From an uncultured Chloroflexia bacterium (GTDB lineage: Bacteria; Chloroflexota; Limnocylindria; Limnocylindrales; CSP1-4): DNA of 64,000 nucleotides. The first letter of the stretch is position 1; each line of letters starts with the position of its first letter. The DNA lies in assembly GCA_963734535.1 (NCBI GenBank), contig CAVTHS010000008.1, forward strand, positions 96,001 to 160,000, written 5' to 3'. The position numbers were made by a program, and so were the translations under genes. Under the pieces are notes generated by a model. The model saw only the letters and a program-made list of their open reading frames with translations, did no database searches and was not told where the DNA came from. This document shows positions 1 through 64,000 of this stretch, piece by piece.

Positions 1-235
1 GACGCCGGTGAGCGTCACCGAGCTGTCCCGCCCGGTTCCCGCGTCGCAGCACGGGCGCTGGCCTGCCGGGCGGTACGTCCTGGTTCTCGCGTCCCCGGAC
101 GCGGGCGCGGACCGCTGGATCGTCGTCGATATCGACGGGGCAACGTAGCGCGAGGAAGTGGGGGCGCCAGCAGCGAGCTTCGTTGCCGGGATTCGCCGTG
201 GGCAGCCCCGATGGCGGCCGGCACGTCGCCCATCC

Positions 236-1807
236 TCACCCGGCCAGCCGGGAGTCCGAGAGGCAGCGCCGGATCGCGTCCAGCGAGCGGTCGACGTCGT
301 CCGCCCGGGTCCACCAGTTGCTGACCGAGATCCGCATGACCGCCCTGCCGTGCCAGGTCCCGCCTCCGAACCACGCGGTGCCGTCGGCCTGGAGGCGCGC
401 GACGACATCGCGCGTTCGATCGTCCGAATCGTCGAAGCGGATCAGCGCCTGGTTGAGCACGACCTCGTTGAGAACCTCGGTGCCGGGATCGGCGGCCAAC
501 CCTTCCGCGAAGCGACGAGCCAGCTCGCAGCAGCGCTCGACGAGCTCCACGACCCCCGATCGTCCGAGCGAGCGCAGCGCCGCGTAGACCGGGAACCCGC
601 GCGCGCGCCGCGACAGCTCCGGGACGAAGTCGCCGGGGTCGCGCTCGGCGCCGGTGTTGAACGGCAGGTACGACGCGTTCATCCCCATCGCCGCGCGGTG
701 CGCTTCCGGGTCGCGCACGAACACGAGCCCGCAGTCGTACGGGACGTTGAGCCACTTGTGCGCATCGGTGGACCAGGAGTCCGCCCCCTCGTACCCGGCG
801 ATCCGGTGGCGAAGCGACGGCACGGCGGCCGCCCAGAGCCCGAACGCCCCGTCGATGTGGATCCACGCGTCGGGCCGGAGCTCGCGCACGACGGCGATCG
901 CGGCGGCGAGCGGGTCGAACGAGCCGCTGTTCACGTTCCCGGCCTGCAGGCACACGATCGTCGGACCGCTCGACCGGCCCAGGATCGTTCGCAGCGCGTC
1001 GAGGCGGATCCGTCCCTCCTGGTCGGCGGCGACGCGGAGCGGCGCCTTCTCGCCGAAGCCCAGCAGCCGGAGCCCGAGGAACACGGTGACGTGGGCATCC
1101 TCGCCGATCACGACCGAGACGCGGGGGCCGCCGTGCAGGCCGTCTGCCTCGACGTCCCAGCCGACCCGCCGCAGGACGGCGTCGCGCGCCGCCGCGAGCC
1201 CGGTGAAGTTCGCCATCGTGGCGCCAGTGGTGAAGCCAACCGAGGTGCCGCCGGGCAGGCCGAGCAGCTCGACGAGCCAGTGGGCGGCGATCGTCTCGAC
1301 GGCCGCGGCCGCGGGCGACGAGACCGCCGACGGCGAGTTCTGGTCCCACGCGCTCGTCAGCCAGTCGGCGGCCAGTGCGGCGGGGAGACTGCCGCCGATC
1401 ACGAACCCGAAGAAGCGCGGACCCGGCATCGCCATCAGCCCGGGCGGGACGTCACGCGCGAGGGTCTCGATGATCGCGCCGGCCGGCTCGCCGTGCGCCG
1501 GCATCAGACCCCCGAGCGCCTCCTGGATCGCCGCGGCGGCGACACGCGGCGCAACCGGACGACCCGCCAGGCCGGCGCGATGCTCGATCGCGAGCTCGGC
1601 GGTCCGGCGGAGCAGGTCGGCCGTCCCCTCGTCCGGATCGACCGGCCGGGCGGGAGCGTCGTCGGCCTGCCGGGCGCCCACGTCGCCGGGCGTGTCGTCG
1701 GCGAGCCGGGCGGCCGGCGCGTCGTCGGCCAGCCGGGAACGCGCGTCGTCGGCGGGCGTGTCGTCGGCGCGCCGGGCGGCCGGCGCGTCGTCGGGGGTGT
1801 CGTCCAT
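236..1807 (-). CDS. Pyridoxal-phosphate-dependent decarboxylase (group II, aromatic-L-amino-acid decarboxylase-like)
   Basis: Motifs HIDGAFG and STDAHKWLNVPYDCG (PLP lysine); ATG at 1807 preceded by GAGGTGG RBS; acidic low-complexity N-terminus. Confidence 0.9.
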   Translation of the reverse strand: MDDTPDDAPAARRADDTPADDARSRLADDAPAARLADDTPGDVGARQADDAPARPVDPDEGTADLLRRTAELAIEHRAGLAGRPVAPRVAAAAIQEALGGLMPAHGEPAGAIIETLARDVPPGLMAMPGPRFFGFVIGGSLPAALAADWLTSAWDQNSPSAVSSPAAAAVETIAAHWLVELLGLPGGTSVGFTTGATMANFTGLAAARDAVLRRVGWDVEADGLHGGPRVSVVIGEDAHVTVFLGLRLLGFGEKAPLRVAADQEGRIRLDALRTILGRSSGPTIVCLQAGNVNSGSFDPLAAAIAVVRELRPDAWIHIDGAFGLWAAAVPSLRHRIAGYEGADSWSTDAHKWLNVPYDCGLVFVRDPEAHRAAMGMNASYLPFNTGAERDPGDFVPELSRRARGFPVYAALRSLGRSGVVELVERCCELARRFAEGLAADPGTEVLNEVVLNQALIRFDDSDDRTRDVVARLQADGTAWFGGGTWHGRAVMRISVSNWWTRADDVDRSLDAIRRCLSDSRLAG

Positions 1808-1934
1808 ATCCACCTCGCGTGCAGCCCCGTGCTGGACGGGTGTGTCGCCAATCATCGCGGCGCGGGGCGCCGGGGTCCAGCCCCTGTACGTCGGCGCCGG
1901 GGGCACGGACCGACCAGGGGCGCACAGCGCGCGG

Positions 1935-2075
1935 CATGCGGCGAGGCGGCGCGCGGCGTGGGCGAGGCGGCGTGGGCGAGGCGGCGCCGCCGCGTGCGCG
2001 TGCGGCGAGGCGGCGTGCGGCGTGCGGCGGCGTGGGCGTGCGGCGTGAGGCGGCGTGGGCGTGCGGCGTGCGCGT
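1935..2075. repeat. Low-complexity GCGGCGTG/GGCGAGGCGGCG tandem tract
   Basis: Many degenerate copies read directly in the intergenic region. Confidence 0.6.
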
Positions 2076-2236
2076 CGGGCCAACACCTTGTGTCAGCAAG
2101 CAGCCGGGCAAATCCGGGGACTGGAATTGTCACCGATTACGGCTGCGCCGACGATCCCGGGCGCGCGTCCGGAGCGTGGAACGGCCGCATGCGGCGGGTG
2201 GCAACAGCCCGCGGCCCGGACGGAGCCGACCTCGCA

Positions 2237-2358
2237 GCAGCCCGGCTGATATGTGGCATGAAGGGCCGGGGGCAACCCGAGCAGCCCGGCATATCTGGCA
2301 CGAAGCGGCCGCGGGAGCAACCCGTAGCAGCCCGGCCGATTTCTGTCACGGAGTAGCC
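2237..2358. repeat. Degenerate ~45-bp tandem repeat, 3 copies
   Basis: Copies start at 2237, 2281 and 2327 with GCAGCCCGGC followed by an AT-richer core (ATATGTGGCATGAAG / ATATCTGGCACGAAG / GATTTCTGTCACGGAG). Confidence 0.7.
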
Positions 2359-2493
2359 CCTGGGGCCGGACATCCGCGGATGGATGGCCGTGACCGGACC
2401 ATTGACGCCTGTTCGGACGATCGCGTGGCGCAGACAGTGGGAACGTCCCGGGATCCCACCGGGGGTCCCCGTCACGAGGTCGCCGCGTCGCCC

Positions 2494-5379
2494 ATGATCC
2501 GCGCCCGCCACCTGCCCATCCGCCGGACAGTGCCGCTGCCGGACGGGGCACGGCCGCCGGAAGCCGCGCGACACGTGCCGGACGGGGCACGGCCGCTGCC
2601 GGACGGGGCGCATCCCGAGCCGTATCGGCGCCTGGACGGCCGCAGCGTCGACGGCCGCAGCCTGGGCCTCGACCGGTTCCTGGTCGCCCTCGCGGCCCTT
2701 GGCTGGATCATCACCGTCGCATGGCTGGTGGCCGGCCTTGGAGACGATGCCGCGCGGCGAGTCGTCTCGGATGTCGGCGAGACCACGCTGGACCTGCTGG
2801 CGGCCGCGCTGGTCATCCGGGCCGGCCAGCGAATCGGCGTCCGACGGATCCGCCGCGGCTGGATCGTCGTCGGGGTCGCGATGCTCGTCTACGCCGTCGG
2901 TGACGGCACGTGGGCCTGGCTCGACATCACCGGCGGGAGCACGACCTCCCCGTCCCTGGCCGACGCGGCGTACGTCCTGTACTACCCGATCATCGTGGCC
3001 GCCCTCTTCATGTTCCAGCGTTCCTCGTCGGCCAAGCGCGATACGCTGCGCCTGACGATCGACTCGCTGATCGTGGTCATCGGCGGCGGCATCGTCGTCT
3101 GGCACACGCTCTTCCGGCCTGTCCTCACGTCACTGGACCCGGATCCCGTGAGCGCGGCACTCGCGCTGGGCTACCCGATCGGCGATCTCGTGCTCCTGTT
3201 CGGCGTCGCCGCGACCGCGCTGCGCCACCCGCCCGAGATCGATGTGCGGGCCCTGGTGGCGCTGGTCGGCGGTCTCGGGCTCATGTTCGTCGCCGACGTC
3301 GGCTACGGGCAGCTCAACCTCGTCGGGTCGTTCGGCTACGAGCGCTGGCCGGACATCATCTACCTGAGCTCGACGCTGATGATCGCCCTGGCCGGGTACT
3401 TCCAGGCGCATCCGTCCGCGTCGGATGACGGCCGCGGGACCACGCTCAGTCGCTGGCTCCTTGCGCTGCCGTACGTCGCGCTGGCGGCCGGCTACTGGGT
3501 CCTGATCAGCCTTGCCCTGGGCCAGGTGACAGGCGAGCTCATGGAGGTCCTCTACGGAGCCGTCGTGTTGACCGGGGTGGTCCTGGTCCGCCAGGAGCTC
3601 GTGCTCCGCGACAACAGCCGTTTGCTCGCCGAGCACGCCCGCCTCGTCTCGGAGGATCGCTTCCGGGCCCTCTCCGCCAACGCGTCGGATGCGGTCGTGC
3701 TCGTCGACCGCGCGGGTCTCGTGACCGACGCCACGCCGCAGGTCGGGCGCGTCCTCGGCATCGACGTCGCCCAGCTGGTCGGCCGACCGATCTCCCGGTT
3801 CGTGCATGCCGATGACGCCGGTCGCGTGGAGCAATTCATCGCGGACGTTGCCGCCGGACGCTCCGTCCCCGGGCCGCTCGAGTGGCGCCTGTGGGACCGG
3901 ACGGGCGTCTGGCGCCAGATGGAGACCGTCGCAGCGAACCTCCTCGACGATCCCTCGGTCGGCCAGATCGTGCTGACGACGCGCGACGTCCGGGAACGCA
4001 AGACGCTCGAGCGGCAGCTCACCCAGGTGGCACTTCACGATCTCCTCACCGATCTCCCGAACCGCACGCTGTTCCGCGACCGCCTGGGCCAGGCGCTCGC
4101 GAGCGCCTCCGAGGCCGATCGAAGCACCACCGTCCTCTCGATCGGGCTTGATGGCTTCAAGCGGGTGAACGACAGCCTGGGGCATCCCGTGGGAGACCAG
4201 GTCCTCCAGGAGGTCGCCCGGCGGCTTCGGGCGTCGGTCGGCGCCGCCGACACGTGCGGACGCCTGGGCGGCGATGAGTTCGGGGTCCTTCTCGACGGCG
4301 ACGCGCCGGCCGGGGCCGGGATGGCCGCAGCAGAGCGCACCCTGGCCGCGATCCGGGAGCCGATCGACATCCCCGGGCTGCCCACCCACGTGACCGCGAG
4401 CCTGGGCCTCTCCACCGCCGCCCCGGGTGACGCCGACGCGCGCACGCTCCTGCGAAGGGCGGATATGGCCCGGTCCGTCGCACGGAACGAGGGCGGCGAC
4501 CGGGCCGTCGTCTTCGAGCCGGCCATGCGCGAAGCCGTGCAGGCCCGGTTCGAGCTGGAGCTCGAGCTGCGTCGCGCCATCGACCAGGCCGAGTTCGTGC
4601 TCAACTACCAGCCGATCGTGGATCTGCAGACCGGAGATCTCGTCGGCGCGGAAGCCCTCATCCGGTGGGAACATCCGACGCTCGGGCGGATCGCCCCCAG
4701 CGTGTTCATCCCGCTCGCCGAGGAGTCGGGGCTGATCGACGAGATCGGTACGTGGGTGCTGCGCACCGCGTGCGTCGAGGTCGCGCGGTGGGCCCAGCTG
4801 TCCTCGGGGCGGGTGCCCCGCGTGTCGATCAACCTGTCGGCGCACCAGCTCGCCGACCCGCAGCTCGCATGGACGGTCCAGGCGGCCCTGGCCCACGCCA
4901 GCGCGACGCCCAGCTGGGTCACCCTCGAGCTCACCGAGAGCATGCTCATGGTGAACAGCTCCGCTTCCCTCGAACGGCTGCACGCCATCCGCGCCCTCGG
5001 CGTCCAGATCGCGATCGACGACTTCGGGACCGGGTACTCGTCCCTCGCCTACCTGGAGCAGTTCCCGATCACCCAGATCAAGATCGACCGCTCGTTCGTG
5101 ACGCCGCTCGACGATCCGCAACGGGGCGACGGCGTCGTCCACGCGATCATCGAGATCGGGGGTGCGCTCGGACTCACGACCGTCGCCGAGGGGATCGAGA
5201 CGCGGACCGAGCTGCGCCGCCTGCGCGACCTGGGCTGCCCGCTCGGCCAGGGCTACCTCTTCTCGAGACCACTGGAGCGCGACGCCATGGCGGAGCTCGT
5301 CGCGCGCACGGGCGGGCCGGCGTTCGCGAGCGTGGCCGCGCTCGGCAGAGCGCCGGCTATGGTGGCGGTTCGGGCATAG
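2494..5379 (+). CDS. Multi-pass membrane PAS-GGDEF-EAL protein (c-di-GMP metabolism)
   Basis: Hydrophobic N-terminal region, PAS (FVHADD), RLGGDEF, GAEALIRW, IDDFGTGYSSL, AEGIE, QGYLFSRP; start uncertain (ATG 2494 chosen). Confidence 0.92.
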   Translation: MIRARHLPIRRTVPLPDGARPPEAARHVPDGARPLPDGAHPEPYRRLDGRSVDGRSLGLDRFLVALAALGWIITVAWLVAGLGDDAARRVVSDVGETTLDLLAAALVIRAGQRIGVRRIRRGWIVVGVAMLVYAVGDGTWAWLDITGGSTTSPSLADAAYVLYYPIIVAALFMFQRSSSAKRDTLRLTIDSLIVVIGGGIVVWHTLFRPVLTSLDPDPVSAALALGYPIGDLVLLFGVAATALRHPPEIDVRALVALVGGLGLMFVADVGYGQLNLVGSFGYERWPDIIYLSSTLMIALAGYFQAHPSASDDGRGTTLSRWLLALPYVALAAGYWVLISLALGQVTGELMEVLYGAVVLTGVVLVRQELVLRDNSRLLAEHARLVSEDRFRALSANASDAVVLVDRAGLVTDATPQVGRVLGIDVAQLVGRPISRFVHADDAGRVEQFIADVAAGRSVPGPLEWRLWDRTGVWRQMETVAANLLDDPSVGQIVLTTRDVRERKTLERQLTQVALHDLLTDLPNRTLFRDRLGQALASASEADRSTTVLSIGLDGFKRVNDSLGHPVGDQVLQEVARRLRASVGAADTCGRLGGDEFGVLLDGDAPAGAGMAAAERTLAAIREPIDIPGLPTHVTASLGLSTAAPGDADARTLLRRADMARSVARNEGGDRAVVFEPAMREAVQARFELELELRRAIDQAEFVLNYQPIVDLQTGDLVGAEALIRWEHPTLGRIAPSVFIPLAEESGLIDEIGTWVLRTACVEVARWAQLSSGRVPRVSINLSAHQLADPQLAWTVQAALAHASATPSWVTLELTESMLMVNSSASLERLHAIRALGVQIAIDDFGTGYSSLAYLEQFPITQIKIDRSFVTPLDDPQRGDGVVHAIIEIGGALGLTTVAEGIETRTELRRLRDLGCPLGQGYLFSRPLERDAMAELVARTGGPAFASVAALGRAPAMVAVRA

Positions 5380-5405
5380 GGGCGATTCGGCCGGCCGGCG
5401 CTCCG

Positions 5406-5801
5406 TCAGCCGGGGGTCGTCGCCCGTTCGTGGTCGGCTTCGTCCGCGTCCGCGTCCGCCTTCGTCCGGTGGATGGTGCCCGGGGCATGCTCGGGCGGGG
5501 CGTAGACCGTGTACAGGCGCATGTCGCCGGAGCCGGTGTTGACGAAGTTGTGTCGGGTTCCGGCCGGGACGTGGACGAGGCGACCGGGCCCGACGATGCT
5601 CCGTTCGCCGTCGAGGATCGCGGCCCCCTCTCCCGCCACGAACACCAGGACCTGGTCGACGTCCGGATGAACCTCATCGCCGATGTCGCCGCCGGGAGGG
5701 ATGCTCATGACCACGACCTGGCTGTGCCGGGCGGTGGAGAGAACCTCCCGGAAGAGCGAGTTCTTCAACGCCCGCGCGACGATGTCCTCGTTGAATGGCA
5801 C
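5406..5801 (-). CDS. Cupin domain protein
   Basis: Cupin motifs GDEVHPDVDQ and VPAGTRHNFVN. Confidence 0.88.
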   Translation of the reverse strand: MPFNEDIVARALKNSLFREVLSTARHSQVVVMSIPPGGDIGDEVHPDVDQVLVFVAGEGAAILDGERSIVGPGRLVHVPAGTRHNFVNTGSGDMRLYTVYAPPEHAPGTIHRTKADADADEADHERATTPG

Positions 5802-5860
5802 GTCAGGCCCCTCTCGTCCCGTTCACGGCCGGTCGGTCCGGCAACGGCCGGTGGTTCATC

Positions 5861-5953
5861 CGGCCGAACAGCGCCGTTGCGCCCGACCGGCGCCGAGGCG
5901 GCCGAACAGCGCCGCTGCGCCCGATCGGCGCCGAGGCGGCCGATCAGCGCCGC
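5861..5953. repeat. 38-bp tandem repeat, about 2.4 copies
   Basis: CGGCCGAACAGCGCCGYTGCGCCCGAYCGGCGCCGAGG at 5861 and 5899, partial third copy at 5937 containing the stop of the upstream minus-strand gene. Confidence 0.75.
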
Positions 5954-6351
5954 GGCGGCCGCCGGTCATCGATGAAGCGGCCGGTAGGGGCCACGGTCGT
6001 GTCCTGCGGGAACAGTCCAAACCGGATCGCGTGGCTCGCCCAGTCGGGGTCGGCCGGATCCCAGGTCTGCGTCGACGCGCCCGAAGCGTCGACCTGGGAG
6101 ATCGAGCCATCCGCCCGCAGGACCAGCTTGCCGCCATCGGCCAGGTCGATCTCGCGATGCTTGAACCTGCGGCCGTGCGCCGCCGGGCTCGGCGAGGGGT
6201 GCGCCGCGTCCGGCGCCGCAGCGCACGTCGGCATTCGCCGGCATCCGGCGCCACAGCGGCCATTCGGCGCCGCAACGCCGGTCGGCATGCCGCAGCGCGC
6301 GTTCGGCGCGGGACGCGGCGAGGGCCTGGTCGGCTTCGGGTCGGTGCTCAT
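5944..6351 (-). CDS. Hypothetical protein with Cys-rich N-terminus
   Basis: AGGAG RBS before ATG; globular-looking C-terminal half (REIDLADGGKLVLRADGSI...WDPADPDW). Confidence 0.65.
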   Translation of the reverse strand: MSTDPKPTRPSPRPAPNARCGMPTGVAAPNGRCGAGCRRMPTCAAAPDAAHPSPSPAAHGRRFKHREIDLADGGKLVLRADGSISQVDASGASTQTWDPADPDWASHAIRFGLFPQDTTVAPTGRFIDDRRPPRR

Positions 6352-6421
6352 GGGGTCGTCTCCTGCATGCCTCCAGCATGCGCCCGCACGGCCCGGAGCG
6401 CACGCCGCGACACGCGGGCGA

Positions 6422-7213
6422 TCAGGGGGTCGGCTCCCGGCCCGGCTCCCCCGAAGACTCCTCGAGCTCCTCGTATTCGACCACCGTCCGGAAACCCATC
6501 CGCTCGTAGAGCGGCCGGCCGAGGGCGCTCGCCTGGAGGATGACGACCTCCACGCCGGGAGCAGCGTCCGCGATAGCGCCCCATGTCATGGCGGTCCCGT
6601 AGCCGCGCCCGCGGGCTGCCTCGATGGTCGCGACGTTGTAGATGCCCAGGATCTCGTCCGTGCGGACTGCCAGGCTCGCTGCCACCGGGAAGCCGTTCTC
6701 GGTCCCGATGTACGCGCGAACGTCCGGGTTCGCGAGCAGCGACGGCGGGAGCAGCCGTTCGACCATATCCGGCGGCATGCCGAAGCCCGCCGCGGCAACC
6801 GCCCGGTGGTCGGCCAGCCGCGCCTCGTCGGTGGCACGTCGGATGGAGAGAGCCCCAGGCGGTTCCGGCGCTCGTCCCGGCGACATGGCCATGCCGGGCA
6901 GCGTCCCGGTCCACGCGAGGCCGAGGCCCTCCGCGGCCGTCCGCGTCGTGGGGCCGAGATCGGTCCGCAGGTGGACCGTGAACGGGACGCCGAGCTCGCG
7001 GAACAGGGCGACTGCCGATTCGAGGTCCCGTGCGCCGGCGGGCAGCGGCTCGGTCACGAACGCGGCGTTGAAGAAGGCCAGCGGAAGCATCGTGGCCGCG
7101 ACCGGGACGCTGCCGATCGTGCGGACGAGCGCGCCGTCGACGCCTCCGGTCAGCGCCATGAATGTCGCGATGAAGCTCCGGTCCACCGCCGCCGCCTCGT
7201 GTCTCCGGTCCAT
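6422..7213 (-). CDS. GNAT family N-acetyltransferase
   Basis: Acetyl-CoA motif VATIEAARGRGYG and LYERMGF. Confidence 0.88.
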   Translation of the reverse strand: MDRRHEAAAVDRSFIATFMALTGGVDGALVRTIGSVPVAATMLPLAFFNAAFVTEPLPAGARDLESAVALFRELGVPFTVHLRTDLGPTTRTAAEGLGLAWTGTLPGMAMSPGRAPEPPGALSIRRATDEARLADHRAVAAAGFGMPPDMVERLLPPSLLANPDVRAYIGTENGFPVAASLAVRTDEILGIYNVATIEAARGRGYGTAMTWGAIADAAPGVEVVILQASALGRPLYERMGFRTVVEYEELEESSGEPGREPTP

Positions 7214-7282
7214 CTTCCTTCCCCATCGGTCGCCGGCGTTTCGGGGAGTCTCGCCAGCGGCTGGTCGGACGTCAACGGCATG

Positions 7283-7777
7283 TCACGGGGCGGCACGGCC
7301 CAGCGCCTGCGCTCCGGCACTGAGCAGAAGCACGATCGCGCCAAGCACGACCATCGCCGCTGCGCTGCGTGCGAGCCGGCCGACCGCGGCCGCCCTGGCC
7401 GCCTCGTCGACCGGCCCGGCGATGGCGGGCATGACCAGCAGGTCGAGATAGATGCCAACGCCGACGAGCGCCACGACGACCACGTGCTTGATGACGATCA
7501 GGGTGGACCAGGTGCTGTCGAAGAAGTGGCCGAACCCGGAGAATTGCTCGTCGCTGAGCATCAGGTAGAGGCCGGTGACAAGGAAGACGGCAACGGCGGC
7601 GATGAGCAGCGGCAGGGCACGCCGCTCGATGGCCGGGATGACCCGGCCGATGGCAGGCCCGTTCACGACGCTCCGCAGGACCGGGACCACGACCAGGGCA
7701 AGGATCGCGTAGTAGCCCAGGAGCACGACGGTCGCGAGCGAATGCAGCCAGACGGCCGCGGCCTGGACGACGTCCAC
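7283..7777 (-). CDS. CopD-like four-helix membrane protein
   Basis: Four hydrophobic segments, WLH near the N-terminus, TGLYLM and LIVIKH; GGAGGG RBS before GTG 7777. Confidence 0.7.
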   Translation of the reverse strand: MDVVQAAAVWLHSLATVVLLGYYAILALVVVPVLRSVVNGPAIGRVIPAIERRALPLLIAAVAVFLVTGLYLMLSDEQFSGFGHFFDSTWSTLIVIKHVVVVALVGVGIYLDLLVMPAIAGPVDEAARAAAVGRLARSAAAMVVLGAIVLLLSAGAQALGRAAP

Positions 7778-7990
7778 CAGTAGCCCTCCACCGATCCGAG
7801 CGGGTGCCCGCCAGCGTGGCGCGCCGCCGAGCTCGCTGCGAAGGTGGGCCGTGCAACGGACCTGCCACCAGTGCGGAATTGCCCGAACACGCGGGGCGTC
7901 CGACCCGGCCACGGTCCGGCGAGCTGTTGACCCGGCGTCACGACGCGGGTTGGGTCGCGGCCGCGCTCCGGTCGAGACCCGGACGCGGCG

Positions 7991-8416
7991 TCAGTAGGAC
8001 GCGTACGGAGAGGGGCTGGGCACCGGCGCCGGGCTCGCGGCGGGCTTCTGCGTCGGGAGCGTGCTTGGCTTCGCGGTCGCCCTCGCGGCGGGTGGGGTCG
8101 GCGAGCTGGTGCCGGTCTTCGCGGCCGGGCTCGGGGTCGCGTCCGCACGGCCCGCACCGGTGCCGTAGCCGTAGCCGTAGCGGCCCGCGGCGGGACTGGG
8201 CGCCGCAGCCGGGCTCGACGACGCTGCCGGTGCCGCTGCGGGAAGCGCCGCGGAGGGGGCAGCTGCGAACGAGGCCGCGGGCGCGAGGGATGGCGACACG
8301 ACGGATGGCGCGGCCGGGCCACCGGCGGCGCTCGTGCAGGCCGCCGCGGCGAGCGCGACGACGAACACGAGTGCCGCAAATCGGCCGGGGTCAGGAGAGA
8401 GCGGCGATCGGGACAT
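7991..8416 (-). CDS. Putative Ala/Pro/Ser-rich lipoprotein
   Basis: Signal peptide with lipobox-like LAAAAC, then low-complexity tail with YGYGYG. Confidence 0.55.
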   Translation of the reverse strand: MSRSPLSPDPGRFAALVFVVALAAAACTSAAGGPAAPSVVSPSLAPAASFAAAPSAALPAAAPAASSSPAAAPSPAAGRYGYGYGTGAGRADATPSPAAKTGTSSPTPPAARATAKPSTLPTQKPAASPAPVPSPSPYASY

Positions 8417-8661
8417 CGGACCTGGCTCCGTGGATGGCCGGGCGGTGGCGGCTCCTCGCGGACTCGCGTCGCTGCGCCCGTGCCACCTGCTACGCCGGCC
8501 GGCGACGGGCGGTTTCACGACCCGTCACAAGGGGCCGAGCAACCGTTCGGGCGCCGGGTTCTGCGCCTTCACCGCTCCCGGCCCTGTACCTTCCCGACGC
8601 CCGGCGCTCGGCGTTCCCGGGTTCCGGCGCTGAGCGACACCGACGCCGGGCTCCCGCCGGA

Positions 8662-8792
8662 CTGGCCGTTCTCGCCAGATCGTGTATACTCCGACTGTTG
8701 CCGCAATGTAGTGGCAACTCTCGCGTGGTCGACCGTTCCTTCTCGAACAGACCGTGCGTCTGTGTTTGGTTCGGGAAGAGAAAAGGGTCACC
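8662..8792 (+). promoter_or_regulatory. Putative promoter and long structured 5' UTR of the cold-shock gene
   Basis: -10 TATACT at 8685-8690; hairpin GTTGCC...GGCAAC near 8697-8718; ~95-nt leader as is usual for csp genes. Confidence 0.55.
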
Positions 8793-8996
8793 ATGACCAC
8801 AGGAACCGTCAAGAAGGTCGTCTCCGACCGCGGCTTTGGCTTCATCACCGCTGAAGACGGCAAGGAGTACTTCTTCCACCGCAACGAGCTCACCCCCCCG
8901 CTCGACTTCGACCGGCTTGCCGGCGGCGAGCGCGTCGAGTTCGAAGTGCAGGCGAGCCCGAAGGGGCCGCGCGCCGCTCAGGTGCGCGCCGCCTGA
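8793..8996 (+). CDS. cspA: Cold-shock protein (CspA family)
   Basis: MTTGTVKK, RNP1 RGFGFI, RNP2 YFFH, C-terminal KGPRA; 67 aa. Confidence 0.95.
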   Translation: MTTGTVKKVVSDRGFGFITAEDGKEYFFHRNELTPPLDFDRLAGGERVEFEVQASPKGPRAAQVRAA

Positions 8997-9032
8997 CCCC
9001 GCTGAGACGTCGCTCGCGCGACGACTTCGCAC

Positions 9033-9063
9033 GAAGGCCCCGGTTCGCCGGGGCCTTTCGATT
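9033..9063 (+). terminator. Intrinsic terminator-like hairpin after the cold-shock gene
   Basis: AGGCCCCGG-TTCG-CCGGGGCCT stem followed by TTCGATT; may act bidirectionally. Confidence 0.75.
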
Positions 9064-9144
9064 CCCCCCGGACCACGACCGGCCGCGCCTTCCTCCCTTC
9101 CGCGGGCCCGCTCCGGCGCCGACGGTACCCGGCTGCGCTGCCGC

Positions 9145-10233
9145 TCACGTCGTGCCGAGGAAGGCCTCCAGCTCAGCGCGCGTCGGCATGCCGCCCCGGG
9201 CCCCCGGGCGCGTCGTCGAGAGCGAGGCGGCCGCGACGGCCCGGCGAACGGCCTCCGGCAGGTCGAGCCCATCGGCCAGGGCTGCGGCCAGCGCGCCATT
9301 GAACGCATCGCCGGCACCGGTCGTGTCGCGCGGCGTGACGTCGGGCGCACCGATGGCGAGGGCCGGGACATCGACGCGCACGACCAGCGCTCCAGCCGCG
9401 CCGAGCGTCACGACGACGGCCGGCCCATTCGAGCCTGGTCGGCCGGCCGTGCCGCCCCCACCGGTCGTGTCTCCCGGGCCGGGCGTATCGCCGCCGGGGC
9501 CAGCCCTCGCATCGGCATCGCGATCCGGGGTGTCACTGCCGCTGACATGCCCGCCGAGCGCGCCCGCAAGCAGGAGCCTGGCGAGGGATTCCGGATCGTC
9601 GCCGGCGGGTCTTGCGTGGGCCGGTCCCGCGGCGAGCGGTCCGACGCCGGACAGGAGGGTGAGCTCGGCTTCGTTCGGCGTCAGGATGTCGACCAGCGCG
9701 AGCGTCGACGGCTCCAGCTCGTCGGCCGGGGCCGGGTTGAGGATCGTGGTCGAGCCGGCCTCGCGGCCGATCTCGAGTGCCGCGCGCACGCCGTCGACGG
9801 GGATCTCCCTGGAGACGAGCACCACGTCGCGCGGGCCGGGCGCCAGCCGTTCCAGGGCGGCCTCCACGTGGCGTTGGCGCACCTCGCCATTCGCTCCCGG
9901 GGCGACCGCGATCAGGTTCTCGCCGCTCGGGTCGACGACGATCAGCGCGACGCCCGTCGCACGGTCGGTCACCGCGAGGCCGCTGAGATCGATCCCCTCG
10001 ACCGCGAGCGCAGCCCGTGCCTCGCTCCCCATGTCGTCCGCGCCGATTGCCCCGACGAACGCGACCCGCGCGCCGAGACGCGCCGCCGCTGTTGCCTGGT
10101 TCCCGCCCTTGCCGCCCGGGTAGCGCGCCACGTCGCCGCCGGTGACCGTCTGGCCAGGGCCGGGCAGCCGCGCGGCCGCCACGACGAGGTCGACGTTGAC
10201 CGCTCCGACCACGAGCACCCGTCCACCAGTCAC
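9145..10233 (-). CDS. rbsK: Ribokinase / PfkB family carbohydrate kinase
   Basis: VVGAVNVD, GGKGGNQA, PNEAE, DTTGAGDAFNG. Confidence 0.88.
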   Translation of the reverse strand: MTGGRVLVVGAVNVDLVVAAARLPGPGQTVTGGDVARYPGGKGGNQATAAARLGARVAFVGAIGADDMGSEARAALAVEGIDLSGLAVTDRATGVALIVVDPSGENLIAVAPGANGEVRQRHVEAALERLAPGPRDVVLVSREIPVDGVRAALEIGREAGSTTILNPAPADELEPSTLALVDILTPNEAELTLLSGVGPLAAGPAHARPAGDDPESLARLLLAGALGGHVSGSDTPDRDADARAGPGGDTPGPGDTTGGGGTAGRPGSNGPAVVVTLGAAGALVVRVDVPALAIGAPDVTPRDTTGAGDAFNGALAAALADGLDLPEAVRRAVAAASLSTTRPGARGGMPTRAELEAFLGTT

Positions 10234-10326
10234 GGGTAGATTGTCGCGGATCGCCGGCCCGGACCGCACGGCAGCGCAACTCACGCAACGCCACGACCGG
10301 AGTAGCATCGGGCCAGGAGGTGCCCA

Positions 10327-10962
10327 TTGATTCGACTGCTTCGCGGCGTCACGCGCGTCTTCGCGCTCCTTGTCGCCATCGCGACGCTCTTCGGGATGGC
10401 TTCGGCTGCCGTCGCGGCCGTCACGAAGCGCCGGGTCGAGACGACGAAGGACCCGGCCTCGAACGAGCCGACCGCCACCTCGGTCTTCGCAGGCGAACGG
10501 TTCGAGAGCCGCGCACCAGCACTGCGCGCCGGCCGGGTGATCACCTGGTTTGCCGGCCACGACGTCGACCTGCGCGGCGCGACGCTCGACCCGTCGGGCG
10601 CGACGCTCGACCTGCGGACGATGTACGGCGGAACGCAGGTCGCGATCCCCGAGGGCTGGCGCGTCGAGTCGCACGTGCGCTCGATCATCGGCGGGACACA
10701 GGTCGATGTCGACGATGCCGATCTCCCCGCGGACGCGCCGGTCCTCGAGCTGCGTGGCTTCTCGCTGTTCGGCGGCGTGCGAGTGACGACCAGCCCGGTC
10801 GCCTCGTGGAGTGGCCAGGATCACGACGGCGAGGCGCTTCCGCCGGCAGCGGGCGCGACCGTGACTCCGGCCGTGGAACCGGGGACAGCCGCCCTGGACG
10901 GCTCGGGACCGGCGGCCGACGCCGCCGACCCGGTGACGGCCGGCGCGCCCGTGCCCGCGTGA
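10327..10962 (+). CDS. LiaF/DUF2154-like membrane-anchored protein
   Basis: AGGAGG RBS with TTG start; N-terminal TM; VDLRGA, GGTQVAIPEGWRV, GFSLFGGV repeats. Confidence 0.75.
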   Translation: MIRLLRGVTRVFALLVAIATLFGMASAAVAAVTKRRVETTKDPASNEPTATSVFAGERFESRAPALRAGRVITWFAGHDVDLRGATLDPSGATLDLRTMYGGTQVAIPEGWRVESHVRSIIGGTQVDVDDADLPADAPVLELRGFSLFGGVRVTTSPVASWSGQDHDGEALPPAAGATVTPAVEPGTAALDGSGPAADAADPVTAGAPVPA

Positions 10963-11613
10963 CCACCGTCCTCCTCGTCCGCCACGGCCTGACGGCCCTG
11001 ACCGGTCCCATCCTGAGCGGCTGGACGCCGGGACTCCATCTCGACGATCGCGGCCGCGCCCAGGTGGCATCGCTCGGCGAGCGGATGCGCGCCATCCCGC
11101 TGGCGGCGGTCGTGACGTCCCCGCTGGAACGCTGCCGGGAGACCGCCGACGCCGTCCTCGCCGGTCGCGAGCCGGCGCCCCCGCTCCACGTGGACGAACG
11201 GGTCGGCGAGGTGCACTACGGCAGCTGGACGGGCCGTCCGTTCAAGGAGCTCACAAAGGACCCGCTCTGGCAGGTCGTCCAGGGCCACCCGTCGGCTGCC
11301 GTCTTCCCGGACGGCGAGGGGCTCGCCGTGATGGCTGCCCGGGCGGCCGAGGCCGTCCGCGACTGGAACGCGCGGCTCGGACCGGACGCGACGTACGCGC
11401 TCGTGAGCCACGCAGACGTGATCAAGTCGCTCATCGCCGATGCGCTGGGACTCCATCTCGACGGCTACCAGCGGATCGTGGTCGATCCGGCCTCGCTGAC
11501 CGTGATCCAGTACACGGCCCTCCGAACGTTCGTCAGTCCGTGTCAACGACACCGGGGGCAGCGTGGACGCCCTGATCCCGAAACCACCCTCGCGGCGCCG
11601 GCGGGAACGCTAG
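10959..11613 (+). CDS. MSMEG_4193-family histidine phosphatase / phosphomutase (apparent +1 frameshift near 11535)
   Basis: LVRHG, SPLERCRET, VSHADVIK; removing one base restores FVVRVNDTGG and stop at 11613. Confidence 0.85.
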
Positions 11614-11713
11614 CGTCCATCGCCGGACGGCGGGGCGCATGCCCGCCCGCAGGCGCAGCCCGCCGCGACCGCGCTAGAGTCGCCGTCACATCCATCTCGC
11701 CCGGAGGGCTTTC

Positions 11714-12347
11714 GTGCCGCGTCGCATCTACGATTTCGGAGTCCCGGACCGGTTCGTCGCCGGGACGGTCGGCCAACCCGGCAACCGCACCTTCTTCCTG
11801 CAGGCTCGCAAGGGCAGCGCGCTCGTCTCGGTCGTGCTCGAGAAGGTCCAGGTCCAGGTGCTCGCCGAGCGCCTCGCGCTGCTCCTCGCGGAGATCGCCC
11901 GCCGCGGCGTGCAGGTCCCGGAGGCGCTCGCGCCGTCGGACGACGACACGTCGCCCCTCGGTGAGCCGCTCGTGGAGGCGTTTCGCGTCGGGACGATGAC
12001 GCTGGGCTGGGACCCGGAGCGCGAGCAGGTCGTCGTCGAGGCGCGCGCCCAGGAGGAAGCCGACGACGAGGATGAGGACGAGGACGACGAGGACGACGAG
12101 GACGGACGAGACGACGCGGACGCCGATGAGGACGAGGACGACGAGCCCGCGTCCGCTCGAGATCGACGACAGCGATCCGGACGGTCCGGACCTGGTGCGC
12201 GTCCGCCTGACGCCGCTCGCCGCCCGCGCGTTCGTGGAGCGCTCGCTGCGAACCGTGGCCGCCGGGCGGCCGCCGTGCCCGTTCTGCGGCCAGCCGCTCG
12301 ACCCGACGGGCCACATCTGTCCGCGCAAGAACGGCTACGTGCACTGA
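11714..12347 (+). CDS. DUF3090 family protein (apparent +1 frameshift near 12152)
   Basis: AGTVGQPGNRTFFLQA and LEKVQV; C-terminus GRPPCPFCGQPLDPTGHICPRKNG in the next frame. Confidence 0.85.
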
Positions 12348-13280
12348 GCAGCCCCGCCGTGGACGGGCCGGACGGACGGGCGGGAATGCACGGCCTGGAC
12401 GCCCGCGACGACGACCACGCGGCCGAGAGCGAGGGCGAGCACGCCGACGGGGCCGAACGCGAGGGCGAGCCCCACGACGCGGCCGACGACTCGGCCGGCG
12501 CGGCCCAGGGCGAGGGCGAGCCGGAGCTCCCGCCGGCGGTCGACCTCCCGCCCACCCTGGCGCTCCCCTTCCTGCTGGACGGCGACCTCGAGATCGTGGG
12601 TCGCCTGGTCCAGGCTTCGAACACGACCCTGCTCGTCACCATCACCGGCGACGTTCCCGGGCGTGGGCTGATCACGGCGGGAGCCGTCTACAAGCCGATC
12701 CGCGGCGAACGACCGCTCTGGGACTTCCCCGAGGCCACGCTGGCGCATCGCGAGGTGGCGGCACACGCCGTCTCGGAGGCGACGGGCTGGCAGATCGTGC
12801 CCCCGACCGTCTTTCGCGAGGCGGGCCCGCTGGGTCCGGGGATGCTCCAACTGTGGGTCGACGACCCGCGACGACGTCGACATCCTGGCCCTCCTCCAGT
12901 CGAGCGATCCCCGCCTGCGGCGGATCGCCCTGTTCGACGCGGTGGTCAACAACGCGGACCGCAAGGGAGGGCACCTGCTCGTGCGGCCCGACGGCGTCAT
13001 CCAGGGCGTCGACCACGGTGTCACCTTCAACGTGGACCCGAAGCTGCGCACGATCCTCTGGAACTGGCGGGGCACGCTGATCGCCCCGCGGGAGCTGCAG
13101 GTCCTGGCGTCGCTTCGTCCGAAGCTCGCGGCGGGCGGGCCGCTCGCCGCCGCGCTGGCCGAGCACCTCGACGGCGCGGAGATCGAGGTGGCCCGCGCCC
13201 GCCTGGACGAGCTCCTGGGCTCCCGAACCTTCCCCCACCCGCACCCGGACTGGCCGGCCGTGCCCTGGCCCTGGTACTGA
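12344..13280 (+). CDS. SCO1664 family protein, kinase-like (apparent +1 frameshift near 12868)
   Basis: ASNTT, YKPIRGERPLWDFP, REVAA; second frame NNADRKGGH, GVDHGVTF, KLRTILW, PAVPWP; start uncertain (CTG 12344, GTG 12359 or ATG 12386). Confidence 0.85.
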
Positions 13281-13298
13281 CCGAGCGATCCCTCCCGC

Positions 13299-14048
13299 TC
13301 ACTCCGCGGGCGGCACCGTCCCGACGTGGAGCGTCACGATCCCGCCGGACATGCCGGTCCACGTCACTTCGACCAGGCCGGCCTCGCGCATGAACCCGGC
13401 GATCGCCTCGGGCGCGGGGTAGCTCCGGACGCTGCGGACGAGGTACGCGTAGGCGCCGCCCTGCCCGGCGATGCGACCGATCACCGGCACGATCCCGTCG
13501 AACCAGGCCCGCAGGATCCGGGCGAGCCGGCTCCGCGGCCGCGCGATCTCCAGGCAGACGACGCGCCCGCCCGGACGCACGACGCGGCGCATCTCCGCGA
13601 ACCCGCCTCGGTAGTCGGGCAGGTTCCGCATCCCGAACGCGATCGTGGCGGCGTCGAAGGATGCGTCGGGCGCGGGCAACGCAAGGGCGTCACCGACCAC
13701 GAACGTCAGCCCCGGACGACCAACGAAGCGGCGCTCCGCCACCGAGATCATGCCAGGGCTGATGTCGACGCCGAGCACCTCGCCGCCCGGCTGCGCGCGA
13801 CGGTGGAGATCGGCCGCGACCTTGCCCGTGCCGGTCGCGATATCGATCGCGCGACCGCCCGGCCGGAGCCGTGTCATCGCCACGGCTCGCCGCCGCCAGC
13901 GCGGCTCCTGGAACGCGCTGATCACGAGGTTCATCGGGTCGTAGACGCGCGAGATCCCGTCGAACATCGAGCTGACCTCGCTGCTCGGCGCGGCGTTGCC
14001 GCGCTCGGTCGCGAGGCCGGATGGAGCGCCGTCGCGGGGCCTGGTCAT
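13299..14048 (-). CDS. menG: Demethylmenaquinone methyltransferase
   Basis: MFDGISRVYD, DIATGTG, IAFGMRN, RVVRPGG; last gene of the men operon. Confidence 0.9.
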   Translation of the reverse strand: MTRPRDGAPSGLATERGNAAPSSEVSSMFDGISRVYDPMNLVISAFQEPRWRRRAVAMTRLRPGGRAIDIATGTGKVAADLHRRAQPGGEVLGVDISPGMISVAERRFVGRPGLTFVVGDALALPAPDASFDAATIAFGMRNLPDYRGGFAEMRRVVRPGGRVVCLEIARPRSRLARILRAWFDGIVPVIGRIAGQGGAYAYLVRSVRSYPAPEAIAGFMREAGLVEVTWTGMSGGIVTLHVGTVPPAE

Positions 14049-14924
14049 GGGTGCAGATCCGGGGCGGCCGGGCGGCCGGCCGCGCTCGGGGCCGTGATGC
14101 CGGCGTCGGCGATCGCGTCGAGGATCGCGGCCGCGACGGGCTCGGGATCGGTGATCGGGGCCGGGTGTCGGAGCCCCTCGAGCGACACGAGGCGCGCTCC
14201 CGGGATCCGGGCGACCACCGCCCGGGCGATCGGCGCGTAGAACGGCTCGCTCGCGGTGCCGGTCAGGACGATGACCGGGGCGGCGATCCGCGACAGGCCG
14301 GCAGGTTCCAGCCCGCCGAGCGCCGCATCGGCGAACGCGCCTTCTCCCTGCGCCGCGAGGAACGTCCGGGCCCGGGCGGGCAGCGCCGCCCAGGCCCCGT
14401 CGCCCGCGACCCCGTCGAGGAATGCCGCGGCGGCGGCAGCCCCTCCGCCCGACGCGAAGGCCCGCTCCGTCGCGGTCGCGACGGCCGCGAACGCCGCCCG
14501 GGTCTCTGCGTCGGCGAGCGGCCCGTACGGCGGCTCCCAGGCGACGACCGCGCGGATGCGCCCGGGAAGCCGGGCCGCGGCCTCCAGCGCGACGACCCCG
14601 CCGAAGCTGTGCCCGACGAGGACCGCGGCGGTCATTCCCTCGGCGTCGAGCAGGGTGGCGACGTCGGCGACGTGGACGGCAACGTCGAGCGGCCGCGGCA
14701 CCGGCACGCGCGCTCTCCCCGCCCCCCCGCCGATCCAGGGCGAGGACGGGCCCGCGGGCGGCGAGCAGCCGGGCCAGGCCGGTCAGCTGGATCGACGCCG
14801 ACAGGGTGGCGTGGAGGAGGACGATGGGCGTCTCCTGTCCGGCCCCGTCAGCGGCGGCGAACACGCGGCAGGCCAGCGTGATCCCGCCGGGAGCGCGGAG
14901 CGTGCGCATCGACGCACCGATCAC
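14045..14924 (-). CDS. Alpha/beta hydrolase (apparent frameshift near 14705-14730)
   Basis: LLHA, LDRRG, GHSFGG nucleophile elbow, C-terminal His; translationally coupled to menE and menG. Confidence 0.8.
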
Positions 14925-16544
14925 GCCGGCACCTCCGTGGCCGCTGCCGGCGGCGGGTTGTCCGCCGGTGGCAGAGCGGCGGGGCAGCGTGCCGTCGGGG
15001 CGCAGCGTACCGTCGGCAGGCAGCGTGCCGTCGGCGGGCGGCGGCCATCGGTCGCAGGCGCCACGTCGACGGGCGGTCCGGGCGCCAGGGCCGCGCGCAG
15101 CTCCGAGCGGCGCAGCTTCCCGGACCCCGTCCGTGGCAGCGACGCAACGAGGATGAATGCGGCCGGGACCTTGTACGGCGCCAGACGAGCAAGACAGAAC
15201 GCTCGCAGGTCGGCGTCGGTCGGCACCGGCGCACCGGATCGAAGAACGACAGACGCCACCGGCACCGCCCCCCAGGTCGGGTCCGCGCGACCGGCGACGC
15301 CGGCCTCCGCGATCCCGGGGTGCTCCGCGAGCACCGCCTCCACCTCGGCGGGGAAGACGTTCTCGCCTCCCGACACGATCAGGTCGTCGCGTCGATCGAG
15401 CACGTGGAGGAAGCCGTCCGCGTCGATCCGCCCCGCGTCGCCGGTCCGCAGCCAACCGTCGGACTCGAACGCGGCGGCCGTCGCCTCGGGCCGGCCGAGG
15501 TAGGCGGAGAACGCGGCCGGCGTGCGGACCTGGATCTCGCCCGTGCCATCCGCGGCAGGGTCAGCGATCCGGACCTGGACGCCGGGCAGCGGCCGCCCCG
15601 CCGATCCGGGATGGGCCGCGACGTCGCCGGTTGCCAGGGCCGACACCCCCGAGCCCGCCTCCGTGAGGCCGTAGGTCGGGACCACGGGCCAGCCGGCCGC
15701 GAGCGCCCGCGTCACGAGGTCCGGCGGGATCGGTGCGCCGCCGAGGAGGACGGCCCGCAGGTTCGCGAGCCGCGGTCCTCGTGCCTCGCGGTCGACGGCG
15801 TCGAGCAGCCGCACGAGCTGCGTCGGGACGAGCGAGACGTGGCTGGCGGGCCGCTGCCGGAGCGCGTCGAGCACGGGCTCGGGGTCGAATGCCGGGACGG
15901 CGCGCAGCGGCACGCCCGCCCCGATTGCCCGCCATGCCACCCCGAGCCCCGCGACATGGGCGAGGCCAAGACAGAGGACCCAGCCCGTTGCCGCCGGAAG
16001 CGCTGCGGACCACGCGGCGGCGCTCGCCGCCATCGCGGCATGGGAGAGCAGGGCGGCCTTCGGGCGACCGGTCGTGCCCGACGTCAGGATCGCGACGGCA
16101 GGTGCGTCCGGATCGAACGCGTTCGCCGGCGGGCGTGCGCTCGGAGCGCCCGCGCCGAGGGCGTCGAGCGGGATCGTCGGGACGCCGAGGGCCCGTGCGC
16201 GGTCGAGATGCTCGGCGTCGTGCACGGCCAGCCGCGGCCCGATCACGACACCCGCGGCCGCCAGCTCGGGCGCGGTGAGGGTCGTCCCGAGCGGCGCCAC
16301 GCATGCCCCGACCCGACCCGCGGCCGCCAGCAGCGCGACGGCGCTCGCCGACGGCGCCGCGATGCAGGGCCACCCGGTCGCCGGGGACCACCCCGGCGGC
16401 AACGAGGCCGGCCGCCAGCGCGTCGGCGTGCGCGTCGAGCTCGGCGAAGGTCCAGGTTCGCCCGGGCTCCATGATCGCCGGTGCATCGGGCGTCGACCCG
16501 GCGTGACCGCGGAGCGCGAGCGGCAGGATCATCGCCGTGTTCAC
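14921..16544 (-). CDS. menE: O-succinylbenzoate-CoA ligase (apparent frameshift near 16362)
   Basis: TSGTTGRPK, YGLTE, RTGD, RRDDLIVSGGENVFP, GSGKL; operon context. Confidence 0.88.
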
Positions 16545-17737
16545 GGGGTCGCCTCGACGAACTCCGCGGCGAAGCGCGCCACCGCCGGACGGCTCACGCG
16601 GACCCGCAGGCGACCGGCTCCGTCCCCCCCGGGCGCGTGCATCCGTCCGGATTCCACCACCAGCGGCTCGTCGAGCAGATCGTGATCCAGCAGCCCGAAG
16701 GTCGCGAGGCCGTGGGCGAGCGGTGCCGGGAATCGGGAACCCGGCACCAACGGAAGCACGATGGCTGCGCTCAACGCGGCCGAGATGCCGATGCCCGTCT
16801 CGAAGAGCGTGCTGACCACCACGGGCACCCCGTGGGCCGCGGCGGCCGCCGCGATCTCCGCGACGGCGACCGGGCCGCCGACGCGCGCAGGCTTCACGAC
16901 CAGCACGTCGGCCGCTCCCTCGGCGAGGAGCCGTCGCACCGCGACGATCGACGCGGCCGCCTCGTCGGCAGCGACCGCGACCTCCACGCGGCGCCGCAGC
17001 TCGGCCGCCCCGGCACCGTCGTCCGCGGCAAGCGGCTGCTCGACGTACTCGATCCCAAAGCGCGCAACGGCCTCCAGGCGCTCCTCGGCCGTGGGCAGGT
17101 CCCAGGCGCCGTTCACGTCCAGGCGAAGGCGGACGTCGGGACCCACCGCGGTCCGGATCGCCCGCACCCGGGCCACGAGGTCGACCGTCTCGCGCTCGAC
17201 GCCCGCCTTGAGCTTCAGGGTCGTGAAGCCGGCCTCGATCGCCTGGAGCGCGGCCTCGGCGCCGGCAGCCGGCCCGCCGAAGCCGATCGTGCCGTTGACG
17301 GGCACACCGGGCGGGATCGTCCGATCGGCGGTCGGAGCCCCGGCGCGGCCAGGCTCCGCTCCACCTGCGACCTCGCCATCCCCGGCCGGCAGCAGGTCGA
17401 AGCGCGCCGCGTCCATCGCGGCGCGGAAGGCGCGGCCCGGCGTCCCGAGCAGCTCGAGCTCCTCGACATCGGGCACGTCGCCGGACCGTGCGCGGTCGGC
17501 GGCCTCGCGGATCAGCCGGGCCAGGATCGTCTCCTCGACCTCGGTCGCGTCCGGCTCGAGGACCGCCTCGCCGACGCCGATCCGGCCGTCCGGACCGGCC
17601 ACGAACAGGATCCACGCCTCGCGATGGAGCCACATGCCCGTCGCCGTCGCGAACGGCCGGCGGAACGGGACCCGGACGCGAACCGCCGTCAGGCCGGTGA
17701 CCGGGACCGCCTCGAGCGTCATTCGCAGGTCGATCAT
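16541..17737 (-). CDS. menC: O-succinylbenzoate synthase (enolase superfamily)
   Basis: KLK, LDVNGAW, EQP, ADE, KPARVGG; operon context. Confidence 0.88.
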   Translation of the reverse strand: MIDLRMTLEAVPVTGLTAVRVRVPFRRPFATATGMWLHREAWILFVAGPDGRIGVGEAVLEPDATEVEETILARLIREAADRARSGDVPDVEELELLGTPGRAFRAAMDAARFDLLPAGDGEVAGGAEPGRAGAPTADRTIPPGVPVNGTIGFGGPAAGAEAALQAIEAGFTTLKLKAGVERETVDLVARVRAIRTAVGPDVRLRLDVNGAWDLPTAEERLEAVARFGIEYVEQPLAADDGAGAAELRRRVEVAVAADEAAASIVAVRRLLAEGAADVLVVKPARVGGPVAVAEIAAAAAAHGVPVVVSTLFETGIGISAALSAAIVLPLVPGSRFPAPLAHGLATFGLLDHDLLDEPLVVESGRMHAPGGDGAGRLRVRVSRPAVARFAAEFVEATP

Positions 17738-18648
17738 GCGGGCCAGCCGCGGAGGGCGAGGGCGGCCGCGAAGAGCACCCCGAACGCGAGGTCGAGCCGC
17801 GCCGTGCCCTTGAGGACCGGGTTGAGCTGCCGCGGCTCCCGGAAGTCGCGGACCGTCCGGAGGAGCGGCCCGACGAGCGGGGCCGACAGGAGGGGCAGCA
17901 GCTGGACGATCCCGAAGCCGGCGAGCATGAGCCCGATCGGGACGGCGAACGCCGCAGCGAGCAGGAACGCGTATTCCATCGCCGTCGCACGGCGGCCCAT
18001 CATCACGGCCAGCGTCCGCTTGCCGGCAGCCGCATCGGTCGGGATGTCGCGCAGGTTGTTGACGACGAGGATCGCAGTCGTCAGGGCGCCGATTGGGATC
18101 GCGGCGACCGCGAAGAGCGGCTCGAAGCGGAGCGCCTGGAGGTATGCCGTCCCGACGACCGCGACAAGGCCGAAGAAGACGAACACGAAGACCTCGCCCA
18201 GGCCGCGGTACCCATACGGCCACGGCCCGCCGGTATAGGCGAGGGCGGCGACGATCGCGAGCAGGCCGAGCCCGACGATGGCCGGGCCGCCCACCCAGGC
18301 GAGCCACAGGCCCGTCAGCGCCGCGAGCGCGATCGCCAGGCCGATCGCGACCTCCAGCTGGCGCTCGGTCACGAGCCCGGCCGACGCGACCCGGGTGGGC
18401 CCCGCCCGATCCGGCGTGTCGGCGCCGCGCCGGAAGTCCGAGAGGTCGTTGGCGAGGTTCGCCACGACCTGCAGCAGCAGCGCGACCGCCAGGCAGCCGA
18501 GCGCGGTGTCGACGCGGAACGCGGCGCCCGCGGCCAGGGCGGCGCCGAGCCCCACGACCACGCCGCTCGCCGCGGCCGGGAGCGTGGCCGGGCGGATCGC
18601 CAGGAGCCAGGTCCGCGCGGCGGAGGGTCGGGCGGCGATGGACGTCAC
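17734..18648 (-). CDS. menA: 1,4-dihydroxy-2-naphthoate polyprenyltransferase
   Basis: [41 protein letters not shown]. Confidence 0.93.
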
Positions 18649-19475
18649 GGCCGCCGCGGGTACTTCGAGTAGTCGGGATCGCGCTTGTCCAGGAATGCGC
18701 GCGAGCCCTCGTGGGCCTCTTCGGTCGTGTAGTAGAGGCCCGTGGCGTTGCCGGCAAACTCCTGGAGCCCGGCCAGCCCATCGGTCGCCACGAGAAACGC
18801 CGACTTGAGGAAGCGGATCGCGGTGGGGCTCATGGCCAGGATCTCGTCCGCCCAGCGGATTCCCTCGGCCTCGAGGTCGGCGAGCGGGACCACGGCGTTG
18901 ACGAGGCCCATCGCCAGCGCATCGGCCGCCGAGTACCGGCGGCAGAGGAACCAGATCTCCTTCGCCTTCTTGTCGCCGACGAGACGCGCCAGCAGGCCGA
19001 TCCCGAACCCGGCGTCGAAGCTGCCGACCCGCGGGCCCACCTGGCCGAAGATCGCGTTGTCGCTCGCGAGCGTCAGGTCGCACACCACGTGGAGCACCTG
19101 GCCGCCGCCGATCGCGAATCCGTTGACGAGCGCGATCACAGGGATCGGCAGCGAGCGGATCTGCCGCTGGAGGTCGAGCACGTTGAGGCGGGCCAGCCCG
19201 TCGCCGCCGACATAGCCGCCGGCCGGGCTCTTGTAGTTCTGGTCGCCGCCGGCACAGAACGAGACGTCGCCGGCCCCCGTCAGCAGGGCGCAGCCGATGC
19301 GCCCGTCGTCCCGGATCCTCGCGAACGCGTCGATCATCTCGGCGACCGTCTCCGGGCGGAAGGCGTTGCGAACCTCGGGCCGGTCGATCGTGACCTTCGC
19401 GATCCCGGTGCCGGAATGCTCATAGCGGATGTCGTGATACTCCGCGGCGCGGGTCCACGTGACGGATCCGGTCAT
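18645..19475 (-). CDS. menB: 1,4-dihydroxy-2-naphthoyl-CoA synthase
   Basis: [45 protein letters not shown]. Confidence 0.95.
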
Positions 19476-20333
19476 GCGACGTGCTCCTCCGAGACGAAGT
19501 CGAGAACGAGGCGGTTGAACGCTGCGGGCGCCTCGAGGTGCGGGGCGTGGCCGGTCGCCGTCGATCACCGCCAGGCGGGCGCCGGGAATCCCGGCGGCCA
19601 CGGCCTCGGCGCGCTCGCGCGCCGGATCGTCCGCTCCAACGATGACGAGCGCCGGCGAGGAGACCACGCCGAGCCGGTCGTGCAGCGGCACCATCGCACC
19701 CTGCCCCGCGTTGCGGAGGCTGGCTGCCAGGCCGGCCGGATCGTGAGCCAGGCGGATCTCGCGGACGGCGGCCCGGGCGACGGCCCCCAGGCGGGTCGCT
19801 CCCGCGAGGACCGGCGTGCGTTCCCAGGCGGCGACGAACGCCACGATCCCGTCGCGCTCGAGGGTTCCGGCCAGCGCCTCGTCGGCGGCGCGACGGGCCG
19901 ACCGCTCGCGCGGGTCGGCGATGCCGGCCGATGGCGCCTCCAGGATGAGGCGCCCGACACAGGCGGCGTGCGCGATCGCGAGCCGAAGCGCGACTCGCGC
20001 GCCCATCGAGTAGCCGACAACGTCGGCCCGCTCCTGACCGAGGGCCCCAAGGAGCGCCGGCAGGTCGTCGGCCGTCCGTTCGATCGTCGCGCGAGCCGGG
20101 CCCGCCGGATCGGCACGGTAACCGGGAGCCCAGGCGGTGCCGCCGTGACCGGGCAGGTCGGGCGCGATCGCGGTGCGTCCGGCGGCGGTCGCCGCGGCCA
20201 TCAGGCCGGCCCAGCTCCGGCCACTCCCGGTGAACCCGTGGAGGAGCAGCAGGGCCGGTCCCGAGCCGGCGATCCGGACGACCCAGTGGAGCCCGGCGAT
20301 CTCAAGGTTCACGAGCCGCGGGTCGGCGCTCAC
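19472..20333 (-). CDS. menH: SHCHC synthase (apparent frameshift near 19555)
   Basis: LHGFTG, DLPGHG, GYSMGAR; removing one base restores AGHAPHLE and a stop overlapping menB. Confidence 0.85.
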
Positions 20334-22189
20334 GCGTCGAGCTCCGCGAGCGCCGCGGCAACGGCCGACGCCGCCTCCGCGTGCAGCTCGACGTTGCGTG
20401 CACGGTCCGTGCGGAGCTGGAGCACGCTGACCCCGGTCGCGACCAGGCTCTCGGCGAGCGCGGTCCGAAGCCCGCGGGCCCCGACCGGGCGGTACGTCGC
20501 CCCGAGCGCCTCGACGATCGGCCCGAAATCGATGCCGTGCGGCGTTCCGAAGAGCTCCTCGTAGTGCTCCGGCAGGCCTGCGCCCGGGTCGTCCGTCCGC
20601 GCCTGCGGCAGGAACGAGAAGATCCCGCCCCCGTCGTTGTCGACGAGAACGATCGTCGCCGAGAGCGCGTGACGCTTCGCCGCGGCGAGGGCGTTCAGGT
20701 CGTGGAGGAACGAGAGGTCGCCGACCACGAGCGCAACGTGACCCACGCCTGCGGCCGCCGCGCCGAGCGCGGACGAGACCACGCCGTCGATCCCGTTCGC
20801 GCCGCGGTTTGCGAGCGGCCGGATCGCCCGATCGCTCCCCGCCAGCCACGCGTCGAGATCGCGGACGGGCATCGAGCTGCCGGCCCACAGGATGGCGCCG
20901 TCGGGAAGCAGCTCGCCGAGATGGCCGAACGGCGCCCCCTCGAACGCCTCGCCGCGCGATTCGACGCCCGCCAGCCAGGCACGAAGCGCAGCGTCGGCCG
21001 CGCGGTCGGCGGCGAGCCAGCCGTCTCGCCAGGTGTTCCGGCCGGCCGGCGCCAGGGGCTCCCCGGGCTCGTCCGGGTCGCGCGTCCCGACCGAGCTCGC
21101 GAGCGCGTCGGCGAGCGCCCTCGCCGTGTCGGTCGCGTCCGCATGGACGAACGTCGTCGGGAGGAGCGCCGGCTCGCGGTAGCCCCCGTCGCCGTCGACC
21201 ACGACCTGGTCCGGCGCCGCATCCATCACGAGCGTGCCGAGCGGCTTCGAAGTCGGGGCCGCGCCGAAACGGATCACGAGGTCCGGCAGGTGCGTGTCGC
21301 GCCAGGGCCCCGGCCGGCAGAGGAGGTCGCCGCGGGCGATCACGTGCGAGCGGTCGTGGGGACCGCAGCGGGCGCCGGACAGCGGGTCGGCAAGGATCGG
21401 GAAGCCGGTCGCCTCCGCCAGGCGGGCCAGCGCGGCCGGCAGCGCGCGATCGTCCTGCGGCCCGGCAACGATGAGCCCGCGTCGCGCCGCGGCGAGGCGC
21501 TGCGCAAGGGCGGCCACGGCCGGGGCGGCCAGCGTGCGCGGTCCGGTCACGACGTCCGTGAACGGCCGGGCCGGCTCGTCGACCGCCGCTTCGTGCGGCC
21601 GCAGGTCGCCGCCGGGGACCAGCGGCTCGCGGAACGGGATGTTCAGGTGGACGGCGCCCGCCGGGCCCGCGCACGCGGTCGCGACCGCTCGGCCCGCGAG
21701 CGATCGGACGTGGCGGCGCGTCTCGGGCGCCGCGTCGAGGAGCGGCAGCTCCGCGGCCCACTTCGCGTGGACGCCGAAGATGCGAGCCTGGTCGATCGCC
21801 TGCGGCGCACCCCGGTCGCGCAGCTCCGGTGGGCGATCCGCCGTGAGCAGGACCAGGGGCACGCGCCCGAGCGTGGCCTCGACGGCAGCCGGCAGGAGGT
21901 TCGCGGCGGCTGTCCCCGACGTGACGAGGACCCCCGTCGCGCTCCGCGACGCGCGGGCCAGGCCAAGCGCGAAGAAGCCGGCCGCTCGCTCGTCGGACAG
22001 GACGCGAACCCGGATCCCGGGGTGCATCCGCAGCGCGAGCGCGAGCGGCGTCGAGCGCGATCCGGGGCAGACCACGACGTCGCGCATGCCGGCCCGGACC
22101 AGCTCGTCGACGAACGCCCGGAGCGCGACGATATCCGTTGCGGCCGAGGCCGCGGCGTCCGTCGCGGCCGTGGCCGCGACGTCCGTCAT
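20330..22189 (-). CDS. menD: SEPHCHC synthase (ThDP-dependent)
   Basis: [50 protein letters not shown]. Confidence 0.95.
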
Positions 22190-22238
22190 CTGCGCCACCC
22201 CGGCGCGCGGCGCGTCGGCCGCGCGCCCGGCTCGCCCG

Positions 22239-23684
22239 TCACTCGCGCGTCTCGGGCTCACGGCCCAGCGCGGAGACGACCGGCCGAAGCTTCATTCGCG
22301 ACTCCTCCCACTCGCGTGCCGGGTCGGAGTCGGCCACGATCCCGCAGCCGGCGTAGAGCGCCGCGTCGCGACCCGACACCAGGCCGCAGCGGAGCGCGAC
22401 CATCAGCTCACCGTCCCCGTCGGCCCCGAGCCAGCCGATCGGGCCCGCGTACCAGCCGCGCTCGATCCCCTCGTGCTCGGCGATCATCTCGAGGGCCAGG
22501 TCGCGCGGCTCACCTCCGACGGCCGGCGTCGGATGGAGACGTTCGGCGAGGCCGAGGAGCCCGGCCTGGTCGCGCAGCCGGCCGCGCACCGGCGTCACCA
22601 GGTGCTGGACGTCGCGCAGCGGGAGGATTCCGGGCTCAGCGCCGACCTCGAGCCTCTCGGCGAGGGGCGCCAGGCTGGTGCGCAGCATCTCGACCACGAC
22701 GGCGTGCTCCTCGCGCTCCTTCCCGCTCGCCATGAGCGCCGCGGCGAGGGCCGCGTCCTCCGCGGTCGTGGACCCGCGAGCCGCCGAGCCAGCGATCGCG
22801 ACCGTCTCGAAGTCGCGCCCGTCCGTTCGGACCAGCCGCTCGGGCGTGGCGCCCAGGAACGTCCGGCCGCCCCGGACGAAGGCGTAGATCGTGCCCTCCG
22901 GGGCGCCCGCGGCCAGGCGGCGCAGCGCGTTCTCGACATCGATCTCGATCGAGGACCGGAGGTCGACGCGGCGCGCGAGCACGACCTTGTCCAGCCGGCC
23001 CCGGCCGACGGCGCCGGCGAACAGGCCGACGAGCCGATCCCAGCCGGCCCGGTCCGGATGCTCCCCGAGCCGCGTCAACGGCAGGTCGGCCGGCCGGGCG
23101 ACCACGGCCCCCCTGGCGGGGCTCCGTGCTTCGGCGCGCGCGACGAGGGAATCCCAGTGGCGTTCGGCGGCCCGGGGATCGCGACGGTCCGGCTCCTCGG
23201 TCTCGGCGATCGTCACGTGCGTCGCCCCGTCCGCGCGGGTGACGGTCAGCGCCGGCAGGACGAGCGACGCTGCCCCGAACGGGGCCCACGGGTCGCCGGT
23301 GGCCGGTGGGGCGCCCGTGAAGCCGAGGCCGCCGAGGAGGACCGGCCCAACGCCGCGCGGCGATCCCGCCGGGACGTCGATCGCCGCTCCCACCAGGCGC
23401 TCGTGCCACGCCGACGCAGCGCGTGCGAAGCGATCGGCGCCCTCCGGCTCCACCGACCAGGCGCGCCCGATCCCGACGATCGCGAACCCGGCGGACGGCT
23501 GCAGCCAGAGGACGGCCTCGAGGTCATCCTCGCGGGCGGCGGCGAAGAGGCTGATCGGGTCGACGGCCCGGGCGGCCCGTGTCCACGCGCGGAGCGAGCC
23601 CGGCGAGCCCGGGTCCGCGAAGCCGCCGGGATCCCCCACCCTGTCCGGCGAGCGCGCGGCTCCGGGTCGCTCGACGACGGTCAC
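22239..23684 (-). CDS. menF: Isochorismate synthase
   Basis: KVVLAR, GATPERL, KEREEH, LHPTPAVGG, RGWYAGP, VALRC, AGCGIV. Confidence 0.93.
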   Translation of the reverse strand: MTVVERPGAARSPDRVGDPGGFADPGSPGSLRAWTRAARAVDPISLFAAAREDDLEAVLWLQPSAGFAIVGIGRAWSVEPEGADRFARAASAWHERLVGAAIDVPAGSPRGVGPVLLGGLGFTGAPPATGDPWAPFGAASLVLPALTVTRADGATHVTIAETEEPDRRDPRAAERHWDSLVARAEARSPARGAVVARPADLPLTRLGEHPDRAGWDRLVGLFAGAVGRGRLDKVVLARRVDLRSSIEIDVENALRRLAAGAPEGTIYAFVRGGRTFLGATPERLVRTDGRDFETVAIAGSAARGSTTAEDAALAAALMASGKEREEHAVVVEMLRTSLAPLAERLEVGAEPGILPLRDVQHLVTPVRGRLRDQAGLLGLAERLHPTPAVGGEPRDLALEMIAEHEGIERGWYAGPIGWLGADGDGELMVALRCGLVSGRDAALYAGCGIVADSDPAREWEESRMKLRPVVSALGREPETRE

Positions 23685-24325
23685 CGTGTCCCCCCCGTGA
23701 CAGCGATCCTCGCCTCGGGGACGCCGGCGCTGCGCAGGAGGAGCGCGCGGAGCGGCGGGTACGTCTCCTCCAGCCGCCCGGGATCGTCTGCCATCAGCCA
23801 GCGTGCGACGACCTCGTTGAGCGCGCCGAACCACGCGACGCCGGTCAGCCGAGTGTCGAGCGGCGGGATCGCGCCCTCCGCGACCGCCTGGTCGAGGTAG
23901 CCCGCGATCATCCGGGCGAAGCGCTCGTGGAGCGCGTTCGTCTCGTCGTTGAAGGCGCGGCCGGCGCCCAGCGCGTCCAGGAAGAGCAGCCGGGCCATCG
24001 TGCGGTGACCCGCGAACGTCGCGAACACCGTCCGCAGGGCAGCGTCCGCCTTGGCGATGGGGTCGGTCTCGGCCGCGACCGCCCGGTCGACCTTCGCCGC
24101 GAGCCGATCTGCCGTCGAGCGCATCAGCTCGCGGAAGATCGCCTCCTTCGTGGCGAAGTGGAAGTAGACGCCGCCCTTGCTCGTCTCGGCCGCGGCCGCG
24201 ATCTCGTCCATCGCGGTGTCCCGGTAGCCGCGCCGCGCGAACGTGTTGAACGCCGCGTCCAGGATCTGCTCGCGCCGGGTGCGGCTCTTCTCTGCTTGCG
24301 CGCTGCCGCGTCTCTCGTCGCCCAT
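23681..24325 (-). CDS. TetR/AcrR family transcriptional regulator
   Basis: ILDAA...TAMDEIAAAAETSKGGVYFHFATKE HTH; stop overlaps the menF start. Confidence 0.93.
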   Translation of the reverse strand: MGDERRGSAQAEKSRTRREQILDAAFNTFARRGYRDTAMDEIAAAAETSKGGVYFHFATKEAIFRELMRSTADRLAAKVDRAVAAETDPIAKADAALRTVFATFAGHRTMARLLFLDALGAGRAFNDETNALHERFARMIAGYLDQAVAEGAIPPLDTRLTGVAWFGALNEVVARWLMADDPGRLEETYPPLRALLLRSAGVPEARIAVTGGTR

Positions 24326-24350
24326 CGGTGGCGTTCGCCTGCCCTCCGCA

Positions 24351-24386
24351 AAACCGACCGACCAGTCGGTTTGTTTGCTGATGGTA
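24351..24386 (-). promoter_or_regulatory. Putative TetR operator and -10 box of the tetR-men operon
   Basis: Inverted repeat AAACCGAC-N6-GTCGGTTT (24351-24372) just downstream of minus-strand TACCAT (24386-24381). Confidence 0.7.
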
Positions 24387-24457
24387 TCCGGTACCTGCCG
24401 AATTCACCGCAGCGCATCTCGGGGCTTCGCGAGCTGTGCCCCGGCAGGCCGGCGGGG

Positions 24458-25756
24458 TCAGGCGGAGCGGACGGCCGGCAGCGAGAGCACGAAGCGGGCG
24501 CCCCCGCCGGGCGCGTCCGTCGCCACGAGCGTCCCGCCGTGAAGCTCGGCCAGGCGGCGCGCGATGGCGAGGCCCAGGCCACTCCCTGCGTCGGCCCGGG
24601 TGCGGGAGCCGGGCAGCCGCGCGAAAGGCTCGAAGATCGCCTCGCGGGCCTCGACGGGAACGCCCGGGCCCTCGTCATCGACGCTCACCGACGCAGTCCT
24701 CCCGGTGATCGGCGCCGCGGCCACCGTCACCCGGCCCCCCGGCGGCGAGTGCCCGAACGCGTTGTCGACGAGGACGAGCAGCAGCTGGACGAGCCGGTTC
24801 GCGTCGCCAAGGACGGGGAGCGCCGTCCCGTCGTCCGGTGGCCCAACCAGCTCGATCCCGCGCTCGACGGCGAGAGGACCCGCCCGGCGGACCGTGTCGC
24901 GGGCGACCTCGGCCAGGTCGACGGGACGCCGCTCGATCGCGAGCGCGCCGCGCTCCGAGGCCGCGAGGGCCAGCAGGTCGTCGACCAGGCCGCCGAGCCG
25001 GTCGGACTCCGCCACGATGTCCGCCACGAGCGAGCGACCTTCGTCGGCGACCAGCCCCTCCCGCTCCAGGACCTCTGCGGAGGCCCGGATGATGGCGGCG
25101 GGCGTCCGGATCTCGTGCGAGGCGTCCGCCACGAAGCGCCGCTCGGTGGCGAACGCGGCGCGGATCGGGACCAGGGCCCGGCCGGTCACGAAGAGCGTCA
25201 CGAGCGCTGCGCCGGCGAGCCCGACCAGCCCGGCCAGCGTGACCGCCAGGACGAGGCTGCTCGACTGGCGTTCGTGGAGCGTCAGCACGAACCCGGCCTC
25301 GAGCCAGCCCGCCGGGTGCGCGGCGGCGCCGATCGGGAGGGTCAGGAGGCGGATCGGGACGGTCCCGTCCGCGACGGTCCGAAGGTCCCGCCCGGTCGCC
25401 CGGGCTGCTGCGACCGCCGCCACATCCGGCAGGCCCTGGCGCGACACGCTCGACGGGTTGGAGACGAGGGCGCCGGCCGGGTCGAGGATCAGGAAGAAGG
25501 TGTCCGACGCCTCCGGCGGATGCTCGTCGGTCTCGCTGTCGGTGGCCGACGGAAGCTCGCCATCCAGCCGCTGCAACTCGGCGGTGGCCGATTGCTCCAG
25601 CACGCGGTCCACGTCCTGGTCCAGCGCGGTGGTCGCGATGAGCGCGGTGGCCGCCCCGATGGCGAGGACGAGCGCGCCGATCAGCAGGAGCGTCATGACG
25701 GCCAGTCGCCGGCGTGTCGCGGCAAGGAGCCGGCCGGCGGGAGCGCGGTCGGTCAC
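24458..25756 (-). CDS. Membrane sensor histidine kinase
   Basis: Two TMs, FVADASHEIRTP, LVDNA, DDEGPG, GSGLGLAI. Confidence 0.93.
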   Translation of the reverse strand: MTDRAPAGRLLAATRRRLAVMTLLLIGALVLAIGAATALIATTALDQDVDRVLEQSATAELQRLDGELPSATDSETDEHPPEASDTFFLILDPAGALVSNPSSVSRQGLPDVAAVAAARATGRDLRTVADGTVPIRLLTLPIGAAAHPAGWLEAGFVLTLHERQSSSLVLAVTLAGLVGLAGAALVTLFVTGRALVPIRAAFATERRFVADASHEIRTPAAIIRASAEVLEREGLVADEGRSLVADIVAESDRLGGLVDDLLALAASERGALAIERRPVDLAEVARDTVRRAGPLAVERGIELVGPPDDGTALPVLGDANRLVQLLLVLVDNAFGHSPPGGRVTVAAAPITGRTASVSVDDEGPGVPVEAREAIFEPFARLPGSRTRADAGSGLGLAIARRLAELHGGTLVATDAPGGGARFVLSLPAVRSA

Positions 25757-25772
25757 GCGACGACCTGCGCCC

Positions 25773-26456
25773 TCACGCGTCCGCCCGGAGCGCATACCCG
25801 ACGCCGCGCACGGTTCGGATGCCGGTCGCGCTGCCCAGCTCCGCCAGCTTCCGGCGCACATACGAGACGTAGAGGTCGACGACGTTCGAGTAGACGTCGG
25901 GCTCCGCGCCCCAGACCGCATCCAGGACCTGCTGGCGCGTAACGACGCGGCTCTCGTTGCGGATCAGGTAGGCGAGCAGGGCGAACTCGCGGGCCGAGAG
26001 GTCGGCGCTCCGCTCACCCACCCTGGCCACGTGGCGCTCCTCGTCGAGCTCGAGGTCGCCCGCCACGAGACGTGTCGCGGGCGCCGTGGTCGCGCGCCGG
26101 CCGAGCGCCCGGACCCGCGCCAGCAGCTCGGCGAACGCGAACGGCTTGGCGAGGTAGTCGTCCGCCCCCGCGTCGAGGCCGGCGACGCGGTCGTCCACGC
26201 CGCCGAGCGCGGTAAGCATCAGGGCCGGGGTCCGGATCCCGCGGGTCCGCAGCATCCGGAGCAGGTCCAGCCCGTCGAGGTCGGGGAGCATCCGGTCCAG
26301 GACGAGCACGTCGTACGGGACCGCCTCCGACGCGGTGGCGAGGCTGAGCGCACCGACGGCATCTCCGGCCCGGTCCACGACGTGCCGCTCTGCGACGAGG
26401 ACGCGCCGGATCAGCTCTGCCATCTTCGGTTCGTCCTCGACCAGCAGGATTCGCAT
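25773..26456 (-). CDS. OmpR/PhoB family response regulator
   Basis: MRILLVEDE, LDRMLP, GADDYLAKPF, VVDLYVSYVRRKL, IRTVRGVGY. Confidence 0.95.
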   Translation of the reverse strand: MRILLVEDEPKMAELIRRVLVAERHVVDRAGDAVGALSLATASEAVPYDVLVLDRMLPDLDGLDLLRMLRTRGIRTPALMLTALGGVDDRVAGLDAGADDYLAKPFAFAELLARVRALGRRATTAPATRLVAGDLELDEERHVARVGERSADLSAREFALLAYLIRNESRVVTRQQVLDAVWGAEPDVYSNVVDLYVSYVRRKLAELGSATGIRTVRGVGYALRADA

Positions 26457-26646
26457 CGAAGGCATCGTCCGGGTCCGCGGCGACGGCGTCAACGGCCGAA
26501 CGGCATTCCTGTGAGAACACACATCCGCCACACACGCCGCGGCCATCGCGCGAGGCGAGGCTATGCGTGTCACTCGAACCAACCGCCCGGCCGGACGGCG
26601 CTCCGCTGCCAGCCTCGCCGGGCCGATGAACACGGAGCCATCCAGG

Positions 26647-27030
26647 ATGCCCACCCCACCGACCGAGACCCCAGCTCCCCGGCGCCCGGACGTCCGCCGT
26701 CCCGCCGGCGTGAGCCGCTTCGGCGTCCTTGCGGGGATCGTCGCCACCGCCGGAACGCTCGCGGTCGCGTTCCTCGGGCTGGGCGGCCCGCCTGTCCCGG
26801 TGGCGCCGCTTGCCCTCGCCGATGCCACGGCGACGGAGCCGGCCGTGCAGCAGGTCGTCGTCAAGACCATCTACGTCCAGCTGCCCTCCCCCTCGGCCGC
26901 GCCCGTCGCCAGGCCTGCTGCCGCTCCCGTGGCGGCCGCCCCGAAGCCCGTGATCAGGGTGGTGACCAGGCAGTCCGGTGCCGGCGGCGGCGAAGGCGGC
27001 GAAGGCGGCGAGCAGGAAGGAGACGACTGA
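26647..27030 (+). CDS. Small single-pass Pro/Ala-rich protein with TRQSG motif (paralog 1)
   Basis: One TM, VVKTIYVQ and VVTRQSGA motifs shared with the next gene; start uncertain (26563, 26626 or 26647). Confidence 0.7.
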   Translation: MPTPPTETPAPRRPDVRRPAGVSRFGVLAGIVATAGTLAVAFLGLGGPPVPVAPLALADATATEPAVQQVVVKTIYVQLPSPSAAPVARPAAAPVAAAPKPVIRVVTRQSGAGGGEGGEGGEQEGDD

Positions 27031-27031
27031 G

Positions 27032-27499
27032 ATGCCGATCCGAACTGACCCGGCCCCCCGGGCGATCCCCGTCGCCCCCGGTCCCGTGCCGGTGCCATCG
27101 GCGGAGCTCGCGCCCGCCCGTCCGACGACGATGCCGTCGCCGGTGCCCGCCGCCGCTCGTCCGATGCCGGCCCGGCCGGACTCCGCGGCGCGCCCGGCGC
27201 CACGGCGCCCGGACCCGACCTCGGCGCGGCTCGCGGTCGCTGCAGGCGGGATCGCGACGATCTCCGCGCTTCTCGCCGCGATCGGGAGCGCAGCCGTTCC
27301 CGGCGCGCTTGCCGTGGCACCGACGACGGCCCCGGCCGCGGCCCTGCCGGTCCAGACCATCGTGAAGTATGTCTACGTGCAGCCGGGCGCCGCCGCACCG
27401 GTGGCGCCGCCGGCGGCCGTCGCGACCGTCGTGGCCACGCCGGCTCCGCGCCCGGCTCCCGTCGTCGTGGTGACTCGCCAGTCCGGCGCGAAGCCGTGA
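27032..27499 (+). CDS. Small single-pass Pro/Ala-rich protein with TRQSG motif (paralog 2)
   Basis: AAGGAG RBS; one TM, IVKYVYVQ, VVTRQSGAKP; stop overlaps the ApbE gene. Confidence 0.75.
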   Translation: MPIRTDPAPRAIPVAPGPVPVPSAELAPARPTTMPSPVPAAARPMPARPDSAARPAPRRPDPTSARLAVAAGGIATISALLAAIGSAAVPGALAVAPTTAPAAALPVQTIVKYVYVQPGAAAPVAPPAAVATVVATPAPRPAPVVVVTRQSGAKP

Positions 27500-28533
27500 T
27501 GGCCGCGCCCGATCTCAAGGCGGAGACGGGCATGACCGCGGCAGCGGGTCAGCCGACCCCGCTGCCCCGGGCGGTGGATCGCTCGGGGGCAATGGGCGGC
27601 GGGCTCGGCATCCACGTTGCGGTCGCGCGGGATGCGGACATTCCCGCGGCCGAGATCGACGCAGGACGGGTCGCCGCCCGCGTTCGCGCCTGGGCCGGAC
27701 GCCTGACCCGGCACGACCCGAGCTCCGACCTGATGCGAGCCAACGCCGACCCGCGTGGCGCGGTGCCCGTCCGCCCGACGCTCGCCGCGGCGTTGCGTTG
27801 GGCCGCAGACGCGTCCGAGATGAGCGGCGGGATCGTCGATGCGACGATGCTCCGCGAGCGTCTCGCCGCGGAGACGCCGGCGCCGCTCGTGCCCCCGACC
27901 TTCGCGCCGCCGCCCGCCGATCCGCGCGGCTGGTCGAGCGCACTGTCCAGCCGGCCGAGATCGCGGCCCACGTGGCGTCTCGAGGCGTCCCGGCACCGCA
28001 GCGCGATCCTCCAACGCGAGCCCGGCACGGCGTTCGATCTCGACGGGGTCGCGAAGGGCTGGATCGCCGACCGCGCGCTCGCGCTGCTCGACCGTCATCC
28101 TGGCGCCCTCGTCGACGCCGACGGCGACATCGCCATCCGGGCCGCGCAGGGCGACTCCTGGGAGGTCAGCGTGGCCGACCCGCGCGCGCCGGGGGCAGAG
28201 CTCGCCGTCTTCGTCCTTCCCGGAGCCCGGCTGGGCGCGAGCTACGGCGTCGCGACATCCGGCATCAGCGTCCACCGCTGGACAGCGCAGGACGGCGAGC
28301 GGCATCACCTGATCGACCCGCGGACGGGACTTCCGGCGGCAACGGACATCGTGCAGGCGACCGTCCTCGCGGGAAGCGCCAGCGTGGCCGAGGCCTGGGC
28401 GAAGACCGCGGTCGTGCTCGGCCTGGTCGCCGCGCTCGACGTGCTCGATCGCGCGCCGGTGCTGGGGGCTATTCTGCTTGCATCCGACGGCCGCGTTCTC
28501 GCCGTCCCCCGAACCACCCGGTGGCTGGCATGA
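27496..28533 (+). CDS. apbE: FAD:protein FMN transferase (ApbE family)
   Basis: SDLMRAN, DLDGVAKGWIAD, DGDI, VATSG, HHLIDPRTG. Confidence 0.92.
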   Translation: MMAAPDLKAETGMTAAAGQPTPLPRAVDRSGAMGGGLGIHVAVARDADIPAAEIDAGRVAARVRAWAGRLTRHDPSSDLMRANADPRGAVPVRPTLAAALRWAADASEMSGGIVDATMLRERLAAETPAPLVPPTFAPPPADPRGWSSALSSRPRSRPTWRLEASRHRSAILQREPGTAFDLDGVAKGWIADRALALLDRHPGALVDADGDIAIRAAQGDSWEVSVADPRAPGAELAVFVLPGARLGASYGVATSGISVHRWTAQDGERHHLIDPRTGLPAATDIVQATVLAGSASVAEAWAKTAVVLGLVAALDVLDRAPVLGAILLASDGRVLAVPRTTRWLA

Positions 28534-29459
28534 AATACCGCGGCCTCTCCCCACTCCAGCGCGGCATCTTCTGGGTTGTCCTCATGGTCGTCGTCGGTGG
28601 CGTCGTGGGCGTCACCGGGCCGCGGGCGGCTCGGGCGCTGGCTGACCTCGCGCAGGTCGCCCCGGACCGCCTGCCGTGGGTCGCGACCCGCCTCGTGGCG
28701 TTCCTCTCGTACTTCGCCATCGCCGGGTCGGTCGTGTACGGCCTGCTCCTCTCGACGAAGATCCTCGACGCCATCGCACACCGGCCCGTCTCGTTCGCGC
28801 TGCACCAGGATCTCGCTGCGATCGGCCTCGGGCTCGCAGGCGTTCACGCCGTCCTCCTCGGGCTGGACGCAGCGGTGCCGTTCTCGCTCACCGACATGCT
28901 GGTCCCGTTCGTCGCCCCGTACCGGCCGCTGTGGGTCGGAATCGGCCAGCTGACGCTCTACCTGGTAGCCGTGGTGCTCGCCAGCTTCTACCTGCGCCGC
29001 CGGATCGGGCAGCGCTCCTGGCGGCTCCTCCACTACTTGACGTTCCTGTCGTTCGCCGGCGCGACTGCGCACGGGATCCTCTCCGGAAGCGACAGCGGAA
29101 CGGCCTGGGCCTGGTGGAGCTACGTGGGGGCCACCGCGCTCGTCGTCTTCCTGACCGGGTACCGGGTCGTCACCGGGATCGTGGCCGCTCGTGAGCGCGC
29201 GGCACGGCCCGCGCCGGGAACCGCCGTGCCCGGCGCAGCGCCTCTCCTGGCGCCGGGAACCGCAGTGCCCAGCGCAGCGCCACTCCGCGCGCAGGGAACC
29301 CTCCCGCTCGGCGCGCCGCCACTGCGGGCGCCGGGGTCCGCGCCGCGGATGGCGCCTCCGTCAGGGCCGCGACCCGCACCTGCGCTGTCGCCGCTCGACC
29401 TTCGCGCGCCCCACCGGCCGGTGGCGGGAGTGCCGGAGGGCGCGCAGCCAACCGCCTGA
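28530..29459 (+). CDS. Ferric-reductase-like (MsrQ-like) transmembrane heme-b protein
   Basis: About six TMs with four His (ALHQ, GVHA, LLHY, TAHG), YRPLWVGIG, GSDS; 13-aa repeats in the C-terminal tail. Confidence 0.85.
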   Translation: MKYRGLSPLQRGIFWVVLMVVVGGVVGVTGPRAARALADLAQVAPDRLPWVATRLVAFLSYFAIAGSVVYGLLLSTKILDAIAHRPVSFALHQDLAAIGLGLAGVHAVLLGLDAAVPFSLTDMLVPFVAPYRPLWVGIGQLTLYLVAVVLASFYLRRRIGQRSWRLLHYLTFLSFAGATAHGILSGSDSGTAWAWWSYVGATALVVFLTGYRVVTGIVAARERAARPAPGTAVPGAAPLLAPGTAVPSAAPLRAQGTLPLGAPPLRAPGSAPRMAPPSGPRPAPALSPLDLRAPHRPVAGVPEGAQPTA

Positions 29460-29657
29460 CCGGTTGGCGCGGGACGGCGAAGCGCCGTGGGCGCGGCTCC
29501 ACGCATAGGGGTCGCCGCGGCCCCGGGCGTTACCCGCGCGGCTCCACGCACACGCGGACGCCATGGCCCTGGGCCGGCGCCCGGCCAGGCCGAACCCCAT
29601 CTCCCAGGACGTCTCCCGCGCGCCTCGAGGCGCGGGCACGCGGGAACGTGACGTGCC

Positions 29658-30311
29658 TCATACGAGGACAAGCGCGTCGTCCGGAGGCGGGAGGCCCGCG
29701 GCGAGCGCCGACCAGGCGATCCGGGCATCGACCGGGAAGGCGGCCACGAACTCGGGCCGGGCGATGTGCACGATCTCCCGGTTCGTCCGAGTGTCGGCCA
29801 CCACGATCACCAGGCGGTCGGCGGCACCGTCGCGACGCTTGGCGGCGACCCGCCGGAGCAGCGCCTGGACGTCGCGCAGGCGCGTCTCGGCCTCGATCGC
29901 GACGACCCGCCCATCCCGGACGAGCACCCCATCCCAGGCCCTCGGATCCCCGGGCGCCCCGATCGGGACCTCGGGTCGCCACCGCCATCCGGACCCGACC
30001 CGCTGGCGGAAACGCGCCAGCAGCCGGATATGGGCAGCGTCCCGGATCGGCGGACCCGCGGGGTAGGCGCGAAGCGCAACGTCCAGGCCGAGCGCCGCGA
30101 GCACGGTGGAGACTCGCTCGACGGAGACTCGAGGCGCCCGGCCGGCCTCGATGCGACTCACCGACGATCTCGACGTCCGAGCCGCTCGCGCAACCGAAGC
30201 CTGGCTCAACCCCGCCCCGAGTCGAGCGTTCATGGCCTCACGGCCGATCTCGACGATGAGCTCGCGCGCTCGGCGCCTGCCCCGATCGGCTGGACTCTCT
30301 CTCGATGCCAC
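29658..30311 (-). CDS. XRE-type HTH protein with C-terminal restriction-endonuclease-like domain
   Basis: GLSQASVA...VSRIEAG HTH; EV...D...IEAET pattern resembling a PD-(D/E)xK fold. Confidence 0.75.
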   Translation of the reverse strand: MASRESPADRGRRRARELIVEIGREAMNARLGAGLSQASVARAARTSRSSVSRIEAGRAPRVSVERVSTVLAALGLDVALRAYPAGPPIRDAAHIRLLARFRQRVGSGWRWRPEVPIGAPGDPRAWDGVLVRDGRVVAIEAETRLRDVQALLRRVAAKRRDGAADRLVIVVADTRTNREIVHIARPEFVAAFPVDARIAWSALAAGLPPPDDALVLV

Positions 30312-30713
30312 GCGCCGATCATGCAGACTGACGCTTACCCGGGGATCTACGCGGCATTCCACTCGGCTGGCCATGCCGTTTCCGCAACGCCGCAGCCGGA
30401 GCCGCGCGTGCACGAATTGCGCACTACGACCGGCGGCGACCGGCATGCTGTCAGCCGTGCGTCACCGGATATCCCAGGCAACCGACGAACCGCCATTGTG
30501 GTCATGGGGTGCACGGGCGCGCCGTGTGGGGGCCGTCCCATCGGTCGCAGTGGTCACCCGGTGCACGCCCGGCGAACGGGCCGCGGCGCGCCGTGCAACG
30601 GGCCGGCGCGCCGTGCAACGGGCCGCCGCGACTCGGCGGGACGGCGCGGCCCGGGCAGACGCCACGGCCCAAAGGCCGAGGCCCCGCTCGGGCAGACGGC
30701 ACGGCCCAGGACG

Positions 30714-31718
30714 CTACCCGCGCGGCTCTCCGGGCGCGCGCACGCGGAACGTGGCGGACCAAGCGACGCGCTCGGCCGGGGCGACCATGAGGGCCCGCCC
30801 GTTCGCGATCGCCGACACAACGTCGTCATCGGGTGAGGTCGTCGGCTCCAGCGCGTGCTGCGTCCGAGGCCGGGCCGGCGCGGGCGGCCAGCCGCCGTCG
30901 TCGAGCCAGAGGCCGAGATTCGGGGCGATCGGCGCGTACCACGAGAGCTCGAGCGCGGACCCGTCGGGCTGACGCACCGCCGCGACGCCGGGCAGCCCCT
31001 CGCCGCTGACCGAGTCCCAGCTCCCGTAGAGCTCCCAGCCACCGTAGAGCTTGAGCGCGGTCCCGGCTCCGCGTTCGCGGACGAGGTCGAGCGCGATCAT
31101 CGGGCCGTCGGTGCCCGGGGTCTCCGGCCACGCCACGTGGCCCGGCACCGGCCCGATCGGCACGCCCACCGCCTGGGTCACCCGGACCGACGCCAGGCCC
31201 TCGACGTCGAGTCGTGCGCCCGGCTCGAGGGCCAGGAGCGGGTGCATCGACCACAGGATCGGCAGCTCGTGCTCGCCATGGTTCTCCAGCTCGTACTCGG
31301 CGACCAGGCGCGACCCGTCCAGGCGGAGCCGCCGGATGAACCGGTACGGCCAGTCGGCCCCGCTCCAGGTGGCGACCAGCACCTCGCCCTGGGCCGTCAC
31401 CTCGGTGGGACGACCCCATTGGTCACCGTGGTCACGCAGGGGCGGGCCGGAGGGGTCGACCGGGTCGGCACAGGCGGCGACGGTCGGCAGGCATTCGTCC
31501 CAGCCGAACGCGGCCTCGCCGTCGTAGACCGCATCGCGGCGGGCCCACGCGGCGGGGTCGCCGGGCGGATCGCCGGGCACCAGCCACTCGCGGGCCGCAA
31601 AGCGGTCCGCGAACGAGATCACGCGAGCGCCCAACGTCGGGACGACGATGACCTTGACCCGGTCGTTGTCGAGCGAGATGGTCGGGAGCGACCCGAAGGA
31701 TGGGCCCGGTCCGATCAC
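30714..31718 (-). CDS. Galactose-mutarotase / aldose-epimerase-like protein
   Basis: [41 protein letters not shown] before GTG 31718. Confidence 0.75.
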
Positions 31719-31945
31719 GTGTTCCTCCCGATCGCTGGACGACCTTCGACGATGCTCCCGGCTCCGCGCGCGGTCAACGCGATGAGCGCCACCCTGGATC
31801 TCCGGGCACCGGCCGGATCTGCTCGTCCGTGATGCCGGATGGTGCCGGGACGGCCATACGGTGCGAAGGTAGAACGCCGGGCGGCGTCCCGCTCGACCGT
31901 TTCGCGCCACCGGTGCAGGGTCGTCGACGGGCGATGCCGACACGG

Positions 31946-32045
31946 CGCGACGACCGGGTGTCCGGCACGCTCGACTCCGGAGCCGCGACGACCGGGTGTC
32001 CGGCACGCTCGATCCGGAGGCGCGACGGCGGAGGCGCGACGGCGG
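31946..32045. repeat. 38-bp direct repeat, 2 copies plus a short degenerate tail
   Basis: CGCGACGACCGGGTGTCCGGCACGCTCGA at 31946 and 31984, then GGAGGCGCGACGGC twice. Confidence 0.7.
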
Positions 32046-32129
32046 GGATGTGGAGGGACGCGATGACGGGACCCGGGATGACGCGCCAACCGCGGCACGT
32101 CGCGATCCCCGCTGATGCACCATGCCGCC

Positions 32130-32966
32130 ATGCCGCCCGCTGGCCCGGCCGCTGTCTCCCCCGGCCGACTCCTCGCGCCGCTCCCGGTCGTCGTGCTCGC
32201 GTCGGGCGCCGCGATCCCCATCCTGCGGCCCGTGGCCCTCGCTGTCCTGGCCGCGACCGCGGTCGCGATGGCCGTCCGTGGGCACGCTCGCACCGCGACG
32301 GGCCGTGGGTGGCTCGCCACGGTCCCGGCCGCCGTCGGGCTCACCTGGGCGGCGCTGGCCGGAACGCCGATGCCTCTTCCAGACGCGCTCCACTGCGGGG
32401 ACCTGCTCTCCCCGCCCACGGTCACGCGCGTCGTCCAGGCGCTCCTCGTGCTGGGCACGCTCGCGCTCGTCGGTCGGGTCGCCGACGACCGGGCGGCGCT
32501 GCGGCTCCGGCTGCCGGTGGATCGTCGCGTCACGGCGCTGGCGATCATCGCCCCGTTCGTGCTGGTTCCGGGTGCGCTCTGGATCGGGCCCCTCGTGGCC
32601 CGACCGTTCTTCGGCGACGTCGGGCTCGCCACGGGAGACCTCCGGGCACTCATCCCGGCTGTCGCGTTCGCCATCGCGAACGCCTCGCTCGAGGAGGCGG
32701 CCTACCGCGGCGCCCTCCTGGGCTGGTCGACGCCGGCCCTCGGCATCGCCGGGGCCGTGCTCGGCCAGGCGGTCGTGTTCGGCTTCGCCCACCTCGGGGC
32801 GGACGTGTCCGGCCCCGCGCCGCTGCTCTGGCTGGGCATGGCCGCATCCGGCGTCGTCGCCGGCTTCGTGGCGGTGCGGTCGCGATCGCTGCTGCTCCCG
32901 TTCACGGTCCACGCGGCGTTCGACGTTCCGCTCTACTACGCGTTCGCCTGCCGGCTCCCGACGTGA
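32130..32966 (+). CDS. CPBP (CAAX/Abi) family intramembrane metalloprotease
   Basis: EEAAYRG, FGFAH, VHAAFD motifs in a multi-pass protein. Confidence 0.88.
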
Positions 32967-34387
32967 GCGGCAACCTGGAGCTGACCTGGCCGGGCAAGTA
33001 CCTTCCCGACGGGACGCGGGCCGTGCCGAGCCGTGCGGTCGAGCCGCTTCACGTCATCGAGCGGTTCCCGGGGGCGAACGCCGCGACGGCGGGGCGGCTG
33101 GTCGCAGGCGATAACCTGCAGACCCTGCCGGCCCTCCTGGTCGAGCTTGCGGGCCGGGTCGACCTCGTCTACCTGGATCCCCCGTTCGGCACCGGCGACG
33201 CCTTCCACGTCCGAAATCGCGCGGGCGATCGGGCGAACCAATCCGGCCCGGGTGCCCGGCGCGGGCCCGACGCCGCGGCCCGGCAGGGGCCGGCCGCGTA
33301 CGCCGATCGTGAGCCGGGTGGGCTCGGCGGCTTCATCGCGATGCTCGCCCCGCGGCTGGAGCTGGTCCGCGATCTCCTCTCGCCGACAGGCTCCCTGTAT
33401 CTCCACCTCGACGCGCGCACGGTTCACGCGGCGAAGCTGCTGTGCGACGAGGTCTTCGGGGCGGCGGGCTTCCGCAACCACCTCGTCTGGGTCTACTCGG
33501 GTCGCGAGCTCGCCCGCCGCCGCTACAACGCGAAGCACGACGACATCCTGTTCTACACGCGCGGCCGGGCCTGGACGTTCCATCCCGAGCGGATCCTCGA
33601 GCCGCTCCGCGAGAGCTCGCGCCGGGCGCTCTCGCGGCACGTCGACGACGCCGGGCGCCCCTTCGTGATTCGCTACCGGGAGGGCGGCGGCTTCGCCCCC
33701 GTCGACCAGCCCGGGCGGACATATCGCCAGCTGGTCCCCGCCGGGACGCTGCCCCGCGACTGGTTCACGGCGGACTTCGCCCGCAAGTCGCAGCGGACCG
33801 GCTACCCCACCCAGAAGCCGGAGGCACTCCTGGCGCGACTCATCGCCGCGTCGAGCGAGCCGGGCGATCTCGTCGCGGACCTGTTCGCCGGGTCCGGGAC
33901 GGCGCCGGCGGTGGCGGCGGCCCTCGGCCGGCGCTGGCTCGCCGGGGACGACAGCCCGGCAGCCATCGCCGCGACACGCCGGCGGCTCCTGGCGCTTCCC
34001 GATCGCGGGGGTGGCTTCGAGGTGGCCGCGCTCGAGGACGCGATGCCGCCGCCGGCGTCCCTCGATCTCGCCATCCGCCGTGTCCCGGGCGCGGGGCCGG
34101 CGAACGCGGGCCGCCTCGAGCTCGACGGCCCGATCGATGACCTGCGCGGCGTGGTGGCCTGGGCGGTCGGGACCCGCCGGAGCGCCCGCGCGGACCCGCT
34201 CGTGGCCAGTGCCGCAGGCGCGCGCGACCCGTGGACCGACCCGTTCGTGGCCAGCGCGACGGCCGCGCGCGATGCCTGGACCGGCGAGCTGAGCGCCACG
34301 CTCCCCGCCGGCGGGACGGAGTCGGGAGGCACGGGCCGGGCGTGGACGGCCTCCGGCGCCGCGATCGACGTGCCCATCGGCGGGTAG
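32963..34387 (+). CDS. Site-specific DNA methyltransferase (N4/N6, beta class, Mod-like)
   Basis: [34 protein letters not shown]. Confidence 0.9.
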
Positions 34388-34509
34388 GGGCCACGGCCGG
34401 GTCCCTCGCCCCGTGGAACCGGGCCGAACGTCCCGTGCCCGCAGCCACGCTGCGCGCGATGATCGGGGGAACGCATCTCGACGAAGCCGACGAGCCAGGA
34501 GGATCCGCG

Positions 34510-35226
34510 ATGAAGGTGGCCCAGGTGATGACTCGCCAGGTGGCTGCCGTGCGGCCCGAGACGCCCCTCCGGGACGTGGCAGCGCTCATGGTGAGCAAGG
34601 GGATCAGCGGCGTCCCTGTCGTCGGAGACGACGGCTCCGTCCTCGGCGTGGTGTCCGAGGCCGACTTCGTGATCAAGGAGCGGGGCCCGGAGGCCGTCCA
34701 CCACCGCCTCCTCGCGCGCGTCTTCGGGGAGTCCCGCCAGACACGCGCGGAGCTCGCCAAGATCGAGGCCCAGACGGCCGGCGCGGCGATGACGAGCCCC
34801 GCGATCACGGTCAAGGCGACCGACACGCTGCGCTGGGCCGCCGAGCAGATGGCCGCCCGGAAGATCAACCGCCTGCCGGTCGTCGAGGGCGTCCGGCTCG
34901 TCGGGATCATCACGCGGGCCGACGTGGTCCGGGCCTTCGTGCGCCCCGACGGAGAGCTTGCGCGACTCGTTCGCGAGGAAGTCCTGGCAAAGACGGCCTT
35001 CTGGCTCGAGCCGGAGATCTTCGTCGTCGACGTCAAGGACGGGGTCGTCCATCTCGGCGGCCGGGTGGAACGCCGCTCGCTGGCCGAGACGATCGTCGAG
35101 GTCATCCGCGATCTCGGCGGCGTCGTGGGCGTCACGTCCGACCTCAGCTGGGAGCTCGACGACGTCGGCGGGCATCCGGCCGGCGACGAGGTCCCGGACG
35201 CCCGGCTGACGTTTCGCCCGCACTGA
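34510..35226 (+). CDS. CBS-pair plus BON domain protein
   Basis: VMTRQV, ISGVPVV, INRLPVV, GIITRAD, VKDGVVHLGG; AGGAGG RBS. Confidence 0.9.
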   Translation: MKVAQVMTRQVAAVRPETPLRDVAALMVSKGISGVPVVGDDGSVLGVVSEADFVIKERGPEAVHHRLLARVFGESRQTRAELAKIEAQTAGAAMTSPAITVKATDTLRWAAEQMAARKINRLPVVEGVRLVGIITRADVVRAFVRPDGELARLVREEVLAKTAFWLEPEIFVVDVKDGVVHLGGRVERRSLAETIVEVIRDLGGVVGVTSDLSWELDDVGGHPAGDEVPDARLTFRPH

Positions 35227-35302
35227 CCCGGCCGCCGGCATCGCGCCGGCAGCCCGTCGACGGCCGGCGGGCCGGGCTTCGAGACCGCCGTTCCGGCGAT
35301 CC

Positions 35303-36926
35303 TCAGGGCGCCGGGCTGGGGGACGGCCGCGACGCGCCGGACGGCCTCGGGCTGGCCGACGGCTCCGCGGGGGGCGGCGAGCCGTGCGGGGGCGCGGACC
35401 CGGATGGCGAGGCGGCCGTCGACGGGCTCGGCTTCGGGATGGGCTTCGCGGTCGGCCGGGGCGTCGGGGCCGGCAGGCACGACGAGACGCCGCTGCCCGA
35501 GGCTCGCGCGGCCGTCGGCGCAGGCGCCGCGTAGGCGACGGCCGGCACGGTTCCCGGCGGCGGGAACAGCGATGCGGCGAGGGCCCGGATCCCAGCGATG
35601 TCCGGCAGCTGGATGGAGCCGCGAACGTCGAATCCCGGGCGCACGAGCGGGTAGGTGACGACCGCCCGATACGTCCTCTTCCGGTCAACGCGCCGCGCAA
35701 CGTCGGCCAGCGGGACGATCACGCTGCGCGGGACGTTCGTCTGGATGGCCTGGCCGATCGCCTTGAGGAACCCGATCGGGTCGTTCAGGAAGCCTCCCTT
35801 CACGACGGCATCGCGGACCCCGGAGATGATCTCCTGCTGGCGGGCCTGGCGGGTGAAGTCCGACTCGCCTGCGGCCTTGCGGACGCGCGCGTAGGCCAGC
35901 GCCTGCGAACCATTCAGGTGGTGCCGGCCTGCGCTGATCGCGAAGCCGGAGGGAATGCCGTACTCGTCGTACGACGGGTCGCAGAAGGCGTGGGCGACGT
36001 TGACGTCCACGCCGCCGAGGCTGTCCACGACCGCGACGAAGCCCCCGAGCTCGACCTGGGCGTACTGCTGGATGTCCAGGCCAAGGAGCGTCCCGACCGC
36101 CGCCATGAGCACGTCATGCCCGTCGCCGCTGGACCCCGGGAACTCAGCGGGGTGGATGCGTGCGTACGAGAGCAGCGAGTTGATCTTGCCCGCGTACGAG
36201 CCGCCCCCTGGGAGCGGGACGTCCACCATGTCGCGCGCCAGGGAGAGGAGCGAGACCGTCTCGGTGACGGGGTCCAGCGATGCCACGATCAGGGTGTCGG
36301 TCAGGAACGTCGAGCGGCCGACGCCCGCATCGACGCCGATCAGGAGCACGTTGGTCCGGGCGCCAGCGGGCGACGGCGAGGCAGCCGGCGTCGGGCTCGG
36401 ACCGGCGCTCGATCCGGGGTTCGCCGACGCGCCCGGATCGGGCGTCGGCGTGGCCGGCTTCCATGCCCCGCTCCCGGTGGTCGACGGGGCGAACACGACG
36501 TTCACCTCCTCACGGGCCACGTTCGTGGCGTACCCGAGGTACGCCTGCGGCCCGATCGCGATGAGCGCAACGAGCGCCACCGGGATGGCGTCCCGCCCGC
36601 GAAGTCGCGGCAGGCGGGGATTCAGCAGGCTGGACCCCATCGCGGCCAGGCGCCAGAGCAGGATGACCGCCTGGAAGGCGATCAGCGCCAGCAGGACCCT
36701 GTCATCGAGGGCCAGGCTTCCCATTCGCACCGGTCCGGCAGAGACGGCGACGCCCGGCGAGGATGCCCACCACGAGGATCGACGGGAGCCCGAACAGGGC
36801 GGCCCGGGCAAGCCGGCCAGCCGCAAGGTGGCCGAGTCCGGGCACGACCGCATCGAGCAGCGCGGGAAGATAGCGCCGCCGGGTCACGGCGCGCGGGGCG
36901 ACGGGAGACGGATCGGCCTGGCTCAC
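35303..36926 (-). CDS. LCP (LytR-CpsA-Psr) family protein (apparent frameshift near 36754)
   Basis: NVLLIGVD, TDTLIVASLD, SLARD, KINS, ALAYARVRK, SDFTRQARQQ; N-terminal TM part (VPGLGH) lies in another frame. Confidence 0.88.
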
Positions 36927-37068
36927 GGGACGCGAGCGTATCACTCGCCGCGACCTCGACGCGCGACGAGGCCGCCTCGCCTACGCTGGGCCGGCGTCGG
37001 GTCGCGGATGGCAACGGCGGGACGGCGGGCACCGCGGCACGCGCGGAACGGCAGGGAGGCGGTGGGCG

Positions 37069-38430
37069 ATGGCGGCGGCGATCGATCGTGGGCGGCTGGC
37101 GGCGCGGATGGCCGAGGAGGTGGCGCAGTTCGAGGTCGCTCACCCCCGCTCGAAGGAGCTCTTCGAGCGCGCCGCGAGGTCGCTGCTCGGTGGCGTCCCG
37201 ATGAGCTGGATGGCGAAGTGGGCCGGACCCTATCCCGTCTTCGTCGAGGAGGCGACGGGCGCCCACTTCCGCTGCGTGGACGGCCACGACTACGTGGACT
37301 TCTGCCTGGGCGACACCGGCGCGATGACCGGTCACTCGCCGGAGGAGGCGGTCGTCGGGATCGCGGCCCAGCTTGTCCGCGGGATCACGACGATGCTCCC
37401 GGGCGAGGCGGCGATCGAGGTCGGCGAGGAGCTCCAGCGCCGATTCGGCCTCGCCTTCTGGCAGTTCACCCTCACCGCGACCGACGCGAACCGCTTTGCG
37501 CTTCGGCTCGCCCGCCAGGTCACCGGCCGTCCGTACGTGCTGGTCTTCGACCACTGCTACCACGGCTCGGTGGACGAGTTGTTCGCCACGCTGCGGGGCG
37601 GGATCGTCGCGCCGTCGGAGGGGAACATCGGCCCGGCGGTCGACCCGCGCCTCACGACCAGGGTCGTCCAGTGGAACGACGTGGCCGCACTCGAGGCGGC
37701 GCTCGCTCCGGGCGACGTCGCGGCGGTGCTGGCCGAGCCGGTCATGACCAACGTCGGGATCGTCCACCCCGAGCCCGGCTACCACGACGCGCTCCGCCGC
37801 ATCACCCGCGAGACGGGCACGCTCCTGATCATCGACGAGACGCACACGATCTGTGCCGGCCCCGGCGGGTACACCCGTGCGGAGCGGCTGGACCCGGACA
37901 TCCTGACCATCGGAAAGGCGATCGGATCGGGCATCCCGGCCGGGGCCTACGGGTTCAGCGAGGCGGTCGCCGACCGGATTCGGGCCGCCAACGACGATCT
38001 CGAGCTGATCGACGTGGGCGGCGTGGGCGGGACGCTCGCCGGCAACGCGCTCTCGCTGGCGGCGATGCGGACGACGCTGGCGCACGTCCTGACGGAGGAG
38101 AGCTTCGCGCGGATGATCCCGCTCGGCGAGCGCTGGGCCGCCGGCGTGCAGGCGACCATCGACGAGATCGGCGTGCCATGGCACGTGTCGCGGCTGGGCT
38201 GCCGCGCCGAGTACCTGTTCCGGACCGAGCTGCCGCGGAACGGTGCGGAGGCGGCCCAGGGGATGGATTTCGAGCTCCAGCAGTACATGCACCTCCACGC
38301 GCTCAACCGCGGGATCCTCCTGACCCCGTTCCACAACATGGCCCTCATGTCGCCCGTGACGACGGCAGCCGACGTTGACCGTCACACCGCCGCCTTCCGC
38401 TCGGCCGTCCACTCGCTCGTCGGGGGCTGA
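37069..38430 (+). CDS. Class III aminotransferase (glutamate-1-semialdehyde aminomutase-like)
   Basis: DGHDYVDF, YHG, IIDETHT, TIGKAIG, GTLAGN. Confidence 0.9.
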   Translation: MAAAIDRGRLAARMAEEVAQFEVAHPRSKELFERAARSLLGGVPMSWMAKWAGPYPVFVEEATGAHFRCVDGHDYVDFCLGDTGAMTGHSPEEAVVGIAAQLVRGITTMLPGEAAIEVGEELQRRFGLAFWQFTLTATDANRFALRLARQVTGRPYVLVFDHCYHGSVDELFATLRGGIVAPSEGNIGPAVDPRLTTRVVQWNDVAALEAALAPGDVAAVLAEPVMTNVGIVHPEPGYHDALRRITRETGTLLIIDETHTICAGPGGYTRAERLDPDILTIGKAIGSGIPAGAYGFSEAVADRIRAANDDLELIDVGGVGGTLAGNALSLAAMRTTLAHVLTEESFARMIPLGERWAAGVQATIDEIGVPWHVSRLGCRAEYLFRTELPRNGAEAAQGMDFELQQYMHLHALNRGILLTPFHNMALMSPVTTAADVDRHTAAFRSAVHSLVGG

Positions 38431-38548
38431 CGGCTCATTCCCCCCTGTGGACCCATGACGCGTCCCGAGCGGGTCACCCACCCGATCCCGATGGTCACGG
38501 GTACATCCGGGGGGTGGCGGTGTCTTCGCGCGACAGAGAACATCACGA

Positions 38549-39091
38549 GTGATGTCGTCGATCCGCGACCCGTACAGGGTCCTCCAGGTGGATTCCGCCG
38601 CGGAACCGGAAGTCGTCCGGGCCGCGTATCGTGCGCTCGCGCTCAAGTACCACCCGGACGTACGGACCGGCTCGCAGGAGCGGATGGCCGCCCTGAACCA
38701 GGCGTGGCACATCCTCCGGGACCCGACCTTGCGCTCCGAGCTCGACCGAGCACGCGCAACGGCCCACGCCAGGCCCGAGCCGCAGCCCAAGCGCCCGGCG
38801 GCCCGGGACTCCGCCCGGGATCCGGCGGCCTTCGAGATGCCCGCGCCGCTGCCCGCCACGCCGCCCGGCAAGCCGTCGGGCAGCGTCCTCGACTTCGGCC
38901 GGTACGAGGGCTGGTCGCTGGGCCAGATCGCCGCCACCGATCCCGTCTATCTCGAGTGGTTCGCGCGCACGCCGATCGGACGCAGCTTCAACCGGGAGAT
39001 CGAGTCGCTCCTCGCGATCCGCACGGCGGCCGCCTCCACGGCCGCAACGGCCACCGCCGACCGTCATCCGCGCCGATCCCGCCGCGGCTGA
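38549..39091 (+). CDS. J-domain protein with C-terminal FGRY small domain
   Basis: DPYRVLQV, AYRALALKYHPD; C-terminal LDFGRYEGWSLGQIAATDPVYLEW. Confidence 0.88.
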   Translation: MMSSIRDPYRVLQVDSAAEPEVVRAAYRALALKYHPDVRTGSQERMAALNQAWHILRDPTLRSELDRARATAHARPEPQPKRPAARDSARDPAAFEMPAPLPATPPGKPSGSVLDFGRYEGWSLGQIAATDPVYLEWFARTPIGRSFNREIESLLAIRTAAASTAATATADRHPRRSRRG

Positions 39092-39140
39092 CGCGACGTC
39101 CGGGTCGCTGAACCGGAGATGGCCGGACGAGCACAGGCGT

Positions 39141-39169
39141 TTGACGGAATCGGGCCCATGGGCCATCAT
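39141..39169 (+). promoter_or_regulatory. Putative sigma70-type promoter
   Basis: TTGACG-N17-CATCAT upstream of a structured leader and the small zinc-ribbon gene. Confidence 0.6.
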
Positions 39170-39337
39170 TGCTCGCAGGTGCACCTCGTCCGGCGCTGGT
39201 TCGAGCACATGAACCCGCTCCCGCGCCGCACGAATGCACCTGGCGCTCCGGCACAGCTAGCCGTCGAGCGATCGACACATCACGACACGGTCGGCGTGCG
39301 ACTCGCGCACCCGGCCCGGAAAGGCCTCACTCGCACC

Positions 39338-39544
39338 ATGCTCAACAGCTCCTCCGTCCGCCGACCTGGCGGACCCATCGCGGTCGCGGCGCGCTCTTCG
39401 GACAGCCGGCGCCTGCGCCGCCGCTCGATGGCCGACGACCGCCTCTATTGCGGAACGAACGGTTGCACCACCTACCTGGACCTGGACGCGCGCTCCGGTG
39501 TCGCCAGCTGCCCCATCTGCGGGTTCCGCCGCACCATCGAGTAG
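39338..39544 (+). CDS. Small zinc-ribbon protein
   Basis: CGTNGC...CPICG four-Cys pattern; GAAAGG upstream of ATG 39338; alternative start 39428. Confidence 0.7.
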   Translation: MLNSSSVRRPGGPIAVAARSSDSRRLRRRSMADDRLYCGTNGCTTYLDLDARSGVASCPICGFRRTIE

Positions 39545-39606
39545 GCGGCAACCCGCCCGCACCCGAGCTCCCCGAGCGTCACCCGGGCCGACGTCCAGGC
39601 CGCCTT

Positions 39607-39706
39607 CGTGGACAGACGTCGTGGACGGTTCGTGGATAAGTTGTCCGCGGATCCCGAATCTCGTGGACAGGTCCCCTTGCGTACCGGGGCGCCGGCGGGC
39701 GATCAT
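39607..39706 (+). promoter_or_regulatory. DnaA-box-like motif cluster and putative promoter
   Basis: CGTGGA(C/T)RR at 39607, 39620, 39631, 39662 and TTGTCCGCG at 39641; TTGCGT(39677)-N18-GATCAT(39701). Confidence 0.5.
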
Positions 39707-39712
39707 CTGGTC

Positions 39713-39980
39713 AGCCCGAAGGGGCCGAGGAATTCGGATCGCTGGACCGCCGCAAGGCGGCCGGGCTCACTGCAAGGTGAGCCGGGTTCTCCGCAAGGGG
39801 AGCCGTCCCTCCCGCAAGGGAGGCAGGCGATCCACCGGCTGACTCGTCGTCGGCAACGATGACGGGTACCCCGTCCGCAAGGACGGACGGCGAGCCGCAA
39901 GGCGCGTCGGTGCTCCCGCAAGGGGGCCGCGCCCCGCAAGGGGTTGCGATGGACGGCCGATCCGACGGTCCCTTTGGGCT
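39713..39980 (+). ncRNA. Unidentified highly structured RNA with nine GCAA-tetraloop hairpins
   Basis: 15-bp closing helix 39713-39727/39966-39980; nine stems each capped by GCAA; G-U pairs consistent only with the plus strand. Confidence 0.85.
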
Positions 39981-40096
39981 ACTTCGTGCCCGGCGTCGAG
40001 CGCTGCGCCCGACGGGATGCCCGTCGAAGAGCGCGGTAGACTCCGCGGGATGCACGCGGGACCCTTCCGTCCTGCGCCCGCTTCCCGGAGGTGATC

Positions 40097-40981
40097 GTGT
40101 CCAGCGAGTCCGGCCGCGCCAACCGCGAGCCCGGCTCCGCGACCGGCGCCGGACCGGTGCCGGCGATCCGCCTCGAAGGCATCCGGTTTGCGTTCTCCGT
40201 CGACGGCCATCACACCGACGTGATCGGCGGGCTGGACCTCGAGATTGCGCCCCGCTCGATCGTGGCGCTGGTAGGCCCGAACGGCTGCGGCAAGAGCACG
40301 CTCCTGCGCGTCATCGCCGGCCTCCTCCCGGCGCGCACGGGCAGCGTCGAGGTCGAGGGACGGCCCGTCGCCGGCCCCGACTCGCGGGTCGGCCTCGTCT
40401 TCCAGGAGCCGCGCCTCCTCCCCTGGCGGTCCGCATTCGCGAATGTGGCATTTCCGCTCGAGGTCGCGGGCCGCGACCGCGCGGCACGTGAGCGCCGGGT
40501 CACGGACCTGCTGGGCCTCGTTGGCCTGCGGGACTGGAGCCGCGCACGGCCGGCTGAGCTCTCCGGGGGCATGCGCCAGCGAGTCGCGATCGCCCGCGCG
40601 CTCGCCCTCGAGCCGGCGGTCCTCCTGCTCGACGAGCCATTCAGCGCGCTCGACGCGCTCACCCGCGAGCGCTTCAACGTGGAGCTCCTCCGGCTCTGGG
40701 AGCGCATTGGCGCGACGATCGTGCTCGTGACCCACTCGATCGCCGAGGCGGTCTTCCTCGCCGACCGCGTCCTCGTCCTCTCGCCGAGGCCCGCCCAGCT
40801 CGTTGCCGACGTGGCCGTGGATCTGCCGCGTCCCCGCCGGCCGGGCGACCTGGACGCCGCCGCTGTCACACGGACCGCGGCGGAGATCCGGGCGCACCTC
40901 GAGGGCGCGACCGACGACGCGTTCTCGATCGCGACCGGCGACGTCCCGGCGCATCCGCAGCCCGAGCAGGCGATCCCATGA
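40097..40981 (+). CDS. ABC transporter ATP-binding protein (SsuB/TauB type)
   Basis: GPNGCGKS, LSGGMRQR, LLLDEPF, VTH; GGAGGT RBS; -10 TAGACT at 40037. Confidence 0.93.
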   Translation: MSSESGRANREPGSATGAGPVPAIRLEGIRFAFSVDGHHTDVIGGLDLEIAPRSIVALVGPNGCGKSTLLRVIAGLLPARTGSVEVEGRPVAGPDSRVGLVFQEPRLLPWRSAFANVAFPLEVAGRDRAARERRVTDLLGLVGLRDWSRARPAELSGGMRQRVAIARALALEPAVLLLDEPFSALDALTRERFNVELLRLWERIGATIVLVTHSIAEAVFLADRVLVLSPRPAQLVADVAVDLPRPRRPGDLDAAAVTRTAAEIRAHLEGATDDAFSIATGDVPAHPQPEQAIP

Positions 40982-41733
40982 TCACCCGCGACCGGGTCGT
41001 GCCGCCCCTGTTGGCGCTCGCCGCGTTCCTGGCCGGCTGGCAGCTGCTCGTGATCGCGGGCAACTACCCAACCTTCATCCTGCCCGGACCGGTCGTCGTC
41101 GGCCAGAAGTTCGTGGCCGCCTGGACCGACGGCACGATGGCGCCCCACGTGGTCACGACGCTCGCCGAGATCGGGCTCGGGTTCGCCGCAGGGGCGGTTG
41201 CAGGGATGCTGTCCGGCTACGTCCTCGCACGCTCGCGCCTTGCCAACCGGGTCGCCTCGCCGTACCTCGTGGCCGCCCAGGCGGTGCCCATCCTCGCGCT
41301 TGCACCGCTCATGGCGCTCTGGTTCGGGAGCGGGCTCTTCGCGCACGCGGTCATCGTCGCGCTGATCGTCTTCTTCCCGGTCGCGATCAGCACCGTCGTG
41401 GCTGTCCAGGGGGTCGATCGACGACTCCTGGAGATGGCCCGCAGCTACCGCGTCACCCGCGGCCAGCGCCTCCGGATGGTCGAGCTTCCCGCCGCGCTGC
41501 CCGGAATCCTTGGCGGGCTCCGGATCGGCGTGACGCTCTCCGTCGTGGGTGCGATCGTCGCGGAATGGACCGGCGGCGAGACGGGTCTGGGCGTCCTGAT
41601 CAACCTGGCCCGGGGAAGCCTGTTCGACATCCCGCTCCTCTTCGCCACGCTCCTCACCATCGCCCTGATCGGTGTCGCGCTGTACAGCGGGGTCGTGCTA
41701 GTGGAACGGCACTACGCGATCCCGGCGGCCTGA
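40978..41733 (+). CDS. ABC transporter permease (SsuC type, RibX-like)
   Basis: ILPGP, QAVPILALAPL, LPAALP, IVAEW, GLG. Confidence 0.92.
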   Translation: MITRDRVVPPLLALAAFLAGWQLLVIAGNYPTFILPGPVVVGQKFVAAWTDGTMAPHVVTTLAEIGLGFAAGAVAGMLSGYVLARSRLANRVASPYLVAAQAVPILALAPLMALWFGSGLFAHAVIVALIVFFPVAISTVVAVQGVDRRLLEMARSYRVTRGQRLRMVELPAALPGILGGLRIGVTLSVVGAIVAEWTGGETGLGVLINLARGSLFDIPLLFATLLTIALIGVALYSGVVLVERHYAIPAA

Positions 41734-41840
41734 TCGCGGCCCGGCCGCACGGAAGCAGGTGCCCCGCGGCCGGATCGCACTGCGGCCGGATCGCACGGAC
41801 ACCGTGGCCGGGCCACAGGCGCACCCGTGCTACCCTTCGA

Positions 41841-42002
41841 GGGCCTTCGGGGCAGGGTGCAATTCCCGACCGGTGGTCCGGCCCCGCGATGTGTCGCGGG
41901 GCGAGCCCACGAGCGGATCGGCGCGAGCCGGGACGCAGATCCCGGGGCGGCGGAGACGCCGCCCGGCGGGAGCCGACGGTCAGAGTCCGGATGAGAGAAG
42001 GC
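41841..42002 (+). promoter_or_regulatory. FMN riboswitch (RFN element)
   Basis: Conserved blocks CTTCGGGGCAGGGTGCAATTCCCGACCGGTGGT, AGCCCACGAGC, GCAGATCC, GCCGACGGT...AGTCCGGATGAGAGAAG; extended -10 TGcTACCCT at 41828-41836. Confidence 0.95.
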
Positions 42003-42077
42003 GGGCCGCGAGCGCTTTCGGCGTTCGCGGCGCAGAGCGTGCCGGGCCCCGGGCCGTGCTGTTCACGGAGGACCAGG

Positions 42078-43121
42078 ATGCCGGCCAGCCAGACCCCGCT
42101 TCGTGCAGCGTGCGCGCTGCTGGGAGCCCTTTCCCTCGTCGTGGCCGCGTGCAGCGGCGGTGCTTCGGCAAGCGCGGCGTCCTCCCCCACCCCGGTCGCG
42201 CCCGTGAAGCTGGTGGTCGGCCTGGGCTACATCCCGAACGTCCAGTTCGCCCAGTTCTACCTCGCGGACCAGGCCGGCTACTACCGCGACGCGGGCCTCC
42301 AGGTCGAGTTCCAGAACAAGATCGACCCCGAGCTGGTGACGCTGGTGGGACAGGGCGCTGTCGACGTCGGCATCTCGGACGGCACGAGCGTGATCCCGGC
42401 CGTCAGCCAGGGTATCCCGATCCGCTACGTCTTCACGGTCTTCGCCCAGTTCCCGAACGTCGTCTTCTCGAAGGCGAGCACCGGAATCGCGACGGTCGCA
42501 GACCTGAAGGGCCGGAAGGTCGGCATTCCCGGCAAGTTCGGCTCCAGCTGGATCCAGCTCGAGGCGCTCGCGGCTGGCGCCGGTCTGTCGACGGCGGACC
42601 TGTCGCTCGTGCTCTTCCCGGATTTCGGCCAGCTCGCCGCGCTGGAAAAGGGCGCCGTCGACGCTGCCTCGGGGTTCGCGAACAACGAGCCGATCCGGCT
42701 CGAGCTCGGCGGCGAGAAGGCGAACGTGCTCGCGCTCCCGCCTGCGAACCAGCTGCCGGGCCCCGGCCTGATCGTGAGCACGGCCACGCTGAACGGCCCG
42801 AAGAAGGACGCCCTCCGGGCGTTCGTGACCGCGACCCAGCACGCGATGCGCGACATCGAGTCCGATCCGCAGAAGGGCGTCGACGCCGCGATCGCCCGGA
42901 TCCCGGAGCTGGCGACCGACCGGCCAGCCCAGCTCGCGGTCCTGCAGGCGACGATCGCCCTGTGGGAGAGCGACTACACCCGCGCGAACGGCATGGGCGC
43001 GGTGGACCCGGCGCTCTGGGAGCGCTCGATCACGTTCATGGCCGGCCTGCCCGACAAGCTCCTCGCGAAGCCGGTCACGGCGGCGGACTGCATCAGCAGC
43101 GCGCTCGTCGCGGCACCCTGA
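42078..43121 (+). CDS. ABC substrate-binding lipoprotein (NMT1/THI5 family), probable riboflavin binding (RibY-like)
   Basis: Lipobox VAAC; GYIPNVQFAQFYLA, GYY, NNEP; directly behind the FMN riboswitch. Confidence 0.9.
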   Translation: MPASQTPLRAACALLGALSLVVAACSGGASASAASSPTPVAPVKLVVGLGYIPNVQFAQFYLADQAGYYRDAGLQVEFQNKIDPELVTLVGQGAVDVGISDGTSVIPAVSQGIPIRYVFTVFAQFPNVVFSKASTGIATVADLKGRKVGIPGKFGSSWIQLEALAAGAGLSTADLSLVLFPDFGQLAALEKGAVDAASGFANNEPIRLELGGEKANVLALPPANQLPGPGLIVSTATLNGPKKDALRAFVTATQHAMRDIESDPQKGVDAAIARIPELATDRPAQLAVLQATIALWESDYTRANGMGAVDPALWERSITFMAGLPDKLLAKPVTAADCISSALVAAP

Positions 43122-43218
43122 CAGGGCAGCGCGGCGCGGCCCTGTCCGGCCTTGACGGGGACACGCAAACGCGCCGACCGGGATCGGTCGGCGCGTCCGC
43201 GGCGAGGAGGAGCGAGGG

Positions 43219-43782
43219 TCAGGCGGCGGCGCTCACGAGCGGGCGATCGGCCGGGACCGCGGCCAGCTCGTCGGCCGCGACCTCGAGCTCGATCGTCACG
43301 TCGTCGGAGACGAGCCAGCCGCCGGCCTCGAGGCCCACGTTCCAGGTGAGGCCCCAGTCGGAGCGCTTGATCCTGGTGGTGGCCTCGAAGCCGGCGTGAC
43401 GCCGACCGTCCATCGCGGCGACGATGCCGAGGTGCTCCGTGTCGAGGACGACGGAGCGGGTCACCCCGTGCATCGTCAGGTCGCCCGTGATCGCCCAGCG
43501 ATCGCCCTTCTGCACGATCGAGGTGCTCTTGAAGGTGAGCGTCGGGAACGTCTCGGCGTCGAGGAAGTCGGCGGAGCGCAGGTGGTTGTCGCGCGGCTCC
43601 ATGCCCGTCTCGATGTTCGCGGCCGGGATCACGACGCTGACCGAGGACGCCGTGGGATTCGCCTCGTCGAAGTCGATCGTGCCGGTGACGCCCTTGAAGA
43701 TGCCCCGGACCTTGGTGATCATCATGTGCTTGGCGGTGAAGCTCACGTCCGTATGGGCGGTGTCGATCTGCCAGGTGTTCAT
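43219..43782 (-). CDS. yceI: YceI family protein
   Basis: WQIDTAH, RDNHLRSADF, GDLTMHGVT, RSDWGL. Confidence 0.93.
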   Translation of the reverse strand: MNTWQIDTAHTDVSFTAKHMMITKVRGIFKGVTGTIDFDEANPTASSVSVVIPAANIETGMEPRDNHLRSADFLDAETFPTLTFKSTSIVQKGDRWAITGDLTMHGVTRSVVLDTEHLGIVAAMDGRRHAGFEATTRIKRSDWGLTWNVGLEAGGWLVSDDVTIELEVAADELAAVPADRPLVSAAA

Positions 43783-43834
43783 TGCGGTGTCTCTGCTTCC
43801 CTGTTGCCGACTGCGGTTCGCGTCCGGCCTGTGT

Positions 43835-43881
43835 TAGTTGACTACGCAACCATATCACGTCATAGTTGCGCATGCAACCAT
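43835..43881. promoter_or_regulatory. Two putative MarR operators between the divergent yceI and marR genes
   Basis: TAGTTG-N6-CAACCAT at 43835-43853 and 43863-43881, each with an internal GTTG/CAAC palindrome. Confidence 0.75.
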
Positions 43882-43950
43882 TGACTCGCACGAAGCGAAC
43901 CACCCTGGATTGGGGTTTCCCGATCCGCCGTCACCGCGTAGGATCCCGCA

Positions 43951-44457
43951 ATGACCGAGACCGCCGACCGTCCCGTCGTCGAGCTGCCGTTTCCGAGCGC
44001 CGACGACCCGCGCCTCCGGGCGTGGATCGCGTTCCTTCGCGCGCACGCCGCGGTCACGCGGCGGCTCGAGGCGGAGCTCCACGCGGAGCGCGAGCTCGGG
44101 CTCGCCGAGTACGACGCGCTGGTCCAGCTCGCGTTCGCCGACAACCGGCGCCTCCGCATGAGCGAGCTCGCGGAACGCGTCGTGCTCTCCCGCAGCGGTG
44201 TTTCGCGGCTCGTCGATCGCCTCGAGGCGACGGGCCTCGTTGCGCGCGCGGCATGCGCGGACGACGCGCGCGTCTCGTGGGCCACGCTCACCGATGCGGG
44301 ATACGCGCGACTCCGGGACGCCTCGCCGATCCACCTGCGCGGCGTCGAGACGCACTTCCTGGCCCAGATCGCGGACGACGATCGCGAGGCGCTGGTCCGC
44401 GCCCTCGAGACGGTGGTCCGTGGGCTCCGCTCCCGTGGGCCAGTGGCGGCAGCATAG
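43951..44457 (+). CDS. MarR family transcriptional regulator
   Basis: LRMSELA, SRSGVSRLVDRLE, DDAR, LTDAG. Confidence 0.93.
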   Translation: MTETADRPVVELPFPSADDPRLRAWIAFLRAHAAVTRRLEAELHAERELGLAEYDALVQLAFADNRRLRMSELAERVVLSRSGVSRLVDRLEATGLVARAACADDARVSWATLTDAGYARLRDASPIHLRGVETHFLAQIADDDREALVRALETVVRGLRSRGPVAAA

Positions 44458-44500
44458 GCGGCACCCGACGCCTGACGACACCTCCAACCCGCCACCTCCC

Positions 44501-45256
44501 GTGAGCAGCGGCAGCCTCCGCGTGGGGACGAGCGGCTTCGCCTACCCTGCCTGGGCGCCGGCCTTCTACCCGGCCGGGACCCGGGACAGCGCGCTCCTGC
44601 CGGCATACGCCGCCCGGCTCCCCGCCGTCGAGCTGAGCACGACCTACTACCGCCAGCCGACCTCGGCCCAGGCTGCCGCGTGGGCATCCCGCACCCCGCC
44701 GACCTTCCGCTTCAGCGTGAAGCTGCTGCGCACCGGGGTCCTCCGCGCCTACGGGGGCGATCCGGCCGATACGCTTGCGTGGCTCACCGAACCCCTCGGG
44801 GCGTTCGGGGAGAGGCTCGGCACGGCGCTCCTCCGGATCCCCGACGATCGGCCGCGCGACGATGCTCGTCTCGCGGCGCTGCTGGCCGCGTGGCCGGCTG
44901 CGACGCCGCTGGCGCTCGAGCTGCAGAATCCCGCCTGGCACGACGACGAGGTCTTCGCGATCGCCGGTGCGCACGGCGCCGTGGTGGTCTGCACGGAGAC
45001 GGACGAGGCGCCGAATCCGCCGCTGACCGTGACCGGGCCGTTCGTCTATCTCCGGCTCCGCCGTGAGCGCTACGGGAGCGCCGACCTCGACGCGTGGGCG
45101 GCGCGCCTCGAGCCCTTCCTCGCCGACGGTCGCGACGCGTTCGTCTTCTTCCGACATGACGCGCACGGCGCCACGCCCGGCGACGCCATCTCGCTTGCCG
45201 CACGGCTTCCCGGGTACGCGGCCGGCGGCGATCCCAGGGGTCGCGCCGGGACATGA
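44501..45256 (+). CDS. DUF72 domain protein
   Basis: VGTSGFAY, FYP, VELSTTYY, FRFSVK, YLRLR. Confidence 0.9.
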   Translation: MSSGSLRVGTSGFAYPAWAPAFYPAGTRDSALLPAYAARLPAVELSTTYYRQPTSAQAAAWASRTPPTFRFSVKLLRTGVLRAYGGDPADTLAWLTEPLGAFGERLGTALLRIPDDRPRDDARLAALLAAWPAATPLALELQNPAWHDDEVFAIAGAHGAVVVCTETDEAPNPPLTVTGPFVYLRLRRERYGSADLDAWAARLEPFLADGRDAFVFFRHDAHGATPGDAISLAARLPGYAAGGDPRGRAGT

Positions 45257-46611
45257 TGGCATCCGCTCGGGTCGTGGCCGCGTTCCTCGCGTCGACGATT
45301 CTCGTGGTCTCGTGCGCGGCACCCGGCCCCAGGACCACATCGGTGCCGGCGACCGCGCCGGTGCCGGCGACCGCGCCGGTGCCGGCGACCACATCGGTGC
45401 CGGCGACCGCGCCGGCCGGGTCGGGCGGGTCTCCGATCGCGTCGTCCTCGCCGGCCCGGACCTCCTCGACGACCTCCGCCTGGGCGCCGCCGGCCCTCAT
45501 GCTCTCGGTCGTCGTGGCCGGGCTGCAGCGTCCGCTCTGGGTGGGCAGCGCCGGGGACGGCAGCGGTCGCCTGTTCGCGGTGGAGCAGGCAGGCACGATC
45601 CGCGTGATCCGGGATGGCCGGCTGCTGGGCCAGCCGTACCTCGACCTGCGGGACCGCGTCTCCTCGGGCGGCGAGCGCGGCCTGCTGGGACTTGCCTTCG
45701 CACCGGAGTTCGCGCGGGACGGCCGCTTCTTCGTCGACGCGACCGATCCCGACGGGAACACGTTCGTGGCCGAGTACCGGGCGCCGAACCCGGCCGCGGA
45801 CGTCGCTGCGGCGACGGATGTCGCTGCGGCGACGGATGTCGCTGCGGCGACGGATGTCGCTGCGGCGACGGGGCGAGTGATCCTGCGGATCGCGCAACCG
45901 TTCCCGAACCACAACGGGGGCGGCATCATCGCCCGCCCGGACGGCACCCTCTGGATCGGGACCGGTGACGGCGGGTCGGGCGGCGACCCGCTGGGGAACG
46001 GCCAGGCGCGGACGACGCTGCTCGGCAAGCTCCTGCGGATCGATCCGACCGCGGCCGGTGACGCGCCGTACACGATCCCCCTTGATAACCCGTTTGCCGG
46101 CCAATCCGACGTCCGCGGCGAGATCTGGGCGTTCGGCCTGCGGAACCCCTGGCGTTTCTCGTTCGACCGGGCCACCGGAGATCTCTGGATCGGTGACGTC
46201 GGGCAGGGCCGCTGGGAGGAGGTGGACCGCGTCCGCGCCGGCGAGGCGGGCGGCCGCAACTTCGGGTGGAACGTGATGGAAGGCCGGCATTGCTTCTCCC
46301 CCGCCGCCAGCTGCCCCACGGCGGGCCTCACGCTCCCCGTCGCGGAGTACGACCACGACCAGGGCTGCGCGATCACCGGCGGCTTCGTCTATCGCGGCGC
46401 GGCGATCCCGTCGCTCGTCGGCACGTACCTGTATGCCGATTCGTGCTCGGGCCGCCTGTGGGGGCTCGACGCGTCGGCCGACGACCCGGAACCACGGCTG
46501 CTCGCGAGCACCGGTGCGAGCATCGCCTCGTTCGGCGAGGACGATGCCGGCGAGCTCTACGTGGCGGACATCGGGGGCGGGACGATCTCGCGAATCGTCG
46601 CTGCACCGTAA
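45253..46611 (+). CDS. PQQ-dependent glucose/sorbosone dehydrogenase family lipoprotein
   Basis: GERGLLGLAF, NHNGG, GDGG, GKLLRID, GLRNPWRFSFD, GDVGQ. Confidence 0.92.
   Translation: MMASARVVAAFLASTILVVSCAAPGPRTTSVPATAPVPATAPVPATTSVPATAPAGSGGSPIASSSPARTSSTTSAWAPPALMLSVVVAGLQRPLWVGSAGDGSGRLFAVEQAGTIRVIRDGRLLGQPYLDLRDRVSSGGERGLLGLAFAPEFARDGRFFVDATDPDGNTFVAEYRAPNPAADVAAATDVAAATDVAAATDVAAATGRVILRIAQPFPNHNGGGIIARPDGTLWIGTGDGGSGGDPLGNGQARTTLLGKLLRIDPTAAGDAPYTIPLDNPFAGQSDVRGEIWAFGLRNPWRFSFDRATGDLWIGDVGQGRWEEVDRVRAGEAGGRNFGWNVMEGRHCFSPAASCPTAGLTLPVAEYDHDQGCAITGGFVYRGAAIPSLVGTYLYADSCSGRLWGLDASADDPEPRLLASTGASIASFGEDDAGELYVADIGGGTISRIVAAP
45799..45870 (+). repeat. In-frame 18-bp tandem repeat x4 (DVAAAT)
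   Basis: GAYGTCGCTGCGGCGACG four times inside the dehydrogenase gene. Confidence 0.9.
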
Positions 46612-46699
46612 CCCCCGGGTCGCGGGACCGCGGCCCGGGCGAGCGGCTGCCACGCATCGGCGCGGACGCGGCAGCCCGCGCCGCCGGACCGATTTCCGG

Positions 46700-47503
46700 T
46701 CAGGCGCGAAGGGTTCCCTCGACGCGCGTCACGGCCCGGCCGGCGACACCCACGCGGTCGTGTCGGAGGATGACGTCCACGACGCCGCCGCGATCCGAGA
46801 CCTGGAGCGCCCGGAACGAATCGCCGAGGCGCGGCGCCCAGAACGCGGCGAGCGCGCAGTGGGCCGAGCCGGTCACGGGATCCTCGGGGATCCCGTCTGC
46901 CGGGCAGAAGTAGCGCGAGACGATCGCGGCACCCGGCACGTCGGAGAGCGCCGTGGCGATGAGCCCGTCGGGGAGGGACCGCAGCCAGGCCTGATCAGGC
47001 ACCAGCCGCCGGACGTCGTCCGCCGACGCCAGCTCGACGAGCAGGTTCGTGGCGCCGCTGCCCACGAAGACGGGCTGGGAGCCGAGCGCGGCCTCCAGTC
47101 CCTCGGGCGGCTCCGCCTTACGGACCCGGTCGACCGGGAGATCCAGCTCGATCCGGCGGTCGGCGACCTGCACGGCCGACAGCGCGCCGCTCCGCGTCAG
47201 GAAGCGCGCCGGCTCTCCCTCCGCGAGCCGGCCGCTCTCCCAGAGCACGTGGGCGCTGGCGAGCGTGGCGTGGCCGCACAGGTCCACCTCGACGGTCGGC
47301 GTGAACCAGCGGAGGTTCCACGCTCCGCGGCCGGCCGGCCCGACGAAGGCCGTCTCCGAGTGGCGCAGCTCCGCGGCGACCGCCTGGCGCCAGGCATCGT
47401 CGCGGGGCTCGTCGAGGAGCACCACTCCGGCCGGGTTGCCGGTGAACGGAGGCTCGGCGAAGGCGTCGACGATGAACACGGGAAATCCTGCGGGAAGTGA
47501 CAC
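46700..47503 (-). CDS. PhzF family protein
   Basis: VDAF, GNPAGV, SETAF, LRWFTP, LCGHATLA, EDPVTGSAH. Confidence 0.93.
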   Translation of the reverse strand: MSLPAGFPVFIVDAFAEPPFTGNPAGVVLLDEPRDDAWRQAVAAELRHSETAFVGPAGRGAWNLRWFTPTVEVDLCGHATLASAHVLWESGRLAEGEPARFLTRSGALSAVQVADRRIELDLPVDRVRKAEPPEGLEAALGSQPVFVGSGATNLLVELASADDVRRLVPDQAWLRSLPDGLIATALSDVPGAAIVSRYFCPADGIPEDPVTGSAHCALAAFWAPRLGDSFRALQVSDRGGVVDVILRHDRVGVAGRAVTRVEGTLRA

Positions 47504-47546
47504 TCCCCGCAGGATAGCGGCGCTCCGGGCGTGGTGTCCGTGGGCG

Positions 47547-48320
47547 TCAGTCGATGAGGTAGACGACGCTCACGGTCACGTCGACCTCGTTCGTGCCGAC
47601 CTGGACGGGCGTGGACGGGGCGGCCGCGTCCTTGGCCCCGCCTGCCTGGAGGTAGGGCATCGGGACCGGGACCGACCCGGACTGCTCGCTGATCGACGAG
47701 ACACCCGTGATCGAGACGCCGGCGGCCTTGGCGAGCGCATCCGCCTTGGCCCGCGCGTTCTTCATCGCCGCATCGCGGGCCTGCGCCTCGGGCGATGTCG
47801 GGTCGTCGACGCGGAAGGTGATGCCGTCGAGCGTGGTGGCCCCCGCGGCGAGGGCGCCGTCGATCACGTCGGAGATCGTGTCGAGCTTCCGAACGGTCGC
47901 GGAGACCGAGTTCACGATCTGGTAGCCGGTGAGGCGCGGCGCGTTGCCGTTGGAGTAGTCGTAGACCGGCTGGAGGGAGAGCGACGTCGTCTGGATGTCC
48001 TTGTCGGCGATGCCGTTCTTCTTGAGCGAGGCGATGACGCCGGCCATCGCGGTCGCGGCAGCCGCCTGGGCATCGCGGACCTTGGTGCGCGTGAGCGTGA
48101 CCCCGACGCGGACGTCGGCGACGTCCGGCGTGGTGGTGACACGCCCGATGCCGCTCACGCTGATCGTGTGCTCGGGCGTCGTGGTCGTGCCATCCACCGC
48201 GCGGGCGGGCCGCATCGCAAGGGCCGGGCCGAACGCGACGGCGAGGGCGAGACCGGCGAACGCCCCGACGGCGAGCCAGCCGAGGCGGGGTCGGGTCGTG
48301 GAACCGGTGAGCGAGGTCAT
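47547..48320 (-). CDS. SIMPL (DUF541) domain protein
   Basis: Signal peptide, ISVSGIG, PDVA, DIQT, LQPVY, ARAKADALA; AAGGAG RBS. Confidence 0.9.
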   Translation of the reverse strand: MTSLTGSTTRPRLGWLAVGAFAGLALAVAFGPALAMRPARAVDGTTTTPEHTISVSGIGRVTTTPDVADVRVGVTLTRTKVRDAQAAAATAMAGVIASLKKNGIADKDIQTTSLSLQPVYDYSNGNAPRLTGYQIVNSVSATVRKLDTISDVIDGALAAGATTLDGITFRVDDPTSPEAQARDAAMKNARAKADALAKAAGVSITGVSSISEQSGSVPVPMPYLQAGGAKDAAAPSTPVQVGTNEVDVTVSVVYLID

Positions 48321-48515
48321 GGAGGGGCTCCTTCGGGCGGGCTGCCAGGGTGGCAGGCGGCGGGTCCGGACCCCTGACGCACTCGACCGTCGATCGGTTC
48401 CGCGGTCGACGTCGCGGCCTAGCGCCGCCAACCCACCGCCGACCGGCCGCGGCTCTCCGCCGACCGGCCGCGGCCCCGCCCCGCGACATGGCCCGGCCGC
48501 GACGTGTGCCTCTGG

Positions 48516-51197
48516 TCAGAAGGCGAGCGGGTCCATCTTCTCCGGGTCGATGCCGAGCGCCGCGATCGCGGCCGCCAGGTCGGCCGCCGCAAGCTCGCCG
48601 CGCCGTGCGAGCGCGGTCAGGCTCGCCAGCGTGACGCTCGCCGCGTCGATCTCGAAGAGCGCGCGGAGCGCCTCGCGCGTGTCGCTGCGGCCGAAGCCCT
48701 CGGTCCCGAGGGAGATGTAACCGGCGGGCAGCCAGCGGCCCAGGAGGTCCGGGAGCGCCTTCAGCCAGTCGGAGACGAGCACGACCGGGCCGCCCTCCGA
48801 CCCGAGCACCTGCGAGACGTACGGGGTTCGTGGCGGCTCGGTCGGGTGGAGCCGGCTCCAGCGCTCGGCCTCGAGCGCGTCGACGCGGAGCTGCTGCCAG
48901 GACGTCGCGCTGTAGACCTCGGCCGCGATTCCGAAGCGCTCGGCGAGGAGCGCGCGTGCGGCAACCGCCTGCTGGAGGATCGCGCCCGAGCCGACCAGGC
49001 GGACCCGTCCCTTCGCGCCACCTTCGACGTCGGGCGCGGCGAGGACCCGGTAGATCCCGCGCACGATCCCCTCGCCGACACCGTCGGGCGCGGGCGGCAT
49101 CGCGTAGTTCTCGTTGTAGAGCGTGACGTAGTAGTAGACGTCCTCGCCCCGCCCGTACATCCGCTCGATCCCGTCGCGGATGATGACCGCCAGCTCGTAC
49201 GCGTACGCCGGATCGTAGGCACGGATGCTCGGGACCGTCGACGCGAGGAGCTGGCTGTGCCCGTCCTCGTGCTGGAGGCCCTCGCCGTTCAGGCTGGTCC
49301 GGCCGGCGGTCGCCCCGAGCATGAAGCCACGGCCGCGCGCGTCGGCCAGCGCCCAGGCCTGATCGCCGGTTCGCTGGAACCCGAACATCGAGTAGAAGAT
49401 GTAGAAGGGCAGCATCGGCTCGCCGTGCGTCGCGTATGACGTGGCAGCCGCCTGGAGGGATGCCATCGAGCCGGCCTCGGTGATCCCCTCCTCCAGCACC
49501 TGGCCGTCCTTCGCCTCGCGATAGGAGAGCACCAGCTCCGAGTCGACCGGCTCGTAGTGCTGGCCCCCGCTGGCGTAGATCCCGACCTCCTTGAAGAGCG
49601 GATCCATGCCGAACGTGCGCGCCTCGTCGGGGATGATCGGGACCACCCGCTTTCCGAAGCCCGGGTCGCGCATCAGGTTCCGCAGGAGCTTGGCGAAGAC
49701 CATGGTGGTGCTCACGGCGGTCGTCGAGCCGGCCGCGAACTCGCGGTCGGTCTCCGGCACCGGGGCGGGCAACGGCCGGCTCCGCACGATCCGCTTCGGG
49801 AGCCCGCCGCCGAGCGCGCGCCTGCGCTCCATCAGGTAGCGCATCTCCTCGGACTCGGGGCCCGGGTGGTAGTACGGGGCTTCGGCGAGCTGCTCGTCTG
49901 GGATCGGAAGCTCCAGCCGATCGCGGAATATCCGCAGCTCCGCCTCGGACAGCTTCTTCGCCTGGTGGGTGATGTTGCGTCCTTCGACGCTCGAGCCCAG
50001 CGTCCAGCCCTTGATCGTCTTGGCCAGGATCACCGTCGGCGCGCCCTGGAACTCGGTCGCCAGCTTGTACGCCGCGTAGAGCTTGCGGTAGTCGTGGCCG
50101 CCCCGGCGCAGGCGCGTCAGGTCGTCGTCGGAGAGGTGCTCCACCAGCCGGCCCAGCCGCGGGTCGGGGCCGAAGAAGTGCGAGCGGATGTAGGCACCGC
50201 CCGCCACGGAGTACTTCTGGAACTCGCCGTCGACGGTCTCGTTCATCTTGTTGACGAGCGTCCCGTCCGTGTCGCGGGCCAGCAGGTCGTCCCACTCGCG
50301 GCCCCAGATCACCTTGACCACGTTCCAGCCGGCGCCCCGGAAGATGCCCTCCAGCTCCTGGATGATCTTGCCGTTGCCGCGAACCGGGCCGTCGAGCCGC
50401 TGCAGGTTGCAGTTGACGACGAATGTCAGGTTGTCGAGGCGCTCGCGGCCGGCCACCCACAGCGCGCCGAGCGCTTCCGGCTCGTCCATCTCGCCGTCGC
50501 CGAGGAATGCCCAGACGCGCGACTCGCTGGTGTCCGCGATGCCGCGGTGGAGCAGGTAGCGGTTGAAGCGCGCCTGGTAGATCGCCGCGATCGGTCCGAG
50601 GCCCATGCTGACGGTGGGGAACTCCCAGAAGTCGGGCATGAGTCTCGGGTGCGGGTACGACGAGAGCCCTTGTCCCGGGCGCACCTCGCGCCGGAAGTGG
50701 TCGAGCTGCGAGGCGCTCAGCCGCCCTTCAAGGAAGGCCCGCGCGTACATCCCCGGCGCCGCGTGGCCCTGGTAGAAGATCTGGTCGCCGGAGCCGTCGT
50801 CCTTGCCGCGGAAGAACCAGTTGAAGGCCACCTCGTACAGGCTCGCCGAGCTGGCGTACGTGGAGAGGTGGCCGCCGATCCCCGGCGAGACGATGTTGGC
50901 CCGGAGGACCATCGCCACCGCGTTCCAGCGGACCAGGCGCCGGATCCGCCGCTCGATCGCCTCGTCGCCAGGGAAGTAGGGCTCCTGCTCCGGGCTGATG
51001 GTGTTGATGTAGCGGGTCTGGGTCAGCGGCGGCAGCCCGATGTGGGTCTGGCGCGCCCGCTTGAGGAGCTTGTACATGACGAAGCGGGCGCGATCGGCGC
51101 CCTCCTGCTCGACGAGGTCGTCGAACGAGGCGATCCAGTCCCGGGTCTCGTCCGGATCCACGTCCGGCAGCTGGTGCTTGAACTCGTCCGAGTACAT
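48516..51197 (-). CDS. aceE: Pyruvate dehydrogenase E1, homodimeric type
   Basis: YINTI, GGHLST, SSYPHP, GDGEMDE, NLQRLDGPV, EEGITEAG, YSMFGFQR, GEGLQH. Confidence 0.96.
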   Translation of the reverse strand: MYSDEFKHQLPDVDPDETRDWIASFDDLVEQEGADRARFVMYKLLKRARQTHIGLPPLTQTRYINTISPEQEPYFPGDEAIERRIRRLVRWNAVAMVLRANIVSPGIGGHLSTYASSASLYEVAFNWFFRGKDDGSGDQIFYQGHAAPGMYARAFLEGRLSASQLDHFRREVRPGQGLSSYPHPRLMPDFWEFPTVSMGLGPIAAIYQARFNRYLLHRGIADTSESRVWAFLGDGEMDEPEALGALWVAGRERLDNLTFVVNCNLQRLDGPVRGNGKIIQELEGIFRGAGWNVVKVIWGREWDDLLARDTDGTLVNKMNETVDGEFQKYSVAGGAYIRSHFFGPDPRLGRLVEHLSDDDLTRLRRGGHDYRKLYAAYKLATEFQGAPTVILAKTIKGWTLGSSVEGRNITHQAKKLSEAELRIFRDRLELPIPDEQLAEAPYYHPGPESEEMRYLMERRRALGGGLPKRIVRSRPLPAPVPETDREFAAGSTTAVSTTMVFAKLLRNLMRDPGFGKRVVPIIPDEARTFGMDPLFKEVGIYASGGQHYEPVDSELVLSYREAKDGQVLEEGITEAGSMASLQAAATSYATHGEPMLPFYIFYSMFGFQRTGDQAWALADARGRGFMLGATAGRTSLNGEGLQHEDGHSQLLASTVPSIRAYDPAYAYELAVIIRDGIERMYGRGEDVYYYVTLYNENYAMPPAPDGVGEGIVRGIYRVLAAPDVEGGAKGRVRLVGSGAILQQAVAARALLAERFGIAAEVYSATSWQQLRVDALEAERWSRLHPTEPPRTPYVSQVLGSEGGPVVLVSDWLKALPDLLGRWLPAGYISLGTEGFGRSDTREALRALFEIDAASVTLASLTALARRGELAAADLAAAIAALGIDPEKMDPLAF

Positions 51198-51358
51198 TGA
51201 CGGGAACTCCTGGCGTGAGACGCTGGTCAGGCGGCGCCGGACCGCGGGCGGGCGGTCGCGCGCCCCACGGACTCGGGACGGAAGCGGGCCGACATTGCCC
51301 GGAGCGTAGCCCATCCCGCGACCGGGCGCCTGCGCACCCGCTGGGGTAGATTCGGGCG

Positions 51359-52021
51359 ATGCAGCCGGACTACGACGCGACGACCGCGCTCATCGTGGTG
51401 GACGTGCAGAATGACTTCGCGGACCCGGCCGGCAGCCTGAGCGTCCCCGGCGGCGACGGGATCATCCCGTACGTCAACGCCCAGATCGCCGCGGCGCTCG
51501 ACGCCGGCGCCTTCGTCGCGTACACCCAGGATTGGCATCCACGGTCCACCCCGCACTTCGTCACGGCCGGTGGCCCGTGGCCCGTCCACTGCGTCGCCGG
51601 GACGTGGGGTGCAGCGCTCCACCCCGCGCTCACGCCGAACGCGGGACCATCCGTCCGGAAGGGCGCGAACGGCGAGGACGGCTACTCCGGCTTCTCGATG
51701 CGCGACCCGGGCACCGGCGATCCCGTGCCGACCGAGCTCGCGGGGCTCCTGCGGGCGCACGGGACCCGCACGGTCGTGGTGTGCGGGCTCGCCACCGACT
51801 ACTGCGTCCGCGACACCGCCCTCGATGCCCTCGCCCTCGGGTATCCGACCCGCGTGCTCGTGGCGGGGGTCCGTGCGGTGGACGTGCGACCCGGCGACGG
51901 CGCCGCGGCACTCGACCGCCTCGTCACGGCCGGCGTCACGCTGGTCTCGCCGACGGCCACCTCGGTGAGCGCGGACGGGGTCGCGCCGGCCGCCCCGACC
52001 GCCCCCGAGCCCGTGGCATGA
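51359..52021 (+). CDS. pncA: Nicotinamidase / pyrazinamidase
   Basis: VDVQNDF, QDWH, WPVHCV, KG..YSGF, GLATDYCV. Confidence 0.92.
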   Translation: MQPDYDATTALIVVDVQNDFADPAGSLSVPGGDGIIPYVNAQIAAALDAGAFVAYTQDWHPRSTPHFVTAGGPWPVHCVAGTWGAALHPALTPNAGPSVRKGANGEDGYSGFSMRDPGTGDPVPTELAGLLRAHGTRTVVVCGLATDYCVRDTALDALALGYPTRVLVAGVRAVDVRPGDGAAALDRLVTAGVTLVSPTATSVSADGVAPAAPTAPEPVA

Positions 52022-52596
52022 GCCGCCTGCGGAACCTCGCGTTCCTCGCGATGGCAGGCATGGGTGCTGCCGTGACCGCCGAGCGCTGGCTCGGGTCGAT
52101 CATCGCGTCCGGCGACGGGCCGGACCCGACCATGAAGATGGTGATCGCGATCGACGCGCCGATCGAGACCGTCTGGGAGGCGATCTCGGACATCGAGCGC
52201 CAGCCGCTCTGGATGCTCGAGATGAAGTCGGTGCGGCTGCTCACGCCGGGCCCGGTGGGAGTCGGGACGCGCGGCGAGGCGGACGTGCGCATCTTCCTGA
52301 TCGGCATCGTGGATCCGGTCGAGATCGACCAGTACGAGCCGCCCGTGGCCTTCGGCATCCGGCACGTCGGCGTCTTCGCGGGGTCCGGGCGGATCCGGCT
52401 CGAGGCGCTGGACGCGCGCCGCACGCTCGTGCGCTGGGACGAGCGCCTTGTGCCGCCCGCCTTCCCGAACATCGGCCAGCTCATCCAGAAGCCGATCCTC
52501 GGCGCGATCTTCCAGGCCGACCTCGAGCGGCTCAAGGAGATGGTCGAGGCACGCCACGCCGAGGCGATCGGCGGCACGGGAGCGGACGCCGGCTGA
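52018..52596 (+). CDS. SRPBCC family protein
   Basis: IDAPIETVWEAISD, PVGVGT, DLERLK. Confidence 0.85.
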   Translation: MSRLRNLAFLAMAGMGAAVTAERWLGSIIASGDGPDPTMKMVIAIDAPIETVWEAISDIERQPLWMLEMKSVRLLTPGPVGVGTRGEADVRIFLIGIVDPVEIDQYEPPVAFGIRHVGVFAGSGRIRLEALDARRTLVRWDERLVPPAFPNIGQLIQKPILGAIFQADLERLKEMVEARHAEAIGGTGADAG

Positions 52597-52708
52597 GGGG
52601 AACCACCGGATCGGGCCGGCCACCGGGTCCCGCGCGCCCGCCACCGGGTCCCGCGCCGGCTCCGCCCCTCCCCCAACTCCGCCACCAACCCCGCATGGAG
52701 GGTCGCCG

Positions 52709-53599
52709 ATGGAGATCCACCTCGTCGACGCGACGTACGAGCTCTTCCGGGCCCACCACGCGCCGCGCCCGCCGGTCCGCGGCCGCGACGGGATGCCCCT
52801 GACGGCCGTTGCCGGCCTCGCGGGGACGCTGCTCGCGCTGGTTCGCGACGAGGGCGCCACGCACGTCGGCTGCGCCCACGACCGGGTGATCCGCTCGTTC
52901 CGCAACAACCGCTGGCCCGGCTACAAGAGCGAGGTCGGCGTCCCCGCGGAGCTGCTCGCCCAGTTCCCCGTTGCCGAGGAGGCGATCCGCGCGCTCGGGT
53001 TCGTGCTCTGGCCGATGGTCGAGTGGGAGGCCGACGACGCGCTCGCCACGGCCGCCGTGCAGTGGGCGGACGCGCCCGGGGTGAGCCGGATCCTCGTCTG
53101 CACGCCGGACAAGGACCTGGCCCAGGTGGTCCGCGGCGGCCGCGTCGTGCTGCGCGACCGGCGGCGCGACATCACCTATGACGAGGCCGGCGTGCGGGCC
53201 AAGTGGGGCGTGCCGCCGTCGGCCATCCCGGACTACCTGGCGCTGGTGGGCGACGCCGCGGACGGCTTCCCGGGCATCGCCGGCTTCGGGTCGAAGGGCG
53301 CCGCGGCGCTGCTCGCCGTCTTCGGGACGCTCGAGGGGATCCGGGATGCAGCCCTCGGGACGTGGCCATCCTCGGTCCGGGGCGCGGAGCGGATGGCTGC
53401 CACGCTCCGCGACCACTGGCCGGACGCCCTCCTCTTCCGCGATCTCGCGACCCTTCGCACGCGCGTCCCGCTCGACACGGCCGGCCCGGAGGCGCTGCGC
53501 TGGGAGGGCGCGGACCCGGACGCCTGGCCGGCATTCTGCGAGCGCTGGGGGCTGCCCGGCCTTTCCCGGCGACCGCACCGCTGGCGACCGGCCGCCTGA
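52709..53599 (+). CDS. 5'-3' exonuclease / flap endonuclease
   Basis: LVDATYELFR, YK, EADDALA, DKDLAQ, LVGDAADGFPGI. Confidence 0.92.
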   Translation: MEIHLVDATYELFRAHHAPRPPVRGRDGMPLTAVAGLAGTLLALVRDEGATHVGCAHDRVIRSFRNNRWPGYKSEVGVPAELLAQFPVAEEAIRALGFVLWPMVEWEADDALATAAVQWADAPGVSRILVCTPDKDLAQVVRGGRVVLRDRRRDITYDEAGVRAKWGVPPSAIPDYLALVGDAADGFPGIAGFGSKGAAALLAVFGTLEGIRDAALGTWPSSVRGAERMAATLRDHWPDALLFRDLATLRTRVPLDTAGPEALRWEGADPDAWPAFCERWGLPGLSRRPHRWRPAA

Positions 53600-53619
53600 G
53601 CCCCGGCCGCACGGGGACG

Positions 53620-54438
53620 CTATGCCTCGCGGAGGAGCTCGAGGAGGCGGGCGTGGTGGAGCGCGGGTGCAGCGAGAACACCCATGCCGCGCGTGGGCGC
53701 GGCGAGGTCGAACCACGGCCCGCCGTCGAGGTCCGTCACGCGGGCGCCGGCCCGCTCCGCGATGAGCCCGGCCGCGGCAACGTCCCACGCGGAGAGCCCG
53801 ATCGACTGGCCGAACGCGTCGAAGCGCCCATTCGCGACGTAGGCGAGCGAGAGCGCCGCCGAGCCCATCGTGCGCGACACCCGGATCTCGCGGCGGACGC
53901 GCGAGATCCGCCGCGCCGGGGCCTGGCCGCCGATGTTGAGCGCCATCACCACGTCCGACAGGCGCTCCTTGGCCGAGGCACGGACCGGTCGGCCGTCAAG
54001 CGTCGCGGGGCCATCGGCGGATGCGGCGAACGTCTCGCCACGCAGCGGATCGTGAACGGCACCCACGACGGGCCGGCCATCCGCGACCAGCGCGAGCGAG
54101 ACGCAGAAGAACGGCAGGCCGTTGGCGAAGTTGATCGTGCCGTCGACCGGGTCGCAGACCCAGACCCGCGCCGCGACCGTCGCGTCGCGTCCCGACTCCT
54201 CGCCATAGAAGGCGTCGTCGGGGAAGCGAGCGGCCAGGCCGGCCCGGACGAGCGCCTCCGCGGCATGGTCCACCTCGGTCACGATGTCGTGGGCGCCCTT
54301 GTACGCGACCGGGCCGCTGTCCTCGTAGCGTGCGGCGACCAGCCTGCCGGCCGACTCCACGAGCTCGACAGCGACGGCGAGCTCCGGGCCCCAGCGACCC
54401 GCCGCCGGCGTGTCGGCGCTGCGCTGCCCTGCCTTCAT
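53620..54438 (-). CDS. Inositol monophosphatase family protein
   Basis: VTEVD, GEE, DPVDGTINF, GSAAL, WDVAAA. Confidence 0.92.
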   Translation of the reverse strand: MKAGQRSADTPAAGRWGPELAVAVELVESAGRLVAARYEDSGPVAYKGAHDIVTEVDHAAEALVRAGLAARFPDDAFYGEESGRDATVAARVWVCDPVDGTINFANGLPFFCVSLALVADGRPVVGAVHDPLRGETFAASADGPATLDGRPVRASAKERLSDVVMALNIGGQAPARRISRVRREIRVSRTMGSAALSLAYVANGRFDAFGQSIGLSAWDVAAAGLIAERAGARVTDLDGGPWFDLAAPTRGMGVLAAPALHHARLLELLREA

Positions 54439-54920
54439 CGGGAGCAGTCCACGGCGAACGACCGCGCATCTGTCCCCAGGTCCGCCACGCGCTGCGTGAA
54501 CGTGAGCGTCTCGCCGGCGGCGATCGACGGGGTCCTCACGTACGTCTCGACGGGCGGGTTGCCCAGGTATGCCGGGTCCCAGACCCGGCAGGTTGCCTGG
54601 CCGTCGCGTCGGCCGCCGTTCGCGACCGCGAGGGTCAGGACGATCCCTCCATCGGCCGGCGTTGCCGTGACCAGGCGCCCGTCGAACGGACCCACCCCGC
54701 CGACGAGGATCGTGGCCCCGACCAGCATCGCCACGACCGCGAGCGCGATGCCCGCGAACACGGTCCCATGCGCCTGCGACGCGGCTGGCTGCTCGAGACC
54801 CGCCGGGTTGCACGCGGCGCACAGGGCGTCCGCGAGCGGGATCGGCGTGTCGCAGCGGAGGCAGCCGTGGGTCGGCTCGGGATCGACGGCGGGCACGGGC
54901 GTGGATGTCCTCGTCGTCAT
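54435..54920 (-). CDS. Hypothetical membrane protein with N-terminal CxxC...CxxC
   Basis: CLRC...CAAC, QAHGT, one TM, beta-rich C-terminus; overlaps both neighbours by 4 nt. Confidence 0.75.
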   Translation of the reverse strand: MTTRTSTPVPAVDPEPTHGCLRCDTPIPLADALCAACNPAGLEQPAASQAHGTVFAGIALAVVAMLVGATILVGGVGPFDGRLVTATPADGGIVLTLAVANGGRRDGQATCRVWDPAYLGNPPVETYVRTPSIAAGETLTFTQRVADLGTDARSFAVDCSR

Positions 54921-55777
54921 CGGCGGGCGGCGCCGGGCGCAGCGTTCACGAGCAGGTCGACATCCTGGGTGGTGCGGGCGCCGACCACGGCGCCGTCCGC
55001 GCCGGCGGCCCGCCAGCGCGCGGCCGTGCCGGCGGGATCCTCGATCCAGGGGCTCGCGGAGAGGGATTCGCCCTTCCCGAGATCGAACGCCGCGAGGATG
55101 TGCACGGTCGACCGGTCGCGACCGACCGCGGAGAGCGCGTCCAGATAGGCGGGCAGAAGCGCGACGAGGAGCGATGCCGGAACGGTCCAGCCGTCACCGA
55201 TCCGGCCCGCGAGGGCGGCGCCGGCCGCGGATTCGCCGCCGACGATGATCGGCGGGGCCGGCTCCGGGACCGGGAACGCGAACGCCTCCGCGAGCGGGTA
55301 GAACGGCGACGCGCGCGTCACCGGCCCGCCGGTCCACAGTGCGCGACATACGGCCACCGCCTCCTCGAGCCGGGCAACGCGTTCGGGCGCGTCCGGGAAC
55401 GGGATCCCGTAGGCGAGATGCTCGGCCGGGTGGCCGCCGATGCCGACGCCGAGGACGAGACGGCCGCCGCTCGCTGCCTGGAGCGTGGCCGCCATCCGCG
55501 CGACGACGGAAGGCGGACGGTTCATCACGTTGAGCACGAACGTCATGAGGCGAAGCCGGCTCGTGCTCCCGGCCAGCGCCGCGAGCGTCGTCCAGCACTC
55601 GAGGACCGGATCTCGCCGGGCGCCGCGGCTGACGAAATGGTCCCAGATCGCGACGCCCTCGTAACCGGCCGCCTCCAGGCGGAGCGCCTGCTCGCGGAAC
55701 CAGGCGTACGAGACGCCGATCGCCCGAAGGTTGACGAAGACAGGGAACGGCGCCGGCGTTCCCGTGGCGGTGCTCAG
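54917..55777 (-). CDS. LLM class flavin-dependent oxidoreductase (probable CTG start)
   Basis: Frame stays open upstream of 55546 and encodes IWDHF and [30 protein letters not shown]. Confidence 0.88.
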
Positions 55778-56538
55778 AGCCCGGCCGTGACCGCCGGCGA
55801 GGTCGCCGCGGCCAGCGCCACCTGGAGCATCGTGGCGGTCCGCCGCTCAAGCTCGTCGAGCGGGAGGTACGAGTCCTCCGAGGTGACGTTCGGGCCCAGG
55901 ACGTCGCTCACGGTCAGGATCGTCGCCGCCCGGACGTCGTCTCCCGCCGCGTGCGCCCGGGCCGCGAGGTAGAAGAGCGCCGAGCTCTCCATCTCGAACC
56001 CGAGCACGCCCCGTGCCGCCCAGCGGCTGAAGTAGTCGGCGTCGGGGTTGTAGAAGACGTCCACGGTGCAGACCAGCCCCACGTGGTATGCCGCGCGCTC
56101 GGCCTCCGCCGCATCGACGAGCGCGCGCACCAGCCCGAAGTCGGCGGCCGGCGCGTACGGCTCGCCATGGAGGTACGTGGCGGTCGTCCCGTCGAACGGC
56201 GCTGCCGCGGACGCGATCACGATCTCGCCCGTGCGGATGCCCCGCCCGATGCCGCCGCACGTGCCCACGCGGATGAGGCGCCGCGCGCCGAGCCGCAGCA
56301 GCTCCTCGACCACGATCGCCGCGGACGGCGCGCCAATCCCGGTGGTCTGGACGCTGACCGGCACGCCGCCGTACATGCCGGTATACCCGTAGAGCAGCCG
56401 GTGGTCGTTCACCTTCCGGGCGGCCGCGAGGCCGCCATCGAAGAGCGAGGCCATCGTCGTCGCCCGGTTCGGGTCGCCGGGCAGCAGGACGATGGGGGCG
56501 TAGTCGCCCGGCTCGGCGCGAAGGTGGATCTGCGGCAT
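55774..56538 (-). CDS. deoD: Purine-nucleoside phosphorylase, DeoD type
   Basis: [35 protein letters not shown]. Confidence 0.9.
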
Positions 56539-56760
56539 CGTGGCGGGCTCCTGGTGTGGTTCGGCGGGGGCGAGTGTACGGCCTCCGGGACGGACCGGTC
56601 TGCGGCGCCGGGGCTCGCGGCCGGTCCGGCGATCCCCGACGGCCCGCACAGCCAACGTCGGCCTCTCTCGCACCCGACTCCGCGTAGTACGATCGCACGG
56701 GAGTCTCGCGGTCTCTTCTCGGGGCCGGGGCGGGTCGGGTGCGGCACAGGAGGGTTGGTC

Positions 56761-58116
56761 GTGAGCGAAGGCTTCTTCTCGGAGGTCGCGGGGCGTATCC
56801 CGTTCGGCGGACTCGATTCGACCGATCCCCTGTCGTTCAAGGTCTACGAGCCTGACCGCCTCGTGCTCGGCAAGCGGATGGCGGATCATCTCCGGATCGG
56901 TGTCTGCTTCTGGCACTCGTTCGCCTGGGACGGGCGGGACATGTTCGGCTCGGGCACCCTCGACCGGCCATGGCTCGGCGCGGCCGGCGACCAGATGGCC
57001 GCCGCCCGGATGAAGATGGCCGCGGCGTTCGAGTTCTTCGCGAAGCTCGGCATGCCGTACTACTGCTTCCACGACCGGGACGTCGCCCCCGACGGAGACA
57101 GCTTCGCCCAGTTCCGGGCGAACCTCGACGCCCTCGCCGACGACGCCCTGGGCTACCAGGAGCGGACCGGCGCCCGCCTCCTGTGGGGCACCGCGAACCT
57201 GTTCAGCCACCCGCGTTACCAGGCCGGCGCCGCCACCAACCCCGACCCCGAGGTTTTCGCCTACGCCGCCGCACAGGTCAAGAACATGCTCGAGGTGACC
57301 AAGCGCCTCGGCGGGACCAACTACGTGCTGTGGGGCGGACGCGAGGGCTACGACACGCTTCTCAACACGGACCTGCGCCGGGAGGGCGACCAGCTGGCCC
57401 GCTTCCTGCACCTGGTCGCCGAGCACAAGCACAAGATCGGGTTCGAGGGAACGCTCCTGATCGAGCCCAAGCCGATGGAACCGACGAAGCACCAGTACGA
57501 CTTCGACTCCGCGACCATCCACGGATTCCTCGTCCGCAATGGCCTCGACCGCGAGTACCGCCTGAACATCGAGGCGAACCACGCGACGCTCGCGGGCCAC
57601 AGCTTCCACCACGAGGTCGCCTACGCCATGGCGAACGCGATGTTCGGCAGCATCGACGCCAACCGCGGCGACCCCCAGAACGGATGGGACACCGACCAGT
57701 TCCCCAACTCGGTGGAGGACCTGGCGATGCCGCTCTACGAGATCCTGCGCGGCGGGGGCTTCACCACCGGCGGCTTCAACTTCGACGCGAAGCTCCGGCG
57801 ACAGAGCATCTCCCGGACGGACCTCTTCCACGCCCACATCGGCGGGATCGACACCCTCGCCCGGGCGCTCCTGGCCGCCGCGGACATGCTCGAGCAGGGC
57901 ACGCTCGCCGGGATGGTCGAGGCGCGCTATGGCGGTTGGAAGGGGGACCTCGGGACCGCGATCCTCGGCGGCACCGTGACCCTTGCCGATCTCGCCGCGA
58001 AGGTCGAGTCGGGGGAGATCGATCCGCAGCCGGTCAGCGGCCGCCAGGAGCTGCTCGAGAACGTCGTCAACCAGGCCATCTGGTCGGTCGACAGGGCCTC
58101 CGGCACGGCGGGCTGA
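56761..58116 (+). CDS. xylA: Xylose isomerase (class II)
   Basis: [44 protein letters not shown]. Confidence 0.97.
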
Positions 58117-58122
58117 CCCGCG

Positions 58123-59607
58123 ATGGGCCACGTCCTGGGGATCGACGCCTCGACCACGGCGACGAAAGCCGTCCTCGTCGACGAGGCAGGAGCCGTGATC
58201 GGCGTGGGGGCGGCAAGCTACGGTTTCGACGTGCCGCGGCCGCTCTGGAGCGAGCAGGAACCTGCCCTCTGGTGGGACGGGGCGGTCGCGGCGATCCGGT
58301 CCGTGCTCGCCTCGACGGGCGTGCCGGCCGACGACGTGGTCGCGATCGGCCTCACCGGCCAGATGCATGGCGCCGTCCTGCTCGACGGGGCGGGCGAGGT
58401 GCTGCGCCCGGCCATCCTGTGGAATGACCAGCGGACGGCCCTCGAGTGCGACGCGATTCGGCAGGCCGTCGGCGCCGAGCGCCTCGTGGAGATCACCGGC
58501 AACGACGCCCTCACCGGCTTCACGGCGCCGAAGCTGGTCTGGGTTCGCGATCACGAGCCAGGCGTCTGGCGACGGATCGCCCATGTGCTCCTCCCCAAGG
58601 ACTACGTTCGCCTCCGGCTGACCGGCGAGTACGCCGTGGACAAGGCGGACGGCGCCGGCACGCTGCTGTTCGACCTGGCGGCGCGAGACTGGTCGCGCGA
58701 GGTCCTCGACGCCCTCGAGATCGATCCGGCCTGGATGCCGAGGACCTGGGAGGGCCCGGAGGTCACGGGGGTCGTCTCCGGCGAAGCGGCCGCGATCACG
58801 GGCCTGCGACCCGGGACGCCGGTCGTGGCCGGCGGTGGCGACCAGGCCGCGAACGCCGTGGGCGTCGGCGCGGTGGTCCCCGGCACGATGGCGCTCTCGC
58901 TCGGCACGTCCGGCGTGGTGTTCGCGACGACCGACCGCCCCCTCTTCGAGCCGAAGGGGCGCGTCCATGCGTTCTGCCATGCCGTCCCCGGGCGCTGGCA
59001 CTTCATGTCCGTGATGCTCTCCGCGGCGGGCAGCCTGCGCTGGTTCCGGGACGCGCTGGCGCCCGAGGCGGAATTCGCCGACCTGGTCGCGATCGCGGGC
59101 GACGTGCCCGTCGGCAGCGAGGGGCTGTTCTTCCTCCCCTACCTGTCCGGCGAGCGCAGCCCGCACCCGGATCCGCTGGCCCGTGGCGCGTTCGTGGGGC
59201 TGACCCTCGTCCACGATCGGCGGCACCTGACCCGGGCGGTTCTCGAGGGTGTCGCGTTCGGCCTGCGGGACGGCCTCGACCTCATGGTCGAGGCCGGCAT
59301 GCCCGCCCCGGCCCAGATCAGGGCGTCGGGCGGCGGAACCGTCAGCCCGCTCTGGCGCCAGATCCTCGCGGACGTCCTGGAGGCCGAGATCGCGACGGTC
59401 AACACGTCGGAGGGCGCCGCGTATGGCGCGGCGCTCCTGGCAATGGTCGGCGCCGGCTGGTTCGCGACGGTGGAGGGCGCCGCCGCGGCGCTCGTCACGG
59501 CGACACCCACGGCCGCGCCCGGCCCGGATGCCGCGGCCTACCGCGAGGCGCACACGATCTACCGGGACCTGTACCCGGCCCTGGCCCCGACGTTCCACCG
59601 GCTGTAG
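58123..59607 (+). CDS. xylB: Xylulokinase
   Basis: GQMHG, ILWNDQR, PKDY, GGGDQAA, LGTSG, PYLSGER; follows xylA. Confidence 0.95.
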   Translation: MGHVLGIDASTTATKAVLVDEAGAVIGVGAASYGFDVPRPLWSEQEPALWWDGAVAAIRSVLASTGVPADDVVAIGLTGQMHGAVLLDGAGEVLRPAILWNDQRTALECDAIRQAVGAERLVEITGNDALTGFTAPKLVWVRDHEPGVWRRIAHVLLPKDYVRLRLTGEYAVDKADGAGTLLFDLAARDWSREVLDALEIDPAWMPRTWEGPEVTGVVSGEAAAITGLRPGTPVVAGGGDQAANAVGVGAVVPGTMALSLGTSGVVFATTDRPLFEPKGRVHAFCHAVPGRWHFMSVMLSAAGSLRWFRDALAPEAEFADLVAIAGDVPVGSEGLFFLPYLSGERSPHPDPLARGAFVGLTLVHDRRHLTRAVLEGVAFGLRDGLDLMVEAGMPAPAQIRASGGGTVSPLWRQILADVLEAEIATVNTSEGAAYGAALLAMVGAGWFATVEGAAAALVTATPTAAPGPDAAAYREAHTIYRDLYPALAPTFHRL

Positions 59608-59717
59608 CCCGGGGCCCCGCGGGCGAATTGGCGGCGACCGGAGGCGGACCCGGGGCGCCCCTTCAACGCGCCGGTTCGCGCCCCGCCTGACATTCCGGCT
59701 CGAACGCCGGCGCGGCG

Positions 59718-60554
59718 TCAACGATGGAGATCGGCCAGGTCCTTCTCCGAGACCTCGCTCGGGAGCTTGCCCATGATGATCATGGCCAGGACCTCGTCGG
59801 TCGTGACGTCTGCCTTGCGGACGGTCCCGACCAGCTTCCCGTGGAGCATCACGCTGATGCGGTCCGACAGGTCGAACACGTCGTGGATGTCGTGGCTGAT
59901 CAGGAAGATGCCGATCCCGTCGTCCTTGAGCTGCTTGACCAGCGTGCGAACCTGGGCCGTCTCCGCGGGACCGAGCGCGGCCGTGGGCTCGTCCATGATC
60001 AGGATGCGGGCGTTGAAGTGGACGGCGCGGGCGATGGCCACGGACTGGCGCTGGCCGCCGGAGAGCGACATCACCGGCCGCTTGAATGCCTTGAACCGCG
60101 GGTTGAGGCGGCCGATCACCTTGCGGGTCGCCGATTCCATGGCGTCGTCGTCAAGGCTGCCGGTTCGCGTCTTCAGCTCGCGACCCAGGAACATGTTGCC
60201 GGCGGCATCGATGTTGTCGGCGAGGGCCAGCGTCTGGTAGATCGTCTCGATGCCCAGCGCCTTCGCGTCGCGCGGGTTCGTGATCGGGGCGACCTGGCCG
60301 TCGATCAGGATCTCCCCGGAGTCGGGTGGATGCGCCCCCGAGAGCGCCCGCATGAGGGTGGACTTCCCGGCGCCGTTGCCGCCGACCAGGCCCACGACCT
60401 CGCCGGCGCGCAGGTCGACCGTCACGCCCTCGACGGCGTGGACGCCGCCGAACGCGATGCGGATGTTGCGCATCTCGACGAGCGGCGAGCCGGCGTGCAC
60501 GGCTGGCGAGTCGACCCCGGTGACGGTATCGGCACGCATGGCGTTCTCGCTCAT
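59718..60554 (-). CDS. Sugar ABC transporter ATP-binding protein (single domain, XylG-like)
   Basis: [24 protein letters not shown]. Confidence 0.92.
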
Positions 60555-61903
60555 CGTGCGCTCCGCCCGCGGACGTACGTGTCGAAGGCGATCGCCGAGA
60601 CGAGCACCACGCCGACCACGATGTCCTGGATCGGGGAATCGACCCTGAGCAGCAGCATCCCGGACCGCAGCGACTGCATGACCACGGCGCCGAGGACGGC
60701 GCCGGGGATCGTCCCGATGCCACCCGAGAATGATGTGCCGCCGATGACGGCCGCGGCGATCACGTCGAGCTCGGCCTGCGTCCCGAGGCTGGTGACCGCG
60801 GCCTGGAGCCGCGCCGACTGCACCGCGCCGCTGATGGCGGCAAGGACGCCGATCAGGACGAACGTCAGCATGATGGTGCGGCGGACGTTGATGCCGCCCA
60901 GCTCGGCAGCATCAGGATTGCCGCCGATCGCGAACACGTAGCGCCCGAACCGGCGGCGCGTGGTGATATACGTCATCACGAGGGTCACCGCGATCAGGAT
61001 GATCACCGGGAAGGCGATGCCGGTCGCGATCTGGAGTCCACCGGGCGGCTCGGTGATGCCGTGGTCGTGCGCGTACTGCGTGGCGAGCCCGGGCGGCCAC
61101 GCGTAGCTGTTCATGATCCAGACAAAGCCGAGGATGGCAAGGCAGCCCAGCGCCATGAGGACGCCGAGGGCCCACGTCGGGCGGACGGGGAACCCGTATT
61201 TCCGCCGCTTCCGCCGCGTCGCGATGAGCGTATAGATGATGCCGGCGCAGGCGAGGATGCCCAGGATCCAGCTTGCCACGTCGCCGAGGGACGCGGTCGG
61301 GCTGCCTCCGAGCAGCTGGAACGTCTTGTCGAGCGGCGAGATCGTCTGGCCCTGCTGCTCTTCGAACACGAGGCCGCGCCAGACGAGCAGGCCGCCGAGG
61401 GTGACGATGAACGCCGGCACCTTCCCGTACGCGACGAGGAAGCCCTGGAAGGCGCCGATGGCGGCCCCGAGCGCGATCCCGATCGCCAGGGCAATGATCC
61501 ACGTGTAGGGCTGGTCGAACCCGAGCCCGAGCGACTTCGGGATCCAGATGACCTGGACCATCGCCATCGTGTAGCCGGTCAACCCGAGGATCGAGCCGAT
61601 CGACAGGTCGATGTTGCGCGACACGATGATCAGGACCATGCCGGTGGCCATGATCCCGACGGAGACGCTCTGCTGGGCCAGGTTGTAGAGGTTGACGGGC
61701 GTGAGGAACGTCCCCGAGAAGATGTCGTGCTTGGGACCGGTCAGGCCCGACAGGATCTGGAAGCCGATCCAGATGACGGCCAGGGCGCCGACCATGCCGA
61801 GCAGGCGCGTGTCGAGATTCAGGGCTTGCAGCAGCCCGCGCAGGGAGCGCGGCGGCTGCTCGCGGGTTGACTCCGGGACCGTGCCTGTCGCCTCAGTCAT
61901 CAC
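60551..61903 (-). CDS. xylH: Xylose ABC transporter permease
   Basis: [39 protein letters not shown]. Confidence 0.9.
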
Positions 61904-61935
61904 CGAGCCTCATCTGGCCGTGGATGGGTGTGGGA

Positions 61936-61969
61936 GCGCCCCGCCCCCGGCATGCCGCGGGCGGGGCGC
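61936..61969 (-). other. GC-rich intercistronic hairpin between xylF and xylH
   Basis: GCGCCCCGCCC...GGGCGGGGCGC stem; such stems often stabilise the binding-protein mRNA. Confidence 0.6.
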
Positions 61970-61995
61970 ATCAAGCGCGAGTGACCGTCAGCCCG

Positions 61996-63138
61996 CTAGT
62001 TGCAGGCGGCGACCGAACCCGCCGTAACGCCCTGGCACAGCGTGGCCTTGTCGATCCACTTTGCGTCGAGGACGACGTTCAGGTTGTCCTTGGTGATCGC
62101 CTGCGGCGTCAGCAGCTGGGACGTCAGCGTGTTGCCGCCGGGGCTCGTGAACGGCGCGGTGCCGGCCACCTTGGTGATGTCGGGGTTGGCGCACAGCTGG
62201 ACCGCGGCATCGCCGGCGGCCTTGCCGAGCAGGCGGGCATCCTTCCAGACGTCGACGGTCTGGGTGCCGAGAGCGATCCGGTTGAGGGCCGGGAGGTCGC
62301 CATCCTGGCCGGAGACCGGGACAGTGCCCGCAAGCCCGACGGCCTTGAGCGCGGCGATCACGCCGCCTGCCATGCCGTCGTTCTCGGAGATGACGGCGTC
62401 AATCTTGTTGTTGTTGGCCGTCAGGATCTGCTCCATCTCCTTCTGGGCGTTGGCGGGATCCCAGTTGTCGGTGTACGTCTCGCCGACGATGACGATCTTG
62501 CCGGTCGGGTCGGTCTTGCCGACCTCGGGGACACCGGCCTCGACCATGCCGCTCCGCAGGAAGTCGGCGTTGGCGTCGGCCTTGTTGCCCTTGATGATCG
62601 CGAAGTTGCCGCTCGACTTGGCCGCGAGGACCGCCTGAGCCTGGAGCTTGCCCACGAGCTTGTTGTCGAACGTGAGGTACAGGGCCTTCGGGTCCTCGAT
62701 CAGGCGGTCGTACGCGATGACCGGCACACCCGCGGCGAGGGCCTTAGTGACGGACGGCTTGATGGCCGTTCCGTCCTGGGCCAGGATGATGATGACCTTG
62801 GCGCCCTGGCTGATCAGGTTGTCGACGTTGTTCGCCTGCGTCTCGGCCGACGACTTCGCGTCATTCGAGATGTAGGTCGCCCCGCCGGCCGTCAGCGCGG
62901 CCTTGATGGCCGGCTCGTCCCACTTCGCCCAGCGCTCCTCCTGGTAGTTGTTCCACGAGACGCCGACGACGCAGCCGGTCGCTGCCGCGCTGGCTGCTGC
63001 GCTCGCCGCCGCGCTCGGTGCCGCGGCACTTGCCGCGGCGCTCGCCGCTGCGCTCGGCGCCGGGGTGCTCGACCCCGAGCATGCCGCGAACAGGATCGCG
63101 GCCACGCCGGCCAACGAGGCCAGTCTCCGATTCACCAT
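61996..63138 (-). CDS. xylF: Xylose ABC transporter substrate-binding lipoprotein
   Basis: Lipobox FAAC, EERWAKWD, VIAYDRLI, ENDGMAGG, SGQD; AAAGGAGG RBS. Confidence 0.9.
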   Translation of the reverse strand: MVNRRLASLAGVAAILFAACSGSSTPAPSAAASAAASAAAPSAAASAAASAAATGCVVGVSWNNYQEERWAKWDEPAIKAALTAGGATYISNDAKSSAETQANNVDNLISQGAKVIIILAQDGTAIKPSVTKALAAGVPVIAYDRLIEDPKALYLTFDNKLVGKLQAQAVLAAKSSGNFAIIKGNKADANADFLRSGMVEAGVPEVGKTDPTGKIVIVGETYTDNWDPANAQKEMEQILTANNNKIDAVISENDGMAGGVIAALKAVGLAGTVPVSGQDGDLPALNRIALGTQTVDVWKDARLLGKAAGDAAVQLCANPDITKVAGTAPFTSPGGNTLTSQLLTPQAITKDNLNVVLDAKWIDKATLCQGVTAGSVAACN

Positions 63139-63251
63139 TGTGCTGACTCCTCCTTTGGACATGTCACACCGATCCACGGCTGATGTCCGGCGCTAGGCTA
63201 CCACCCGCTCGCCACGTTTTCGATGGGTGCAATTCGCCATTCGCCTCCTGT

Positions 63252-64000
63252 CTACGCGCTCTTGAGTTCGGGGAGCGTGTCCCGTGGCCTGACCCACTGC
63301 GCCGGGTCCGCGAGCAGCGGCTCCAGGGCCAGCTCGGCGGCTCCGAGGAGCGGTGCGTCTGCTCCGAGCGATGTCGGGATGACCGTGACCAGCGAACGAG
63401 CAGCCGGCAGCGTCCGGCGGTCGAGCTCGGCATGGAGCGCTCGCGTGACGAACGGATACATCCGGCCAAATCGACCGCCCAGCACGATGAGCTGCGGATT
63501 CAACAGGTTGACCAGGCTCGCAAGGCCGAGCCCGAGCCAGGTGCCGACGTGTTCGAGGGCTGCCTGCGCCGTCGCGGAGCCCGCTGTGGCGTCGCGCAGC
63601 ACTGCGTCGACGGCGGCCCGGCCGCCACCCGGCATCAGCCCGGCGCGCACGAGCAGGGCGTCCTCGCCGACCTCCGTCTCCCAGCAACCTACCGAGCCAC
63701 AACGGCACGAAGCGCCCTCCGGGTTCACCGGCATATGGCCCACCTCGCCGGCGTACCCGGCGATCCCCGTGAGGGGGCGACCGCCGACGATCAGGCCCCC
63801 TCCGACGCCGACCTCGCCCGAGATGTAAACGAGGTCCTCGGCGCCGACAGCCGCGCCGCGCCGGAGCTCCGCCAGCGTCCCGAGATCCGCCTCGTTGGCG
63901 ACCGAGACCGGCACGGACAGGTCGAGGGCCCGGGCAAGCCGCTCGCCGAGCGGGATGTCCCGCCAGCCGAGATTCGGCGCCATCGAGACAACGCCATCGC
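63252..64000 (-). CDS. ROK family regulator (XylR-like), 5' end outside the window
   Basis: APNLGW, NEAD, GVGGG, AGEVGH, CRCGSVGCWE. Confidence 0.88.
   Translation of the reverse strand, partial: DGVVSMAPNLGWRDIPLGERLARALDLSVPVSVANEADLGTLAELRRGAAVGAEDLVYISGEVGVGGGLIVGGRPLTGIAGYAGEVGHMPVNPEGASCRCGSVGCWETEVGEDALLVRAGLMPGGGRAAVDAVLRDATAGSATAQAALEHVGTWLGLGLASLVNLLNPQLIVLGGRFGRMYPFVTRALHAELDRRTLPAARSLVTVIPTSLGADAPLLGAAELALEPLLADPAQWVRPRDTLPELKSA

Follow-up and report, generated by a model that had tools for sequence, protein, structure and literature searches.

The plus strand of the window (the whole 64-kb stretch of DNA that was analysed) encodes at 39713-39980 a member of a previously undescribed small-RNA family of an uncultured soil bacterium, an abundant RNA of about 268 nt whose nine hairpins are all capped by GCAA tetraloops and arranged in two multiway junctions. 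It belongs to a class of small RNAs, newly defined here and spread through the whole family, which we call framed RNAs, and is the elaborate form that is specific to its genus. An earlier note on this DNA had proposed an independent structured non-coding RNA at this place; its structure, covariation, single copy and very high, sharply bounded depth in RNA libraries lead us to the same conclusion, and it has a promoter of its own. The family-wide, multi-gene class with its shared promoter architecture and closing helix did not figure in that account. No description of the nine-hairpin RNA was found in the open-access literature searched.

Structure of the nine-hairpin RNA

The RNA is enclosed by a helix whose 5' strand, GCCCGAAGGGGCCG (39713-39727), is invariant in 29 of 29 sequences from the genus and constitutes the frame found throughout the family; it is joined to the 3' strand (39966-39980) by 14 pairs in which G-C and G-U alternate, one of the G-U pairs being invariant. 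Inside it, the minimum-free-energy (MFE) fold contains two domains. In domain 1 (39736-39833) the helix 39736-43/39826-33 surrounds hairpins 1-4 (39744-62, 39764-83, 39785-804 and 39808-23), and in domain 2 (39836-39959) the helix 39836-41/39954-59 surrounds hairpins 5-9 (39842-67, 39871-86, 39888-909, 39912-27 and 39928-48). The first letters of the GCAA loops are at 39752, 39772, 39793, 39814, 39853, 39877, 39897, 39918 and 39936, and the closing pair is U-G in hairpin 2, G-C in hairpin 5 and C-G in the other seven. The earlier note had drawn this architecture with nine GCAA loops, seven of them closed by C-G, and its coordinates are all correct, with its helices recovered in the MFE fold; the helix of the second junction is among them, although it is 6 bp long there and not 5 bp. 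The stems differ in sequence, as that note had said, and they covary, and the G-U pairs that it had read as specific to the plus strand are numerous in the covariation analysis and would be A-C on the opposite strand.

The plus-strand MFE is -179.4 kcal/mol, compared with -132.6 +/- 5.3 for dinucleotide-shuffled sequences (n=200; z -8.86, with 0/200 as good), and the minus strand reaches only -142.7 kcal/mol (z -3.3). The window contains 13 copies of CCGCAAGG, where 2.8 +/- 1.7 would be expected, and seven of the 13 fall inside the nine-hairpin RNA, which is also the sole site in the genome with at least three CGCAAG hairpins (stem of at least 5 bp) within 300 nt. The 268-nt sequence is present once in the genome, and the locus is thus not a dispersed REP- or MITE-like element; where a genome has two or three framed genes, each is equipped with a promoter of its own. 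At least 120 stretches with three spaced CCGCAAGG occurrences were collected from the genome collection and had their hairpins counted, the first 80 being searched with the covariance model as well; the 12 richest are simple tandem or coding repeats with identical units and not relatives.

No Rfam 15 family matches anywhere in the window at gathering score, so that the RNA is not in Rfam, and the four matches recovered at E<=10 score 11-16 bits, far below gathering. A search of the genome for 6S RNA (RF00013) gave no match. A Y RNA or YrlA was set aside since the Ro protein that usually lies next to such RNAs (TROVE domain, PF05731) was not found in the genome by a search that was positive in Deinococcus, and a type III toxin-antitoxin RNA of the ToxI kind, or a simple tandem repeat, was set aside on the differing and covarying stems and on the neighbouring genes, which encode an ABC ATPase and a zinc-ribbon protein. 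The genuine tandem repeats that contain this 8-mer in other genomes bear little resemblance to it.

Covariation and selection on the hairpin tips

A strong single copy of the RNA is present in 32 of the 36 genomes of the genus, at 71-96% identity, and the covariance model scores 219-256 bits in six of six genus genomes. One weaker match of 22.6 bits (L158) sits in apparent coding sequence and was set aside. In an alignment of 29 species of this one genus, pairing is kept in 96.5% of 2564 pair cells, and 25 of the 89 pairs show compensatory changes on both sides, a number matched by 0/500 shuffles; controls in which the structure was slid along the alignment are only 35-52% paired. Homologues with compensatory changes, a check that the earlier note had proposed, are thus present across the genus. 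The helices of domain 1 (helices 2-6 of the covariation analysis) are 92.6-100% paired, with ten pairs changed on both sides; domain 2 corresponds to helices 7-12, and among them the helix of the second junction, in a stretch partly misaligned by MAFFT, is 85.6% paired with a U-A/C-G swap. The genus sequences differ by alignment gaps of 1, 2 and 4 nt, and for this reason we regard the RNA as non-coding.

Conservation is greatest at the tips of the hairpins. In the genus alignment, loop columns have a mean identity of 0.955, those of inner stems 0.87 and those of linkers 0.72; the loop together with its closing C-G forms the most conserved part of the RNA. GCAA is found in 243 of 261 loops across the genus, and of 232 hairpins 229 are closed by C-G; below the closing pair comes a Y-R pair without exception, and the sequence is free from the third pair downwards.

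Abundance and transcript ends

Contigs from four metatranscriptome libraries, each from a different study, cover 39707-39965, so that the locus is transcribed, as the earlier note would have it. Summed contig depth over this interval reaches 1.7x10^5 (X15), 2x10^4 (X18), 9x10^3 (X19) and 47 (X17); these values add up the assembled contigs of all relatives with 88% identity or more and yield no strand, true ends or clean expression level, and positions that no contig covers carry no evidence of absence. Depth in the flanks is 0-100 on both sides, except for a downstream bin (40262-40298) with 297 in X17, and across 39929-40039 it drops from about 3x10^4 to 3x10^2 and then to 10. Adapter remnants lie directly before 39712 (X18) and after 39966 (X15). 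These observations are consistent with a start at about 39713, and the transcript probably terminates in the U-rich tail ACTTCGTG (39981-39988), which follows the closing helix, reads CTTTCGT in relatives and is conserved in the alignments.

Promoter and upstream boxes

A -10-like hexamer, GATCAT (39701-39706), ends 6 nt before the helix, in agreement with the putative promoter of the earlier note, with 7 nt between it and the G of the frame; it reads GAT[C/G]AT in the bacterium's own genus and TAnnnT in other genera. The predicted -35-like hexamer TTGCGT (39677-39682), of which CTTG is conserved in the alignment, lies 18 nt upstream of it. Four boxes precede the promoter on the plus strand. 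The most distal, GTGGACA (39608-39614), resembles a DnaA box and is the first of three direct repeats, being followed by GTGGACG (39621-39627), with CGTGGAC invariant in the 30-locus alignment, and by GTGGATAA (39632-39639), invariant in the same alignment. The promoter-proximal box, GTGGACA (39663-39669), is about 7 nt upstream of the -35 and is kept as TCGTGGA(C/T)A in all 30 loci.

These four boxes lie within 62 bp and tie with C3:6874-6942 of the same genome (G000) as its densest cluster of the motif; that second cluster has no Rfam match and no clear product. Forward boxes occupy fixed, helically phased positions in 85 promoters of the family, and the same box types are present in the genome's own dnaA-dnaN spacer. 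The reverse complement of the third box, TTATCCAC, agrees at eight of nine positions with the high-affinity DnaA box of E. coli and B. subtilis (PMC4285127, Table 1), which makes DnaA a candidate for the factor that binds them.

A family-wide class of framed RNAs

The combination of an upstream box, a spacer of 38-48 nt and GCCCGRAGGGGC is found in 132 of 137 genomes of the family, at one to five copies each, and the reversed pattern, used as a control, is found in none. The hallmarks of the class are GTGGA(C/T)A boxes, a promoter, a GCCCGRAGGGGC start, a complementary 3' end and a U-rich tail, and the nine-hairpin RNA has every one of them, at 39608-39988. A 3' partner forming at least 12 of 13 pairs with the frame is present in all 56 distinct framed RNAs, which range from 73 to 268 nt in length and vary in the insert between the two strands of the helix. 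Nine GNRA hairpins occur only in this genus, other framed RNAs having none to three; the shorter members carry other hyper-stable caps (CUUG and UUCG-like) and longer loops, for example GAUCAC(A/C)UCAA, that resemble pairing seeds. Framed genes sit in unrelated gene contexts, each with its own promoter and some in tandem, and none of eight loci of other class members has an Rfam match at E<=0.1.

The exact 14-mer of the frame is found in 208 of 301 family genomes, and it also occurs by chance within genes, at two of 30 fetched loci (L166 and L177) and at two of three sites in the bacterium's own genome. A paralogue of the RNA in that genome lies at G000:C6:208676-208821. Outside the family, bare matches to the frame pattern are seen in two of 16 genomes of f2 and one of 153 of f4, and weak matches of 38-52 nt to the RNA in five of 24 genomes of f2.

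Neighbouring genes

Upstream of the RNA on the same strand, at 39338-39544, is a gene for a 68-residue, arginine-rich Cys4 zinc-ribbon protein, supported by third-codon variation and by gene calls of 68 aa. It adjoins the RNA in 31 of 33 genomes of the genus, and the protein is found family-wide in 130 of 151 genomes. It belongs to no Pfam or NCBIfam family. Its AlphaFold model, of moderate confidence (pLDDT 69), contains an arginine-rich helix and a C-terminal ribbon at 86-89, and a Foldseek search against the PDB returned no match at E<0.7, just generic zinc ribbons. We regard the protein as no more than a lead towards a partner of the RNA; the gene is family-wide and the nine-hairpin insert genus-specific, so the two distributions do not co-vary. 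For another adjacent gene, encoding an aminotransferase, the nearest proteins in the atlas are mostly from Actinomycetota, a weak pointer to the taxon.

Proposed role and alternatives

The tips are near-invariant and the lower stems diverge through compensatory changes, which makes it most likely that the RNA presents the YC(GCAA)GR tip multivalently to a partner, which would be titrated or scaffolded; the full reading, in which an abundant framed sRNA under a box-bearing promoter acts through such display, we favour tentatively, at somewhat less than an even chance. Transcription would begin at about 39713 from a sigma-70-type promoter below the four helically phased GTGGA(C/T)-type boxes, and the 3' end would pair back onto the 5' end, the transcript stopping there with the U-rich tract after it. 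The promoter and closing helix form a constant frame and the piece between the strands a variable insert, which in this genus has grown to two multiway junctions and nine hairpins, probably through duplication of hairpins. Through its GCAA tips the RNA would then sequester an RNA-binding protein or serve as its scaffold, much as CsrB/RsmZ does but by another recognition element. Against display, GNRA loops with a closing C-G rank with the most stable caps that a hairpin can have, and recent duplication could explain part of their uniformity; high GC content tends to put C at the N position, and loop uniformity may therefore be partly thermodynamic or mutational and not a matter of recognition.

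A possible, if rather unlikely, explanation is that the hairpins are stabilising or spacer modules in an RNA that acts through the shared frame or through short single-stranded linkers pairing with mRNAs. GCAA caps would then be present because they are the most stable closure of a GC-rich stem, and nearest-neighbour tables do give C(GCAA)G one of the largest stability bonuses of any tetraloop; nothing but the frame is common to all 56 distinct members, and the differing hyper-stable caps and seed-like loops of the shorter ones point the same way. However, linkers are the least conserved class of column, the opposite of what linker seeds predict, and stability alone predicts a mixture of GNRA, UNCG and CUUG loops with a free N, not the prevalence of GCAA and the Y-R second pair that are seen. 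It is unlikely that the tetraloops act RNA-to-RNA, whether by minor-groove docking that compacts or multimerizes the RNA, or by mimicking the CCGCAAGG tip of 16S rRNA helix 27 and competing for its small-subunit contacts. GNRA loops are a classical tertiary-docking element, and the bacterium's own 16S rRNA carries, in a stretch that we take to be helix 27, an 8-mer tip identical to that shared by seven of the nine hairpins, but no receptor motif was identified and an 8-mer of two C-G pairs around GCAA is so short that the match may be coincidental. More far-reaching, and improbable, is the view that this is the first natural 'tetraloop array', a sponge or scaffold with nine GNRA tips, identical to that of helix 27, that would capture a ribosome-associated or small arginine-rich zinc-ribbon protein or dock onto immature 30S subunits, and that would be switched by DnaA through the phased boxes like the whole class, so as to tie translation capacity to the replication cycle in an important uncultured lineage of soils.

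Three further readings bear on the nature of the locus itself. It is quite improbable that the RNA is this lineage's 6S- or Ms1-type, polymerase-binding RNA, despite its great abundance, its terminal closing stem and the absence of a detectable 6S RNA from the genome. The fold consists of two multiway junctions and not of a rod with an open-promoter-like central bubble, and the frame encloses inserts in RNAs down to 73 nt. PMC9130861 describes Ms1 homologues as too divergent for sequence searches and recognizes them by synteny with HAD hydrolase and oxidoreductase genes and by a position near ori; here the flanks are the zinc-ribbon gene and an ABC transporter, and the distance to dnaA is about 1.05 Mb in genome G007, 1.5 Mb in G197 and 1.4 Mb in G254. 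We think it very improbable that the functional element is DNA, in which case the box cluster would titrate DnaA or be a regulatory site, with the transcript as a by-product. The density of the cluster, the phasing of the boxes in 85 promoters, their likeness to the DnaA consensus (PMC4285127) and the dnaA-dnaN spacer all fit such a site, but it is the RNA itself that is under selection, as its compensatory changes, conserved tips and abundance show, the boxes are more simply explained as regulating it, and a factor other than DnaA could read the repeats. Barely credible is the idea that the downstream ABC-transporter operon has its 5' leader or riboswitch here. The gene for the ABC ATPase does begin 110 nt downstream on the same strand, but a conserved TGTAGACT -10 lies between, with TAGACT (40037-40042) kept in 25 of 30 aligned loci, in line with the earlier note's view that the operon has a -10 of its own; RNA depth falls more than 1000-fold before the gene, the downstream gene is a different one at three of 30 loci, and other framed members lie in unrelated contexts.

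Display of the tetraloop tips remains our preferred reading, and the system lends itself to experiment, since it offers a covariation-backed structure, a clear signature of selection on one repeated tip and, for comparison, framed RNAs that carry different inserts within the same genomes. RNAs so ornate, conserved and abundant are rare, and most of the known ones have proved functionally important. Should the tip serve for recognition, a new way to build a multivalent RNA decoy would have come to light, and should the upstream repeats prove to be DnaA boxes, the replication initiator would control an entire class of abundant sRNAs. Metatranscriptomes of soil, peat, permafrost and ice contain in it a dominant non-ribosomal RNA species that Rfam 15 cannot name.

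Comparison with known systems

The nine-hairpin RNA shares features with several well-known systems. In phage lambda, the N peptide, small and rich in arginine, recognizes the GNRA-type tip of the boxB hairpin, and the neighbouring gene here encodes a 68-residue protein with an arginine-rich helix; there is no homology, however, and this protein adds a zinc ribbon and occurs in genera that lack the tetraloop array. Like Ms1 and 6S RNA, the RNA is very abundant, a few hundred nucleotides long, paired at its ends in a closing stem and hard to find by sequence, as those RNAs are in high-GC Gram-positive bacteria, whereas the framed class also includes hairpins of 73 nt. Qrr and the alpha-proteobacterial families with anti-SD-like loops are examples of sRNA families in which several paralogues repeat one loop motif. 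The framed RNAs resemble these in that a genome has several paralogues, some of them in tandem, with the same promoter architecture and, in the shorter members, conserved loop motifs; they differ in that the class conserves the closing helix and the promoter and not the loops, that inserts differ wholly between subtypes, and that the nine-tetraloop member is without a plausible pairing seed.

The comparison with CsrB/RsmZ was raised in the earlier note. No sequence or Rfam relationship connects the two, none of the nine loops contains the GGA motif that is the hallmark of CsrB/RsmZ, all being GCAA, and a search for CsrA (PF02599) that was positive in E. coli, B. subtilis and T. maritima gave no match in this genome, which is 90% complete. 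But although a GGA in a larger loop is replaced here by a closed GCAA tetraloop with a C-G/Y-R tip, the organization is alike: both are abundant sRNAs in which one short motif is repeated many times at the tips of hairpins while the stems vary.

Structure and conservation of the nine-hairpin RNA

The nine-hairpin RNA (39713-39980, plus strand, about 268 nt) is genuine and unusual. Its sequence, helices and nine GCAA loops are as the earlier note described them, and the plus strand has a predicted folding energy of -179.4 kcal/mol, compared with a mean of -132.6 +/- 5.3 kcal/mol for 200 dinucleotide-preserving shuffles, none of which matches the native fold (z = -8.86); the reverse complement folds much more weakly (-142.7 kcal/mol, z -3.3). 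In the predicted plus-strand fold, a 15-bp outer helix (39713-27/39966-80) extended by 3 bp (39729-31/39961-63) encloses junction helix 1 (39736-43/39826-33), with four hairpins inside, and junction helix 2 (39836-41/39954-59), with five further hairpins. GCAA is the loop in all nine; the closing pair is C-G in seven, the number given in the earlier note, U-G in one and G-C in one. The 8-mer CCGCAAGG has 13 copies in the window (2.8 +/- 1.7 expected), seven of them within this RNA, which is also the sole place in the 3.2-Mb genome with at least three CGCAAG hairpins per 300 nt. The 268-nt sequence is single-copy in its genome, so that a dispersed REP/MITE-like element, raised in the earlier note, is rejected. 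CCGCAAGG occurs too in unrelated simple tandem repeats (loci L037, L058, L151 [Kofleriaceae MAGs], L107 [Nocardia], L068, L145 and L123), some encoding Pro-Pro-Gln-Gly-Gly at protein C-termini and others being non-coding arrays in which one hairpin unit recurs unchanged.

Sixty relatives (36 of the same genus, 24 of another family of the order) were searched at the DNA level, and 32 genus genomes each gave one strong match, at 71-96% identity; three genus genomes with no match are 56-71% complete, and a fourth, G031, has a weak 33-nt match only. The other family yielded only 38-52-nt matches, in five of 24 genomes (E about 10^-4). Twenty-nine of 30 fetched loci were aligned; L019 was left out because a contig end truncates it. 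Of the 81 pairs that RNAalifold predicts, 23 have compensatory double changes; adding junction helix 2 and the 3-bp extension by hand gives an 89-pair structure with standard pairs in 96.5% of 2564 cells, and 25 pairs (163 cells) are changed on both sides, so the homologues carry the compensatory changes that the proposed fold implied. None of 500 column shuffles equals any of five measures, although related sequences may outscore shuffles without structure; pairing falls to 35-52% when the 3' partners are shifted by 1-3 columns, and these slid controls, together with the many independent pair types, argue against an artefact of kinship. The junction-2 helix scores lowest (85.6% paired) because eight sequences are misaligned there by one column; visual inspection reveals U-A/C-G and U-G/U-A swaps in it. 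Covariation thus supports the architecture.

A G-U pair at one position never changes across the 29 sequences, and G-C/G-U alternation occurs at many positions; these would be A-C mismatches on the minus strand, and the plus strand, as first noticed from the sequence, is therefore the one read. The alignment contains gaps of 1, 2 and 4 nt, which no conserved reading frame would tolerate.

The strongest constraint falls on the hairpin tips. Mean column identity is 0.955 in the loops, 0.90 in the outer helix, 0.87 in the inner stems and 0.72 in the linkers, and the 261 loops (nine hairpins in 29 species) comprise 243 GCAA, 8 GUCA, 4 GAAA, 3 GUAA, 2 GCGA and 1 GUGA. Among the 232 hairpins with unambiguous register (all but hairpin 5), 229 are closed by C-G and the second pair is pyrimidine-purine in all (C-G 177, U-G 41, U-A 14); from the third pair downward the commonest pair type accounts for at most 39-56%. 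The conserved unit is thus a tip, Y-C-(GCAA)-G-R, on drifting but still-paired stems, a pattern that would be expected of a recognised hairpin tip.

An abundant, bounded transcript

Part of a 1.1-kb stretch around the RNA is contained in 20 public runs from 12 studies, six of them metatranscriptomes; among the DNA runs, many cover about 30% of the words sampled from it. Contigs at 88% likeness or more were drawn from four RNA runs of four studies, labelled ice, wetland, soil and peat. Over 39707-39965 the summed contig word-depth is 7x10^3 to 1.7x10^5 in run X15, 2x10^3 to 2x10^4 in X18, 1.3x10^2 to 9x10^3 in X19 and 5-47 in X17; in the flanks (39300-39706 and 40003-40400) it is 0-100, except for one X17 bin (40262-40298) at 297. 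Depth steps up from the bin that ends at 39706 to the one that ends at 39743 and collapses past 39965, and sequencing-adapter remnants adjoin 39712 (X18) and 39966 (X15). In three of the four libraries RNA and flanks differ by three to four orders of magnitude, a contrast inflated by the better conservation of the RNA than of its flanks, in depths that sum over relatives and carry neither strand nor true ends; even so, little but a very abundant, discrete RNA would readily account for it. The transcription expected in the earlier note is thus seen in four studies, and the product is a discrete, abundant, plus-strand RNA.

A family-wide class of framed RNAs

A weak covariance-model match of 29 bits in another genus (locus L157) is a 161-nt RNA that shares with the nine-hairpin RNA its first 14 nt, last 13 nt, tail and upstream boxes. 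Exact copies of the 14-mer GCCCGAAGGGGCCG occur in 208 of 301 family genomes and 40 of 49 genera, a tally that, like the 130/151 for the zinc-ribbon protein discussed below, includes the unpublished genomes G140 and G247, the conclusions being independent of both. The full architecture is found in 28 of 30 fetched 14-mer loci, the other two being chance matches inside genes. Another chance copy lies in the window (8956-8969, plus strand) at the 3' end of a cold-shock-domain-like gene, with neither boxes nor 3' partner. A stricter pattern, GTGGAYA-N38-48-GCCCGRAGGGGC, occurs in 132 of 137 genomes of the window's own family (f1), in 1-5 copies each, and in 2/16, 0/92, 1/153 and 0/2 genomes of the other groups f2, f3, f4 and f5; the reversed pattern has no match in any of the 401 genomes.

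Among the loci collected, each of the 56 distinct RNAs with the frame start has the 3' partner, pairing at 12 or more of 13 positions. They form length groups of 73-76, 79-93, 118-159, 178-189 and 262-268 nt, and inserts are wholly unlike between subtypes: a 13-nt loop GAUCAC(A/C)UCAA at 73 nt, a rod capped by a CUUG loop at roughly 84 nt, 1-3 GNRA hairpins at roughly 180 nt, and nine GNRA hairpins in the window's genus only. Eight representative loci have no Rfam match at E<=0.1. In several other genera framed genes stand in tandem, two or three together, 260-540 bp apart (G133:C3:1570364-1571311; G104:C7:10771-11449; G080:C1:515450-515850; G102:C1:144325-144646; G077:C1:88961-89279). Members of 73 nt occur in other genera at L160-L162, L174, L175, L180, L183-L185 and L188; the first nine letters of their loop resemble what we take to be the 16S rRNA 3' tail. 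Behind several of these members come a TATGAT/TATCAT -10 and an apparently leaderless gene starting GUGAUCCCC, with 6-7 nt of complementarity to GAUCAC.

The window's genome has a second framed RNA, of 146 nt, outside the window (contig C6:208676-208821; L191 1677-1822), with two GAU(C/U)(A/G)CAUCAA loops (GAUCACAUCAA and GAUUGCAUCAA) and no Rfam match; its closing helix shows a compensatory A-U to G-C change, and its upstream boxes are those of the nine-hairpin gene. Both genes occur together in ten other genus genomes among the matches listed. The nine-hairpin RNA therefore belongs to a family-wide class with a common promoter, closing helix and tail. What is new is a repeated-motif RNA in an undescribed class of frame-and-insert design, and the class is the main new result.

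Promoter and upstream boxes

The promoter proposed in the earlier note is upheld by a -35-like TTGCG (39677-82) and a -10-like GAT(C/G)AT (39701-06, 7 nt before the first G of the helix), both invariant in the genus alignment, as are three direct CGTGGA(C/T) boxes (39621-27, 39632-39 and 39663-69); a fourth (39608-14) is seen in the window's own genome, all on the plus strand. Across 85 distinct promoters, forward boxes lie at about -52, -85, -95 and in some cases -107 from the RNA start, and inverted boxes at about -105 to -115, with spacings of one or three helical turns. Two or more boxes are present in 81 of the 85 (background 0.37 per 160 nt), the search pattern having demanded the proximal box and left the distal ones free.

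The reverse complement of the consensus, GTGGA(T/C)AA, agrees at 8/9 positions with the high-affinity DnaA boxes TTATCCACA and TTGTCCACA given in Table 1 of PMC4285127. The dnaA-dnaN spacer of the genome contains TTGTCCACA, CTGTCCACG and TTTTCCAC(A/C). DnaA may bind the boxes, judging by motif likeness; any other factor that reads direct repeats in helical phase is as good a fit. The sRNA gene is far from dnaA, on a separate contig here and at 1.05-1.5 Mb in three long-contig relatives. The sRNA promoter ties as the densest box cluster in the genome with C3:6874-6942 (L190 about 875-943), the only other place with three GTGGA(C/T)A-type boxes in 150 bp; there, one inverted and two direct boxes precede -35/-10-like elements (TAGGAT), with no Rfam match at E<=0.1.

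Neighbouring protein gene

Directly upstream of the RNA is a 68-aa ORF (39338-39541, plus strand) that varies at third codon positions and is called as a hypothetical protein of the same length in 28 database clusters. The protein combines an Arg-rich predicted helix (SRRLRRR) with a Cys4 zinc ribbon; it falls in no Pfam or NCBIfam family, and no structural neighbour is significant. In 31 of 33 genus genomes (35 rows, two duplicates) the ORF stops 144-269 nt ahead of the RNA. The protein is encoded by 130 of 151 family genomes and occurs in 41 of 49 genera; in 11 genomes, from three other genera, its gene and a frame RNA are 13-22 kb apart. Given this spread and these distances, the adjacency looks like local rearrangement of an old neighbourhood. 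That the protein binds the hairpins is a lead, nothing more. Two further ORFs nearby are a mechanically listed 141-aa ORF (39119-39544), probably not the true extent of the 68-aa gene, and a 218-aa Arg/Pro/Gly-rich low-complexity ORF (38455-39111, plus strand) that has no family and is probably not a real gene in that frame.

Possible modes of action

We tentatively favor multivalent display or titration, in which the RNA would offer a partner the same tip many times over. Transcription would start at 39713 +/- 2 and end at the closing helix and U-rich tract, and the array may have arisen through duplication of hairpins, 2 and 3 being noticeably alike. It is unlikely that the hairpins are mere stability modules, since stability explains the tip pattern only partly, other equally stable caps being almost never used. 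Somewhat less likely again is RNA-RNA docking, or else mimicry of 16S rRNA, which has an identical tip in what we take to be helix 27.

Polymerase binding in the manner of 6S or Ms1 appears improbable, membership of either family having failed the tests run. We give slightly less weight still to a DnaA site acting at the DNA level with the RNA as by-product: the box likeness fits it, but the RNA itself is abundant and covarying. Least credible of all, with hardly any weight, is a leader of the downstream ABC-transporter operon (40091-41733, plus strand; ATPase 40091-40981, permease 40978-41733). As had been noticed, that operon is served by its own extended -10, TGTAGACT (40035-40042, plus strand), kept in 25 of 30 aligned loci, and the downstream gene differs in three of the 30.

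Comparison with known RNAs

The earlier note recognised no known family, and nothing in the whole window reaches an Rfam 15 gathering threshold; a permissive cut-off over 39500-40150 brings up only four matches, at 11-16 bits (E 2.8-8.8). Membership of the Y RNAs and of type III antitoxin repeats likewise fails the tests run, and no description of the nine-hairpin RNA was found in the open-access papers searched. CsrB/RsmZ offers what may be the closest working analogue to multivalent display: the nine-hairpin RNA, too, is abundant and repeats one loop motif on varied stems, but it has no GGA loops, and no CsrA was detected in its 90%-complete genome.
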